Assembly (NCBI GenBank): GCA_905235695.1 | Contig: CAJOMW010000001.1 | Coordinates: forward strand, 959-48,188 | Source of the DNA: an uncultured Clostridia bacterium | GTDB taxonomy: Bacteria; Bacillota; Clostridia; Oscillospirales; CAG-382 | DNA: 47,230 bases | Direction of reading: 5' to 3' | Shown here: positions 1-47,230 of the stretch, in pieces | How positions within the stretch are numbered: the first letter of the stretch is position 1 | How the letters are laid out: each line of letters opens with the position of its first letter | Notes under the pieces: generated by a model | What the model saw: the letters and a program-made list of their open reading frames with translations, nothing else | The model's database searches: none | What the model was told of the DNA's origin: nothing | Program-made: the position numbers and the translations under genes

Positions 1-2
1 AT

Positions 3-40
3 GAATGACGAATAATTGAATAATACAAAACAAAAAATCC
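3..40. repeat. Degenerate heptamer array (GAATGAC GAATAAT TGAATAAT) followed by ACAAAAC and AAAAAATCC; mirror image of the GGATTTTTT-linker-array arrangement seen elsewhere; cut by the window edge
   Basis: Read directly from the sequence. Three 7-8 nt units sharing GAATRAY lie next to an A-run/ATCC half-hairpin. Confidence 0.4.
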
Positions 41-100
41 TATCTTTCTACAGGACTCAAGTGTCTTGCAAAACTCATTATACCCACAAAAATAGTTGGG

Positions 101-152
101 TGAGGTTATCAACTGCAATACTTCATGTGGAAATTTTTAGCTTTTGCAACAG
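101..152 (-). repeat. Conserved 52-nt box, copy A (reverse orientation relative to copy B at 5663-5715)
   Basis: The reverse complement, CTGTTGCAAAAGCTAAAAATTTCCACATGAAGTATTGCAGTTGATAACCTCA, differs from 5663-5715 by 2 substitutions and 1 single-nt indel. Confidence 0.9.
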
Positions 153-206
153 TCTGACGTTTGCATATTATATAACTATGTAAACCAACTCTGAAATTTA
201 TTTAAT

Positions 207-227
207 AAAAAATCCGAAGGATTTTTT
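207..227. terminator. Perfect 9-bp hairpin AAAAAATCC-GAA-GGATTTTTT with an A-run on one side and a T-run on the other; likely bidirectional intrinsic terminator serving the minus-strand gene 266-955
   Basis: Stem, loop and U-tract are read directly. The hairpin lies 39 nt downstream of the stop codon of the minus-strand CDS. Confidence 0.65.
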
Positions 228-230
228 CCT

Positions 231-265
231 TAACTCCTCACTCCTAACTCCTCACTCCTAACTCA
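231..265. repeat. Tandem heptamer array, 5 units (TAACTCC TCACTCC TAACTCC TCACTCC TAACTCA)
   Basis: Direct reading. The array abuts the stop codon (266-268) of the minus-strand CDS. Its outer 17 nt (247-263, ACTCCTCACTCCTAACT) are identical to 5924-5940. Confidence 0.95.
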
Positions 266-955
266 TCAAACGTCTCCCTCCAAAAACTTCACCGCTCTCT
301 CGACCGAGTCCTTCGCATTGCCCCACGGCTCGCTGTCGTAGCGGTAGTCAAACTTTTTGCAGAACCAGGAGACGTCCTCTTTAAGCGACTGCATATAGGC
401 GCTCTGCACTTTGTCGAGAGCTTCGATAAAGAGGGGGTACGTTTTCTTGTCGAGGCGGACCTTTGCCTTTTCGATAAAGAGCGAGGCGTGCGGCAGGCAG
501 AAATAAGGCTGAGCGGAGAGAAGGTCTCGGAATGAGCGCTCCTTTTCCCAGAGAAGCACGGCGGTCAGCACCATTTTGGAGTATTTTTCGTCGACTCTCT
601 CGCATATATAACAGCTCGAATTGAGCTTCTTCATCTCCGAAGCTGCCTTTTGGCTGTTGTCCTTGCCGAAGACCGACCTTTTGCAAATCGCTACCTTGTC
701 GGAGAGCTCTCCGAGATGGCTCTCGAGCATGAGCGCAAGGCTGAGACGGTTGTTCATTTCGAGCATCTTGTCGTAGTGCCTTCGGCAGAAGCCGAGCTCG
801 TTTGTCTTTATCCGGATGTCCGGCTCCATCATTGACGCACCCATTATGAGATCGCGCTCAGTATCCTCAAGCTCGCGCCTGAGACGGCAGAACGGGCAGC
901 CGTCCTTCTTCTCAAACGCCTGCGTCACGGGTATTGTATATATCTTCTCTTCCAT
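266..955 (-). CDS. Cys-rich conserved hypothetical protein with two tandem CxxC...CxxH modules; resembles clostridial DUF6062-type proteins
   Basis: 229-aa ORF. It carries C20PFC..C57RRH and C115YIC..C153LPH with near-identical spacing (37 and 38 residues). The family name is from memory and was not verified. Confidence 0.7.
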   Translation of the reverse strand: MEEKIYTIPVTQAFEKKDGCPFCRLRRELEDTERDLIMGASMMEPDIRIKTNELGFCRRHYDKMLEMNNRLSLALMLESHLGELSDKVAICKRSVFGKDNSQKAASEMKKLNSSCYICERVDEKYSKMVLTAVLLWEKERSFRDLLSAQPYFCLPHASLFIEKAKVRLDKKTYPLFIEALDKVQSAYMQSLKEDVSWFCKKFDYRYDSEPWGNAKDSVERAVKFLEGDV

Positions 956-1035
956 TCCGATACCTCTTTCAATGCTTTATGCATAAATAATAACATATTT
1001 TCCCGAATAAATCAACACAAATCACCGCAAAAAGG

Positions 1036-1896
1036 ATGGTAAAATTGTCTTTTGGAACACACCCGGATAAAAAGGTGGAAATAGAGCGCCCGAACAATTT
1101 CGATATAGGGCAGATATTCGACTGCGGACAGTGCTTCCGCTTTAACAGATGCGGCGAAAACGCATACGAAGGCGTCGCATTTGACAGGTACATAAAAATA
1201 GAGCAGACCGGCGGCAGGGTTATCTTTTACGGCACGGACGAAGACGACTTTGAAGGTATATGGGCGCCGTTTTTCGACCTCGGCACCGACTACGGAGCAA
1301 TAATCGACTCTTTTGGGGACGACGAGGTTCTGAGAAAAGCCGCAGATTACGCAAGCGGTATAAGAATACTGAGGCAGGACAAGTGGGAGACGCTGTGCTC
1401 CTTTATAATAAGTCAGAACAACAATATCCCGAGGATAAAGGGAATAATAGATAATATGTCAAAGCGTTTCGGAAATCTTATATGGAAAACCGATGGGCGC
1501 GAGTTTTACTCTTTTCCTACGGCAAAGAGCCTGTACGAAGCGGGGGAGGAAGAGATATTCGCCCTCAAAACGGGATTCCGTGCAAGGTACATAAACGACG
1601 CCGCAAGGACGGTTACGGAAAACCCGTTTTTCCTCACCGAGGTGTCGTCGCTCGACACGCCTTCCGCCTCCGAAAAGCTGCAGCAGATAAAGGGCGTCGG
1701 AAATAAAGTCGCCGCCTGCACTCTGCTCTTCGGATTTGCGAGAAACGACGCTTTCCCGGTCGACGTCTGGGTGAAGAGAATACTCGCAAAGTATTATCCC
1801 GACGGCGCAGGCGAAAACCTCACCGGAAAGAATGCGGGTGTTGCTCAGCAGTATCTCTTTTATTATGAGAGATGCATAAACAATGTGTTTATATGA
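1036..1896 (+). CDS. ogg: 8-oxoguanine DNA glycosylase / AP lyase (OGG1-type, HhH-GPD superfamily)
   Basis: 286 aa. The helix-hairpin-helix motif IKGVGNKVAAC is followed by FPVDVWV. The Lys and Asp spacing matches OGG1-type enzymes. Confidence 0.85.
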   Translation: MVKLSFGTHPDKKVEIERPNNFDIGQIFDCGQCFRFNRCGENAYEGVAFDRYIKIEQTGGRVIFYGTDEDDFEGIWAPFFDLGTDYGAIIDSFGDDEVLRKAADYASGIRILRQDKWETLCSFIISQNNNIPRIKGIIDNMSKRFGNLIWKTDGREFYSFPTAKSLYEAGEEEIFALKTGFRARYINDAARTVTENPFFLTEVSSLDTPSASEKLQQIKGVGNKVAACTLLFGFARNDAFPVDVWVKRILAKYYPDGAGENLTGKNAGVAQQYLFYYERCINNVFI

Positions 1897-2548
1897 ATTA
1901 TACCGAAAGGACGATATACACTTGAAAACCGAAAACAGTACAAGAGTTGCTTACAGATGCCCCTACTGCGGAGCCATCATCTCCGCCGACGTGAATATGT
2001 TCATGCTGTCGGGCGGCTTTAAAATGCCGTGTATTGAATGTCACAAATCCTCTCTGGACATGACTCTGACAAATGACAAGAAGGTGCGCCTTACCGTGCC
2101 GTGCCTTGTATGTCCGCACCCTCACCCTTACACCGTCTCGACCGAGATATTCTTCTCGAGGGACATATTTCTTCTGTCCTGCTCTTTCTCGGGACTTGAT
2201 ATATGCTTTATCGGGGACGAGGACAAGGTGGAGGACGAGATAGACCGCACGGAGTCGGTAATAATGGATCTGCTTGCGGACGCAAAGGACGATGAGAATG
2301 CGGAGATGCAGTCGGATATGCTGGTGGCGGATACGAATGTGGTGAGAGAGGTGCTCTTTGCGCTCGACAACCTTGCAAAGGAAGAAAAGATAAAGTGCGG
2401 AAATTGCGGAAGCCGTGCCGTAAAAGTCGTCATTGACTACGACGAGGTAAAGGTGGTCTGCAAGGTCTGCGGAAGGGAAGCGTCTGTCCCGGCGAGGACA
2501 AAGTTTGATGCAAACGATGCCATCGAGCTCGAAGAGCTGATACTCTGA
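1883..2548 (+). CDS. Hypothetical multi-zinc-ribbon protein (five CxxC pairs)
   Basis: 221-aa ORF overlapping the ogg stop by 14 nt. An alternative TTG start at 1922 is preceded by AAAGGA. The CxxC pairs are CPYC, CIEC, CLVC(PHPH), CGNC and CKVC. I recognise no family. Confidence 0.6.
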   Translation: MCLYELYRKDDIHLKTENSTRVAYRCPYCGAIISADVNMFMLSGGFKMPCIECHKSSLDMTLTNDKKVRLTVPCLVCPHPHPYTVSTEIFFSRDIFLLSCSFSGLDICFIGDEDKVEDEIDRTESVIMDLLADAKDDENAEMQSDMLVADTNVVREVLFALDNLAKEEKIKCGNCGSRAVKVVIDYDEVKVVCKVCGREASVPARTKFDANDAIELEELIL

Positions 2549-2550
2549 GA

Positions 2551-2580
2551 GAAAAAGCACGGGTGCCCCGTGCCTTTCAA
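2551..2580. terminator. Bidirectional intrinsic terminator between convergent genes (GCACGGG-TGC-CCCGTGC); the better U-tract is on the minus strand, serving spoVAC
   Basis: 7-bp GC-rich stem at 2557-2573. The minus strand reads hairpin then TTTTTC. Confidence 0.6.
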
Positions 2581-2657
2581 AATCACTTATCTGTTTAATA
2601 AATATCCGTATTTTATTAAATAAAAGTTTGGTATTTGGTGATATTATTATCTTGCGC

Positions 2658-3122
2658 CTACCGAGGCATATTCATGACGTAATATATTATCCCCCACACG
2701 ACGGATGCGGCGGAGCCGTAGACTATTACGGGGCCGGCGATGGTGAACATCTTTGCGCCGACGCCGGTGACAAAGCCCTCGCTCTTGCTGTCTATCGCAG
2801 GCGAGCAGACGGCGTTTGCAAAGCCGGTTATCGGCACGAGCGTGCCTGCCTTTGCGTATTTTGCTATCTTGTCGTAGACGCCGATACCCGTAAGGAGGCA
2901 GGAAAGAAATATCAGACTTACGGGGATAACGCCCTTTACGTTTTCCTCGTTTACGCCAAGGCTTTTTGCAATGTCTCCGATGCCCTGCCCGATAACGCAT
3001 ATTATTCCGCCGACGATGAACGCAATTACGCAGTCCTTGAGAAGGGTGGAGCGGGGAGCGTGATCGTCTGCGTATTTTCTGAAATCCTTTTTATCCTTCT
3101 CGCTGTATTCTCTCTTATCCAT
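2658..3122 (-). CDS. spoVAC: Stage V sporulation protein AC (SpoVAC/SpoVAEB family membrane protein)
   Basis: 154 aa. The motifs GGIICVIGQG...TLVPITGFANAV...AGPVIVYG and four predicted TM segments are typical of SpoVAC. Confidence 0.85.
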   Translation of the reverse strand: MDKREYSEKDKKDFRKYADDHAPRSTLLKDCVIAFIVGGIICVIGQGIGDIAKSLGVNEENVKGVIPVSLIFLSCLLTGIGVYDKIAKYAKAGTLVPITGFANAVCSPAIDSKSEGFVTGVGAKMFTIAGPVIVYGSAASVVWGIIYYVMNMPR

Positions 3123-3151
3123 AATAAAAATCCTTTCTTTGAGGTGTCAAC

Positions 3152-4561
3152 TTGATATTTGCCAGTTTGATATTTTTGTATCTATTTTTACCCCTAAATC
3201 TGTTAATATACTTCTTTTCAAGGTCGAATACGGCAAAAAATGTCGTTCTGCTCGTGTTTTCCCTTGTCTTTTACGCATGGGGAAGACCGTTCTGGATGCT
3301 GCTCCTTGTCTTTACGGCGCTTCTGGACTGGAACAACGCACGCCATATCGAGAAATACCGAGGAACGCCGAAGGCAAAGCTGTTTCTTGCGCTCTCGATT
3401 ATAGTTGACGTCGGAATATTCGTCGCCTTCAAGTATTCGGGATTTTTTGCGGAGAACATCAATTTCCTGTTCTCATCCGCTTTACCTGTCCCCGAGTTTG
3501 AGCTTCCGATAGGCATATCCTTCTACACCTTCCAGACGCTGACCTACGTCATAGACGTATACCGCGGAGACAGCAAGGCTCAGCCTTTGTTTTACAAGTA
3601 TCTTCTGTATCTCTCCATGTATTTCCAGCTCGTCGCCGGACCTATAGTCCGCTACGGCAATGTCGCAAATGACATAGATGGGCGCAGACCGCGCTTTAAC
3701 TCGATACACGCAGGTCTCCAAAGGTTTATCTGCGGACTTGCAAAGAAGGTTATCATAGCCGACACGGCAGGCGAGCTTGTACGAAAGTACATGGACGCAG
3801 ATCCGTCGCAGCTTCCCGTGCTTGCGGCATGGCTCGGCAGCTTTATGTATATCATTCAGCTCTACTTCGATTTTTCCGGTTACAGCGATATGGCGATAGG
3901 GCTCGGCAGGATATTCGGCTTCAGGTTCCCCGAAAACTTCAACTATCCGTATATATCAAAGTCCGTATCCGAGTTCTGGCGAAGGTGGCACATGACGCTC
4001 GGCGGCTTCTTCAGGGATTACGTTTACATTCCGCTCGGCGGCAACAGAAAGCATGTTTTCTTCAACCTGTTTGTGGTGTGGTTCCTTACCGGCTTCTGGC
4101 ACGGTGCAAGCTGGAACTTTGTAATATGGGGACTGTATAACGGGCTGTTTATTGCGCTTGAGAGGGTATTCAAGGACAAATTTGAAAAGATACCGTCCGC
4201 TTTGCGGCACATATATCTCCTGCTGGTCGTCGATATAGGCTTTGTCTTCTTCTACTTCAAAGATATGGGAAGGGCAGTGGGATATCTCGGGGCGATGTTC
4301 GGCTTCGGAAGAACCTTGGTCGATACGGATCTTGCGGTAACGTTCATGAACAACGTATTCTTTATTATACTTGCGGTCTTGCTGTGCGCCCCGGTGTCAA
4401 AGCTGCTTAAGACCGCATCCGAAAGATTTGAGGCAAAGGGAGAGGCAAGGCTCATTGCGACAGAGACGGTAAAGAACGCACTGCTTCTCGGCATACTCTT
4501 CGTATGCACCGCACTTCTCGCAGGAAACAGCTTCAGTCCGTTCCTGTACTTCCAATTTTAA
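3152..4561 (+). CDS. MBOAT-family membrane O-acyltransferase (AlgI/DltB-like)
   Basis: 469 aa. TTG start with GAGGTG 6 nt upstream. The N-terminus MIFASLIFLYLFLPL and the conserved FWRRWHMTLGGFFRDY histidine motif are present. Confidence 0.9.
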   Translation: MIFASLIFLYLFLPLNLLIYFFSRSNTAKNVVLLVFSLVFYAWGRPFWMLLLVFTALLDWNNARHIEKYRGTPKAKLFLALSIIVDVGIFVAFKYSGFFAENINFLFSSALPVPEFELPIGISFYTFQTLTYVIDVYRGDSKAQPLFYKYLLYLSMYFQLVAGPIVRYGNVANDIDGRRPRFNSIHAGLQRFICGLAKKVIIADTAGELVRKYMDADPSQLPVLAAWLGSFMYIIQLYFDFSGYSDMAIGLGRIFGFRFPENFNYPYISKSVSEFWRRWHMTLGGFFRDYVYIPLGGNRKHVFFNLFVVWFLTGFWHGASWNFVIWGLYNGLFIALERVFKDKFEKIPSALRHIYLLLVVDIGFVFFYFKDMGRAVGYLGAMFGFGRTLVDTDLAVTFMNNVFFIILAVLLCAPVSKLLKTASERFEAKGEARLIATETVKNALLLGILFVCTALLAGNSFSPFLYFQF

Positions 4562-4581
4562 AAGAGAAAGGAAAAAACGAA

Positions 4582-5532
4582 ATGGCAAAAAAACTCGGAG
4601 GGCTTGGCAAAGGCCTTGACGCACTTTTTATAGAGACGGGCAGCGATGAAAAAACGATAGGGAATATTTCTTCGGATATAGCGAAGGTCAGGATATCGGA
4701 CGTTGAGCCGGACAGGCTTCAGCCCCGTAAGAATTTCGACGAGGAATCGCTGAACACCCTTGCCGAATCCATATCGCTTCACGGCGTTCTTCAGCCGATA
4801 GTCGTGAGAAGTGCGGCGAGGGATACGGACGACGAGGAGACAAAAAAGCTGCTCGAAGGAAAGTACAGAATAGTATCGGGCGAGCGCAGGTGGCGCGCCT
4901 CAAAGATAGCAGGACTGACCGAGATACCGGTAGTCATAAAGGAGCTCACCGACAGCGAGGCGGAAGCGATAATGCTCGTCGAAAACCTCCAGAGAGAGGA
5001 TCTGAACCCGGTCGAGACCGCAAGGGGACTGAAAAGGCTCGTCGACGAATACGGACTCACGCACGAAGAGACGTCTAAGATAGTCGGCATTTCACGCCCC
5101 AATCTGACAAATTCACTCCGGCTTCTCTCGCTCCCTCAGAATGTGCTCGATTTTCTCGAAAGCGGCGATATCAGCGCCGGTCATGCAAGAGCGCTTCTGC
5201 CGCTCGAAAATGAGGACAAAATAAATGAGGCACTCGACATAGTGCTCGCAAAGAACTATTCGGTGCGCGATACGGAGAGACTTGTAAAAGGGCTTCTCGG
5301 TCAGAGCGAAAAGGCTCAGGAAAAGAAGACGTTCAAGGACATAGAAAAGCAGATATATCTCGAAAAGCTCGAAGAGAAGATTTCCTCAAAGCTCGGCAGA
5401 AAAGCGGCGATAGTGGGAAACAAGGGCAAAAAGGACGGCGGACGGCTTGAGATAGAGTATTACGGAAGCGAGGATCTCGAGACGCTGCTCAGAGAAATCT
5501 GCGGTTCCGATATTTTCAGCGAAAAAAACTGA
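4582..5532 (+). CDS. parB: ParB/Spo0J-family partition protein
   Basis: The ORF track begins at 4504. The ATG at 4582 gives the canonical MAKKLGGLGKGLDALF start with a purine-rich SD. The GERRWRA box and the HTH LTHEETSKIVGISRPNLTNSLRLL are present. Confidence 0.9.
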   Translation: MAKKLGGLGKGLDALFIETGSDEKTIGNISSDIAKVRISDVEPDRLQPRKNFDEESLNTLAESISLHGVLQPIVVRSAARDTDDEETKKLLEGKYRIVSGERRWRASKIAGLTEIPVVIKELTDSEAEAIMLVENLQREDLNPVETARGLKRLVDEYGLTHEETSKIVGISRPNLTNSLRLLSLPQNVLDFLESGDISAGHARALLPLENEDKINEALDIVLAKNYSVRDTERLVKGLLGQSEKAQEKKTFKDIEKQIYLEKLEEKISSKLGRKAAIVGNKGKKDGGRLEIEYYGSEDLETLLREICGSDIFSEKN

Positions 5533-5550
5533 ATTAGTGAGGATAATAAA

Positions 5551-5585
5551 AGTTAGGAGTGAGGAGTGAGGAGTGAGGAGTTGAT
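5551..5585. repeat. Tandem heptamer array (AGTTAGG AGTGAGG AGTGAGG AGTGAGG AGTTGAT), reverse complement of the TAACTCC/TCACTCC arrays
   Basis: Direct reading. An extra isolated AGTGAGG unit sits at 5536-5542. Confidence 0.95.
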
Positions 5586-5588
5586 GTA

Positions 5589-5609
5589 GATTTTTGCGTT
5601 GCAAAAATC
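5589..5609. other. Perfect 9-bp hairpin GATTTTTGC-GTT-GCAAAAATC
   Basis: Direct reading. There is no U-tract after it on the plus strand. Confidence 0.8.
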
Positions 5610-5662
5610 CGAAAAAATTAGTTATTTATCGCATTTCTTGACGATTCCAAAATTTTTTCAGG

Positions 5663-5715
5663 CTGTTGCAAAAGCAAAAAATTTCCAACATGGAGTATTG
5701 CAGTTGATAACCTCA
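5663..5715 (+). repeat. Conserved 53-nt box, copy B
   Basis: CTGTTGCAAAAGCAAAAAATTTCCAACATGGAGTATTGCAGTTGATAACCTCA matches the reverse complement of 101-152. It lies 53 nt from hairpin 5589-5609, and copy A lies 54 nt from its hairpin. Confidence 0.9.
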
Positions 5716-5736
5716 TTCGAGCGGCACCCCATACGG

Positions 5737-5785
5737 AGCCAACCATTGGCTTCCCCTTGAGGGGAAGCTGTCAGCGTAAGCTGAC
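5737..5785 (+). other. Three consecutive hairpins (AGCCAA-CCA-TTGGCT; TTCCCC-TTGA-GGGGAA; GTCAGC-GTAA-GCTGAC); candidate structured RNA or REP-like module
   Basis: Stems are read directly. The third loop is a GNRA tetraloop. The strand is assumed from the neighbouring genes. Confidence 0.35.
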
Positions 5786-5827
5786 TGATGAGGTGAAACA
5801 ATTAAAAATTGTTAGATTTTTCCCTTA

Positions 5828-5855
5828 ATTGCGAATTGCGCATTGCGAATTGCGC
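5828..5855. repeat. Perfect tandem duplication of the 14-mer ATTGCGAATTGCGC (can also be read as 7/8-nt AATTGCG(C) units)
   Basis: Direct reading. Confidence 0.95.
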
Positions 5856-5859
5856 ATTA

Positions 5860-5880
5860 AAAAAATCCAAAGGATTTTTT
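5860..5880. terminator. Perfect 9-bp hairpin AAAAAATCC-AAA-GGATTTTTT; same module as 207-227 with a different loop
   Basis: Direct reading. A-run and T-run flanks give a bidirectional terminator-like form. Confidence 0.6.
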
Positions 5881-5886
5881 GTACCT

Positions 5887-5942
5887 TAACTCCTCACTCC
5901 TAACTCCTAACTCCTAACTTCTAACTCCTCACTCCTAACTGA
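5887..5942. repeat. Tandem heptamer array, 8 units (TAACTCC TCACTCC TAACTCC TAACTCC TAACTTC TAACTCC TCACTCC TAACTGA)
   Basis: Direct reading. It ends 17 nt before the ATG at 5959. Confidence 0.95.
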
Positions 5943-5958
5943 ATTTTTGGGTGGTATT

Positions 5959-6690
5959 ATGAGCATAAACACGATAGAACTTATAGTATGGTCACTTTTT
6001 GCGGCGATAACGGTTGCGGTGCTGTATGCGTTTTTCATGCAGAAATCCGTGTCGGGTCTTGCTAAAAAGCTGATAGACAGCTCGGCTTTGTCAAAAGACT
6101 GCGCAAAGACGCTGAGCGAACTCGGATACAAGGACGGTATAGCCTCGAAGGTCACCGCATTTTTTGCCGCCGGCGGCTCGTATCTCGCGCGCTGTATAGT
6201 AAAGGTCGGCAGAAACGATAAAAACGATAAAAACACGGGCGAAAGTGATTTGCTCTTTGTAAAAAAAGAGCCGCTGAAGTACTATATCCCCGAAGAAAAA
6301 GTCGACAAAGTATTCAATAAGCATCTGAACGACAAGATGTCGCCTAAATACCTCATCCTGTCCATCGCCGTGCTTCTCATCCTTGCGCTTGTCGCAGGAA
6401 CGGTTATAAATTTCCTCATGTCTACCGCGTCAAACGCATTCAGCGGAATAGGAAACGCCCCCGTCGGCACGGCATCCGAGAGCGATTCACTGCTCGACGA
6501 GCAGGAAAAGCTCACAGAAGAAGAGGAGACAGCAAAGGAAGCGGAAGCCGAAGGCGCAGAAGAATCGGAAGGCGAAAGCGCAGAAAAGCCTGACGAAAAT
6601 ACGGATGAAAATTCGCCCGGCGGCGCACAGGAGACGACCGCAAATGAAGAGACAGGCGACAGCTCCGCAGAAACCGACGCCGCTCAGTAA
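5959..6690 (+). CDS. Hypothetical membrane protein with two TM segments and a long acidic, low-complexity C-terminal tail
   Basis: The ORF track starts at TTG 5947. The ATG at 5959 follows GGGTGG. There are hydrophobic segments near the N-terminus and around residue 140. The tail is rich in E, T and A. Confidence 0.6.
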   Translation: MSINTIELIVWSLFAAITVAVLYAFFMQKSVSGLAKKLIDSSALSKDCAKTLSELGYKDGIASKVTAFFAAGGSYLARCIVKVGRNDKNDKNTGESDLLFVKKEPLKYYIPEEKVDKVFNKHLNDKMSPKYLILSIAVLLILALVAGTVINFLMSTASNAFSGIGNAPVGTASESDSLLDEQEKLTEEEETAKEAEAEGAEESEGESAEKPDENTDENSPGGAQETTANEETGDSSAETDAAQ

Positions 6691-6729
6691 ACCGAAACCA
6701 AATACTCTCTGTAAAGGAAGGAAAACATC

Positions 6730-7635
6730 ATGCCAAACGCCGCAAGAAGAAAAACAAGAAGAAAAGTCAATCCGTTTGCGCTCGTTATACTCGTTGCGCT
6801 CATTCTCATTGCCATAGCCGGAATAATCGCATACTCGGTCGGGTACAGATATATAAGCGACTCGGGTGTAAAGTTTTCGGGAACGGTCAAAAACGGTCAG
6901 CCGGTGAGCGGAACGGTAAAATACGCCGACGGCACCTCCGGAAAGCTCAAAAAGGACGCCGATTCCCCTTACGGAACTATTGTCTACAATACCGGCGACG
7001 TTTACGAGGGTGCGATAAGTGGTATTCTTCGCAGCGGCAAGGGCAAGATAACGTATAAGGAGAGCGGCGCTGTGTACGAGGGAGATTTTCTTGATGATAA
7101 GCTCACCGGAAACGCCTCCGTAACCTCCGACGACGGCTACTCTTACGTAGGAAGCGTCGTGGACGGCAAAAAAGACGGCGTCGGAAAATTCGTTTTTCCC
7201 GACGGCTCATACTACTACGGCGAGTGGTCAAATGACAAGAAAAACGGCAAGGGCGAATACCACTATGCGAGCGGTGCGGTGTATTACGGCACTTACGTAG
7301 ACGATAAGAGAAGCGGCAGCGAGATAGTGACTGTCCAGCTTGAGAACGGAATGCTTTATACCGGAAAGTGCAGACAGACCTTTGCGAATGGCGACGAGTA
7401 CGTGGGAGATTTTGTAAACGACCGCAGAACCGGCAAGGGAACGTATAAGTTTGCGACGGGCGACGTGTACGAGGGAGACTTCGTGGACGGAGTGATGAAC
7501 GGCTACGGAACTTACAGATTCGGCGCCGGCGGAACGCCCTATACAGGTTACTTTGAAAACGGTCAGATAAAGGAGAGCGATAGCACGCTTCCCGAAACCG
7601 CCGCAGACGAAAATACCGGAGAGAACAATGGCTGA
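6730..7635 (+). CDS. Membrane-anchored MORN-repeat protein
   Basis: 301 aa. An N-terminal basic stretch and TM helix are followed by about 8 repeats of YxGxxxxGxxxGxG (for example YEGDFVDGVMNGYGTY). Confidence 0.8.
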   Translation: MPNAARRKTRRKVNPFALVILVALILIAIAGIIAYSVGYRYISDSGVKFSGTVKNGQPVSGTVKYADGTSGKLKKDADSPYGTIVYNTGDVYEGAISGILRSGKGKITYKESGAVYEGDFLDDKLTGNASVTSDDGYSYVGSVVDGKKDGVGKFVFPDGSYYYGEWSNDKKNGKGEYHYASGAVYYGTYVDDKRSGSEIVTVQLENGMLYTGKCRQTFANGDEYVGDFVNDRRTGKGTYKFATGDVYEGDFVDGVMNGYGTYRFGAGGTPYTGYFENGQIKESDSTLPETAADENTGENNG

Positions 7636-8413
7636 CGGTGAAAAGTGTCTGCTGGAAGGGATAATATCCGTAAAAGCGGCGGTATCGTCCGGAAAGCGAA
7701 AGATAGAAAAAGTATACGTTGATGCGGAAAAGAAGAGCAAGCGTGACCGCAAGATAATACAGCTGCTCTCGTTTCTGAAGGAGACGGGAACGCCGTTTGA
7801 GGTGTCGGCGCGGGAGAATATCGACGAGATAGCTTCGGCTTATCCCGATTTCGGTCACTCTCACGGCGGAGTTATAGCAATAGCGTCTGAGCGTGTATTC
7901 GATGACCTTGAAGGAATGCTTAGGAGCGCAAAAGACGGGGAATACATAGTTTTCCTCGACGGCGTTGAGGACCCGTACAACTTCGGCTATTCGATAAGGA
8001 CGCTGTTCGCCTTTGGCGTGCGGAATTTTATAGTCCCCTATCGCAACTGGATGAGCTCGGCAAACGTAGTTGCACGCTCGTCCGCCGGTGCGAGCGAGAT
8101 GTGCGGCATTGCCGCCGCTCTCGAAGACGACAGGGAGACGGCTCGGCTGATAAAGGATAGCGGACTTGACATAGTATGCTCGGCGGTGGCGGCAAACTCG
8201 GTGTCGGTGTATGACTTTAAGAGCGACAGGCCGTATGTTCTGATAATAGGCGGCGAAAAGCGGGGAATATCAAGGGACTTTATGGACGAAGCGGACAAGA
8301 TCGTCCACATACCGTACAGAAACGATGATGCGAGGTACTCTCTGCCGACCGCATCGGTGTGTGCGGTGTACGGAGCGGTTTTGGCGAAAAATCCGAAGGA
8401 TTTTTCGCAGTGA
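7628..8413 (+). CDS. TrmH/SpoU-family RNA 2'-O-methyltransferase (RlmB-like)
   Basis: 261 aa with an 8-nt overlap with the upstream gene. SpoU-type motifs LDGVEDPYNFG, LIIGGEKRGIS and IPYRNDDARYSLPTASV are present. The last 9 codons are encoded by the repeat hairpin at 8384-8408. Confidence 0.8.
   Translation: MADGEKCLLEGIISVKAAVSSGKRKIEKVYVDAEKKSKRDRKIIQLLSFLKETGTPFEVSARENIDEIASAYPDFGHSHGGVIAIASERVFDDLEGMLRSAKDGEYIVFLDGVEDPYNFGYSIRTLFAFGVRNFIVPYRNWMSSANVVARSSAGASEMCGIAAALEDDRETARLIKDSGLDIVCSAVAANSVSVYDFKSDRPYVLIIGGEKRGISRDFMDEADKIVHIPYRNDDARYSLPTASVCAVYGAVLAKNPKDFSQ
8384..8408. repeat. Perfect 11-bp hairpin GCGAAAAATCC-GAA-GGATTTTTCGC; third copy of the AAAATCC-GAA-GGATTTT module, followed by degenerate heptamers AGTGAAG AATGAAG AGAGAAG (8409-8429)
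   Basis: Direct reading. It lies inside the 3' end of the TrmH-family CDS. Confidence 0.85.
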
Positions 8414-8481
8414 AGAATGAAGAGAGAAGAGAGCATAGAAAATGTACAAAAAACAGTGGTTTTTTTTGAGAGATAAGATTG

Positions 8482-8506
8482 AGCGGACGGAAAGCGTCCG
8501 CTTTTG
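8482..8506 (+). terminator. Intrinsic terminator AGCGGACG-GAAAG-CGTCCGCT followed by TTTGT
   Basis: An 8-bp GC-rich stem plus a T-run, 69 nt after the TrmH-family stop. Confidence 0.7.
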
Positions 8507-8558
8507 TATGCTTTTATATGAAAATTTATAATTATTTTATTAAATCCGCCATTTTTTG

Positions 8559-8587
8559 TAGACAAAGCGGATTTTTTATGATATAAT
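8559..8587 (+). promoter_or_regulatory. Sigma-A-type promoter TAGACA-17-TATAAT with extended -10 (TGATATAAT) upstream of the envelope-polysaccharide cluster
   Basis: Hexamers and 17-nt spacing are read directly. It lies 47 nt upstream of the ATG at 8634. Confidence 0.6.
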
Positions 8588-8633
8588 GATATGTGTAAAG
8601 TCATAAATTTACTTCCTGTGGAGGAAACTTTAT

Positions 8634-9179
8634 ATGAAAAGACCGCTCGGCGAATATTTTACAATTTGTTTTACACTTTTTAGAGGCTTATTTAAGAAGG
8701 TGCGCTTCACTAAATGTGGAAGGCTCCTGAGAGTCCATAAGAGGGTGCGCATCTTAAAGCACAACTGCGATATAAACGTAGGAAACAAGGTGCAGATATA
8801 CCGCGACGTAAAGCTGAGCGGCGCAAACGGCAAGAGAGCGGTCATGGACATAGGCAGCGGAGTTGCTATCGGCGACAGGACCGAAATACACGCCGGCGAG
8901 CGTGTGACGATAGGCGACGGAACGCTTATTTCATGGGACTGCTGTATAATGGACAGGGATTACCACAAGCTCATGAGCGAGACCGAGGCAACCGGTCCCG
9001 TGACGATAGGCAAGCACGTATGGATAGGCTGTAATTCGCTCATACTCAAGGGCGTTACGATAGGGGACGGCGCTGTAATCGCGGCAGGCTCAGTGGTCAC
9101 AAAAGACGTTCCCGAAAAGGCAGTAGTCGGAGGAAACCCCGCAAAGATAATCAAAGAGGATGTATACTGGAATGAATAA
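8634..9179 (+). CDS. Hexapeptide-repeat (left-handed beta-helix) acyl/acetyltransferase
   Basis: 181 aa. Repeated [LIV]G-x4 hexapeptides ([22 protein letters not shown]...[27 protein letters not shown]) and the C-terminal [11 protein letters not shown] motif are present. Confidence 0.85.
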
Positions 9180-10728
9180 GGACGCTTCAAAGACAAAGAC
9201 CATTGCTACCTCCGTCAGCTACGTGACGGTAATAATGATACTTTCAAGGATGCTTGCTTTTGTATCCAATCAGATAGCTCTTACCACCTACGGTACCGGC
9301 GGATATATGGATATATACTCCTATGTCACGACAATTCCGAACACCATATTCAATGTATTCGGAACGGCGCTCGGTACGGTGGTAATACCGATATACGCAG
9401 GACACCTTGCAAAGGGCGAGGATAAGGAGGCCGCACGCTTCGCAAACAATATAATAACCATATCGACGGCGTTTACGGCGGTTCTGGTGCTTATAGGCAT
9501 AGGGCTTTCTCCGCTGCTTCCGCTGCTCACCTCTTTTAATTCCGGCGAAGAGTACTCCTTTGCCGTCAAGGCGCTTATGGCAATGATGCCGATAATGATA
9601 TTTTACGGGCTGAACTACATATTCCAGGGAATTCTGCAGTCGAGGGGAAAATACGGCTGGCCGGCGTTTGTGAGCGTTCCGAGCAGCCTTGTGGTAATAA
9701 TATACGTCTTTACACTCGGCGACAAATACGGAGTTGCCGGTCTTCTTGCGGCGACGTTTATAGGTCTCTCGCTTCAGGCGCTCATACTGATACCTCCGGC
9801 TATTGCCTCGGGCTTCAGATACAGACCGTCGTTTGAGATAAAAAACGAGGACCTTATAACGGCGTACAAAATGACGCTCCCGATAATACTCGGCGTCTCC
9901 GCATACCAGTTCAATATGTTTTTCAACGCACAGATGATAGCGAATTTCGACGGCATGGTCTCGCTGACAAACACCGTTCAGCACATGGTCGTTTACATGG
10001 TGCTCGCATTCGTTTATTCGGTGACGGCAGTCGTGTATCCGCGTCTTTCCGCAAGCGTGTCGAAAGGGAACATGGACGAATACAAGCAGACAATTTCGGT
10101 CGTTCTCAAGGCAATGACGGCGCTGCTCTTGCCGGTGACCTTCGGCTTTATCGCAGTCAGAAGGCCGCTCCTTCAGCTCGTGCTCAACTGGGGAGAGATA
10201 ACCGATACGGACATAAACAGGGCGGTGATACTTCTCGTCATTTATTCTGTAAGCATAATAGGCGTTGGACTTAAAGAAGTGATTGACCGGGCGTTCTATG
10301 CGATAAAGAGCACGATTATTCCCGCTGTAAACGGCGTTGTTATAATGGTGGTAAACGTAGTCCTCGGAATCGTGCTTATAAACTTTTTCGGCGCATACGG
10401 AATCCCGGCGGCATACTCCGCGGCGGCTATAATCGGACTTATAGTTCAGCTCATATTGCTGAAAAAGAAGATAGGGACGTTCTGTCCGGGGCTCGGAGCG
10501 GATTTCATAAAGTGTTTGATATCATCAATAGCCATGGCGGCGGCGGCAACGGCGGCGGAATACGGAATGGACATGCTTTTGAAGAGCGACGGGGTTGCAA
10601 TGAGAATAATAAAGCTCGGCGTTCCGGTTGCTATAGGCGTTATCGTTTACGCAATTCTTGTTATTATTCTTAAAGTAAGTGTGGTAAGTCCTGTAATAGA
10701 TAAAGTAAAGAGTATCTTAAAAAAGTAA
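9172..10728 (+). CDS. MurJ/MviN-family (MOP superfamily) lipid-linked glycan flippase
   Basis: The ORF track starts at 9160. The ATG at 9172 overlaps the upstream stop. There are about 14 TM segments, and the N-terminal [41 protein letters not shown] pattern is typical of MurJ. Confidence 0.8.
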
Positions 10729-10749
10729 GATAAAAGGTAGGATAGAGTT

Positions 10750-11286
10750 TTGAAGAAATTTCTCAGAGCCGTAGGATATATCCTATATTATTTCATCGCG
10801 CGGCATCTTCCGTGTTCGGGACTGCCGTACAGTCTCGGAGCAAAGGGCTTTCGGGGATTTTGCGCAAGACTTATGCTCGACAAGTGCGGAAAGAACGTCA
10901 ATATCGAACACGACGCATTTTTTGCGTCGGGCAAGGGCATTGAGATAGGAAACAATTCCGGAATAGGGCTTAATTGCAGAGTTGCGGGACCTCTCAGTAT
11001 AGGGGACGACGTAATGATGGCGCCGAACGTCACGATAGTGACGCAGAACCATGAGGTTTCGGATCTGTCTGTGCCCATGCGCCTCCAGACAGCACCCAAA
11101 AAGAAAGTGACGATAGGCAATGACGTGTGGATAGGCACGAACGTCGTCATAATGCCGGGAATAAATATAGGCAGCGGCGTCATAATCGGCGCAGGAGCCG
11201 TCGTGACAAAAGACATTCCTGACTATGCGATAGTCGGGGGCGTACCCGCAAGGATAATAAAGTTCAGAAACCAAAATAACGACTGA
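10750..11286 (+). CDS. Second hexapeptide-repeat O-acetyltransferase (LacA/NodL/CysE-like)
   Basis: 178 aa with a TTG start after AAGGTAGGA. Hexapeptide repeats and the C-terminal IVGGVPARIIKFR motif are present. Confidence 0.85.
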   Translation: MKKFLRAVGYILYYFIARHLPCSGLPYSLGAKGFRGFCARLMLDKCGKNVNIEHDAFFASGKGIEIGNNSGIGLNCRVAGPLSIGDDVMMAPNVTIVTQNHEVSDLSVPMRLQTAPKKKVTIGNDVWIGTNVVIMPGINIGSGVIIGAGAVVTKDIPDYAIVGGVPARIIKFRNQNND

Positions 11287-11300
11287 AATGAGGTCTTGAT

Positions 11301-12398
11301 TTGAGAATACTGTATCTTATCAACCACGCCGGAAAGGCAGGTACGGAAAAGTATATATACAACCTCGTCAAGAGGTTTAACGGAACGGAAACAGAGTGCT
11401 TTTTCGCCTTTAACGAGGGCGGGCTTCTCTACGAGCAGATGGATGACATGGGCGTTCCGTGCTTCCAGATAGACATGAAGAACCCGTTTGACCTGAAGGC
11501 GGCGAAAAGACTTGCGGGTATATGCCGCTCAAACAAAATAGATATAATCCACTCGCACTACCCGAGGGAAAATTACATCGCCGTCCTCTCCCGTCTGTTT
11601 TACCGTAAGACAAAGGCGATATATACCTGCCACCTGACACTGAAAACGGGATTTTCATGGTGGGTGACGAATCACCTGATAACTCCGCACAACGCAAAGA
11701 TAATAGCCGTCTGCAACAACGCAAAGGAGCTTCTCGTCTCAAACGGCGTCAGCCCGAGGAAGATAGACGTCATATTCAACGGAATACCAGACTCCGACGG
11801 TCCGTATCCTAAGTCGACCATAAGGAGCGAGCTTGGAATACCGGACGACGCCTTCGTCATATCTATCCTCGCAAGGTATCACATGTCAAAAGGCCTCGAT
11901 TTTCTCGTCGATAGCATAGCCGAGCTTGACAAGATGATAAAGCGCAAGTACGTTCTTCTCATAGCAGGTGACGGAGAGTACTTTGAGGATATAAAGGCAC
12001 AGATAAAGAGGCTCGGGCTTGAGGATAAAGTATTACAGCTCGGGTTCAGGAGCGACACTGAAAACATCCTCCTTGGCTCGGACGTATACGTCAATTCTTC
12101 GAAGTGTTACGAAGCTCTCAGCTTTGCGATACTCGAGGCAATGGCAAAGAGCCTTCCGCTCGTGGTTACAAATGCCGGAGGAAATCCCGACATAGTAAAC
12201 GAAAAGACCGACTGCGGATTTATCGTAGAATACGGCGACCGGGAGGCGTTTGCAAAGGCACTCTGCACACTCAGCGAGGACGAAGAGCTGAGGATGAGGT
12301 TTGCCGCGAACGCAAAGAAGGCGACAAAGGAGATATTCAACCTCGAAAACGTACTTCTTGAGACGCTCGAAGAATATAAGAGCGTAGTAGGCGAATAA
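11301..12398 (+). CDS. Glycosyltransferase family 4 (GT-B, group 1)
   Basis: 365 aa with a TTG start after GAGG. The N-terminal RILYLINHAGKAGTEKY and the C-terminal EALSFAILEAMAKSLPLVVTNAGGNPDIV (E-x7-E region) are present. Confidence 0.85.
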   Translation: MRILYLINHAGKAGTEKYIYNLVKRFNGTETECFFAFNEGGLLYEQMDDMGVPCFQIDMKNPFDLKAAKRLAGICRSNKIDIIHSHYPRENYIAVLSRLFYRKTKAIYTCHLTLKTGFSWWVTNHLITPHNAKIIAVCNNAKELLVSNGVSPRKIDVIFNGIPDSDGPYPKSTIRSELGIPDDAFVISILARYHMSKGLDFLVDSIAELDKMIKRKYVLLIAGDGEYFEDIKAQIKRLGLEDKVLQLGFRSDTENILLGSDVYVNSSKCYEALSFAILEAMAKSLPLVVTNAGGNPDIVNEKTDCGFIVEYGDREAFAKALCTLSEDEELRMRFAANAKKATKEIFNLENVLLETLEEYKSVVGE

Positions 12399-12449
12399 TA
12401 ATAACGGGTACACAAAATCCAAATAAATCACTTTTAAGGAGAAAAGACA

Positions 12450-13304
12450 ATGTTAAAGAACGGAAAACTCTTCGGAAAGATCAACGTTATTGATTTTCTG
12501 GTCATAATTGTAATAGTCATTGCGATAGCGGCGGCACTGGTATTTTTCCTGATGCCGAGAAACCAGGGCGACACGCTAATAATGAAGTACCGCATTGAGG
12601 AAGTCGACACATTTGTCGCTTCAAAGGTACACGTAGACGACGAGCTTTACGACGACACCTTCTCGATAGATCTCGGATATGTAACGGACGTGGAAATAGA
12701 CGACTCCATATCCTACGTTGCTGCCGAGGACGGCATATACAAGATTGGCTCCAAAGACGGCTACTACTCGATGGTAATAACAGGTGAGGTACAAGGTAAA
12801 AAGACTAACCTCGGCGCAGAGATAGGCGGAAAAAAGTACGGCGTAGGTCACTCATTCGTGCTGAGAGCCGGAGACGCTAAGCTGTATCTGAGAGTTTACG
12901 ACATACAGGTAAAGACGGACGACGGCGACACCGACAAGACGAGCGATGGCAGCGAAGCGGTTCTCACCGACGCAAATATAACCTTGTATACAGCGGAAAT
13001 CGAGGACTTTATAGCAGACAATGTTTCGGAAGGCGATGCGGTCAAAAAGGTCGGCAGAAAAGCGGTACTCGGAAATATAATCTCTGTTGAGAAGGGCGAG
13101 GCAAAGGCATTTGCGGAGACAGCTGAGGGGCTTGTGCCATCCGCAAAGGAGGGCTTTAGCTCACTTAAGATAAATTGCAGCGTAAAGGGCGAGCTGTCAG
13201 ACGACGGCATCACGATAGACGGAAACCTTTACAGCGTTGGCGAAGAGGTCGACATACTTGCAGGAAGCTCGAGGATAACCGTCCTCGTATACTCAATAGA
13301 CTGA
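12450..13304 (+). CDS. DUF4330-like membrane-anchored protein
   Basis: 284 aa. The N-terminus KLFGKINVIDFLVIIVIVIAI is characteristic of DUF4330 proteins found in cell-envelope clusters. The family call is from memory. Confidence 0.6.
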   Translation: MLKNGKLFGKINVIDFLVIIVIVIAIAAALVFFLMPRNQGDTLIMKYRIEEVDTFVASKVHVDDELYDDTFSIDLGYVTDVEIDDSISYVAAEDGIYKIGSKDGYYSMVITGEVQGKKTNLGAEIGGKKYGVGHSFVLRAGDAKLYLRVYDIQVKTDDGDTDKTSDGSEAVLTDANITLYTAEIEDFIADNVSEGDAVKKVGRKAVLGNIISVEKGEAKAFAETAEGLVPSAKEGFSSLKINCSVKGELSDDGITIDGNLYSVGEEVDILAGSSRITVLVYSID

Positions 13305-13325
13305 TAAAAGAGGATTTGCGGAATA

Positions 13326-14864
13326 ATGGTAGAGAGCAGTAAGTTATGCTCATTTATAAAGGCAGTATTCAGAGCGCTTTTTGACAGCCGGATATATAAA
13401 TTTCTCTACTCGATCGTAGCTTTCTTTGCTGATTCCTTTGCGGCAAGCAAAACGAGAAAGGTGCTGACGGGAGGCTTTGCCTATATAGAGGACTATGCGG
13501 ACACGTCCGCGTTTTACACGGCTCTTTCAAGGGTGTGGAACGCCGTCATTGGATTTTTCGTAAAGGTGACGGAGGGCGTCGGCAAGGGCGCTGATACGAG
13601 CTTTTTCAATAAGCTTTTTGTAAAAACGGCGAGGGGTACGTTCAGTGAGCGGTACGTGCACATAGTCTCGCTGGTGAGCGTGTTTATATTTATAATACCT
13701 CACGATTTCTGGTCGAACACGTTTGGTACACTGTTTGCGGCGGTGCTGTTTATACTGTACGTCATGGCGCTCTCGTCGTGCAAAGAGGAAACAAGACCGG
13801 GAAAAAACATCAAATATATATGGCTGTGCACGATAGTTTTTGCGTTCTCGCTTCTGGTGAGCACATTCCTGAGCTATGACGTTATGGACAGCATCAGGGT
13901 ACTGCTGTTCTTCATAACGTCGTATATGCTGTGCTTTGTTATATATGCGTCTGTAAAGGACATTGGCGGACTGAATATAATAACCGGCTTTATGTACGGC
14001 GCTCTGATGCTCACATCGCTCTTAGCTCTTTTGCAGAGAGTGATGGGAGTTGAGGCGGACGCCTCTCTCACGGACCTTGCTTTAAATGAGGATATGCCCG
14101 GCAGAGTTTTCTCCACCATGGGAAATCCCAATAACTTTGCCGAATTTTTAGTGCTGTTCATGCCGTTTGCACTTGTCTTTGCGCTCAATCAAAAGGATAA
14201 GTCAAAGAGGACAGGGCTGCTTTTCGGAATGCTTGTTCCGCTTGCGGCGATCCTGCTGACGTATTCGCGCTCGGGCTGGATAGCTCTTGCAATAGCGGCG
14301 GTCGTTTTTGTGGCTATGTACGACAAGCGTCTGATACCCGTGTTTGTACTTCTCATAATAGTCGCAATACCGTTTATACCGGAAAACATTCTGAACCGCA
14401 TATTGACCATAGGAAACCTCGAAGACACTTCGAGCTCGTACAGAGTTGATATATGGACGGGCTGTCTTAAAATGCTTAAAGACTACTGGTTTACCGGAGT
14501 CGGACTCGGAACGGGAGGCTTTGCCGAGATATACCCGGGATATGCTGTCGGCGAGAGCGGAGTGGCTCCCCATTCGCACATGCACTTTATGGAGATGCTT
14601 ATAGAGCTCGGCGCACTCGGATTCATAAGCTATATCTGCATGACGTTCACGCTTATAAAGCGCTCGCTTCTCGGGGCGGCAAAGGGCGTTCCGAAAGAAA
14701 TAAGAAACGTTGCAATAGCGTCTGCGTCCTCAATGACGGGCATTGTGCTCATCGGATGCTTTGAGTACTGCTGGTTTTATCCGAGAGTCATGTTTGCGTT
14801 CTTCATCTGTGCGGGCGTCGGAATGGCGGCGGCAAAGATGAGCAGAAAGTATATTTCAGAATAA
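13326..14864 (+). CDS. O-antigen ligase/polymerase-like (Wzy_C domain) polytopic membrane protein
   Basis: 512 aa with at least 10 TM segments. The TYSRSGWIALAIAAVV motif and a periplasmic loop with HSHMHFMEMLIELG are present. Confidence 0.75.
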   Translation: MVESSKLCSFIKAVFRALFDSRIYKFLYSIVAFFADSFAASKTRKVLTGGFAYIEDYADTSAFYTALSRVWNAVIGFFVKVTEGVGKGADTSFFNKLFVKTARGTFSERYVHIVSLVSVFIFIIPHDFWSNTFGTLFAAVLFILYVMALSSCKEETRPGKNIKYIWLCTIVFAFSLLVSTFLSYDVMDSIRVLLFFITSYMLCFVIYASVKDIGGLNIITGFMYGALMLTSLLALLQRVMGVEADASLTDLALNEDMPGRVFSTMGNPNNFAEFLVLFMPFALVFALNQKDKSKRTGLLFGMLVPLAAILLTYSRSGWIALAIAAVVFVAMYDKRLIPVFVLLIIVAIPFIPENILNRILTIGNLEDTSSSYRVDIWTGCLKMLKDYWFTGVGLGTGGFAEIYPGYAVGESGVAPHSHMHFMEMLIELGALGFISYICMTFTLIKRSLLGAAKGVPKEIRNVAIASASSMTGIVLIGCFEYCWFYPRVMFAFFICAGVGMAAAKMSRKYISE

Positions 14865-14870
14865 GATATG

Positions 14871-14903
14871 TGCCGTGCGCTATCCTATGGGTACCGCACG
14901 GCA
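14871..14903 (+). other. Intercistronic hairpin TGCCGTGCG-(15 nt)-CGCACGGCA without a U-tract
   Basis: A 9-bp perfect stem is read directly between the ligase-like gene and the GT4-CsaB gene. Confidence 0.5.
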
Positions 14904-14929
14904 AAGGCATATAAAAAGGGAATGATGAA

Positions 14930-17155
14930 ATGAAGGTTTTGCACCTTATAAGCGGAGGAGACACCGGCGGAGCCAAAACTCACGTCTTCGCACTGCTGAG
15001 TAAGCTCAAGGACATGGCGGACGTGAAAATTGTCTGCTTTATGAAGGGCGTATTCTGGGACGAGCTTCAGGATATCGGCGTTGAGTGCGAGCTGTTAGAG
15101 CAGAGGAGCAGATTCGATATGTCGGTCGTAGACAGACTGACTGAGATATGCAATGAGGGCATTGACATTGTACACTGCCACGGAGCAAGGGCTAATTTTA
15201 TCGCCGCATCCCTGCGCCGCCGCGTAAACATCCCCATGATAACCACCATTCACAGCGATTATCTCCTCGATTTCGACGGCTTTTACAGAAAGCTGGTATA
15301 TACCACCCTCAACGTCTTTGCCCTCAAAAAGTTCAGATATTACATTGCCGTCTCCTCGAGCTTTAAGGATATGCTCATATCAAGGGGCTTCAGACCGAAC
15401 TCCGTCTACACCGTCTACAACGGCATGGACTATTCAACCGAGATGAATTACGTATCAAAAGAGGAGTTTGCAAAAAGGATAGGTATAGAGTACGACGAAA
15501 ACTGCACTTATGTCGGACTTATAGGAAGGCACGACTACGTAAAGGGACACGACGTGTTCATCAAGGCGATAAAGCCGACGGTCGAGAAGTGCCCGAACGT
15601 AAGGTTTGTCATAGCGGGAGACGGCGAGAACCGCCATGCGCTCGAAGAACTGGCAGAGAGCGAGGGTATTGCCGACAAGCTCGTCTTTGCCGGATTTGTA
15701 AAGGACATATACAGCTTTATAAACTTTATAGATATCAATACATTGACCTCGAGAAGCGAGAGCTTCCCGTACGTCCTCATGGAGGGCGCACGAATGTCAA
15801 AGCCCACCGTCTGCTCAAGGGTAGGGGGAATACCCGACTTTGTAAAGGACGGCGAGACGGGACTGTTGTTTGAGAGTGAAGACAGCGCACAGCTTTCCGA
15901 AAAGCTCGTTGAGCTGATACGCGATAAGGAGCTTGCCGCAAAATACGGCTCTGCACTGAAAGCTCTTGCCGTCGAAAAGTTCTCCGATACTGCGCTTGCA
16001 AAAAAGCACATGGAAATATACAGCGCAGTGCTTCGCGATTTTAACGACAAAAAGAGATATGACGTCGTTATGTCCGGCTACTACGGCTTTAAGAACAGCG
16101 GCGACGACGCACTGCTCTTTGCGATAACGGAGAGCCTTGAAAAGTACATACCCGGCGTGCGTATCTGTGTTCTCTCGGCAAGGGCTAAGCAGACGAGAAA
16201 GACGTACAGAGTAGACTGTGAGGGAAGATTCAATATCTTTTCCGTAAGGCGCACAATGAAGAGGTCAAAAATGCTAATCAGCGGAGGCGGAAGCCTGATA
16301 CAGGACGCAACAAGCTCAAAGTCGCTCTTGTATTACACCTATATCATGCGCCTTGCAAAGAAGAAAGGACTGAAGCTGTACGTTTACGCAAACGGTATAG
16401 GTCCGATAAAGCCGAAAAACGTAAGGAGAGCGGCAAAGGCGCTGAGCGGTGCGGATATGATAACCCTGCGCGACCCCGCGTCGCTCGAAGAGGTAAGAAG
16501 CATGGGAATAGACCTCGGACACGTAAAGCTGACCGCCGATCCCGCAATAATCCTCGAGCCGTCGTCGAATGTTACTCTGAGAAATATACTCGAGAGGGAA
16601 AACGTGCCGCTTGGCAGGAAGTACCTCGGCATATCCGTGAGAGACTGGGACGGAAGCGACGAACACTTCTGTGAAAAGGCGGCAAAGGTAATAGGCGGCG
16701 CACAAAAAAAGTACGGACTTGTTCCGCTCTTTATACCGATGAAGTTACCGAGCGACCTTGCAATATCCGAAATGCTGGCAAAAGAGGTCGGAGAGGGCGC
16801 CTGCGTCATAAGAAGCGCCTGCTCGGTGCGAGAAGTCATAGGACTTGTCGGACTGTGCGAAGCGGTTATCGGAATGAGACTTCACACGCTTATATATGCG
16901 GCAGGAAGATGCGTTTCGGTAATAGGTCTGACGTATGACGTGAAGATTTCGGGCTTCCTCGACTATATAGGGCAGAAGAGATACGTCGACGTAAAGGACA
17001 TTGACGAAGAAAAGCTGATGGAATACGTCGATGAGATAATGAGCAAAAGAGAGGAAACAGCAAGGGAGCTTTCGGAAAAGAGAGAGGAGCTTTACGACAG
17101 CGCTCTCGAAAACGCAAGGATAGCGGCGGAGCTTCTTTCGGAGGGCGAACAATGA
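14930..17155 (+). CDS. csaB: Fusion protein: N-terminal GT4 glycosyltransferase plus C-terminal polysaccharide pyruvyl transferase (CsaB-like)
   Basis: A single 741-aa ORF. Residues 1 to about 365 are GT4-like (MKVLHLISGGDTGGAKTHV...ESFPYVLMEGARMSKPTV). From about residue 375, YDVVMSGYYGFKNSGDDALLFAI and ISGGGSLIQDATS match the CsaB family. Confidence 0.75.
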   Translation: MKVLHLISGGDTGGAKTHVFALLSKLKDMADVKIVCFMKGVFWDELQDIGVECELLEQRSRFDMSVVDRLTEICNEGIDIVHCHGARANFIAASLRRRVNIPMITTIHSDYLLDFDGFYRKLVYTTLNVFALKKFRYYIAVSSSFKDMLISRGFRPNSVYTVYNGMDYSTEMNYVSKEEFAKRIGIEYDENCTYVGLIGRHDYVKGHDVFIKAIKPTVEKCPNVRFVIAGDGENRHALEELAESEGIADKLVFAGFVKDIYSFINFIDINTLTSRSESFPYVLMEGARMSKPTVCSRVGGIPDFVKDGETGLLFESEDSAQLSEKLVELIRDKELAAKYGSALKALAVEKFSDTALAKKHMEIYSAVLRDFNDKKRYDVVMSGYYGFKNSGDDALLFAITESLEKYIPGVRICVLSARAKQTRKTYRVDCEGRFNIFSVRRTMKRSKMLISGGGSLIQDATSSKSLLYYTYIMRLAKKKGLKLYVYANGIGPIKPKNVRRAAKALSGADMITLRDPASLEEVRSMGIDLGHVKLTADPAIILEPSSNVTLRNILERENVPLGRKYLGISVRDWDGSDEHFCEKAAKVIGGAQKKYGLVPLFIPMKLPSDLAISEMLAKEVGEGACVIRSACSVREVIGLVGLCEAVIGMRLHTLIYAAGRCVSVIGLTYDVKISGFLDYIGQKRYVDVKDIDEEKLMEYVDEIMSKREETARELSEKREELYDSALENARIAAELLSEGEQ

Positions 17156-18024
17156 CAGTTCAGAAAAAAGCCTATGCAAAGATAAATCTTACCCTTGAGC
17201 TGCTCGGCACGCGCCGTGCCGACGGATATCACGATATACTGTCCATAATGCATAAGGTGCCTCTGTTCGACGAGGTGACTGTCGAAGCAAAAAGGGGCGG
17301 AAGCGGTATAGCTCTTACCTGCGACAGGGACGTTTGCAGACCTGAGGATAACCTCGCTTACCGTGCGGCAAAGGCGTATCTGGAAAAGTATAAGGAAAAC
17401 GGCGGTGAAGACGTCGGGATATATATCGACTTGAAAAAGAACATACCGTCAAAGGCAGGGCTTGCCGGAGGAAGCTCGGATGCGGCTGCCGTGCTTGATG
17501 CGCTGTCGGAGGCAATAGGCAACGCAGATGACGCAGAGATAGAAAAAATTGCCTCGGACATTGGCAGCGACGTGCCGTTCTGCCTTGAAAAGCATAAATG
17601 CGCTCTTTGCAGCGGCAGGGGAGAAATAACACAGGAAATAAAGCCGCTCAGCGGCGTTTACGCAGTTATTATATTTCCGAGTATAGATATGCCGACGGGC
17701 TCTGTCTATTCGGAATACGACAAAACACACGGCGACGACTATTCAAAGAATGCGAGCATAAAAATGGCGGAAAAGCTGAACGCAGGCGAGAGTGCGGAAA
17801 GCGTACTCGGGCTTATGTGCAACGATTTTTCACCTATATGCGAGAAAAAGAGCGCTCTTATAGCAGAGGCAAGAAAAGAGCTTGAAGACGGCGGCGCGTA
17901 TTCGCAGATGTCCGGAAGCGGTTCGGCGGTTTTCGGAATTTTCACAAGTGAAAGCGAATATCTTAGCTTTTCGGAGCGGAAAAAGAACGGAAACAATCAG
18001 TATTTTTATCTTGGAGCAATATAG
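17152..18024 (+). CDS. ispE: 4-diphosphocytidyl-2-C-methyl-D-erythritol kinase
   Basis: 290 aa. KINLTLELLGTRRADGYHDILSIM and the GHMP-kinase motif PSKAGLAGGSSDAAAV are present. It shares an ATGA start/stop overlap with the upstream gene. Confidence 0.9.
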   Translation: MTVQKKAYAKINLTLELLGTRRADGYHDILSIMHKVPLFDEVTVEAKRGGSGIALTCDRDVCRPEDNLAYRAAKAYLEKYKENGGEDVGIYIDLKKNIPSKAGLAGGSSDAAAVLDALSEAIGNADDAEIEKIASDIGSDVPFCLEKHKCALCSGRGEITQEIKPLSGVYAVIIFPSIDMPTGSVYSEYDKTHGDDYSKNASIKMAEKLNAGESAESVLGLMCNDFSPICEKKSALIAEARKELEDGGAYSQMSGSGSAVFGIFTSESEYLSFSERKKNGNNQYFYLGAI

Positions 18025-18229
18025 ATAAATTAAAAAATAAAGCGATAAGCATTTGGAGCTATCGACATAGCTTACATATAGCCCCGTTTAGGGCTATAGA
18101 GGCACGACAGCCGCTGCTTTGAACCCCCGTCCCCCTTAAATCCTCAAAAAATCCCACACGGTCAAGAAATATTCCCCAAAAAATTTCATATCATATAAAA
18201 AAGAAATTTTTATATGGGAGAACATACAC

Positions 18230-18907
18230 ATGACCGGGAATACGAGAAACGTTTTTACAAAGAATATAAAGAAGCACATAGAGTACAAAGGGACTCCTGT
18301 CCTTTCGGTCAATCTTAAGTACCCGGAGTTTGAGGAGCTCTCCGAGACAAAGGCGGAGCGAGCCTTCATTTCAAAGATGAATAAGTTTTACGCCGAGAGC
18401 GCAAGACGATATCTTGACGTTCTCTCAAAGAGCTACGTCAAAAATGCCTCAAAAATCTTTGAGAAGAACGGAAACACGGAAACCTCCTGCGTTATGAATT
18501 ATAACGTAGCCTACTCGGACGACGATATCGTCTCGGTCTTTGTCGATATATCCGGCTTTGACGGAAACGCCGTAAAGACGAGCCGCTTTCCTCAGCTCTG
18601 GTCAAGGGAAAAGTCAGCTATCCTCCCTGCGTCCTACGTCATGGATACCTCTTCAAAATCCAAGACCTATCTGAAAGAGCTGATAACCGAAATAGCCGAT
18701 AAAAACGCCGCAAGACGCGACTTTTCGTACTACGACAACTATAGATCCATAATAAAAAGAAAATTTGACGTCTCCAATTTTTATATAGTTCCAAACGGCG
18801 TCGCCTTCTTCTACGATAACGGACTCCTCAGCGCATCTATGGGCGACGTATGCGTCTTTGTCCTGCCGTCTCAGAGGATAGACGGATTGCTTAAAATCAC
18901 GCTGTAA
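18230..18907 (+). CDS. Hypothetical protein, possibly DUF4163/DUF3298-like (RsiV/PdaC C-terminal type); no signal peptide seen
   Basis: 225 aa. The pattern KYPEF...ISKMNKFY... and the C-terminal FYIVPNGVAFFYDNG resemble that family. The assignment is from memory. Confidence 0.4.
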   Translation: MTGNTRNVFTKNIKKHIEYKGTPVLSVNLKYPEFEELSETKAERAFISKMNKFYAESARRYLDVLSKSYVKNASKIFEKNGNTETSCVMNYNVAYSDDDIVSVFVDISGFDGNAVKTSRFPQLWSREKSAILPASYVMDTSSKSKTYLKELITEIADKNAARRDFSYYDNYRSIIKRKFDVSNFYIVPNGVAFFYDNGLLSASMGDVCVFVLPSQRIDGLLKITL

Positions 18908-18958
18908 CCTTACAAAATGTATAAAATGTTAAATGTTTATCAAATTTTCTTTTTTCTA

Positions 18959-18987
18959 TTGAAAAATGCCTTGATGCATGATATAAT
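18959..18987 (+). promoter_or_regulatory. Sigma-A-type promoter TTGAAA-17-TATAAT with extended -10 (TGATATAAT) for the V-ATPase operon
   Basis: Hexamers and spacing are read directly. A leader of roughly 140 nt precedes the ATG at 19134. Confidence 0.6.
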
Positions 18988-19133
18988 CAATAAAATTGTA
19001 TGGAGTTTGACGATATTTACAGCAAACGGAAACGTGAATTTTGTATATTATGCAACGCAAAGCTGATTGCTGTTGAAATGATGCGCAAAGTAGGAAAATA
19101 AAGACTATTTTATATGAAAGGAATGACGAAAGT

Positions 19134-19444
19134 ATGGCTCTTGAAATGATTGACTCGATAAGAGCGGCTGAAAAGGCGGCGGCCGACATACGAAGGGCTG
19201 CGACCGAAGAGGCAAAGAGCATAGTTTCGGATGCGTCGGAGAAGGCTAAGGCCGACTTTGAAAAGGCGGAGAAGGACGCTTACGAAAAGGCGTCGGCACT
19301 GCTTGCGGATGCGTCGGAGCAGATAAACGTGCTGACCGAGACGCAGAACAAGAGGTTTTACGAACATTCCGCAAAGATAGAGCAGGAGGCTAAGGAACGG
19401 ATTCCAAAGGCCGCCGATTATATCCTGAAGGAGCTTTTGAAGAT

Positions 19445-19448
<4 letters not shown>
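19134..19448 (+). CDS. V-type ATPase small peripheral-stalk subunit (G/H-like; first gene as in the Enterococcus hirae ntp operon)
   Basis: 104 aa, a predicted Ala/Glu/Lys-rich helical protein. The call rests on position and an ATGA overlap with subunit I. Confidence 0.6.
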
Positions 19449-21885
<2,437 letters not shown>

Positions 21886-21923
21886 TGAACCGTCACTGAT
21901 ATAAGTGACGAGACCGAGAGGAG

Positions 21924-22568
21924 ATGAAGAGTTTGGCAACCCAAAAGGGACTTGATAAAATCATATCAAAAATAACGGCGGAAGCTGAGTCGTTTGCCGC
22001 TTCCGAGCGGGAGAAAGCAAGGAAAGAGGCAAGCGAGATACTTGCAGACGGCGAGAAAAAGTCCGCTGAAAAGTCCGGAGAGATACTCGCAAAGGCAGAG
22101 GCGAAGGCATCGTCTCTCATTGAGAACGCAAAGAGCAGCGCCGGAATGCGTGAGAGAAACAGTATGCTCTCTCTTAAAGTCGACATCATGGAAAAGGCGT
22201 TTGAAGAGGCGGAGAAAAAGCTCTCCCGGCTCGATGACAGCGACTATATAAAGGCGATGTCTGCAGTGCTCTCAGACGCAGTAAACTCAACGCTTTCGGA
22301 CGGAAGCACGGCAAAGCTGTGTGTCGGAAAACGCGATGCCGAACGTGCGGAAAAGATTATCGAAGCGGCTTTGCCCCTTATAACAAAGTCCGTAAAAATA
22401 GAAAAAGGCACCGACAGCGAAGATATTTCATCGGGCTTTATTCTCAAATGCACCGACGAAAACGGAAAGGGCGGCATTGAGATAAACTGCTCTGCAAAGG
22501 CAATAATAGATTCCGGTAAAAGTGCGCTTGAGAAAAAGGTGCTCGAGATACTTTTCGGCGAAAATTAG
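21924..22568 (+). CDS. ntpE: V-type ATPase subunit E
   Basis: 214 aa. It has a charged N-terminal helix and a globular C-terminus, in the operon position expected for subunit E. Confidence 0.8.
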   Translation: MKSLATQKGLDKIISKITAEAESFAASEREKARKEASEILADGEKKSAEKSGEILAKAEAKASSLIENAKSSAGMRERNSMLSLKVDIMEKAFEEAEKKLSRLDDSDYIKAMSAVLSDAVNSTLSDGSTAKLCVGKRDAERAEKIIEAALPLITKSVKIEKGTDSEDISSGFILKCTDENGKGGIEINCSAKAIIDSGKSALEKKVLEILFGEN

Positions 22569-22580
22569 GAGGAGAGGGCA

Positions 22581-23600
22581 TTGAAGAAGAGAGAAATCAA
22601 TGACTTGCGCTTCCTGTACCTTTCAACAAGGCTTACCGCCATTGAAAATTCGCTCATAAAGGGCGAAAAGCTGACACGCCTTTCCGACGCGAGAGATTAC
22701 GACGAGGCGTTTTCATACGTTCTCGAGTACTACGGCCTATCAAAAGAGCAGAGTACGGATCTTTCGTACGAGGAAGTGCTGTCGTCTGAGCTTTCAAAGG
22801 CGTATGACCTTGCTGCTGAGCTGATAGACGCGACGATAGACACCGACAATAAACCGCATGAGGTGCTTTATCCGCTCAGATTCGTATACGACTGTCAGAA
22901 TCTCAAATCCGCAATAAAATGCAGCTTGCTCGATAGGAGCGCAAAAGGTATGCTCTACGATACGGGAACGGTCGGCGCAGACGAGGTGGAAAGCCTCGTC
23001 CGTGAGAGAGACTTTAATAAATTCCCAGAAAATCTTGCAAAGCAGGCGCCTGTCGCCATCGAGCAGCTTTCGGCAACGGCGGATCCGCAGGAGGTCGATC
23101 TTCTGCTTGACCGCGCAGTGTTCAGGGATATGCTGAAGGCGGCGGAGGATACGAGGTCAGACTACATCACTGAGCTTGTAAAGCTGCGCATAGACAGCGT
23201 AAACATAATAAGCTGTATTAGGTGCATAAAGCAGAAAAAGAGCAAGGCGTATATGCAGAAGCTGTATATCGACGGCGGAAAGCTCGAAGAGAGCTTTTTC
23301 ACGGAGAATTACGACGAAAACCCGTCAAAGCTTCTCGGCGCACTTGCGTTTACGGATTTTTCGGCATTGGCAGCGGTGGATCACACCTCCGTCTCGTCCG
23401 CCGAGATCGAAAAGCTCTGTGACAACGTATACGCCGCAAAGGCGTACTCCGCAAGCTATAAGCCGTTCGGAATAGAGAAAGCGGTATGCTATATCATTCA
23501 GAAGGAGTACGAGATAAAGAACGTCAGAATAATTCTCGCAGGAAAGAGCTGCGGCCTTGCAAGCGATAAGATAAAGGAAAGGCTGAGGGTGAGCGCATGA
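22581..23600 (+). CDS. ntpC: V-type ATPase subunit C (d-like)
   Basis: 339 aa with a TTG start after GGAGGAGAGGG. The call rests on size and operon position. Confidence 0.8.
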   Translation: MKKREINDLRFLYLSTRLTAIENSLIKGEKLTRLSDARDYDEAFSYVLEYYGLSKEQSTDLSYEEVLSSELSKAYDLAAELIDATIDTDNKPHEVLYPLRFVYDCQNLKSAIKCSLLDRSAKGMLYDTGTVGADEVESLVRERDFNKFPENLAKQAPVAIEQLSATADPQEVDLLLDRAVFRDMLKAAEDTRSDYITELVKLRIDSVNIISCIRCIKQKKSKAYMQKLYIDGGKLEESFFTENYDENPSKLLGALAFTDFSALAAVDHTSVSSAEIEKLCDNVYAAKAYSASYKPFGIEKAVCYIIQKEYEIKNVRIILAGKSCGLASDKIKERLRVSA

Positions 23601-23914
23601 CCGGAAAGATTGGAATAATAGGCGACAAGGACAGCGTACTCGGCTTTATGGCGGCAGGATTTACGGTGTTCATCACCGAGAGCGAAGCCGAAGCAAAGGA
23701 AATAATAGATTCTGCGATTAAAAACGAATTTGCAATAATATATATCACCGAGGACCTTTTGACAAAGATCCCCGAGGTGTACGACAAGTACAAGACCGAG
23801 CCAATGCTCTCGATAATCCCGCTCCCGTCGAAAAAGGGATCCACGGGGCTGGGCATGGCGAATATAAAGAGCTCGGTTGAAAGAGCGGTCGGCGCAGATA
23901 TACTCAAAGATTAG
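23597..23914 (+). CDS. ntpG: V-type ATPase subunit F
   Basis: 105 aa. The start KIGIIGDKDSVLGFMAAGF is typical of subunit F. It has an ATGA overlap with subunit C. Confidence 0.85.
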   Translation: MTGKIGIIGDKDSVLGFMAAGFTVFITESEAEAKEIIDSAIKNEFAIIYITEDLLTKIPEVYDKYKTEPMLSIIPLPSKKGSTGLGMANIKSSVERAVGADILKD

Positions 23915-23973
23915 AAGACCGCCGGAAATAATTAAAAATATGCACTCATAACGGAAAGAGGTGCCGAAAACAA

Positions 23974-25737
23974 ATGATACAGGGAAAGATAGTTAAAGTG
24001 TCGGGACCGCTCGTCGTGGCAGAAGGCATGAGACAGGCCAATATGTACGACGTCGTTCGTGTCGGAGACGCGAAGCTTATCGGAGAAATAATCGAGATGA
24101 GAGGCGACAGAGCCTCAATACAGGTATATGAGGAGACGGCAGGAATAGGCCCGGGAGACATTGTTGAATCCGTAGGCGAGCCGCTCTCTGTCGAGCTTGG
24201 CCCGGGACTCATATCCAACATATACGACGGTATACAGCGTCCCCTCGAAGAGCTTTATAAGATAGCCGGAACAAATCTCACCAAAGGCGTCAGCCTTCCG
24301 GCACTCTCAAGAGAGAAGAAGTGGCATTTTACCCCCACGGTCGAAGTCGGAGAGGAATGCGGCGAGGGAACGATAATCGGCTACGTAGACGAGACCGAGG
24401 TCGTGCGCCACAAGGTAATGATACCGCCGAGATTTTCCGGAAAGATAACGAAAATAGCAGAGGGAGACTACACGGTCACCGATGAAATAGGAACGATTCA
24501 GACCGAGAGCGGAGAAAAGCCTCTTACGCTCATGCAGAAGTGGCCGGTGCGAATTGCCCGTCCTTATGCACAGAAGCTCCCGCCCTTTGAACCGCTCATA
24601 ACCGGACAGCGCACAATAGACGGTCTGTTCCCGATAGCAAAGGGCGGTACGGCTTGTATCCCCGGACCTTTCGGAAGCGGAAAGACGGTCACCCAGCATC
24701 AGCTCGCAAAGTATTCCGACGTAGACCTCGTCGTCTATATAGGCTGCGGCGAGCGAGGAAACGAGATGACCGACGTTCTCAGAGAGTTCCCCGAGCTTAA
24801 AGACCCGAGAAACGGAAAATCTCTTATGATGAGAACGGTTCTCATAGCAAACACGTCGGATATGCCCGTTGCGGCGCGCGAGGCGTCTATTTACACGGGT
24901 ATAACCATAGCGGAATATTACAGGGATATGGGATACTCGGTGGCGGTTATAGCTGACTCCACCTCGAGATGGGCGGAGGCTCTTCGCGAAATGTCGGGAC
25001 GACTTGAGGAAATGCCCGGCGAAGAGGGTTATCCCGCTTACCTTACCTCTCGTCTCGCCCAGTTCTACGAGCGAGCAGGCAAGTTTATATGCCTCGGCGG
25101 CGACAACCGCATAGGAACGCTCAGTGCGATAGGTGCGGTAAGCCCTCAGGGCGGAGATATTTCCGAACCTGTTTCGCAGGCGACACTGCGTATAGTCAAG
25201 GTGTTCTGGGGACTTGACGCTTCTCTTGCTTACAGGCGTCACTTCCCGGCGATAAACTGGCTCAACTCATATTCACTCTATACAGACAGGCTTGCCGACT
25301 GGTTCTCGGAGAACGTCGCACGCGACTGGAACGAGACTACGGCGGAGGCAATGAAGCTTCTCCAACAGGAAAACGAGCTCAATGAAATAGTAAAGCTCGT
25401 CGGTATTGATGCACTCTCGGCTTCCGACAGACTTATCCTCGAAGCCGCTCGCTCGATCCGTGAGGACTTCCTCCAGCAGGACTCCTTCTCGGATACCGAT
25501 TCCTACACGCCTCTCGGAAAGCAGTACGGACTTCTGAAGGTGATACTCGCGTACTATGAAAAGGGACTTGAAGCCGTAAAGAACGGCGCTGAGGCCGCGG
25601 ATATTGCGGATCTTCCCGTAAGAGAGGACGTGGGCAGACTGAAGAACGTAAGCCCCGATGAGTTTGAAAAGGCAAAGGCAGACGTGCTCAGCAAGCTCGA
25701 CGAGCAGCTTTCGGCTTTAACGAATAAAGAAGCATAA
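23974..25737 (+). CDS. ntpA: V-type ATPase catalytic subunit A
   Basis: 587 aa. The Walker A motif GPFGSGKTV, the non-homologous region and [27 protein letters not shown] are present. Confidence 0.97.
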
Positions 25738-25770
25738 GCCATTTCTTATGTGAAAGGATTGGTCTAAGAT

Positions 25771-27159
25771 ATGACACCTATTAAAGAATACAGAACGATA
25801 CAAGAGGTCGCAGGCCCTCTGATGCTCATAAAGCAGGTAGAGGGAGTAAAGTACGACGAGCTCGGAGAGATAGAGCTTCCGGACGGTTCCGTAAGGCGCT
25901 GCAAGGTGCTTGAGGTAAACGGCGACAATGCACTCGTACAGCTTTTTGAAAGCTCGGCGGGACTTAATTTGGCAAGCAGCAAGGTGCGCTTTCTCGGACA
26001 CGGAACGGAGTTCGGCGTATCGGGCGATATACTCGGAAGAGTCTTCAGCGGAATGGGAACGCCAATAGACGGCGGACCGAGAATAATTCCCGAGAAGAGC
26101 CTCGACATAAACGGAACGCCTATAAATCCGGCGGCGAGAAACTATCCTTCGGAGTTTATACAGACGGGCGTATCGACCATCGACGGACTGAACACACTTG
26201 TCCGCGGTCAGAAGCTGCCTATATTCTCGGCTTCCGGTCTTCCGCACGCAAATCTTGCCGCTCAGATAGCGAGACAGGCAAAGGTTCTCGGAACGGACTC
26301 CAAGTTTGCCGTCGTATTCGCGGCTGTCGGAATCACGTTTGAGGAATCGGACTTCTTTATATCCGACTTCAAGCGCACGGGCGCTATTGACAGAACGGTG
26401 CTCTTTATAAACCTTGCGTCGGACCCGGCTATCGAGCGTATTTCAACGCCACGTATGGCGCTCACCGCCGCAGAGTATCTCGCTTTTGAAAAGGATATGC
26501 ACGTTCTCGTCATCATAACGGATATTACGAACTACGCCGAGGCGCTCAGAGAAGTGTCCGCCGCTCGTAAGGAAGTCCCCGGAAGACGCGGATATCCCGG
26601 ATACCTGTACACAGACCTTGCAACGATGTACGAGAGAGCCGGAAGAAAGCTCGGAAGCGAGGGAAGTATCACCATGATACCTATCCTCACCATGCCCGAG
26701 GACGACAAAACTCACCCGATCCCCGACCTTACCGGTTATATAACCGAAGGTCAGATAATCCTCTCGAGAGACATATACAAGAAGGGCTACCTGCCTCCGG
26801 TAGACGTCCTTCCCTCGCTGTCCCGTCTTAAAGACAAGGGTATTGGTCAGGGCAAGACGAGAGAGGATCACGCAAACCTCATGAATCAGCTCATAGCTTG
26901 CTATGCGAGAGGTAAAGAGGCTCTCGAGCTCATGGTAGTGCTCGGAGAGGCGGCGCTAACTCCCATCGACAGGCAGTACGCAAAATTCTCGGAAGAATTT
27001 GAAAGAGTGTATATAAATCAGGGCTTTGATGAAAACAGATCCATCGAGGAAACCCTCGACTTAGGCTGGCAGCTGCTGTCATTGCTCCCGAAGAGTGAAA
27101 TGAAGCGTATAAAGCCGGAATTTCTCGACAAATACTGGAAGGAACCGTCAGAAAAATGA
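25771..27159 (+). CDS. ntpB: V-type ATPase subunit B
   Basis: 462 aa. [40 protein letters not shown] is typical of the B subunit. Confidence 0.97.
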
Positions 27160-27186
27160 TTTCTTTAAAAGCAGAAGAGAAGGCAG

Positions 27187-27861
27187 GTGAGAGAGTTGGC
27201 TGAAATACTTAACGTAAACCCGACGCGCATGGAGCTGGGAAAGCTGAAAAAGCGCCTTACGACGGCTCGCCGCGGTCATAAGCTGCTGAAGGACAAGTGC
27301 GACGAGCTTATGAAGACGTTCCTCGAATGCGTAAGGGAGAACAAAGAGCTGCGCAAAGAGGTCGAAAGGGCAATGACCGGCATTCACGCAAGCTTTACGG
27401 TGGCTTCTTCTCTCACGTCGGAAAAGATAATAGAGGAGTCGCTCATCTACCCCAAAAATGAAGGCGAGCTCTCCGTGACGACGAAAAACATCATGAGCGT
27501 AAATGTCCCTGAATACTCGTATAAAATGAAGAGGGAGACCGATGGGATATACAGCTACGGCTTTGCGTTCACATCCGGAGAACTCGACGACGCAATAGAG
27601 GAGCTGAGCTCGGTACTTCCGTCGCTTCTTCGCCTTGCGGAGGTCGAAAAGCGCTCGCAGATGCTTGCCGAGGAGATAGAAAAGACAAGACGGCGCGTTA
27701 ACGCCCTTGAGTACACAATGATACCTCAGCTTGAGGCGACTATAAAGGTCATATCCATGAAGCTCGGAGAGAACGAGAGATCAAATCTCACAAGGCTCAT
27801 GAAGGTCAAGGATATGATGCTGAAAGAGAGCATCGAGCAGGCAAGAAGTCAAAACTACTGA
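27187..27861 (+). CDS. ntpD: V-type ATPase subunit D (central stalk)
   Basis: 224 aa with a GTG start. NVNPTRMELGKLKKRLTTARRGHKLLKDK is the canonical D-subunit N-terminus. Confidence 0.9.
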   Translation: MRELAEILNVNPTRMELGKLKKRLTTARRGHKLLKDKCDELMKTFLECVRENKELRKEVERAMTGIHASFTVASSLTSEKIIEESLIYPKNEGELSVTTKNIMSVNVPEYSYKMKRETDGIYSYGFAFTSGELDDAIEELSSVLPSLLRLAEVEKRSQMLAEEIEKTRRRVNALEYTMIPQLEATIKVISMKLGENERSNLTRLMKVKDMMLKESIEQARSQNY

Positions 27862-27870
27862 GAAAAATTT

Positions 27871-27902
27871 TTACCGCCGAAGTAAACGGCGGTAATTTTT
27901 TT
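27871..27902 (+). terminator. Intrinsic terminator TTACCGCCG-(7 nt)-CGGCGGTAA followed by T7
   Basis: A 9-bp perfect stem with a run of 7 T residues, 10 nt after the ntpD stop. Confidence 0.9.
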
Positions 27903-27941
27903 GATAAGCTTGCACGTTTTTTGCGAAATTTTGCATTTTGC

Positions 27942-27970
27942 TTGACATTTTTGTATACCTGTGCTATTAT
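27942..27970 (+). promoter_or_regulatory. Sigma-A-type promoter TTGACA-17-TATTAT for the GntR-family gene
   Basis: Hexamers and spacing are read directly. Confidence 0.6.
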
Positions 27971-27997
27971 AGTGGCGTAAGATATACCTGTATACAA
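27951..27997. promoter_or_regulatory. Candidate operator pair: inverted TTGTATAC (27951-27958) and GTATACAA (27990-27997), plus direct repeat TATACCTGT (27954-27962 and 27983-27991), bracketing the -10 element
   Basis: Read directly. GTATAC-type palindromes fit GntR/AraR-like half-sites. Confidence 0.45.
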
Positions 27998-28018
27998 AAA
28001 CCGGAAAGGGGAACAGAT

Positions 28019-28849
28019 ATGGCAGAGCACAAAAATTCCGTTTACAGAGGCATTTACGAAGACATAGTAAAGAAGATAGAGAGCGGAGAGTACAAAAAGG
28101 GGAGTATGCTCGAGCCGGAGCGAAAGCTCATGGCGGCATACGGCGTTCAGAGGACAACGATAAGGCGTGCCCTTGAGCTTCTGGCAAATGAAGGATACAT
28201 AGTAAAAAAGACGGGACTCGGCTCGTTTATATCCGACGGCACGGAGAAAGCGCCGGAGACCTCCAAGGTCACTGTAAAGATGACGGAAAAGAAGGAGAGC
28301 GCCGCAAAGCCGAAAGAGACTGCGGCAGCCTTTGAGGAAGCCTTCGATTCCGAGGAGGAGAGAATACAGGTGCTTTACGACAAGGCGGCAAAGCTGCTTG
28401 TCAAAAAGCTCATAGAGCATGGACACGAGCGCTTTTGCTACGTCGGAAACGGCCCGTTTTTCGCATCGCTTGCAAGGGCGGTGTTCATATATGGGCTTGA
28501 GTATGACAGAGATCTTTTTGTCATAGAAGAGGACGGGCGTCGAGTGTACGACGCTTTCAGAAGGCTTCTCTCGGACAGGAGAAGGCATGAGTTTACGGCG
28601 GTCATAACTTCAAGTGAAACGCTTGCCAAAACAGTTCTTGAAGTCGCAAAAGATTACAGAGTGAAGGTGCCGGAGGAGCTGTCGGTACTTGCACTGCTTG
28701 AAAACGGCAAGTCTGATATTGCAGGCGCTGTTTTCGGAAAGATGGGCGAAGAAGCTAAGAAGGAAAAATACTCGGTCGGCAGCACCTTTGCAAAGATAAG
28801 AAAGGAAGACGGAGCGAGAAACGGTGGAATTTCGGATTATCTGTTGTAA
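28019..28849 (+). CDS. GntR-family transcriptional regulator with a short LacI/PBP-like C-terminal domain (AraR-like architecture, truncated)
   Basis: The ORF track starts at 27938. The ATG at 28019 follows AAAGGGGA. The wHTH is YRGIYEDIVKKIESGEYKKGSMLEPERKLMAAYGVQRTTIRRALELLANEGYIVKK. A Lys/Glu-rich linker and a sugar-binding-like remnant of about 150 aa follow. Confidence 0.75.
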   Translation: MAEHKNSVYRGIYEDIVKKIESGEYKKGSMLEPERKLMAAYGVQRTTIRRALELLANEGYIVKKTGLGSFISDGTEKAPETSKVTVKMTEKKESAAKPKETAAAFEEAFDSEEERIQVLYDKAAKLLVKKLIEHGHERFCYVGNGPFFASLARAVFIYGLEYDRDLFVIEEDGRRVYDAFRRLLSDRRRHEFTAVITSSETLAKTVLEVAKDYRVKVPEELSVLALLENGKSDIAGAVFGKMGEEAKKEKYSVGSTFAKIRKEDGARNGGISDYLL

Positions 28850-28876
28850 ACAATATTTCTATATTTGGAGAACATT

Positions 28877-28905
28877 AAAAGCGGAAGCCGAAGCCTCCGC
28901 TTTTT
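28877..28905. terminator. Bidirectional intrinsic terminator (AAAA-GCGGAAGC-CGAA-GCCTCCGC-TTTTT) between the convergent GntR-family gene and hydF
   Basis: An 8-bp stem with one mismatch, flanked by an A-run and a T-run. Confidence 0.75.
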
Positions 28906-28908
28906 GCT

Positions 28909-30105
28909 TTATAACAGTTCTTTAACTTCCGGAAATATCTCAAGCGCTCTGTCTAAAATTCCGTGCATAAGCGCTATCGCCATGCCGTAGTTGACTATCG
29001 GAACGCCGCTGTCCTTTGCCGCATTTATTCGGCTCTTCATCTCTGCCTCATTAAGCATACAGCCTCCGCAGTGAACAATGAGCGAGTATTCGGACAGCTT
29101 TTGCGGAAACTCTGTGCCGGACGTAAAGAAATAGAGCGGCTTTTTGCCGGTAAACTTCTCTATCCATGCCGGCATCTTTACCGTTCCTATGTCGCCGCAC
29201 TGCCTGTGGTGCGTACATCCCTCCGAGATGAGCACCTTGTCGCCGTCCTTCAGCTTTGTCAGTGCGGACGCACCCTTTATAAGCTCCGCAAGCTCGCCCT
29301 TGTAGCGTGCAAAGAGTATGGAAAAGGAGGTGAGGGGAATGTCGCGCGGAACATCCTCCGATACTTTCCCGAACGCCTGCGAATCTGTTATTACGACCTT
29401 GGGCTTTTCCGTCAGTCCCCCGATAGTCTCTCTCAGCTCCGACGGCTGGACGCATATTACCTTGCAGTGAAAGTCGAGAAGCTCTCTCAGAGTCTGCTGC
29501 TGGGGGAGAATCAGGCGTCCTTTCGGCGCAGACTCATCTATCGGAATGACCAATATCACAGTGTCCCCTCTGCTCAGCTTGTCGGCTATAATATACTTCG
29601 GCTCGCTCTTTTTGCAGAGCGCTCCTATCTTTTCCTTCAAGGCGTTCACGTTTTCGCCGCTTTCGGCGCTGACGAATATTTCGTTTTCGCCTTCATGCGC
29701 CTTGCCCGGTATAAGGTCGGACTTGTTGTATACCGTTATATACGGTATATTTTTGTCCTCAAAGAGCTTTATAAGCTCGTCGTCCGTATCGCTCTTTCCG
29801 AGCTGTGCATCTATCACGAGAACGGCAATATCCGTCGAGCGAAGCGTTTGGAGCGTCTTTTCCACTCGCTTTTCGCCTATCGCTCCCTCGTCGTCAAAGC
29901 CGGCTGTGTCGGTTATGAGAACGGGCCCGAGCGGAAGCAGCTCCATGGCCTTTTTTACGGGGTCTGTTGTGGTGCCGGGAACGTCCGACACGACCGACAG
30001 CTCCTGCCCGGTAAAAGCGTTTACAAGACTTGATTTTCCAGCGTTTCGGCGCCCGAAAAAGCTGATATGTATGCGCTCTGCGCTGACTGTGTCGTTAAGG
30101 CTCAT
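28909..30105 (-). CDS. hydF: [FeFe]-hydrogenase H-cluster maturation GTPase HydF
   Basis: The ORF track starts at 30138. The ATG at 30105 has AGGAG 6 nt upstream and lies 16 nt after the hydG stop. The G1 motif GRRNAGKSS, DTAG, NKSD and the C-terminal CTHH...HCGGC cluster motif are present. Confidence 0.92.
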   Translation of the reverse strand: MSLNDTVSAERIHISFFGRRNAGKSSLVNAFTGQELSVVSDVPGTTTDPVKKAMELLPLGPVLITDTAGFDDEGAIGEKRVEKTLQTLRSTDIAVLVIDAQLGKSDTDDELIKLFEDKNIPYITVYNKSDLIPGKAHEGENEIFVSAESGENVNALKEKIGALCKKSEPKYIIADKLSRGDTVILVIPIDESAPKGRLILPQQQTLRELLDFHCKVICVQPSELRETIGGLTEKPKVVITDSQAFGKVSEDVPRDIPLTSFSILFARYKGELAELIKGASALTKLKDGDKVLISEGCTHHRQCGDIGTVKMPAWIEKFTGKKPLYFFTSGTEFPQKLSEYSLIVHCGGCMLNEAEMKSRINAAKDSGVPIVNYGMAIALMHGILDRALEIFPEVKELL

Positions 30106-30121
30106 ATTCTTCTCCTGTATT

Positions 30122-31579
30122 TTAAAATCTGAAATCACGCCTGTTTGAGTTCTTTATGTCCTCGATATTTCTCGCGGCGATCTCTCTTACCTTGTCTTTC
30201 GGTATGCGCCTCAGCTCTTCCTCGACCATCTTGTAGCCGACCGCCTTAGTTTCCGGCGAAGCGTAGTCCTCGAGGTACTCGCTGAGCGTCATCAGCGCAT
30301 TCGGATGACAGCAGTTGAGTATCTGTCCGCTCTTGCAGAGGCTCATAAATCTGTCGCCCGTGCGCCCTTCGCGGTAGCAGGCGGTGCAGAACGACGGAAT
30401 GTGTCCGTTTTCCATGAGCCAGCGGACGACTTCGTCAAGACTTCTCTGATCCGATACGTCAAACTGCTCGGTGTCGTGCGGACGCTCATCGCTTGAGTAT
30501 CCGGCGTATCCGCCCACAGACGTGCGAGAGCCGCCGCTGACCTGAGAGATGCCGAGGCGAAGCAGCTTTGAGCGCACCTGCTCGGATTCGCGCGTTGAGA
30601 TTATCATTCCGGTATACGGAACGGCAAGGCGTATGCAGGCGGTTATCTTTGCAAAGGTCTCGTCGTCGATGCCGCCGTCAAATTCGTCGGGATCTATGTC
30701 GTCGGCACGCTTTACGCGCGGCACGCTTATGGTGTGAGGACCTACGCCGTGAACGGCTTCGAGGTGCTCGGCGTGCATTATAAGCCCGGCAAATTCATAT
30801 TTGTAAAGCTCAAGCCCGAAGAGTACACCGAGGCCTACGTCGTCAATGCCGCCGTCCATTGCCCTGTCCATCGCCTCGGTGTGGTAGTCGTAGTCGTGCT
30901 TAGGCCCCGTGGGATGGAGCTTTAAGTAGCTCTCCTTGTGGTAGGTCTCCTGAAAGAGGATATAAGTGCCTATGCCTGCCTCCTTGAGCCTGCGGTAGTT
31001 TTCAACGGTAGTTGCGGCTATATTTACGTTTACTCGCCTGATGTCGCCGTTTTTGTGGTGAACGCTGTATATGGTGTCTATACATTCAAGAATGTACTCG
31101 ATAGGATTGTTTTTAGGATCCTCTCCGGACTCTATCGCAAGGCGCTTGTGTCCCATGTCCTGGAGCGCTATGACCTCGTTTCTTATCTCCTCCTGAGTGA
31201 GCTTTTTTCTTGTTATGTGCTTGTTTTTCAAGTGGTACGGACAGTATACGCAGCCGTTTACGCAGTAGTTAGAGAGATAAAGCGGAGCGAAAATGACAAT
31301 TCTGTTTCCGTAGAATGCGAGCTTTATTTCCTCGGCTATTGCGTATATCTTTTCGGTGACTTCGGGATTTTCGCACGCAAGCAGCACCGACGCCTCTCTG
31401 TGGGTAAGCCCCCGGCAGACATAGCCCGTCGCCGTCTTTTTCGGGCGAGCCTTTTCGAGTATCTCGTTTATGAGAGACATATCGTCTTTATGACGCTCGG
31501 CGTATTCGAGAGTCTCAAGTATTTCGCCGTCGTTTATGAATTCTTCCGCTTTCAGTGATTTTGGATCGTAGTTCGCCAT
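30122..31579 (-). CDS. hydG: [FeFe]-hydrogenase H-cluster radical SAM maturase HydG
   Basis: 485 aa. The radical SAM motif CVNGCVYCPY and the C-terminal CTACYREGRTGDRFMSLCKSGQILNCCHPN auxiliary-cluster motif are present. Confidence 0.93.
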   Translation of the reverse strand: MANYDPKSLKAEEFINDGEILETLEYAERHKDDMSLINEILEKARPKKTATGYVCRGLTHREASVLLACENPEVTEKIYAIAEEIKLAFYGNRIVIFAPLYLSNYCVNGCVYCPYHLKNKHITRKKLTQEEIRNEVIALQDMGHKRLAIESGEDPKNNPIEYILECIDTIYSVHHKNGDIRRVNVNIAATTVENYRRLKEAGIGTYILFQETYHKESYLKLHPTGPKHDYDYHTEAMDRAMDGGIDDVGLGVLFGLELYKYEFAGLIMHAEHLEAVHGVGPHTISVPRVKRADDIDPDEFDGGIDDETFAKITACIRLAVPYTGMIISTRESEQVRSKLLRLGISQVSGGSRTSVGGYAGYSSDERPHDTEQFDVSDQRSLDEVVRWLMENGHIPSFCTACYREGRTGDRFMSLCKSGQILNCCHPNALMTLSEYLEDYASPETKAVGYKMVEEELRRIPKDKVREIAARNIEDIKNSNRRDFRF

Positions 31580-31633
31580 GATATTGTTCCTTTCTTTAAG
31601 TCAGATTTCTCTTCCTTGTCAGATTTTTATGTT

Positions 31634-31888
31634 TTAGTTTGAGGAAACTCCGGAATACGCTGTCTTTACGCTGACGCCGTCAAGGTTTCCTATCTTGCCG
31701 GAGAGCGCCGCTATCGTGTCCTGCGGAGCGTCGAGGGCTATGCTTATAATGTTTATCTTTCTCGCCTTGTAGGGAATACCCATTCTTCCGATTATGTATT
31801 CGCCGTACTCGTGAAGTATGCCGTTCAGCTTTTCTACCGTGTCTTTGTTTTCGACTATTATGCTCATTACCGCAACTCTTGTTTCCAT
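31634..31888 (-). CDS. TM1266-family small ACT-like protein (so-called iron-only hydrogenase system regulator)
   Basis: 84 aa. VMSIIVENKDTVEKLNGILHEYGEYIIGRMGIPY is present. The gene sits directly upstream of hydG, as is typical for this family. Confidence 0.7.
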   Translation of the reverse strand: METRVAVMSIIVENKDTVEKLNGILHEYGEYIIGRMGIPYKARKINIISIALDAPQDTIAALSGKIGNLDGVSVKTAYSGVSSN

Positions 31889-31913
31889 ATCAATTCTCCT
31901 TTTCTCTGTGTTT

Positions 31914-31942
31914 CAAAAAAGCCATACCCCAAAGGTATGGCT
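31914..31942 (-). terminator. Intrinsic terminator/attenuator on the minus strand: AGCCATACC-(5 nt)-GGTATGGCT followed by T6, only 26 nt upstream of the TM1266-family start codon
   Basis: A 9-bp perfect stem (31920-31942) with the U-tract at 31914-31919 on the minus strand. Confidence 0.8.
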
Positions 31943-32005
31943 AAGAATTTTTTGCCGCACCTTGAGGTCAGATCGCTCTTCTCATCAGGTTATCGCTGTA
32001 CTTAT

Positions 32006-32034
32006 ATTATAAAACTTTTCTCTGTAAAAATCAA
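32006..32034 (-). promoter_or_regulatory. Sigma-A-type promoter on the minus strand: TTGATT-17-TATAAT, immediately after the ttcA-like stop and upstream of the 31914-31942 terminator
   Basis: Reverse-complement reading puts the -35 at 32029-32034 and the -10 at 32006-32011, with 17-nt spacing. Confidence 0.55.
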
Positions 32035-32037
32035 GCC

Positions 32038-32883
32038 CTATTTTTCGTCGTAATCGTCGAGAAAATTGTGCGTTACGCCTTTGGACTTATATACGGGGAA
32101 GGTGTCTACCGAAACGGCGTGCAAGCTGTTGAAAATAGACCTCTCAATGCCCGGGTTGTCCCTTTTCAGACGCTTGATTAGAGCCTTTATCTCCTGCCGC
32201 TTGCTTCCGCCTCCGCCGTTGTCGCACATGGTACAGTTTTCCGTAAAGCGGCAGGCGCACTGGATAAACTCAAGGTCGTTGTACTGCTTCCATGCGATGA
32301 TACTGTCTTCGTGAATACAGTAAAGCGGACGGATAAGCTCCATTCCCTCAAAATTCTTGCTGTGGAGCTTCGGCATCATTCCCTGGAGCTGGGAGCCGTA
32401 GAACATTCCCATGACCGTGGTCTCAATGACGTCCGAGAAGTGGTGGCCGAGTGCGATTTTGTTGCACCCGAGCTCCTTTGCCTTGTTATAAAGGTGTCCG
32501 CGGCGCATCTTTGCGCAGAGGTAGCAGGGGGAGTGGTCGACGCTGTTTGCTATCTCGAAAATATTCGTTTCAAATACGGTTATAGGTATCTCGAGAAGTG
32601 CGGCGTTGCTCTCGATTTTTGCACGGTTTATCGGGTTGTACCCGGGATCCATGACGAGATACACCACTTCAAACGGCACGTCGCTTATCCTGTGAAGCAG
32701 CTGCACGAGCTTTGCCATAAGCATAGAGTCCTTGCCGCCCGAAATACACACGGCTATCTTGTCGCCCTCGTTTATGAGCTTGTAAGTTTTTACCGCATTT
32801 ACAAACGGACTCCAGATCTCCCTGCGGTACTTCTTGAGTATGCTCTGTTCTATTTTTTGTAAATCTGTAAGCTCTCTTGCCAT
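32038..32883 (-). CDS. ttcA: PP-loop ATP pyrophosphatase, TtcA/TtuA-like tRNA thiolation enzyme
   Basis: 281 aa. The PP-loop CISGGKDS and Cys motifs (SPCYLCAKMRR and CACRF...CTMC) are present. TAATG start/stop overlap with the upstream nifS-like gene (1 nt shared, position 32883). Confidence 0.7.
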   Translation of the reverse strand: MARELTDLQKIEQSILKKYRREIWSPFVNAVKTYKLINEGDKIAVCISGGKDSMLMAKLVQLLHRISDVPFEVVYLVMDPGYNPINRAKIESNAALLEIPITVFETNIFEIANSVDHSPCYLCAKMRRGHLYNKAKELGCNKIALGHHFSDVIETTVMGMFYGSQLQGMMPKLHSKNFEGMELIRPLYCIHEDSIIAWKQYNDLEFIQCACRFTENCTMCDNGGGGSKRQEIKALIKRLKRDNPGIERSIFNSLHAVSVDTFPVYKSKGVTHNFLDDYDEK

Positions 32884-34019
32884 TATTTTGCTTTCTCCCT
32901 GTATATTGCGTCAAATTCCTTCATAAAACTCTCTATCTCATCTTCGCTCGTTATGTGACCAAGGCTTATTCTGAAGGATGAAAGCGCATTCTTTCTGTCC
33001 CTGCTCACGGCAAATACCGCGCGTGACGGAAGCGAATCGGTACTGCACGCCGTCTTTACGGAAACGCATATTCCGCGCTTGCTCAGCTCGTCACGAAAAT
33101 CCGAGCCCTTTATTCCGCTTGCGCTTATATTGAGAATGTGCGGAATTGCCCCTTCCGGGCTGTTTATGCGCACCTTGTCGTACCTTGACAGCTTTTCTCT
33201 CAGAAGGCTGTTCAGCCTCTGTACCTTTTCATATCTTTCTCCCTGCTTTTCAACAGCGTCCCTCAGTGCCTCTTCAAGCGCCGCATTGAGTGCGAGAGTC
33301 GGCGTGCCGCTTCTGTATACCGTCGTGCCGCTGCCTCCGTGTATGAGCGGCTCAATGACAAGCCCCGACTTCTTATACAGCGCACCGCTGCCGCCGAGAC
33401 CGTAAAATTTGTGCGGCGCAAAGCTCGCCGTGTCCGCTTTTGAGAAGTCGCACGGTATTTTCCCGACAGCCTGCGTAAAATCGACGTGAAGCGAGCAGTG
33501 CGGATAGTCTTTAAGTGCGTCCCTTATTTCATTTATCGGCTGAATTACACCGAGCTCGCTGTCTACGGCGCTTACCGTGAGCAGCACTGTGTCATGCCTC
33601 AGAAGAGATCTCAGGTCATCGACGTCGATCTTTCCGTCGGTTCCTATTCTGACCATGTCTACCTCGTATCCCTGCTCCTGTAAAAACGTGAGCGGAGCGC
33701 TGACCGACGGGTGCTCGAGAGGAGTCGTTATTATATGCTTGCCGATGTGGCGAGAGCTTCTCGCTATGCCCTTTATGGCAAGGTTGTTGCTCTCGCTCGC
33801 ACCGGAGGTGTATATTATTTCGTCTTTTCCGACGTTTAAAAGCGCCGCCACGTTTTCCGTTATCTCGTCCTGCCTTGCCTTTGCGGCAAAGCCCGAAAAA
33901 TGGGCGGCATTTGCGTTGCCTATGTACGTCCGCTCGGTCTTTATATATGTTTCAAGGACGTTTTCGGAAGCAGGGGTGTTTGCGGAATAGTCGAGATATA
34001 TCATTTTCCTGTCCTTCAT
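32883..34019 (-). CDS. nifS: Cysteine desulfurase (class V aminotransferase, NifS/IscS-like)
   Basis: 378 aa. MIYLDYSANTP, the Lys motif FAPHKFYGLGGSGALY and the C-terminal region are present. The ATG at 34004 (MIYLDY), preceded by AGGA, is the more likely start than 34019. Confidence 0.85.
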   Translation of the reverse strand: MKDRKMIYLDYSANTPASENVLETYIKTERTYIGNANAAHFSGFAAKARQDEITENVAALLNVGKDEIIYTSGASESNNLAIKGIARSSRHIGKHIITTPLEHPSVSAPLTFLQEQGYEVDMVRIGTDGKIDVDDLRSLLRHDTVLLTVSAVDSELGVIQPINEIRDALKDYPHCSLHVDFTQAVGKIPCDFSKADTASFAPHKFYGLGGSGALYKKSGLVIEPLIHGGSGTTVYRSGTPTLALNAALEEALRDAVEKQGERYEKVQRLNSLLREKLSRYDKVRINSPEGAIPHILNISASGIKGSDFRDELSKRGICVSVKTACSTDSLPSRAVFAVSRDRKNALSSFRISLGHITSEDEIESFMKEFDAIYREKAK

Positions 34020-34055
34020 TTATTAAAATCGCGATATCAGAACGATACCGCGATT

Positions 34056-34084
34056 ATTATACTACTAAATCATAAAAAATTCAA
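34056..34084 (-). promoter_or_regulatory. Sigma-A-type promoter on the minus strand: TTGAAT-17-TATAAT for nifS-ttcA
   Basis: Reverse-complement reading with 17-nt spacing. A 7-bp hairpin AATCGCG...CGCGATT lies in the short 5' UTR. Confidence 0.55.
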
Positions 34085-34377
34085 TACCCATCGTCAGCAT
34101 GGCTTAATGTCTTTAAGCTCGTACGGCGTTGACTGATAGAGAAAATAGTTGGTCCGGTTTGAAAGCACCGGAGAACCTGTCAAAAAATTTACGCACGAGA
34201 AAGCCGCACATGCTTCTACACATACACATGCGCGCGTCCTGCATTTTAGAATATGATGCGTTAAATTTCTTCACTTCGTGCTCCGACCTTTTGAAAGCCT
34301 ATTAAATATATATGTTATATTGGTATTATATTAACACATATATTCCGATTTGTCAAGAGCTTTTTTTGCGGATTCCC

Positions 34378-34405
34378 TTGACATATCTCATTTTACTGTT
34401 ATAAT
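34378..34405 (+). promoter_or_regulatory. Sigma-A-type promoter TTGACA-16-TATAAT with extended -10 (TGTTATAAT) for the GH2-GH78 pair
   Basis: Read directly. It lies 37 nt upstream of the ATG at 34442. Confidence 0.65.
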
Positions 34406-34441
34406 TATTTTGTGAGAATATTTTCCGGAGGAACCTCTTAT

Positions 34442-37400
34442 ATGAACGGATTTGAAAGATATTATAATAATCTTGAAGTCCTGTCGGTAAACGCCGAAGA
34501 ACCGAGAGCCTATTTTATCCCGTACGCAAACCGTGTCAGCGCAAAAAAGCTCGACAGAAACGCTTCCCCCTACTTCAAGAGCCTTTGCGGCGATTGGAAT
34601 TTCACTTTTTTTGACAGCGTAAACGAGATAACGGAGGAAGATCTGCTTCCCGAATATGAATTTCCGTCGGACACCGTCACCGTTCCGCAGAGCTGGCAGA
34701 GCTTTCTCGGACGCGGCTACGACACTCCGAACTACGTAAACGTAAGCTATCCCTTTCCGGCAGATCCTCCGCATATTCCCGATAACAATCCCTGCGGACT
34801 CTATTCGAGAGCGTTTTATCTTTCCGAAGGATTTGCCGCAAGAGAGCTTTACCTCAATTTTGAGGGCGTAGACTCATGCTTTTACGTTTGGGTAAACGGC
34901 GAATTTGTCGGTTACAGCACAGTATCCCACTGCACGAGCGAGTTTTATATCTCTCCCTTTACAAAGATAGGAAGAAACGAAATTAAGGTGCTGGTTGTAA
35001 AGCTGTGCGCCGGGAGTTACCTCGAGGACCAGGATAAATACCGCTTCTCCGGCATTTTCAGAGAAGTTTATATCCTCGCAAGGGCAAAGAGCCGCATAAA
35101 GGATTTCTACATCAGGACGACCGTCAGCGATGACCTTAAAAAGGCGGTAATAAATCTTGATATTCAGACGGTTGGCAGACCAAAGGTACAATATGAAATT
35201 TTCTCGCCTGACGGAGAGCTTGTCAGCGAAGGTACATATAAAAATGGAGTAAAAACAGAGATAGATGATCCGCTTCTCTGGAACGACGAGCAGCCGTATC
35301 TTTATCAGATATTTTTCACCTGCGGGGACGAAGTGATATTCCAGAATATTGCAATTAAAAAGGCAAAGATAGAGGGAAAAATCTTCTTCCTTAACGGCAA
35401 AAAGATTAAGATACGAGGCGTGAACCGCCACGACTCTCACCCAATTCTCGGCAGCACCACGCCCTTCGATCATTTTGTACGAGACCTTGAAATATTAAAG
35501 AGCAGCAACGTGAACTCGATAAGAACCTCCCATTATCCAAGCGATCCGAGATTCGTCGAGCTTTGCGACATATACGGCTTTTACATTATAGACGAAGCAG
35601 ACCTCGAAACGCACGGAATGTGTATGGTTTCGGGAATCGGCGCACTGTCCGACGATCCTGCGTGGGAAGAAGCGTACGTCAACAGGGCAAGGAAGCTGTT
35701 CGAGCGCGACAAAAACCGCGGATGCGTAATTATGTGGTCGCTCGGAAACGAATCGGGCGGCGGAATCAATCACGTAAAGATGCGTGAGTACATAAAGAGC
35801 AGGGACGAGAGCGCCATAATCCACTACGAGGGCGCAAGAGCGCCTTTTACAGAAAAGGCGGAATATGAAGCGGTTACCGACGTCAGAAGCGAGATGTATA
35901 CCTCTCCCGAATACTGCCTTGCAAGGATAAAGGACAAGAGCATAAACAAGCCGTTCTATCTCTGCGAGTACCTGCACGCTATGGGCAACGGCCCCGGAGG
36001 AATAAAGGAGTATATAGACCTTATCCGCTCGCACGATGAGTTTATGGGCGGAAACGTCTGGGAATACTGCGACCACTCGGTGCTTGTTCCTTCCGAGGAC
36101 GGCAAAAAGCACTATACATACGGCGGAGACTTCGGCGACTTTCCAAGCGACGGCAATTTCTGCGTCGACGGACTTGTATATCCCGACAGACGTGAGAGCA
36201 ATGGCATGAGAGCCATAAAGAACGCCTATATGCCGGCGGAAATAGAGCTTATCGACTGCGAAAGGGGCGAAATTGAGGTAAAGAGCTACAAATATTTCAC
36301 CTCTCTTTCGGACACCGACCTTGCCTGGAACGTAGAGTGCAACGGAAGGACGGTAAAATCGGGAAGGATAGCGGCTCTTGCCATTCAGCCGGGAAGAAGC
36401 AGGAAATTCAGGCTTTTTGATATATCCGATTTCGGGGACGAGGGCGAATATTTTCTGAACGTCAGACTTATCACTAATTCCGATAAAGACGGCGTGCAGG
36501 CAGGAAGCGAGATAGGCGCAAGGCAGTTTGAGCTATTTTCGCTGTGCATAGACCAAGAGATGCCGGAAAGCCCTTTTGAAAAGAAGACGGAGTACTTTGA
36601 GGACGAAGGCTTTGTAGAGATAGACTGCGATGAGCTTTCGGTATACTTTGATAAGGCACACGGAAGGATATGCAGTATCGTCCACGACGGGCGGGAGATG
36701 CTTGCGGAACCGATACGCATAAATATGTGGCGCGCTCCTACGGACAACGACAGAAATATAAGGCACGAATGGCAAAAGACGGGCTTTGATAAGCTCGTCC
36801 AGATAACGCATGACTGCGGCATATATAAGGCGACCGACGAATACATTACTCTGTATGCGGATCTGACTCTCGGCGCGCCGTCGATAAAGCCTGCCGCAAA
36901 GGTCAGGGAGTACATAACCGTTTCAGACGACGGAACTATAAGCTTTGAATTTGAAGTTGATATAATAAACGAAAAAATCGACGAGATTCCGAGATTCGGA
37001 CTTGAGATAGTAATGCCGGAGGGAAGCGAGCGCGTAGAGTACTTCGGAATGGGACCGTATGAGGCATATTCCGACCACAAATATCAGTCAAGAGTCGGCT
37101 ATTTCAAAACTACTGCGACCGATAACTTTGAGCATTATATAAAGCCCCAGGAAAACTCCTCTCACTGCGATACAAGGTACGCCTTTGTAGGAAACAGACA
37201 GGGACACGGACTTGAGATAATGAAATTCTATGACTCGGAGAATATTTCATTCAATGCTCAGCACTATTCGGCAAAAGATCTGACAAACACGCTCCACGAC
37301 TATGAGCTGAAAGAAAGAAAAGAGACGTACGTTTACGCAGATATGCGAATGACGGGCATAGGCTCCAACTCCTGCGGCCCGAGGACATTTGAAAAATACC

Positions 37401-37459
37401 GTTTTACAGACAAAAATTTCAGATGCGCGGTTATAATAAAGCCGACGCACATACAATGA
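34442..37459 (+). CDS. lacZ: Beta-galactosidase, glycoside hydrolase family 2 (LacZ-like)
   Basis: The ORF track starts at GTG 34412. The ATG at 34442 follows GGAGG. The acid/base motif WSLGNESG, the nucleophile motif CEYLHAMGNGPG and the C-terminal small-chain domain are present. Confidence 0.9.
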   Translation: MNGFERYYNNLEVLSVNAEEPRAYFIPYANRVSAKKLDRNASPYFKSLCGDWNFTFFDSVNEITEEDLLPEYEFPSDTVTVPQSWQSFLGRGYDTPNYVNVSYPFPADPPHIPDNNPCGLYSRAFYLSEGFAARELYLNFEGVDSCFYVWVNGEFVGYSTVSHCTSEFYISPFTKIGRNEIKVLVVKLCAGSYLEDQDKYRFSGIFREVYILARAKSRIKDFYIRTTVSDDLKKAVINLDIQTVGRPKVQYEIFSPDGELVSEGTYKNGVKTEIDDPLLWNDEQPYLYQIFFTCGDEVIFQNIAIKKAKIEGKIFFLNGKKIKIRGVNRHDSHPILGSTTPFDHFVRDLEILKSSNVNSIRTSHYPSDPRFVELCDIYGFYIIDEADLETHGMCMVSGIGALSDDPAWEEAYVNRARKLFERDKNRGCVIMWSLGNESGGGINHVKMREYIKSRDESAIIHYEGARAPFTEKAEYEAVTDVRSEMYTSPEYCLARIKDKSINKPFYLCEYLHAMGNGPGGIKEYIDLIRSHDEFMGGNVWEYCDHSVLVPSEDGKKHYTYGGDFGDFPSDGNFCVDGLVYPDRRESNGMRAIKNAYMPAEIELIDCERGEIEVKSYKYFTSLSDTDLAWNVECNGRTVKSGRIAALAIQPGRSRKFRLFDISDFGDEGEYFLNVRLITNSDKDGVQAGSEIGARQFELFSLCIDQEMPESPFEKKTEYFEDEGFVEIDCDELSVYFDKAHGRICSIVHDGREMLAEPIRINMWRAPTDNDRNIRHEWQKTGFDKLVQITHDCGIYKATDEYITLYADLTLGAPSIKPAAKVREYITVSDDGTISFEFEVDIINEKIDEIPRFGLEIVMPEGSERVEYFGMGPYEAYSDHKYQSRVGYFKTTATDNFEHYIKPQENSSHCDTRYAFVGNRQGHGLEIMKFYDSENISFNAQHYSAKDLTNTLHDYELKERKETYVYADMRMTGIGSNSCGPRTFEKYRFTDKNFRCAVIIKPTHIQ

Positions 37460-37474
37460 TTGGAGGAAAAACAT

Positions 37475-39685
37475 ATGAAATTTCAAGAACTTTACGGCAC
37501 AGCTAAATTTATCGCTCCGTCGGATGTATCCGTCGAATCGCCGTATTTCAGGACGACTTTTGAAGTAAAGGATTTGAAGAAAGCAAAGATAACGATTTGC
37601 GGTCTCGGCTTTTTCATGCTGTTTATCAACGGCAAAAAGGTCAGCGACGATATGCTAGTCCCGGCGAACTCCCTGTTCAGGTACCGCAAAAACGCTCAGT
37701 GCAAGACGCCGAGTCACGACATTTTCTCATACAGGACGTATTCTGTCGAATATGATCTCTGCGATTATATAAAGGACGGCAGGAACACCCTCGTCGTACA
37801 GCTCGGAAGCGGATGGTACGGAAGAACGGGCGACAGGGATCAGCTCGTCGATTATTTCGGAAACGTAAAGCTCTGCTACAAGCTCGAGATAACGGATAAA
37901 GACGGCGACAGAACCATCGTCAGCGACACAAACCACAAGTGGAGGAAGAGCTTTATAGGCGACAACTGCATATATCTCGGCGAAAACCAGGATATGCGCG
38001 AGTACGACGAGAGCATATTTGATGCGGACTACGACGACTCGGGCTGGGAGAACGCTGTTGAGGCGGACATACACGAGTGTGAATACGACATTCAGCATTT
38101 CCCGACCGATAAGGTCATAAGGACTCTTAAGACCGTACCCGTAAAGGACTTCGGGGACTACACGGTCTACGACTGCGGAGAGAATATCAGCGGATATGTT
38201 GTTGTTTCCTGCGAAAAGAGCGGCGAGAGGATAGAGATAAACCACGCAGAGGAGCTGAATGAGGATAAGACGCTGTACACCGTCACCTGTGCCGGCGACA
38301 GAAAGCCCCAAAGGGATATATACATATCCGACGGCGTACACGATATGCACCCGTATTTCTGCTGGCACGGCTTCAGATATTTTTCGCTTACGAATAACGC
38401 AAAGCCCGTAGAGGTACACGTCGTACACTCGGACATGAATATAACATCGCACTTTGAGAGCGATAACGAGATGCTCAACTGGCTGTACGAGACGTATCTG
38501 CGCACACAGCTCGACAATATGCACTGCGGAGTGCCGAGCGACTGCCCGACAAGAGAGCGTCTCGGATATACGGGAGACGGTCAGCTCTGTGCAGATGCGG
38601 CTCTGCTCATGATGGACGGCAGAGAGTTTTACAAGAAGTGGATGCAGGATATAATAGACAGTCAGTGCATCATCACCGGTCACGTCAACCACACGACTCC
38701 CTACCAGGGCGGCGGAGGAGGAATCGGCGGCTGGGGAAGCGCCATAATACACATTCCGTACATCTACTACGTAATATACGGCGACGACTGCCTCATAGAG
38801 AAGCACTTTGCGAGAATGCTCAGCTTTATGAGATACCTCGATTCTCGCTGCAAGGCAGGCTTCATATACGCTCAGGAACCCGACGTCTGGAACCTCGGCG
38901 ACTGGGGCTTTTCGGTACAGCACGAATTTGTGATACCGCAGAACTACGTCAATACGTATTTCTATATACGCTGTCTCAAGGAAATGTGCGTTATGGCGCC
39001 GATAGTCGGCAGGGGCGACCTTGTGGAGGGCTATGAGGAGAAGATAGATATAAGCAAGAGAGCCATGCAGGGCGCATATTTCTCAAGTCAGGACGGCAAC
39101 TTCTTCGGAGACTACCAGGGAGCAAACTGCTTTGCGGTGGATCTCGGAATAGGCGATGAGAGAACGTACGAAAATATGTATAAGAAGTACGATGAGACGC
39201 GCGAATACGACACGGGCATCTTTGCCACCGACATAATTACCGGAATGTTCTTCGAGCACGGCGACGCACAGCTTGCCTTTGACCTTCTCACAAGCGAAAA
39301 ACCGCTGTCATTCGGCAATATGAAGAACAACGGTGCCACTACTCTTTGGGAATATATGTGGGGAGAAAAGGCAAGGACAATGTCTCACAACCACCCGATG
39401 TTCGGAGCGGCTACAAAGTATCTGTTTACCGAGCTGCTCGGAATAAAGCAGAGAGAGGGCACATACGGCTATAAGGACATAATTTTAGATCCGGCGACAG
39501 TAAACGGACTGAATGATTACAGCGGTTACATAGACGTAGGAAGCGGCAGGATAGGCGTTTCCGTAAAGCACGGCAAGACGAACACGCTCTATAAGCTTGA
39601 AGTGCCGGAGGGAGTCAAAGCGGAGTTCAGATTTGAAGGTGAGAGCTATCCGCTCAAGGCCGGAGTAAACGAATTTGATATGTAG
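37475..39685 (+). CDS. Glycoside hydrolase family 78-like (alpha-L-rhamnosidase family)
   Basis: The ORF track starts at TTG 37460. The ATG at 37475 follows GGAGG. An N-terminal rhamnosidase-like domain (ICGLGFFMLFINGKKVSDDMLVP) and the six-hairpin motif DCPTRERLGYTGDGQ are present. Confidence 0.7.
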   Translation: MKFQELYGTAKFIAPSDVSVESPYFRTTFEVKDLKKAKITICGLGFFMLFINGKKVSDDMLVPANSLFRYRKNAQCKTPSHDIFSYRTYSVEYDLCDYIKDGRNTLVVQLGSGWYGRTGDRDQLVDYFGNVKLCYKLEITDKDGDRTIVSDTNHKWRKSFIGDNCIYLGENQDMREYDESIFDADYDDSGWENAVEADIHECEYDIQHFPTDKVIRTLKTVPVKDFGDYTVYDCGENISGYVVVSCEKSGERIEINHAEELNEDKTLYTVTCAGDRKPQRDIYISDGVHDMHPYFCWHGFRYFSLTNNAKPVEVHVVHSDMNITSHFESDNEMLNWLYETYLRTQLDNMHCGVPSDCPTRERLGYTGDGQLCADAALLMMDGREFYKKWMQDIIDSQCIITGHVNHTTPYQGGGGGIGGWGSAIIHIPYIYYVIYGDDCLIEKHFARMLSFMRYLDSRCKAGFIYAQEPDVWNLGDWGFSVQHEFVIPQNYVNTYFYIRCLKEMCVMAPIVGRGDLVEGYEEKIDISKRAMQGAYFSSQDGNFFGDYQGANCFAVDLGIGDERTYENMYKKYDETREYDTGIFATDIITGMFFEHGDAQLAFDLLTSEKPLSFGNMKNNGATTLWEYMWGEKARTMSHNHPMFGAATKYLFTELLGIKQREGTYGYKDIILDPATVNGLNDYSGYIDVGSGRIGVSVKHGKTNTLYKLEVPEGVKAEFRFEGESYPLKAGVNEFDM

Positions 39686-39707
39686 AAGGTAAAGTGATAT
39701 ATAAACG

Positions 39708-39740
39708 GCGGTCGCTTATCGAGCGACCGCTCTTCTTTTG
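39708..39740. terminator. Intrinsic terminator GCGGTCGCT-(5 nt)-AGCGACCGC followed by TCTTCTTTT, between the convergent GH78 gene and spmB
   Basis: A 9-bp perfect stem is read directly. Confidence 0.75.
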
Positions 39741-39743
39741 CTA

Positions 39744-40262
39744 TCAAAAAAATGCCCTTGTGAGCGCAAGCGAAAACAAAATGCAGAAAGCGAGAATAAT
39801 AAAGGACGCAGGGAGTGCGTAGCGTGTCTTTTTGATGCCGACAGAGCTGAAATATAACGATAGGGTATAGATTATAGTATCCGAAGAGCCCATGATTATC
39901 GAGGCGCACCTTCCGGCAAAGCTGTCGGGACCTTCCGCCGAAAACAACTCGCTTATCATGGCGTTTGCGGCGCTTCCGGAGATGGGGCGCATGAAGATGA
40001 CGGGCAAAAGAGAGCCGGGAAGCCCTATTTTCTCCGTAAAATTCCCCAAAAATCCGCATATCAGCTCAAGCGCTCCGCTCGAAGAGAACATACGCGAGGC
40101 GCATATAAGCATGACGAGGCTCGGAAGTATCTTTACGGTGGTTTTCATACCGTCCTCGGCGCCTTTCAGAAACTCGGTCGGCAGATCCTTCTTCGATATC
40201 AGCATGGCTATGCCTGCTATTGCTATAATTACGGGTATTGCGTAAGAACCGATAAGCTGCAT
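39744..40262 (-). CDS. spmB: Spore maturation protein B (nucleoside-recognition domain membrane protein)
   Basis: 172 aa membrane protein. It lies immediately downstream of spmA, and its size and order match spmA-spmB. Confidence 0.75.
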   Translation of the reverse strand: MQLIGSYAIPVIIAIAGIAMLISKKDLPTEFLKGAEDGMKTTVKILPSLVMLICASRMFSSSGALELICGFLGNFTEKIGLPGSLLPVIFMRPISGSAANAMISELFSAEGPDSFAGRCASIIMGSSDTIIYTLSLYFSSVGIKKTRYALPASFIILAFCILFSLALTRAFF

Positions 40263-40265
40263 ACT

Positions 40266-40856
40266 TTAATATTTTTTGCGCCACAGCTTTGCCATTGCCC
40301 TGCACAGAAGCACCCCGAAAACCGTCGTGGCAAGGGAGCATATCCATATAGGGAGAATTATCTCAAACGGATTTGCCGAGCCGTGAGCCGTCCTGAAAGC
40401 TATGAGCGTTGTCGGCATGAGCTGGAGCGGCGTAGTGTTCAGCACGGCAAACATTATCATGTCGTCGCTCGCCGTGCCGTCGGCCGGAAGGCCTTGCTCT
40501 TTTATGGATTTCATTGCGCGAATGCCGATAGGAAGTGCGGCGTTTCCCATTCCGAGGAGATTTGCGCTGAATGAGGCGGCAATATCACTTAGACTGCTTT
40601 TGCTCTTGTAGGCGGAAGGATATACAAGCCGAATAAGCGGCGAAATTGCCTTTGACAGGTATTCCGTGACACCTGCCTTATCGAGCGTGCGTATGACGCC
40701 GCTCCACAGGCACATTACTCCCAGAAGCGATATCGAGAGATTTACCGCCTCCGCTGCGCCGCTTATGGCGCCGTTTGCCACGTTTTCTATATTTCCCGTC
40801 GCTCCGCCGCATATAAGAGAGACTATGACCATGAATGCAAAAATTTTTCCGAGCAT
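40266..40856 (-). CDS. spmA: Spore maturation protein A
   Basis: 196 aa. MLGKIFAFMVIVSLICG...GAISGAAEAVNLSISLLGVMCLWSG is typical of SpmA. Confidence 0.8.
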   Translation of the reverse strand: MLGKIFAFMVIVSLICGGATGNIENVANGAISGAAEAVNLSISLLGVMCLWSGVIRTLDKAGVTEYLSKAISPLIRLVYPSAYKSKSSLSDIAASFSANLLGMGNAALPIGIRAMKSIKEQGLPADGTASDDMIMFAVLNTTPLQLMPTTLIAFRTAHGSANPFEIILPIWICSLATTVFGVLLCRAMAKLWRKKY

Positions 40857-40882
40857 TTTTTAAATAACCTCTTCTGCAATTA

Positions 40883-40911
40883 TTGACAAAATTCACGCTT
40901 GATGGTATAAT
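40883..40911 (+). promoter_or_regulatory. Consensus sigma-A promoter TTGACA-17-TATAAT with extended -10 (TGGTATAAT) for the abrB-like gene
   Basis: Both hexamers are perfect and the spacing is 17 nt, read directly. Confidence 0.7.
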
Positions 40912-40974
40912 AATACTGGTAAAATAAGTTTACCAATTTATATAACCTATATTGAAAGGAATGTACCCAGCGCA

Positions 40975-41232
40975 ATGAAAAAGACAGGAATGACAAGGCC
41001 AATAGATCAGCTTGGCAGAATAGTTCTGCCGGTTGAGATAAGAAAATCGCTCGACATAAAGCCCGAGGACAGACTTGATATCGAAATTGATGACAACAAG
41101 ATAATCCTCAAAAAGATTCATGAAGAATGTGCTTTCTGCGGAGCAGATGAAAACCTGATAACCTATAACGGAAAGAGCGTATGCCGCTCTTGCGCCGAAT
41201 CAATAGGAAGATACGTAAAGGAATACATATAA
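40975..41232 (+). CDS. abrB: AbrB/MazE/SpoVT-family DNA-binding protein with a C-terminal CxxC...CxxC zinc-ribbon tail (clostridial AbrB type)
   Basis: 85 aa. MKKTGMTRPIDQLGRIVLPVEIRKSLDIKPEDRLDIEIDDNKIILKK is a swapped-hairpin AbrB domain. CAFCG...CRSC follows it. Confidence 0.85.
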   Translation: MKKTGMTRPIDQLGRIVLPVEIRKSLDIKPEDRLDIEIDDNKIILKKIHEECAFCGADENLITYNGKSVCRSCAESIGRYVKEYI

Positions 41233-41301
41233 TTATATTTTCTCAGCGTATAAAATATACGTTTTCTGCTTTCAGACGTAAATTCAGGCAAAAATTCAAT
41301 A

Positions 41302-41329
41302 ACAAAAAGCCCTCCCGGTGCATAGTATA
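41302..41329 (+). promoter_or_regulatory. Possible sigma-K-like sporulation promoter (AC-17-CATAGTATA) upstream of the amidase gene
   Basis: Matches AC-N17-CATAnnnTA when read directly. It is a short, degenerate motif. Confidence 0.25.
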
Positions 41330-41356
41330 CAGTACTAACACAAGGAGGGATTTTTA

Positions 41357-42175
41357 ATGCCATCTATATTTTTAAGCCCGTCGACGCAGGAATACAATCA
41401 GTATTACGACAAATCCGGAAGCGAAGAGTATTACATGAACCTCGTTGCCGACGCAATGGAGCCTTACTTAAACGCAAGCAATATCCTGTTTGAGCGCAAC
41501 GACCCCGACGCCACTCTCGCCCAGGCAATACGGGAGTCGAACGCCGGAAATTTCGACCTTCATCTCGCACTCCACTCAAACGCCGCCCCCGAATACCTCG
41601 CAGGGCAGATATCCGGTCCGGATTTCTACTACTATACGAGAAGTATGCGCGGCAAACAGGCCGCGACCGTACTCGCAGAGAACTTCATGAACATATATCC
41701 CGAGCCTGCAAACGTCACAATAATGCCGACCACCTCTCTTGCGGAGGTCACCCGCACACGTGCTCCGTCGGTTCTCGGAGAGCTTGCCTACCACGACAAT
41801 CCCGCCGATGCAGAGTGGATAAAGGACAACATACAGGCAATAGCGAGAAATCTCGTTCAGGGACTGACGCAGTATTTCGGCATACCGTTCATAGATCCGT
41901 ACAATTCCGGAAGCATGGGCGGAACGAACGGGGAAAACAGCGGTAACGGCGGAACGACAGGCGAAGCGGACTACACAAGCGGCACCGTTGTAACCGAGCG
42001 TGACAGGCTGAACATACGCCGCTATCCCAATATCGGAAGCGATATAATCACCCAGGCACCCAAAGGCGCAAGGCTTGTCGTATACGGTCAGACCGGAGAC
42101 TGGTATATAGTCGAGTACGACGGAGTTATGGGATTTGCCTTTGCGGAGTATATAGAGACCGACAGGGGAATATGA
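41357..42175 (+). CDS. N-acetylmuramoyl-L-alanine amidase (Amidase_3-like) with a C-terminal SH3b domain
   Basis: 272 aa with the RBS AGGAGGG. LHLALHSNAAP and ELAYHDNPADAEW are amidase_3-like. A Gly/Asn-rich linker leads to the SH3b-like RLNIRRYPNIGSDIITQAPKGARLVVYGQTGDWYIVEY. Confidence 0.7.
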   Translation: MPSIFLSPSTQEYNQYYDKSGSEEYYMNLVADAMEPYLNASNILFERNDPDATLAQAIRESNAGNFDLHLALHSNAAPEYLAGQISGPDFYYYTRSMRGKQAATVLAENFMNIYPEPANVTIMPTTSLAEVTRTRAPSVLGELAYHDNPADAEWIKDNIQAIARNLVQGLTQYFGIPFIDPYNSGSMGGTNGENSGNGGTTGEADYTSGTVVTERDRLNIRRYPNIGSDIITQAPKGARLVVYGQTGDWYIVEYDGVMGFAFAEYIETDRGI

Positions 42176-42198
42176 TATATATCCCCAGTATGTTAAAC

Positions 42199-42226
42199 AG
42201 GGCGGACAGGTGTAACTGTCCGCCCT
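42199..42226. terminator. Bidirectional intrinsic terminator AGGGCGGACAG-(6 nt)-CTGTCCGCCCT between the convergent amidase and GLUG-protein genes
   Basis: An 11-bp perfect stem is read directly, with AAAC and TCTGTTT flanks. Confidence 0.85.
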
Positions 42227-42282
42227 TCTGTTTATCCCAAAAATATGTTTTTCGACAGGTCAAAGCTCAATATTAGCGCTTG

Positions 42283-45200
42283 TTATTTTACGGTTATCGT
42301 ATCTTCCTTCAGCGAAAGCGTCCTTGAATCGACAAACGATATTTTGCACTCCGCAGCATTTGTCATTGAGGTGAAGGATATATCGACGCTGCGAAGCGTC
42401 GTGGGATCCGTGACGTTTATCAGCTCGAAGCGTATCATCTTTCCCCTCGTGTCATAGGCTGCCGCAAAGACCGAATACGGAGACGGATCTCTGTATGATA
42501 CCTTTATCGAAGCCGACATTTCTCCGTCTTCCATAGAGCACTTTTCTATTATGAATACGTTTCTCGGAGCGGATATTGAAGACAGGGTGGGGAGGGCATC
42601 CTCGTTTTCAACCCATATATTTTCAAAGTCGAATCCCAGCTCGTCGGACAGATATTCGCCCGAGAACAGAAGAGACGTATCTTGTACTTCGGTTATGATA
42701 TCGCCGACGACAGCGGCGCATATATCATATGAAGTTCCTGCGTTTTCCGTAGGAGAGTAGCTGAGGTTTCCCGTTATGCTTCCGACCTTTCCGCTTTCGG
42801 AGACGATACGGCAAATTGCGAAGCTACTGCGTATTTTTGCCTCTCCTGCGCTGTAACCGGTTATGCCGCCGACAAAGTTGTTTTCGTTTACGTTTGCCGT
42901 AATGCTCCCGGCAAAGTAGCAATGCTCAATAAGCGAGCCGTCGTTATCAAAATGCGTTTCGCCTGCGATGCCGCCCGTCTCAGCGGAGCTCGACGTGATT
43001 TTTACAGTCGAATATGAGTCCTTTATAAAAGCGGCGCTGCTTTCACTGTCGGACAGATGCCCGACAATGCCTCCGGTATATCCGCTTTCGGAGCTTATTT
43101 CTCCAAAAGCAAAACACTTGCTGATATCCGCCCCGAGTCCGACGCCGACAATGCCGCCGGTGTACGTCCTGTTTCCGCTGATGGTAAATTCGGACACTTC
43201 AAGGCGTGAAATCTTTGCGCCGTCTGCTGCGCCGAAAAGTCCTGCGCTTTGTAGGCTTGCGTCGCTTACCTTGAAGTTCTTTACAGCGTAACCGTCACCG
43301 TCAAATGTGCCCTTGAAGGAGTGATCTTGGTCGCCGACAGGCGTCCACTCACAGCCGCCGAGGTCTATATCCGCATCGAGCAAGTAATACTTACCGGCGT
43401 AATCTTCGTCTCCCTCGTTTACTCTGTTTGATATATAGAAGAGCTGATAGCCGTCTGATATGACGTACGGGTCTTCAGCCGTTCCGCTGCCTCTGTCAAT
43501 CGGTTTTTCGGTTACGCCGTCCCATATGTTTGCGGTTATGCGGCGGAAAACGGCATAGAATACTGCGTCTCCTGTGACGGTAAGCTCGCTTGAAGACAGC
43601 TCCTCGCCGTCCTCCTCCTTTGACCAGTGCGAAAAGCTGTATCTGAATAGAGATTCAGGCGACTTTGCCGGGATTGACGGAAATTCTATCTCGGTACCGT
43701 ATAGCTGTTTTGCCGCAGCTATCTCTTTGCTGTCGGATATGAAGCTTATATTGTAATACCTGTCTTTGCTTTCAAAGTTTGCAAAGAATGCGGTATCACT
43801 TTTTAGCATATAAGTGTCAAAGTCGACGGGAGCTTCGCCGGGAAATACCGACCAGTGCGAAAATTCAAAGTCACAGTAGTCGGTCGATGCCTTTTCCGGC
43901 GGCTCGGGAAGGGCAGGGAAAACGCCGTATTCTTCCGACGCGACAGCTTTGTAAAAGCCGTTTTCGTCAAAGAACAGCGCCGTTCTCGGAACGTATTCCA
44001 TGGGCGCCTTTATGAGGGTGGGATAAGCGTATTTTCCGCTCGGCTCTCTCCATACGCCGCCTGACAGCCCAAAGGCAGAAAGAGAGAGATCGTCGCCGCT
44101 CAGCACGTTTTCGGGAGACGGCTCTATTGTAACGCTGAAAATGTCGCTGCTCTCAAGGGAACTGCAATTTTCAAATTTAAGCGAGTTGTTGTAGTAAGCC
44201 GCGATGAATTTTGAGCCCTCGGACTTTAATGAAGACATATCGTATACGTTTGAAGACGTGTAGCACGAGGTTGCTTCGAGCATCATTCCTTTTGAGGCAA
44301 GGCCGAGACCTATAAAGCCTGCCGGGTAAGACGTGCCGCGCGTTGTGTATGAGTAGACGGAGCCCGATGAATAAGAGTTGCTTATGGCGAGAGTTTTTCC
44401 ACTTTCGCCGTTAAGGTTTCCTATAAAGCCGCCTACGTATGAGTAGAGCGACGAGGAGGCGTACACCGAGCCTGCGGCGTAACACGAGTCGACAGAGATA
44501 ACGGAATTGGCATTTGCAAGTCCGCCGTAACCGATGAATCCGCCGACAGAGCAGCTCTGATTGCCGTTAGAGTTATCCAGCTTTGCCGAGCCGAGGGCGT
44601 AGCTTTCGGTTATATTAAGCTCCGAGGCATCGCTGACGCCCGCATATCCGATAAGTCCTCCGGCATAAGCGCGCCTTGCAACGTCGCCGGCGGCAACAGT
44701 CGTCTGTACTGCGCTTGACACCACGTTTATTCTGACGTCTGCGGAACAGCCGGTTATATCCAAATTGCTGCCCTGCGACGAGTATACATATCCTGCGAGA
44801 CCGCCGGCGTATACTCTGTTCCGCAAGCTTGTCGCATCTATCGTGCCGCGCTTTACGTGGCAGTTTTCCAATACGCTGTCGTTGTAGGAAAGCGATACCG
44901 CTCTTCCGGCAAGTGCGCCGACCTGAACATATTCAGCTATGTCGTTTACCGTTATACTGAAGTCCGAAACAGTCAGATTCTTTACGGAGCCGTTGTATAT
45001 GTAACCGAAAAGACCTACGTACCTCTCCTCGTTTTGCTCGATTACAAAATTGGAGATGGTGTGTCCGTCGCCGTCAAATATGCCCTTAAAGCAGTAGTTC
45101 TGGCTGAGGCTTCCGTTTATGGTGATCGCCTTTCCTATAGGGGTTATGGATTTTCCCTCAAGGTCTATGTCGCCGGCAAGCTTGTACGAAGCGGTGGTGT

Positions 45201-45522
45201 ACTTGCTCTGACCGCTCGCCATTGCCTCGACCATCTTTTCAAGGTCATCGGCTGTCTCTATGATAAACGGGAGGTCAATAGTTCCATATCCGCTCCCAAA
45301 AAGCGCATCGGCAAACAACTGCGCTTCGGCGTCCGGGTCCTCTGAGTTGTCTTCGGCTATTTCTATCGGTTCGACGTGCTCAAAGACCGGCTCACTGCGC
45401 AGCGGTGCTTTGACTTCTTCATTTTCTGCGCTGTACTCTCCGTCGGCAAACACCGCAGATGAGCTTATCAGCATACATACAGACACGGCGAGAGAAAGCG
45501 CCGTCTTAAAATTCTTTTTCAA
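42283..45522 (-). CDS. Large secreted surface protein with two GLUG-motif beta-helix-like modules separated by Listeria-Bacteroides (InlB B-type) repeats
   Basis: 1079 aa with a signal peptide (MKKNFKTALSLAVSVCMLISSSAVFA). GGLAGY/GGLIGY/GGFIGY/GGIVGH motifs recur. There are two FxFSHWS...FxAxF repeats. No LPXTG, SLH or other anchor was recognised. Confidence 0.6.
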   Translation of the reverse strand: MKKNFKTALSLAVSVCMLISSSAVFADGEYSAENEEVKAPLRSEPVFEHVEPIEIAEDNSEDPDAEAQLFADALFGSGYGTIDLPFIIETADDLEKMVEAMASGQSKYTTASYKLAGDIDLEGKSITPIGKAITINGSLSQNYCFKGIFDGDGHTISNFVIEQNEERYVGLFGYIYNGSVKNLTVSDFSITVNDIAEYVQVGALAGRAVSLSYNDSVLENCHVKRGTIDATSLRNRVYAGGLAGYVYSSQGSNLDITGCSADVRINVVSSAVQTTVAAGDVARRAYAGGLIGYAGVSDASELNITESYALGSAKLDNSNGNQSCSVGGFIGYGGLANANSVISVDSCYAAGSVYASSSLYSYVGGFIGNLNGESGKTLAISNSYSSGSVYSYTTRGTSYPAGFIGLGLASKGMMLEATSCYTSSNVYDMSSLKSEGSKFIAAYYNNSLKFENCSSLESSDIFSVTIEPSPENVLSGDDLSLSAFGLSGGVWREPSGKYAYPTLIKAPMEYVPRTALFFDENGFYKAVASEEYGVFPALPEPPEKASTDYCDFEFSHWSVFPGEAPVDFDTYMLKSDTAFFANFESKDRYYNISFISDSKEIAAAKQLYGTEIEFPSIPAKSPESLFRYSFSHWSKEEDGEELSSSELTVTGDAVFYAVFRRITANIWDGVTEKPIDRGSGTAEDPYVISDGYQLFYISNRVNEGDEDYAGKYYLLDADIDLGGCEWTPVGDQDHSFKGTFDGDGYAVKNFKVSDASLQSAGLFGAADGAKISRLEVSEFTISGNRTYTGGIVGVGLGADISKCFAFGEISSESGYTGGIVGHLSDSESSAAFIKDSYSTVKITSSSAETGGIAGETHFDNDGSLIEHCYFAGSITANVNENNFVGGITGYSAGEAKIRSSFAICRIVSESGKVGSITGNLSYSPTENAGTSYDICAAVVGDIITEVQDTSLLFSGEYLSDELGFDFENIWVENEDALPTLSSISAPRNVFIIEKCSMEDGEMSASIKVSYRDPSPYSVFAAAYDTRGKMIRFELINVTDPTTLRSVDISFTSMTNAAECKISFVDSRTLSLKEDTITVK

Positions 45523-45609
45523 GGGGATACCTCTCTTTTCTGATTTTTTGCAATTAGATTATAAGTCCTTAGACCTTTTGCTGTCAATGATTTTTCCCAA
45601 GGAAATATT

Positions 45610-47040
45610 TTACTCTGCGGGAATAATCGCAACGCCGTCATATACCTCTCCGAACATTCTGTTAAAGTTCTCGACGGCGGTATATTCGCCTATCGCATCT
45701 ATGAAATCCGTGTTTTCCGCAAATATCTCGTAAGTGAGTTCATATCTCTTTATAATGTGATATCCGTATTCGGTTTCGACGATATCGCTGATATTTCCGG
45801 CATCCAGCCCGAACGCAGCGTCTTCAAAGGACTCCGGCATATCGCCTTTTGCAAGGAGATAGCCGAAATCGTTGTAAAGCATCGCCTCATCGCTTCCGTA
45901 TTCTTTGACGGCATCATCAAAATCTCCGCCGTCCGAGAGAAATTTTGCGGCTTCCTGTATCTTTTCTGCGGCGCTCTGCTTTGACTCTTCCGATTCGGCG
46001 TCGAATGGGACGTAGACGTGCTTGACCAAAACAAATTCGTCCTTGTAGGCGTCGTATATTTCATAAGAAGTCGGGCGAGCGTTGTAGATATAGTCGTAGT
46101 ACAGCGCATCGTAGAACATGGAGTGCCAGAAGTTCTGCATATACGCATACTTTGTGACCTTGAGGGAGTTCTCTTCGATTATGGGCTTTACCGAATTCCA
46201 GTGAAGCTCGAAATTATCCTTCAGGGCAGCTGCGTTTTCATCTGATATCCGGTAGTCGTTGCTGCGGAGAATGAAAGAAGTTGCCGCAAATGACTTTATG
46301 ATACCGTCCTCGCTGTCGTCCTCGCTGTCGCCGAGGGATTCCTCTATGTAATCGTGGAACGCTTTCGATACCGTAAAGCCGGTATTTGTGGAGGCGTAAA
46401 CGTCGTTGTCGGCTTGCGTTTTGTCGGATTCGCCGTCGGCAAGAACGTCATCGAGAGTCTTTCCCGACGGGAGCGATACGGAAACTCTCAGCGAGGGCTC
46501 AGCCGTCCTTGCGGCGATAGCGCACAGCTCTTCGACGGATATGACGCTACTGGGAAGGAAAGAGCCGTTTTCATCGGAGCCCGTAAGTATTCCGAGATCG
46601 TACAGTGCAAGCACTTCTTCATGCTCCGGCAAAAAGATGCTGACGTCCGGCAGAAAATCGACTTTGCTTATGTCTTCGCCGTCCTTTATCACCTTTGCGA
46701 AAACGCTTGCCGCAAACAGCCTTGTGGCGTAGGCGTCTCCGGCGTCGCTCTCACGGCTGATGAGCCCGTTTTCAAGGGCGTAAGTAACTGCGTCATTGCC
46801 TTCAAATACCTTCTCGCCTCCGGCGTGAATTACCGCCGCCGCCTTTACTACGTCAAAAGCCCTTGCCGGCGTATTTTCTGAAAAAGCGCCGCCCAGCTCG
46901 ATAAATCCGTGTTCTTCGGCGTAATTTACGTATTTTGCGTACCATTTGTCTCCGCTTATGCCCTCCGCCGCACTTGCGCATACGGACATGGCGATAAACA
47001 TAGCCGATATCACAAGCAAAACAATACTTAATTTCTTCAT
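45610..47040 (-). CDS. Secreted parvulin-type peptidyl-prolyl isomerase (PrsA-like) with N-terminal degenerate SLH-like repeats
   Basis: 476 aa with a signal peptide. The C-terminal PpiC domain is VKHVYVPF...FGYLLAKGDMPESFEDAAFGL...ISDIVETEYGYHIIKR. The N-terminal repeats include DFLPDVSIFLPEHEEVLALYDLGILTGSDENGSFLPSSVISVEEL. Confidence 0.6.
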   Translation of the reverse strand: MKKLSIVLLVISAMFIAMSVCASAAEGISGDKWYAKYVNYAEEHGFIELGGAFSENTPARAFDVVKAAAVIHAGGEKVFEGNDAVTYALENGLISRESDAGDAYATRLFAASVFAKVIKDGEDISKVDFLPDVSIFLPEHEEVLALYDLGILTGSDENGSFLPSSVISVEELCAIAARTAEPSLRVSVSLPSGKTLDDVLADGESDKTQADNDVYASTNTGFTVSKAFHDYIEESLGDSEDDSEDGIIKSFAATSFILRSNDYRISDENAAALKDNFELHWNSVKPIIEENSLKVTKYAYMQNFWHSMFYDALYYDYIYNARPTSYEIYDAYKDEFVLVKHVYVPFDAESEESKQSAAEKIQEAAKFLSDGGDFDDAVKEYGSDEAMLYNDFGYLLAKGDMPESFEDAAFGLDAGNISDIVETEYGYHIIKRYELTYEIFAENTDFIDAIGEYTAVENFNRMFGEVYDGVAIIPAE

Positions 47041-47059
47041 TTTCGGTCTTCCTTTCGTC

Positions 47060-47230
47060 TCATAGAATTTCTTTTATTTCACTCAGCTTGTAAACCGTCG
47101 GCTTGTCCTCCATCTCGGGCGGTACCTTGCCGCGTCTGTAGTTGAACCATATATATTTTAACCCGAATTTTCTCGCGCCTTTTATATCGGCGTTAAGCGA
47201 GTCACCTATCATCACAACTTCGTCTTTTTT
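47060..47230 (-). CDS. HAD-superfamily hydrolase, C-terminal 56 codons only (5' part lies beyond the window)
   Basis: My own translation of the minus strand gives KKDEVVMIGDSLNADIKGARKFGLKYIWFNYRRGKVPPEMEDKPTVYKLSEIKEIL*. It contains HAD motif III/IV (GDSxxxDIxGA). It is absent from the ORF track because no start codon lies in the window. Confidence 0.6.
   Translation of the reverse strand, partial: KKDEVVMIGDSLNADIKGARKFGLKYIWFNYRRGKVPPEMEDKPTVYKLSEIKEIL

Follow-up and report, generated by a model that had tools for sequence, protein, structure and literature searches.

The parB gene of this Clostridia-type DNA is separated from its downstream neighbour by a non-coding, lineage-specific insert (5536–5940) at a junction that is normally tight. 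The frame of the insert consists of two inverted arrays of the heptamer AGGAGT(G/T), hereafter AGGAGTK, which pair in a stem of approximately 40 bp, while the interior combines smaller palindromic modules, separately distributed, into a mosaic. The insert fits a broad, unnamed design of intergenic heptamer-array hairpins which is found in Clostridia-type DNA and in many phage contigs; on either strand these hairpins often start soon after an upstream stop codon and present the purine-rich, stop-containing arm first. All coordinates (Table 1) refer to the window, that is, the whole stretch of 47,230 nucleotides that was analysed.

The insert at the parB junction

The true start of parB lies 26 codons inside the ORF at 4504–5532. 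Its product is 100% identical to the 316 amino acid protein P0001, and the gene calls on contig L001 are concordant. The TGA stop codon occupies 5530–5532 and the first array unit begins 3 nt later. BLASTP (44% and 35% identity, with the N-termini aligned) and synteny identify the 243-aa gene as orthologous to the one located after parB in relatives. The distance from parB to this partner is 426 nt in the window versus 14–42 nt in six syntenic relatives, whose ParB proteins are 63–74% identical and which carry no AGGAGTK array in about 13 kb. These relatives supply the empty sites at the parB junction for which the original prediction had proposed to look; all are distant (ParB identity ≤74%), so that one insertion event and stepwise accretion are not separable by them. 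Within the species, the insert is carried by 4/4 assemblies, and there is thus no presence/absence polymorphism among these.

At about 400 bp, the insert is gene-less. As predicted, no ORF of at least 60 amino acids crosses the interior, the largest having 53 (5599–5760), and two antisense ORFs merely clip its ends. The whole segment folds with −163.7 kcal/mol compared with −90.4 ± 5.2 for shuffled sequences (z = −14.2). The other long intergenic gaps of the window (8414–8633, 18025–18229, 18908–19109 and 34020–34411) contain no arrays, and consist of ordinary promoter/terminator sequence.

Table 1. Features of the parB insert, its flanks and the related sites at 98–268
Feature	Position	Strand	Description
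Box copy 1	98..157	-	54 of 61 aligned columns as in box copy 2
Hairpin adjoining third array	207..227		AAAAAATCC-GAA-GGATTTTTT
Third, solo AGGAGTK array	231..268	-	Begins at the TGA-TGA end of the DUF6062 gene
DUF6062 gene	266..955	-	
parB	4582..5532	+	316 aa; Pfam ParB_N, HTH_ParB, ParB_C
Direct repeat, left copy	5527..5535		AACTGAATT; last parB codon, stop codon, ATT
Left heptamer array	5536..5582	+	5' arm of the long hairpin
Hairpin 1	5589..5609		GATTTTTGC-GTT-GCAAAAATC; perfect 9-bp stem, −8.2 kcal/mol
Box copy 2	5658..5715	+	58 nt; imperfect hairpin TCAGRCTGTTGCAA...TTGCAGTTGA
Three-hairpin module	5710..5794	+	Closed by ACCTCAT/ATGAGGT; fold z = −5.0
AT hairpin	5797..5813		AACAATT-AAA-AATTGTT
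Second-type heptamer array	5827..5858	+	AATTGCG x4.6 (TRF)
Hairpin 2	5860..5880		AAAAAATCC-AAA-GGATTTTTT; weak, −6.5 to −7.4 kcal/mol
Right heptamer array	5884..5940	-	About 8 AGGAGTK units; 3' arm of the long hairpin
Direct repeat, right copy	5937..5945		AACTGAATT; first 4 nt are also the array end
Gene after parB	5959..6690	+	243-aa membrane protein; Shine-Dalgarno GGGTGG at 5950–5955

All of the features listed in the original prediction were found where it had placed them, far above chance expectation. The left array opens with the degenerate units AGTGAGG and ATAATAA, followed by AGTTAGG, three copies of AGTGAGG and a final AGTT, and it holds TGA/TAG stops in all three frames. The arms are unequal, with about 5 units on the left versus 8 on the right. 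The 17-mer at 5551–5567 is indeed the exact reverse complement of 5924–5940, and complementarity extends across both arrays (88% over 42-nt arms, 91% over 32-nt arms). The same 17-mer also matches 5889–5905 and 233–249. The sequence AGGAGTKAGGAGT, with at most one mismatch, occurs 13 times in the window versus 0.09 by shuffling, and always within 233–266, 5555–5581 or 5889–5936; TRF reports period-7 repeats of 4.4, 7.7 and 5.1 copies in these same three arrays, all of which lie between genes. The 17-mer had been regarded as the specific terminus of a mobile element. It is instead a slice of a generic tandem heptamer array, since the array also occurs solo, is found in more than 100 unrelated viral stretches with unrelated interiors, and differs in its units between strains.

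Interior modules and the site at 98–268

The interior holds what the original prediction listed, namely two perfect 9-bp hairpins, a box, a three-hairpin module, an AT hairpin and a duplicated 14-mer. Hairpin 1 has no U-tract behind it and is unrelated in sequence (7/21 positions) to the hairpin at 207–227. Hairpin 2 is homologous to the latter (95%) and, taken together with the adjoining array, is identical to 207–263 at 55 of 60 positions (92%); in both of these homologs the T-run belongs to the stem. Box copy 2 aligns with the minus strand of box copy 1 (157–98) at 89% identity. Beyond these two copies, an exact 19-mer scan of viral, genome and metagenome collections returned chance hits only, those in the genome and metagenome collections being in unrelated phyla. 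A widespread family of palindromic repeats (GGCTTCCCC..GGGGAAGCTGTCA..TGACTGATGAGG) is represented by a rearranged fragment at 5748–5799, which shows 83–87% identity to six faecal 'Bacteriophage sp.' records. The family pattern was recovered from 51 IMG/VR stretches, without co-occurrence with AGGAGTK arrays, and the three-hairpin module corresponds to no Rfam family. The AATTGCG array can equivalently be described as the 14-mer ATTGCGAATTGCGC repeated 2.2 times with 100% matches, and is 89–94% identical to heptamer arrays of Nostoc and Trichormus plasmids.

A third copy of the terminus had been read as the end of another element; 231–268 proved to consist of an array and a hairpin that follow the stop codon of a different gene. 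The order and orientation are alike at both boxes (array, hairpin, about 50 nt, box), and the hairpin and spacer between array and box are unrelated at the two sites. A sigma-70-like site with 10/12 matches runs from 195 to 167 on the minus strand, aimed into box copy 1.

With regard to an intrinsic terminator, no promoter-like or terminator-like site was called in 5400–6100, and the small hairpins contain only 2 G-C pairs (−6 to −8 kcal/mol). Screening of the window against Rfam 15 gave nothing at gathering score, the best match at E≤10 being a sub-threshold Cyano-1 (202–247; 20 bits versus 41). The related loci likewise matched no Rfam family, and ARAGORN found no tRNA or tmRNA in the window. 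A hammerhead core (CTGATGAG followed by GAAAC at 5784–5799) was considered and rejected, there being no stem II between CUGAUGA and GAAA and no Rfam match; within the wider repeat family, this motif makes up half of a palindrome (CTGATGAGG/CCTCATCAG). By eye, the box was also compared with parS, of which TTTCCACATGAAG fits just 10/16 consensus positions with an extra base in copy 2, and with sigma-54 and sporulation-sigma promoters, for which the spacing is wrong.

Strain variation and array hairpins in viral contigs

Contigs L001, L293 and L294 are 98.4–99.9% identical to the window, the differences being confined to array unit number, the G/T position, the stop codon and the A-run. The 304-nt interior is identical wherever it is covered (window, L001, L294). 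The left array of L294 possesses 3 units (T,T,G) versus 4, that of L293 has units G,T,G, and the array at 231–268 differs in L293 at one G/T position. Owing to a 1-nt deletion, ParB in L294 reads on for 10 codons, as far as a TAG in the array. The arrays are also where three same-species contigs break off. The arrays evolve by whole-unit gain, loss and reshuffling, with the interior remaining fixed.

Evidence at the level of the class was drawn from viral contigs and not from the genome of this species. The array pattern occurs in 107 IMG/VR stretches, at loci with 24–66% GC. Among the 182 non-redundant arrays 145 (80%) are intergenic, non-coding DNA amounting to approximately 10% by the same ORF caller, and 52 of these 145 begin no more than 20 nt past a same-strand stop codon. 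Often, a solo array is flanked immediately by a stop codon on one side and by the next start codon on the other. About a third of the arrays are paired as the inverted arms of a hairpin enclosing other modules. There are 41 convergent pairs (purine arm first) versus 6 divergent ones, the latter all at least 267 nt apart; at distances of up to 400 nt, the non-redundant counts are 29 and 0. The interiors of the convergent pairs measure 9–167 nt, that of the window 308 nt.

Locus L082 is a phage late operon (terminase, portal, protease, capsid) in which most intergenic gaps contain an array hairpin, each gap having its own with a different tiny loop. Loci L062 and L009 share an element with 85% identity over 167 nt while their flanks are only about 50% identical, and the L073/L085 family is present in several copies with differing flanks. 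The L075/L084 and L009 phage contigs show a difference of one array unit. Composition-matched control heptamers were found as arrays in 70 and 39 stretches versus the 107 for AGGAGTK, only the pairing tendency of the latter being clearly higher. Since the controls are also common, the AGGAGTK sequence itself may carry no special function, and a sequence-specific Shine-Dalgarno role for it is unsupported. Mobility is plausible for the class, and unproven for the parB element.

Origin of the insert and known systems

The original prediction of a discrete, ORF-less composite insertion agrees with the long inverted ends, the empty site in all relatives examined and a flush 9-nt direct repeat. The repeat is present at both positions given for it, and its right copy overlaps the array by 4 nt as had been pointed out; the left copy, which had been placed 15 nt outside the perfect inverted repeat, abuts the element, since the degenerate unit AGTGAGG starts at 5536. 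In strain L293 the left site reads AACTAAATT. The background is 1.4e-5 per position/distance pair, or roughly 0.001–0.004 over registers as a post hoc estimate, and deleting one copy plus the insert leaves 16 nt with a Shine-Dalgarno sequence at the junction, which then resembles that of the relatives. A target-site duplication had been considered weak; the repeat looks better than was thought. Duplications are absent elsewhere in the class, the other 40 array pairs showing no flanking repeat above background and the multi-copy families none. Neither the whole element nor its interior turned up a second time in the 47-kb window and 10 kb beyond (57 kb of the species), although a genome-wide family of whole-element copies may exist, and BLAST analysis of the whole segment, from which further copies might have emerged, matched sub-modules only. 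Among the 41 window ORFs there is no transposase or integrase domain, a search for a transposase with matching termini having been suggested; nor does the window contain a RAYT-type gene.

The best explanation overall, to which we would give an even chance, is an array-bounded insert that spread as a unit, had its interior nested later, and uncouples parB from the downstream cistron. Array-bounded units would spread whole and leave no regular target duplication, the route probably being a hairpin/single-strand or recombinational mechanism and not a classical cut-and-paste transposase, and the large interior of the parB element would have grown as further modules nested within it. On the parB transcript, a long RNA hairpin would uncouple parB from the downstream cistron, and the insert would halt translation in every frame; its RNA may also be a processing or 3'-end-stabilising structure, as has been proposed for STRR and REP sequences. 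The flush 9-nt direct repeat fits a transposase-type insertion better than it does the spread of array units. A broader reading, which as a joint proposition is doubtful, would place the AGGAGTK-array hairpins in a family of their own, hitherto undescribed, of non-autonomous mobile elements from Firmicutes and the phages of these bacteria. Its members would be copied as whole array-bounded units that land a few bases past stop codons without regular target duplication, a hairpin- or single-strand-specific enzyme or template switching at the replication fork being the driver. Hosts would tolerate or exploit the hairpins as frame-independent translation stops and intercistronic RNA hairpins, and the parB element would be a large member with other modules picked up.

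Against the unit-spread explanation stands a classical MITE, that is, a single insertion, by cut-and-paste or copy-in, of a non-autonomous transposon with the arrays as terminal inverted repeats, a DDE transposase from another part of the genome acting in trans, and a 9-bp duplication of AACTGAATT. The long inverted ends, the empty sites in six relatives, the 9-nt direct repeat at both ends (1.4e-5 per register), the restored 16-nt junction with its Shine-Dalgarno sequence, the size and absence of ORFs, and the presence of an array-bounded unit at unrelated phage-contig loci are all consistent with such an event. We nevertheless consider it unlikely, because terminal inverted repeats are present but their arms are unequal tandem arrays (about 5 vs 8 units), generic, hypervariable and variable between strains, unlike a transposase binding site. 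Moreover, neither a second element or interior copy (57 kb of the species; viral, genome and metagenome collections) nor a transposase among the 41 ORFs was found, a flanking direct repeat above background is lacking at the remaining 40 array pairs, as it is in the multi-copy families, and the interior modules are independently distributed.

A purely local origin, in which a Shine-Dalgarno/stop heptamer slipped, became palindromic and accreted hairpins in place so that nothing moved, appears quite unlikely. Heptamer arrays of arbitrary sequence are common, and polymerase slippage is the accepted explanation for them (Mrazek 2007 via PMC4679880; PMC4692102); the strain differences in unit number, the unequal arms, the L082 gaps, each with its own hairpin and loop, and the solo arrays directly between stop and start codons point in the same direction. 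Slippage alone, however, does not make an inverted arm, and further evidence against local growth comes from the 9-nt flanking repeat, from the duplication 5.3 kb apart of both the array-plus-hairpin (92%) and the box (89%), and from the whole unit that the unrelated loci L062 and L009 have in common. Very unlikely, in our opinion, is a small-RNA locus, with the box as the conserved 5' domain of two sibling sRNAs (minus strand 160->30, ~125 nt; plus strand 5660–5885, ~220 nt) and the arrays and hairpins as the 3' ends of neighbours or as insulators. The two boxes do follow array and hairpin in the same order, and the sigma-70-like site (10/12 matches) stops ~10 nt short of box copy 1. Folding is good for both regions (z = −3.5 and −4.8), each of which terminates with a hairpin beside a T-run; in either copy, base pairing joins the 3' end of the box to sequence farther downstream, with a variable insert between them. 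Yet nothing promoter-like was called ahead of box copy 2, Rfam offers no match, the two boxes are followed by unrelated sequences, and the fold of the minus strand is roughly as good as that of the plus, as is expected of a DNA palindrome. In addition, the exact 19-mer scan did not recover the box from the viral, genome and metagenome collections, so that covariation lends the sRNA reading no support.

Tandem heptamer repeats, first reported from cyanobacteria decades ago, occur in excess in many bacterial genomes and pose a long-standing puzzle as to origin and function (PMC4692102, PMC4679880, PMC2670836). The rules seen here, i.e. placing after stop codons, pairing only with the purine arm first and turnover by whole units, were observed in an unrelated setting, a Clostridia-type chromosome and many phage contigs, and arrays and interior at least sometimes travel together as one unit. 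Array hairpins break short-read assemblies and can alter operon coupling. Taken alone, the parB element is one more intergenic mosaic repeat without a demonstrated phenotype.

The REP/BIME sequences and REPINs of Enterobacteria and Pseudomonas are non-autonomous doublets thought to be moved by a hairpin-specific enzyme, without classical target duplications (PMC3116915). They too form clusters of imperfect palindromes that lack ORFs, lie between the genes of operons past stop codons, and are mosaics of independently assorting modules. In contrast, the window has no RAYT-type gene, the arms are tandem heptamer arrays and not a fixed palindrome of 20–40 nt, and a high-copy family is not demonstrated for the element in 57 kb of the species. 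Bacterial MITEs such as Correia and RUP occur in many near-identical copies, regularly duplicate their target and have defined ends like those of a parent insertion sequence, while the pneumococcal BOX elements are built of modules, the middle one being tandemly repeated. Like these, the parB element is small and non-coding, has inverted ends and lies inside an operon; the defined ends, regular duplication and many near-identical copies of MITEs are not shown for it.

Among tandem repeats, the heptanucleotide long simple-sequence repeats (Mrazek 2007) are described as intergenic and sporadically distributed, with copy number driven by slippage; comparable are the TAACTGA repeats of Beggiatoaceae (PMC4679880) and the four-heptamer elements of Geobacter (PMC2700814). 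The likeness lies in 7-nt tandems over-represented between genes, often by start codons, and the difference in that those repeats are direct only whereas a third of the present arrays are inverted and enclose modules. In the MacGregor repeat sets, 169 are direct and one is indirect.

The closest precedent is found in the STRR heptamer hairpins of cyanobacteria, 7-bp repeats that form hairpins between hupS and hupL and for which a role in transcript stability or translational coupling has been suggested (PMC2670836). Both systems possess intergenic tandem 7-nt units (at least 3 copies) whose number changes between strains, and inverted arrays capable of forming a hairpin between co-directional, co-transcribed genes or near the 3' end of a gene; the AATTGCG array of the window itself matches Nostoc plasmid arrays (89–94%). 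They differ in phylum, the present arrays being from a Clostridia-type chromosome and phage contigs, in the unit AGGAGTK with its Shine-Dalgarno-like core and stop codon, and in the 300-nt mosaic interior. The strict purine-arm-first polarity and post-stop position are a further difference, no STRR account of them having been found in a limited literature comparison. The small dispersed repeats (SDR) of Nostoc, which Elhai et al. are said to have described in 2008, are reportedly very small mobile hairpins embedded in heptamer repeats.

Insertion at the parB junction

The window, from a Clostridia-type bacterium, is ordinary chromosomal DNA. It carries genes for DUF6062, OGG, SpoVAC, MBOAT, ParB, a membrane protein, MORN, SpoU, MurJ and polysaccharide functions, together with a V-type ATPase operon and HydE/F/G; no transposase or integrase is among them. 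The true ParB is a 316 amino acid protein starting at 4582, and its nearest homologs outside the species are at most 74% identical. The order DUF6062, OGG, x, SpoVAC, MBOAT, ParB, membrane protein, MORN, SpoU is kept in six relatives (L003, L004, L120, L122, L123 and L125), although OGG was uncalled in L125 and only four of these loci had MORN flagged on the gene at that place. The empty sites sought in relatives were found: in all six loci 14–42 nt separate the parB stop from the next start, and no array of the heptamer AGGAGTK (K = G or T) occurs in the approximately 13 kb that they span. The gene downstream of parB is orthologous in the window and the relatives, with aligned N-termini. The element (5536–5940) is an insertion at this junction, and is present in all four same-species assemblies (the window, L001/L002, L293 and L294).

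The original prediction also described a flanking 9-nt direct repeat, which was recovered. Its left copy lies 15 nt outside the perfect inverted repeat but abuts the element, since a degenerate unit of the array, AGTGAGG, already starts at 5536. In L293 this copy reads AACTAAATT because the parB stop there is TAA. With a background rate of 1.4e-5 per register, estimated post hoc and with 4 nt of the repeat shared with the array, the repeat is suggestive as a candidate target duplication.

Several observations concern the surrounding genes. ParB, which has no adjacent ParA/Soj gene, is an orphan ParB/Noc-like paralog. Its flanks are the same in the window species and the six relatives: an MBOAT acyltransferase on one side and a small membrane protein, MORN and SpoU on the other, with SpoVA genes near. 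This conserved neighbourhood is possibly sporulation-related. The longest ORF at 2628–3155 is probably spurious, the real gene on the opposite strand being called on L001 and all relatives. By comparison with L003, window 1–15 is the tail of a Rex-like gene, and 16–265 is therefore a complete convergent spacer. The Rex/DUF6062 spacer of L003 is 265 nt long and holds five G+C-rich hairpins unrelated to the window modules; in other relatives it measures 31–88 nt. Different lineages seem to have accumulated different hairpin repeats here.

Anatomy, fold and variation of the element

Direct sequence reading and repeat tools confirmed the anatomy that had been proposed. The ends carry perfect inverted copies of a 17-mer, and complementarity extends through both arrays (88% over 42-nt arms, 91% over 32-nt arms). 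Two perfect 9-bp hairpins, the 58-nt box, a three-hairpin module, an AT hairpin and a duplicated 14-mer are all present in the interior, and the longest ORF inside the element is only 53 amino acids. Allowing one mismatch, AGGAGTKAGGAGT occurs 13 times in the window, always within the three arrays, where 0.09 would be expected. Folding of the whole segment gives -163.7 kcal/mol, compared with -90.4 +/- 5.2 in shuffles. Arrays start 3 nt after the parB stop codon and 0 nt after that of DUF6062. The element is inserted, non-coding and highly structured; its arrays slip, and it places stops in all frames directly after parB.

Coordinates of features (window positions unless a locus is named)
Feature	Position	Strand	Description
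17-mer AGTTAGGAGTGAGGAGT	5551–5567		exact reverse complement of 5924–5940
Further 17-mer matches	5889–5905; 233–249
Direct repeat AACTGAATT	5527–5535; 5937–5945
Box, copy 2	5658–5715		89% identity to 157–98
Hairpin 2 and right-array start	5860–5919		92% identity to 207–263
Bracketing cassette	98–265	minus	array, hairpin, ~50 nt, box
Bracketing cassette	5536–5715	plus	array, hairpin, ~50 nt, box
Palindromic segment	5748–5799		83–87% identity to six faecal "Bacteriophage sp." records
Palindromic family, layout			GGCTTCCCC-loop-GGGGAAGC, TGTCAnn-loop-nnTGAC, TGATGAGG, variable stretch
Palindromic family, layout continued			CCTCATCC, GGCC hairpin, CCTTCCCC-loop-GGGGAAGG
AATTGCG array	5823–5858		4.6 units, 4-nt TTAA lead-in
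Cyano-1 match (Rfam)	202–247	minus	sub-threshold, 20 bits vs gathering score 41
Longest ORF at this site	2628–3155	plus	175 aa, no Pfam match
SpoVAC/SpoVAEB homolog	2658–3122	minus	154 aa
Frameshift region, L294	2130–2180		window 5520–5570
Rex/DUF6062 spacer, L003	1483–1747

L001 and the window differ by 8 SNPs over 5.7 kb, all outside the element; parB of L293 and L294 is 98.4% and about 99% identical to that of the window. The 304-nt interior (5583–5886) is invariant where covered (window, L001, L294). The left-array units read T,G,G,G in the window, T,T,G (one fewer) in L294 and G,T,G... in L293, and array 231–268 differs at one G/T position in L293. Since strains differ in unit number and in G/T, the arrays evolve by turnover of whole units. 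The A-run immediately preceding the parB stop has lost 1 nt in L294; through the resulting frameshift its ParB gains 10 residues (326 versus 316) and ends at a TAG inside the array, which illustrates the all-frame stops. Short-read contigs of the same species (L001, L002, L293 and L294) break off at window positions 177 and 5900, at 47 nt past the stop codon of parB, and at window position 5919. Inverted arrays break short-read assemblies, contigs ending inside or beside them, and such elements are therefore expected to be under-represented in metagenome-assembled genomes.

The interior is a mosaic. The box and hairpin 2 recur beside the solo array (231–268), while the hairpin and spacer between array and box are unrelated between the two loci. 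Since the homologous hairpin lies on opposite sides of the box at these loci, the modules assort independently of one another. The box is an imperfect hairpin by itself, and a 19-mer taken from it has no true match in viral, genome or metagenome collections. Two inverted cassettes, each downstream of an outward-reading gene, bracket the 5.3-kb DUF6062–ParB block. They may represent a pair of similar 3' cassettes, or else form a bracket able to mediate inversion or recombination; no inversion of the block is fixed, as gene order matches that of the relatives.

Judged by its sequence, segment 5748–5799 is a rearranged piece of a widespread palindromic repeat family, which includes L127–L130 and, with the pattern GGGGAAGCTGTC-N6-22-TGACTGATGAGG, 51 IMG/VR stretches (L131–L181) forming imperfect palindromes of roughly 130–170 nt. 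The family often starts right after stop codons, has no Rfam model and does not co-occur with AGGAGTK arrays. The AATTGCG array is 89–94% identical to heptamer arrays on Nostoc plasmids (17 records), on Trichormus plasmids and in records from Calothrix and Halotia, and the unit is presumably shared with this unrelated phylum by convergence. The cyanobacterial Cyano-1 consensus, GUGAGGAGU and then a hairpin, resembles one array unit and its adjacent hairpin.

AGGAGTK arrays as a class

Three AGGAGTK units in a row were matched in 107 IMG/VR stretches, at loci of 24–66% GC; the 17-mer, taken earlier for a mobile-element terminus, is thus a generic motif. Of 182 non-redundant arrays 145 are intergenic, in DNA with a non-coding share of only about 10% by the same ORF caller, and 52 of these 145 start within 20 nt of a same-strand stop codon. 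Convergent pairs (AGGAGTK first, complement second) number 41, with interiors of 9–167 nt, the window's 308 nt being the longest; divergent pairs number only six, all at least 267 nt apart. Within 400 nt the non-redundant counts are 29 and 0. When folded, the pairs give long hairpins whose stems are the arrays and which often enclose one or two small hairpins, and the family of phage-contig locus L009 has the window's layout (array, hairpin, AT-rich spacer, hairpin, array). In L082 (IMG/VR 3300037843_000663), a 65% G+C phage late operon (terminase, portal, S49 protease, capsid, head completion), most intergenic gaps hold a heptamer-array hairpin with units AGGAGTT, AGGAGAT, AGGAGGT or AGGAGAC and with tiny loops, all different. 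These structures are therefore compatible with co-transcription.

Composition-matched control heptamers temper a sequence-specific reading of AGGAGTK. Arrays of at least three units were found in 70 IMG/VR stretches for GATGAGK and 39 for AGTGGAK, and 59 other-unit arrays lie in the same 946 kb as 89 AGGAGTK arrays. Heptamer arrays in general are therefore common, as published work on heptanucleotide simple-sequence repeats also indicates (PMC4679880; PMC4692102). Pairing is more frequent for AGGAGTK (29 pairs in 174 arrays, versus 3/90 and 3/60 in controls). The purine-rich arm comes first in all three heptamers, a polarity that seems general for heptamer-array hairpins.

Mobility, possible function and related systems

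Phage contigs provide evidence, from sequence comparison, that the array-bounded design moves at the level of the class. L062 carries the L009-family unit (arrays and 80-nt interior), 85% identical over 167 nt, while the flanks align at only about 50%, as unrelated sequences do. The unit and one flank recur in L008, where the gene beyond the other end is different, and the L073/L085 family comprises several copies whose flanks differ. No target duplication was seen in any of these cases, nor any above background in a systematic test of the 41 array pairs. As the class lacks target duplications, spread would be by a hairpin/single-strand or recombinational route. The window element fails two of the defining tests for a MITE, multiple whole copies and a parent transposase: no second copy lies in the 47-kb window or the 10 kb beyond, and the window encodes no transposase. 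On a third, target duplication, its 9-nt repeat is only suggestive.

The element separates two cistrons that elsewhere lie 14–42 nt apart. In the parB transcript its paired arrays would form a stem of about 40 bp, which may act as an intercistronic hairpin (uncoupling, processing or 3'-end protection), a role like that proposed for STRR and REP elements. A possible alternative is an sRNA locus with a box-led transcript, the one point in its favour being a promoter-like site upstream of box copy 1. The small hairpins of the element are weak, and neither a promoter nor a terminator consensus was called within it; downstream expression therefore most likely relies on read-through.

The rules seen at class level, namely position after stops, polarity, and turnover and dispersal of units, are new observations and worth testing. 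The array sequence had no match in the literature searched. The closest described systems are the cyanobacterial STRR heptamer hairpins, heptanucleotide simple-sequence repeats, including TAACTGA repeats, and mosaics of the REP/BIME type.

Follow-up and report, generated by a model that had tools for sequence, protein, structure and literature searches.

The window analysed here, a stretch of 47,230 nucleotides from an uncultured Clostridia bacterium, carries two diverged copies of one non-coding, modular and palindromic element at positions 1-268 and 5551-5940. Both copies lie in intergenic regions at the 3' ends of genes, and their parts, together with one isolated segment further downstream, are the following:

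1-268, minus: copy A of the element, cut by the start of the window, 3' of the DUF6062 gene (266-955, minus)
1-40, minus: degenerate distal end of copy A with a relic arm (GGATTTTTTGT) and ATTATTC-like units, likewise cut by the window start
101-157, minus: conserved 57-nt core of copy A, seen in the copy A/B alignment and in inverted-repeat pairs I2 and I5, which match 5658-5715 at 89-93%
207-227, unstranded: palindromic, A/T-rich hairpin AAAAAATCC-GAA-GGATTTTTT, -5.9 kcal/mol
231-268, minus (TMACTCC on plus): (GGAGTKA)x5 array, 5.1 units in TRF with 95% matches as a 14-mer
5551-5940, plus: copy B, complete with 390 nt, between the parB stop codon (5530-5532) and the start of the next gene (5959)
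5551-5582, plus: (GGAGTGA)x4 array, 4.4 units in TRF with 95% matches, 18 nt past the parB stop codon
5589-5609, unstranded: hairpin GATTTTTGC-GTT-GCAAAAATC, -8.2 kcal/mol, z -3.4
5658-5715, plus: conserved 57-nt core of copy B, from the inverted-repeat search and the copy A/B alignment
5748-5799, plus: nested double-hairpin module, GCTTCCCC-TTGA-GGGGAAGC, then GTCAGC-GTAA-GCTGAC, then TGATGAGG
5827-5858, plus: (AATTGCG/CATTGCG)x4.6 array, 100% matches as a 14-mer in TRF, abutting the hairpin at 5860-5881
5860-5881, unstranded: hairpin AAAAAAATCC-AAA-GGATTTTTT, -6.5 kcal/mol, from the motif search
5887-5940, minus: (GGAGTKA)x7.7 array, TRF score 87, ending 18 nt before the start codon at 5959
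8386-8433, plus: isolated third hairpin copy and purine run, the hairpin (8386-8406) within the last codons of a SpoU/TrmH gene

Four solid arrays of tandem 7-nt units (231-268, 5551-5582, 5827-5858 and 5887-5940; 4.4-7.7 units), more and longer than expected by chance, are present in the window, each adjoining a short A/T-rich hairpin. All of them fall between called ORFs, and they are confined to two intergenic regions in the first 6 kb of the 47-kb window. When periods from 4 to 15 were scanned, arrays appeared at period 7 only, and six 21-nt segments with at least 12 of 14 lag-7 matches were counted where 0.1 are expected. The unit GGAGTKA is common to three of the four arrays; upon translation it yields stops in all three frames, and the opposite strand, TMACTCC, contains no G and about 50% C. 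Array 231-268 begins at the stop codon of the DUF6062 gene (TGA TGA GTTAGGAG), and the AATTGCG array (5827-5858) and the TAACTCC array (5887-5940) sit on either side of hairpin 5860-5881. CRISPR or coding repeats are ruled out by contiguous units without spacers and by the position outside ORFs, and an assembly artefact is ruled out because complete isolate genomes contain such arrays too, as do five assemblies made independently of one another.

For the hairpin motif AAAATCCNNNGGATTTT, three occurrences were counted in the window, where 0.28 would be expected. The element hairpins do carry T-runs, with A- and T-runs on both sides, but their stems are A/T-rich with two to three G-C pairs and -5.9 to -8.2 kcal/mol, unlike the G+C-rich stem plus U-run of an intrinsic terminator, and a consensus terminator scan did not call them. 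Among the other fetched loci, the exact hairpin was found only in L001, which belongs to the same species, and unrelated metagenome contigs contained the same hairpin 122 times, in no case with a period-7 array within 60 nt.

A sequence-only reading of the same DNA had described six instances of a hairpin followed by a heptamer array. Four solid arrays near hairpins stand. Those at 207-265, 5860-5942 and 5551-5609 were recovered by TRF and their adjoining hairpins by folding; together with 3-40 they are, however, parts of two homologous copies and of an inverted repeat and hence not independent. For the instance at 5814-5855 the AATTGCG array is real, whereas GATTTTT at 5814 is unpaired in the folds and the true neighbour is the hairpin at 5860-5881. 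As a period-7 array, the segment 3-40 does not reach significance (16 of 31 lag-7 matches). The instance at 8384-8429 has a strong hairpin, with an 11-bp stem at 8386-8406 (-14.6 kcal/mol, z -4.95), but a marginal array, that is a purine-only run at 8411-8433, past the SpoU/TrmH stop codon, with 12 of 14 lag-7 matches at 8411. The order and polarity of the parts in 8386-8433 are unlike those of the other instances and the SpoU/TrmH C-termini differ in relatives; it is uncertain whether this segment belongs to the element family.

Copy A aligns over its full length with 5520-5960 at a column identity of 70%, with 1-40 as the positional homologue of 5871-5900, and lacks both the AATTGCG array and the double-hairpin module of copy B. 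Copy B ends in inverted heptamer arrays, the arms 5547-5588 and 5882-5923 (42 nt, 88% complementary) enclosing 293 nt, and inverted-repeat pairs I1, I4 and I7 support array 5887-5940 as the inverted partner of 5551-5582. As in MITEs, terminal inverted repeats thus surround a short non-coding sequence. In the predicted fold of copy B the arrays form the closing stem (-152.3 kcal/mol, z -12.1), and the G-rich strand of both terminal arrays reads inward. The interior consists of short A/T-rich hairpins, the 57-nt core and nested modules, namely the AATTGCG array and the double hairpin. The latter folds at -27.6 kcal/mol (z -5.7) and was found again in other gut bacterial contigs, with compensatory stem changes; it has no match in Rfam. 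For the whole window, Rfam 15 returned no match at gathering score, and a permissive search of 5500-5980 gave chance-level results only (Cyano-1 with 16.5 bits against a gathering score of 41). The sequence CUGAUGAG...GAAAC resembles a hammerhead ribozyme but lacks stem II, and this candidate was rejected (Hammerhead_3 with 15.6 bits against a gathering score of 48.5).

A metagenome scan for the 57-nt core (AGTATTGCAGTTGATAACCTCA) gave 0 matches and retrieved no further element copies. BLAST of the element against phages and plasmids found no full-length relative, the only matches being those of the AATTGCG array to Nostoc plasmids and of the double-hairpin module to gut contigs. Neither copy has a target-site duplication; at copy B the flanks, AATAAA before AGTTAGGAG and GAATTT after CTCCTAACT, contain no direct repeat. 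No transposase, recombinase or invertase was detected among the 10 larger window ORFs scanned, and a scan of 5540-5960 found no promoter-like site. The two copies are about 70% identical and mosaic and therefore do not show recent transposition.

In five syntenic loci of relatives (L123-L127, ParB 72-74% identical) the gene order is kept, the spacer between parB and the next gene measures 21-42 nt, and arrays of period 5-11 are absent from the 9-17 kb available for each locus. When 5551-5940 is taken out of the window, a 36-nt spacer remains. The site of copy A measures 41-66 nt in the relatives, with 265 nt in L125. The short parB spacers and the lack of arrays argue for lineage-specific insertion directly after stop codons. 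Orthologous sites are thus filled or empty, as is typical of MITEs, between relatives that are just 72-74% identical in ParB. The element was examined at two sites in 47 kb of genome, and as judged from these sequences block insertion appears to have occurred at both, with in-situ growth as the alternative in view of the distance of the relatives.

The sequence-only reading had also proposed to compare array lengths between strains, and this comparison, made with four strains, revealed a one-unit difference as well as unit swaps. Array 5551-5582 has four units in the window and in L001 and three in L348, and L347 carries T/G swaps in the parB-side array and one in 231-268, all limited to the variable position. 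The one-unit indel and the T/G swaps between strains that are about 99% identical point to slippage. In L348, a frameshifted parB ends at a TAG within array 5551-5582, after 10 codons. Independent assemblies tend to break at the arrays: both contig ends of L001 and of L348 fall in or at the element, one end of L002 falls in an array, and one end of L347 falls in the parB-side array. Contig ends within arrays from other samples suggest further copies in the genome. The orientation of the element is identical in all four covering assemblies.

Arrays of GGAGTKA are not restricted to this lineage but were found in more than 120 stretches from many phyla, Nostocales included, and 11 of 162 GGAGT-type arrays in other genomes lie inside an ORF. 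An inverted partner is located at most 400 nt downstream in 21 of 61 non-cyanobacterial arrays and upstream in none; partner arrays are never divergent in these genomes and mostly lie 15-120 nt apart, with a spacing of about 290 nt in L052. Non-cyanobacterial solo arrays have an upstream gene on the same strand in 40 cases versus 17, the G-rich strand being in sense, and 30 of these 40 are located within 30 nt of the stop codon, a proximity that is partly built in since any ORF entering an array is stopped by it. The downstream flank of non-cyanobacterial arrays is more structured than the upstream flank (mean z -1.26 vs -0.22, p = 8e-4). A perfect hairpin of at least 6 bp occurs within 80 nt downstream of 32 and upstream of 18 of 70 such arrays; hairpins with a T-run follow 7 of 70 arrays elsewhere. 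In general, the arrays are located at gene ends and between convergent genes, and many different units can be found near one another. Sequences 90-94% identical to the AATTGCG array of the window were found on Nostoc plasmids, pNPUN02 of N. punctiforme has (AATTGCG)x4.7 between convergent genes, and both GGAGTKA and AATTGCG form arrays in genomes or plasmids of Nostoc, Calothrix and Rivularia.

In 686 kb of metagenome contigs chosen without bias for arrays, 12 arrays of period 7 were counted versus 0-6 for each of the periods 5, 6 and 8-12. Viral contigs contain GGAGTKA arrays in 48 stretches versus 11 and 5 for two composition-matched units, AAGGTKG and GGAATGK, corresponding to a 4-10x excess. 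GAGGTKA and GGTGAKA were dropped as controls because they are rotations of each other when K = G and both carry GAGG. Of the units tested, the two containing GGAG or GAGG were the most frequent in viral contigs, with 48 and 21 stretches vs 5-11.

Taken together, we consider it probable, though far from certain, that the window contains two inserted copies of a modular palindromic element with slipping heptamer-array ends, which would be mainly selfish or near-neutral, with an insulating side-effect and without a role as dedicated regulator. Insertion would have placed both copies immediately behind stop codons, where the closest relatives with sequence data have empty sites. Their arrays gain or lose entire units and exchange unit variants through replication slippage, as seen between the strains. 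The element may spread or be exchanged by means of its arrays, which would act as portable homology or as terminal inverted repeats. It would be tolerated at gene 3' ends because every frame of its inward G-rich strand contains TGA or TAG, and frames entering from either side would be closed within a few codons, while the hairpins and the array-array stem could keep the transcript end structured. The cross-phylum recurrence and the polarity of GGAGTKA hint at a function outside this explanation. It is conceivable, if rather unlikely, that (GGAGTKA)n is a pan-bacterial, sequence-specific post-stop module with all-frame stops and complementarity to the anti-Shine-Dalgarno sequence, either functional on terminating ribosomes or transcript 3' ends or forming the terminal repeat of undescribed array-bounded miniature mobile elements that cross phyla with interchangeable hairpin cassettes.

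The fixed polarity, with the G-rich strand in sense after the stop codon, would also be expected if sense (GGAGUKA)n were an RNA element of 3' UTRs, that is a Shine-Dalgarno-like run binding the 16S anti-Shine-Dalgarno sequence or CsrA, S1 or Csp. Such binding could retain ribosomes or help to recycle them, keep exonucleases from passing or adjust how strongly the next gene is translated, and the CUCCU array before the gene at 5959 would mask the ribosome-binding site of that gene. The high frequency of GGAG and GAGG units in viral contigs agrees with this idea, a universal anti-Shine-Dalgarno sequence would account for recurrence across phyla, and similar candidate binders have been proposed for the TAACTGA repeats (PMC4679880). 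On the other hand, units such as AATTGCG are not Shine-Dalgarno-like, the element is symmetric, so that the polarity stems from its structure and not from the gene, and close relatives have the same genes without arrays, which are therefore not needed for those genes. Arrays are found, moreover, in Bacteroidota and cyanobacteria, where use of Shine-Dalgarno sequences is weak, and as a whole we regard a 3' UTR element of this kind as unlikely. From a constant period and a changing unit, the sequence-only reading had argued for a mechanism or selection indifferent to the unit sequence, for which only periodicity and position matter; in such a model, T-run hairpins, taken to be terminators, would cause period-7 arrays to arise in their vicinity. 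Its premise holds insofar as period 7 is special and many units exist in other genomes, but three of the four window arrays share GGAGTKA. The excess of period 7 over each neighbouring period in unbiased contigs, the variety of units, the more frequent hairpins downstream than upstream of non-cyanobacterial arrays, and the AATTGCG and TAACTCC arrays flanking one hairpin in the window would fit this mechanism, which we nevertheless judge quite unlikely. A link between hairpin and array birth is contradicted by the 122 array-free occurrences of the same hairpin elsewhere, specific units recur across phyla in excess of composition-matched controls and with fixed polarity in non-cyanobacterial loci, and the silent terminator scan, together with the few T-run hairpins after arrays elsewhere, speaks against canonical terminators. 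The window instances are instead block-inserted copies of one element; the reading had itself named confinement of the arrays to copies of one element family as evidence against its proposal, and this applies to three of the four solid arrays, as copies or inverted copies.

A module that stops transcription in both directions would comprise a G-rich array causing R-loops or pausing, weak U-run hairpins and then the C-rich array as a Rho rut site. The G-free, C-rich TMACTCC strand, the A- and T-runs on both sides of the hairpins, the location of arrays at gene ends and between convergent genes, and a symmetric layout with the same order of parts from either direction are in line with it. It is very unlikely all the same, given that the hairpins, at -6 to -8 kcal/mol, are weak and uncalled as terminators, that a T-run hairpin accompanies just 10% of arrays elsewhere, that 5540-5960 revealed no promoter-like site and that parB and the next gene, closely spaced in relatives, are probably co-transcribed, so that an inserted terminator would be harmful. 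We deem highly improbable an invertible or phase-variable switch, in which the 293-nt interior flips between the 42-nt arms or array length toggles the downstream membrane-protein gene. The inverted arms around some 300 nt, the similar spacing in L052 and the difference in unit number between strains are compatible with a switch, but all four covering assemblies show one orientation, neither a promoter-like site inside the element nor an invertase among the scanned ORFs was found, and the distance between partner arrays elsewhere is mostly too short for a promoter cassette.

Heptamer arrays have been known since 1990 from cyanobacteria and since 2007 from other bacteria. To these the probably inserted element with slipping array ends adds an example from Firmicutes in which empty sites could be compared cleanly, strains that directly document slippage by one unit, and a natural example of an array closing a shifted reading frame. 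Our data suggest that outside cyanobacteria GGAGTKA follows rules shared by many phyla: arrays begin at a stop codon and have their G-rich strand in sense, and partners always face inward around hairpins. Should these rules survive a proper census, ribosome/anti-Shine-Dalgarno interaction, transcript-end insulation and a new miniature mobile element would become testable hypotheses. In practical terms, the arrays break up short-read assemblies of gut Clostridia.

Among known systems, MITEs and REPINs (PMC3116915), which are small, palindromic and non-autonomous mobile DNA, resemble the element in being shorter than 600 nt, non-coding, bounded by terminal inverted repeats and extragenic, often at gene 3' ends, and in having multiple assembly-breaking copies and filled versus empty sites between relatives. 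The element differs from them by the lack of a target-site duplication and of a cognate transposase or RAYT among the 10 window ORFs, by termini that are variable-length microsatellite arrays instead of fixed sequences, and by mosaic copies of about 70% identity. Intergenic G-rich heptamer arrays are also formed by GGGAATC in Xanthomonas and GGGGAYT in Nostoc (Rehm et al. 2015, PMC4692102); their length varies between related strains, as in the window, and some occur as convergent, stem-loop-capable inverted pairs, with convergent pairs in Xanthomonas (PMC4692102). Their runs of three to four G residues allow G-quadruplex folds, whereas GGAGTKA has GG runs only. The TAACTGA repeats of marine Beggiatoaceae, cyanobacteria and Bacteroidetes (MacGregor 2015, PMC4679880) share with GGAGTKA the occurrence of one heptamer in distant phyla, in their case with no evident transfer route (PMC4679880), as well as stop-bearing units that place stops in all three frames of the sense strand and an intergenic position at gene boundaries; TCAGTTA has AGTTA in common with GGAGTTA. 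TAACTGA arrays are, however, short (2-6 units), forward-oriented and for the most part located immediately 5' of start codons (PMC4679880), whereas the window arrays follow stop codons, form inward-facing inverted pairs and enclose hairpins.

The STRR sequences of heterocystous cyanobacteria, which the sequence-only reading had named as the closest analogue, are nearer than an analogy, as GGAGTKA and AATTGCG both form arrays in Nostocales. The classical STRR1-3 units, CCCCAGT, TTGGTCA and CAACAGT, are unlike GGAGTKA and AATTGCG. Like the arrays described here, STRR are intergenic heptamer arrays, with several units per genome; here the host belongs to a spore-forming Clostridial lineage and the arrays are few, four in 47 kb and in two spacers, within a larger inserted element. 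STRR were described as three tandem heptanucleotides in Calothrix PCC 7601 (Mazel et al. 1990, as cited in PMC4692102). According to the survey of Mrazek, Guo & Shah (2007, as reported in PMC4679880 and PMC4692102), heptanucleotides are the most abundant class of long SSRs in most surveyed genomes, polymerase slippage has been proposed, and Burkholderia, cyanobacteria, actinobacteria and Xanthomonas are rich in LSSR. The period-7 excess in the window and in the metagenome contigs agrees with this heptamer excess, and the window arrays have intergenic tandem 7-nt units, proposed slippage and a scattered phylogenetic distribution in common with LSSR as these papers portray them. The unit GGAGTKA, Clostridia and a post-stop-codon polarity were not found described in the LSSR literature as represented there, and a literature search for the unit strings yielded no bacterial repeat paper. 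The arrays of the window are heptanucleotide microsatellites of the LSSR/STRR class, to which the Firmicutes host and the unit GGAGTKA add a new member, and thus belong to a long-known class of heptamer repeats rather than to a new hairpin-driven phenomenon.

Tandem Repeats Finder detected four heptamer arrays in the window:

231-268, TMACTCC array, 5.1 units, 95% matches as a 14-mer
5551-5581, GGAGTGA array, 4.4 units
5827-5858, AATTGCG array, 4.6 units, perfect as a 14-mer repeat
5887-5940, TAACTCC array, 7.7 units

A lag scan at periods 4-15 returned the same four arrays, at period 7 alone. Six 21-nt windows reached at least 12 of 14 lag-7 matches (0.1 expected in first-order random sequences), the sixth lying at 8411. 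The hairpin motif AAAATCCNNNGGATTTT is present in three copies (209, 5862 and 8388; 0.28 expected), and a distinct hairpin, GATTTTTGC-GTT-GCAAAAATC, is located at 5589-5609. With the exception of 8386-8406 (-14.6 kcal/mol), the hairpin folds are weak (-5.9 to -8.2 kcal/mol). Of the six hairpin-plus-heptamer loci proposed by the sequence-only reading, those at 207-265, 5860-5942 and 5551-5609 match their description. At 5814-5855 the array is real, but no hairpin arm is formed by GATTTTT; the hairpin that adjoins this array is the one at 5860-5881. The locus at 3-40 is not significant as a period-7 array, and 8384-8429, the locus of the sixth 21-nt window, is marginal, with the order of its parts reversed.

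The reverse complement of 1-300 aligns over its full length with 5520-5960. Copy A (1-268, minus strand, cut by the window start) and copy B (5551-5940, complete, 390 nt) share the order GGAGTKA array (K = G or T), hairpin, A/T-rich stretch, 57-nt core, variable part and AGGATTTTTTGT, the core being about 90% identical (101-157 versus 5658-5715). Copy B is an inverted repeat with array arms of 42 nt (5547-5588 and 5882-5923) that are 88% complementary and separated by 293 nt. It follows that the loci at 207-265, 5860-5942, 5551-5609 and 3-40 are homologous pieces of one element present twice. When the whole 401-nt copy B stretch is folded, the two arrays form the closing stem (-152.3 kcal/mol versus -86.6 +/- 5.4 for shuffles, z -12). 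Copy B alone additionally contains the AATTGCG array and, at 5748-5799, a double-hairpin module. Copy A carries promoter-like sites on opposite strands, TTGCAA-16-TATTAT at 143-171 (+) and TTCAGA-17-TATAAT at 195-167 (-); no such site is found at the corresponding place in copy B.

The double-hairpin module consists of GGCTTCCCC-N4-GGGGAAGC, TGTCAsC-loop-GsTGAC and TGATGAGG. It also occurs on human-gut contigs (L128 1501-1650, L129-L131 and L100), directly 3' of gene stops, and frequently forms two inverted copies, with GATGAGGGG / CCCCTCATC closing the pair. Stem changes between copies are compensatory, the loops are mostly of the GNRA type, and Rfam contains no match; the module may represent a hitherto undescribed structured RNA or small dispersed repeat. 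L128 (MT838152.1) and its siblings MT836571, MT838470 and MT839574, from human faeces and labelled 'UNVERIFIED: Bacteriophage sp.', look like bacterial chromosome; the L128 ORF ending at the module match resembles, by eye, a putative purD-like 3' end.

The genes around the two copies are, in order:

266-955, minus strand, DUF6062 gene
OGG, then a hypothetical gene
minus strand, SpoVAC gene, followed by an MBOAT gene
4582-5532, ParB gene
5959-6690, membrane protein gene
MORN protein gene, then a SpoU/TrmH gene

The remaining window is ordinary chromosome (glycosyltransferases, V-type ATPase, glycosidases). No transposase was found among ten window ORFs scanned, and no target-site duplication is visible flanking either copy. 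Gene order is identical in five syntenic loci from relatives (ParB 72-74% identical), in which the parB stop is separated from the next start codon by 21-42 nt versus 426 nt in the window; without 5551-5940 the window spacer measures 36 nt. The Rex/DUF6062 spacer of the relatives comprises 41-66 nt, in one locus 265 nt, and none of these 9-17 kb loci contains an array of period 5-11. Copy A starts at the DUF6062 stop codon (TGA TGA GTTAGGAG), and the DUF6062 protein has 229 aa, as in two of three relatives (231 aa in the third). From this comparison, both copies look like block insertions directly 3' of stop codons, specific to this lineage. A perfect 11-bp hairpin (GCGAAAAATCC-GAA-GGATTTTTCGC, 8386-8413) lies within the final nine codons of the SpoU/TrmH methyltransferase gene, and the C-termini of the relatives' proteins are unrelated to it, which suggests that a small palindrome was inserted there and provided a new tail.

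The element is present in all four other same-species assemblies (L001, L002, L347 and L348; 98.9-99.9% identical). Every contig reaching it terminates in or at a heptamer array; thus the arrays break short-read assemblies, and evidently either the arrays or the element exist in several copies or assemblers cannot resolve them. In L348 the parB-side array is one unit shorter (3 versus 4 GGAG), and in L347 T and G are exchanged at the variable position in units of both arrays; hairpins and flanks in these alignments are identical or nearly so. Such unit loss and swapping between strains bears the mark of slippage and unit turnover. L348 (ERZ27234816, 2130-2176) further carries an A7-to-A6 frameshift in parB six bases 5' of the stop; the shifted frame adds 10 codons and ends at a TAG within the array (326 versus 316 aa). 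GGAGTGA and GGAGTTA arrays alike contain stops in all three frames, whereas translated TCACTCC and AATTGCG arrays contain none.

The sequence-only reading had proposed that, next to T-run hairpins, selection or a mechanism acts on periodicity and position and not on one unit sequence. Metagenomes frequently contain the hairpin AAAAATCCRAAGGATTTTT (at least 120 stretches), but among the matches listed 0 of 122 occurrences had a period-7 array within 60 nt. The hairpin thus does not attract arrays, and a new hairpin-driven process was rejected. The preference for period 7 was borne out: 686 kb of hairpin-matched metagenome contigs, for which array content was not a selection criterion, held 12 such arrays, versus 4, 6, 4, 5, 0, 1 and 1 at periods 5, 6, 8, 9, 10, 11 and 12, in agreement with the published heptamer excess. 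Indifference to unit sequence holds insofar as any unit can form arrays, but units containing GGAG or GAGG are favoured in viral contigs (GGAGTKA 48 stretches, GAGGTKA 21, AAGGTKG 11, GGAATGK 5, MATTGCG 5).

An exact scan for (GGAGTKA)x3.5 in one genome per GTDB species returned at least 120 stretches; by chance, about 0.01 occurrences of this 25-mer would be expected. Among the matches listed, about half belong to Nostocales and other cyanobacteria, the others including Planctomycetota, Bacteroidota, Campylobacterota, Gamma- and Betaproteobacteria, Acidobacteriota, Chloroflexota, Gemmatimonadota, Actinomycetota and ten contigs from Firmicutes (among them Ruminococcus bromii, Agathobacter, Dialister and Acutalibacteraceae); the complete isolate genomes include Nostoc NIES-4103, Halomonas olivaria, Luteimonas R10 and Stieleria. 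In the non-cyanobacterial arrays listed, read in the GGAG direction, the 48 nt 3' are more structured than the 48 nt 5' (mean z -1.26 versus -0.22; z < -2 in 33% versus 7%, p = 8e-4). An inverted partner array within 400 nt lies downstream in 21/61 and upstream in 0/61, and of 70 arrays 32 are followed and 18 preceded by a perfect hairpin of 6 bp or more, only 7 of the 32 carrying a T-run. Solo arrays share the strand of their upstream gene in 40 cases versus 17, and 30 of these 40 arrays start within 30 nt of the stop. The usual layout is gene stop, array, small hairpin(s) and inverted array, with an interior that varies by genome. The cyanobacterial arrays listed show neither structure difference nor strand preference, and the partner rule is weak (6/59 downstream, 0 upstream). 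Neighbouring units in the same loci include GGAATTA, GTAGTGA and CTCCCTA, many being one base off GGAGTKA. The AATTGCG array of the window is 90-94% identical to Nostoc plasmids; pNPUN02 of N. punctiforme carries (AATTGCG)x4.7 between convergent genes.

Several contigs carry further modules. In an 8-kb Acutalibacteraceae MAG contig (L078), four of five arrays adjoin a stop codon in sense, and a unit of about 27 nt (GGTGGCGTGCCTCCRCTGTCAATTTGC) is repeated three times in tandem (4106-4190) immediately 3' of a GGAGTKA array. The post-array module TGGTGGTGCGCCGC-(loop CAAATTnnAAA)-GCGGCGCGAGTTTTGAAAT (L044, L052, L072) shows about 85% conservation when the contigs assigned to Ruminococcus bromii and to Agathobacter are compared and is looser in a Dialister-binned one, which suggests horizontal spread or mis-binning. 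A metagenome contig retrieved through its hairpin match (L248, 9207-9645) bears an inward-facing TCAGTTA / TAACTGA array pair about 400 nt apart.

We infer that the element spreads or is exchanged, its arrays possibly serving as terminal repeats or portable homology, and that gene ends would tolerate it because reading frames are closed by it and the transcript keeps a structured end. Binding of ribosomes or anti-SD sequence by the arrays is an unlikely alternative account of the GGAG units beside stop codons, Rho- or R-loop-dependent transcription termination at the element appears somewhat less likely still, and inversion of the interior between the inverted arrays is very improbable. A spreading element tolerated at gene ends is the reading we prefer.

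According to Mrazek et al. (2007), as cited in PMC4679880 and PMC4692102, heptanucleotide repeats are the top class of long SSRs in most genomes surveyed, and polymerase slippage was proposed as their cause. In Xanthomonas, some GGGAATC repeats form convergent inverted pairs, and the repeats differ from strain to strain (PMC4692102). Beggiatoaceae, cyanobacteria and Bacteroidetes share TAACTGA repeats without a known transfer route, and S1, Csp or CsrA have been proposed as binders (PMC4679880). In the literature searched, GGAGTTA, GGAGTGA, TAACTCC and TCACTCC are not mentioned as bacterial repeat units, nor are GGAGTKA-type heptamer arrays described in Firmicutes. The GGAGTKA arrays add a Firmicutes member to the known class of heptanucleotide LSSR/STRR repeats and sit within a composite element that is MITE-like.
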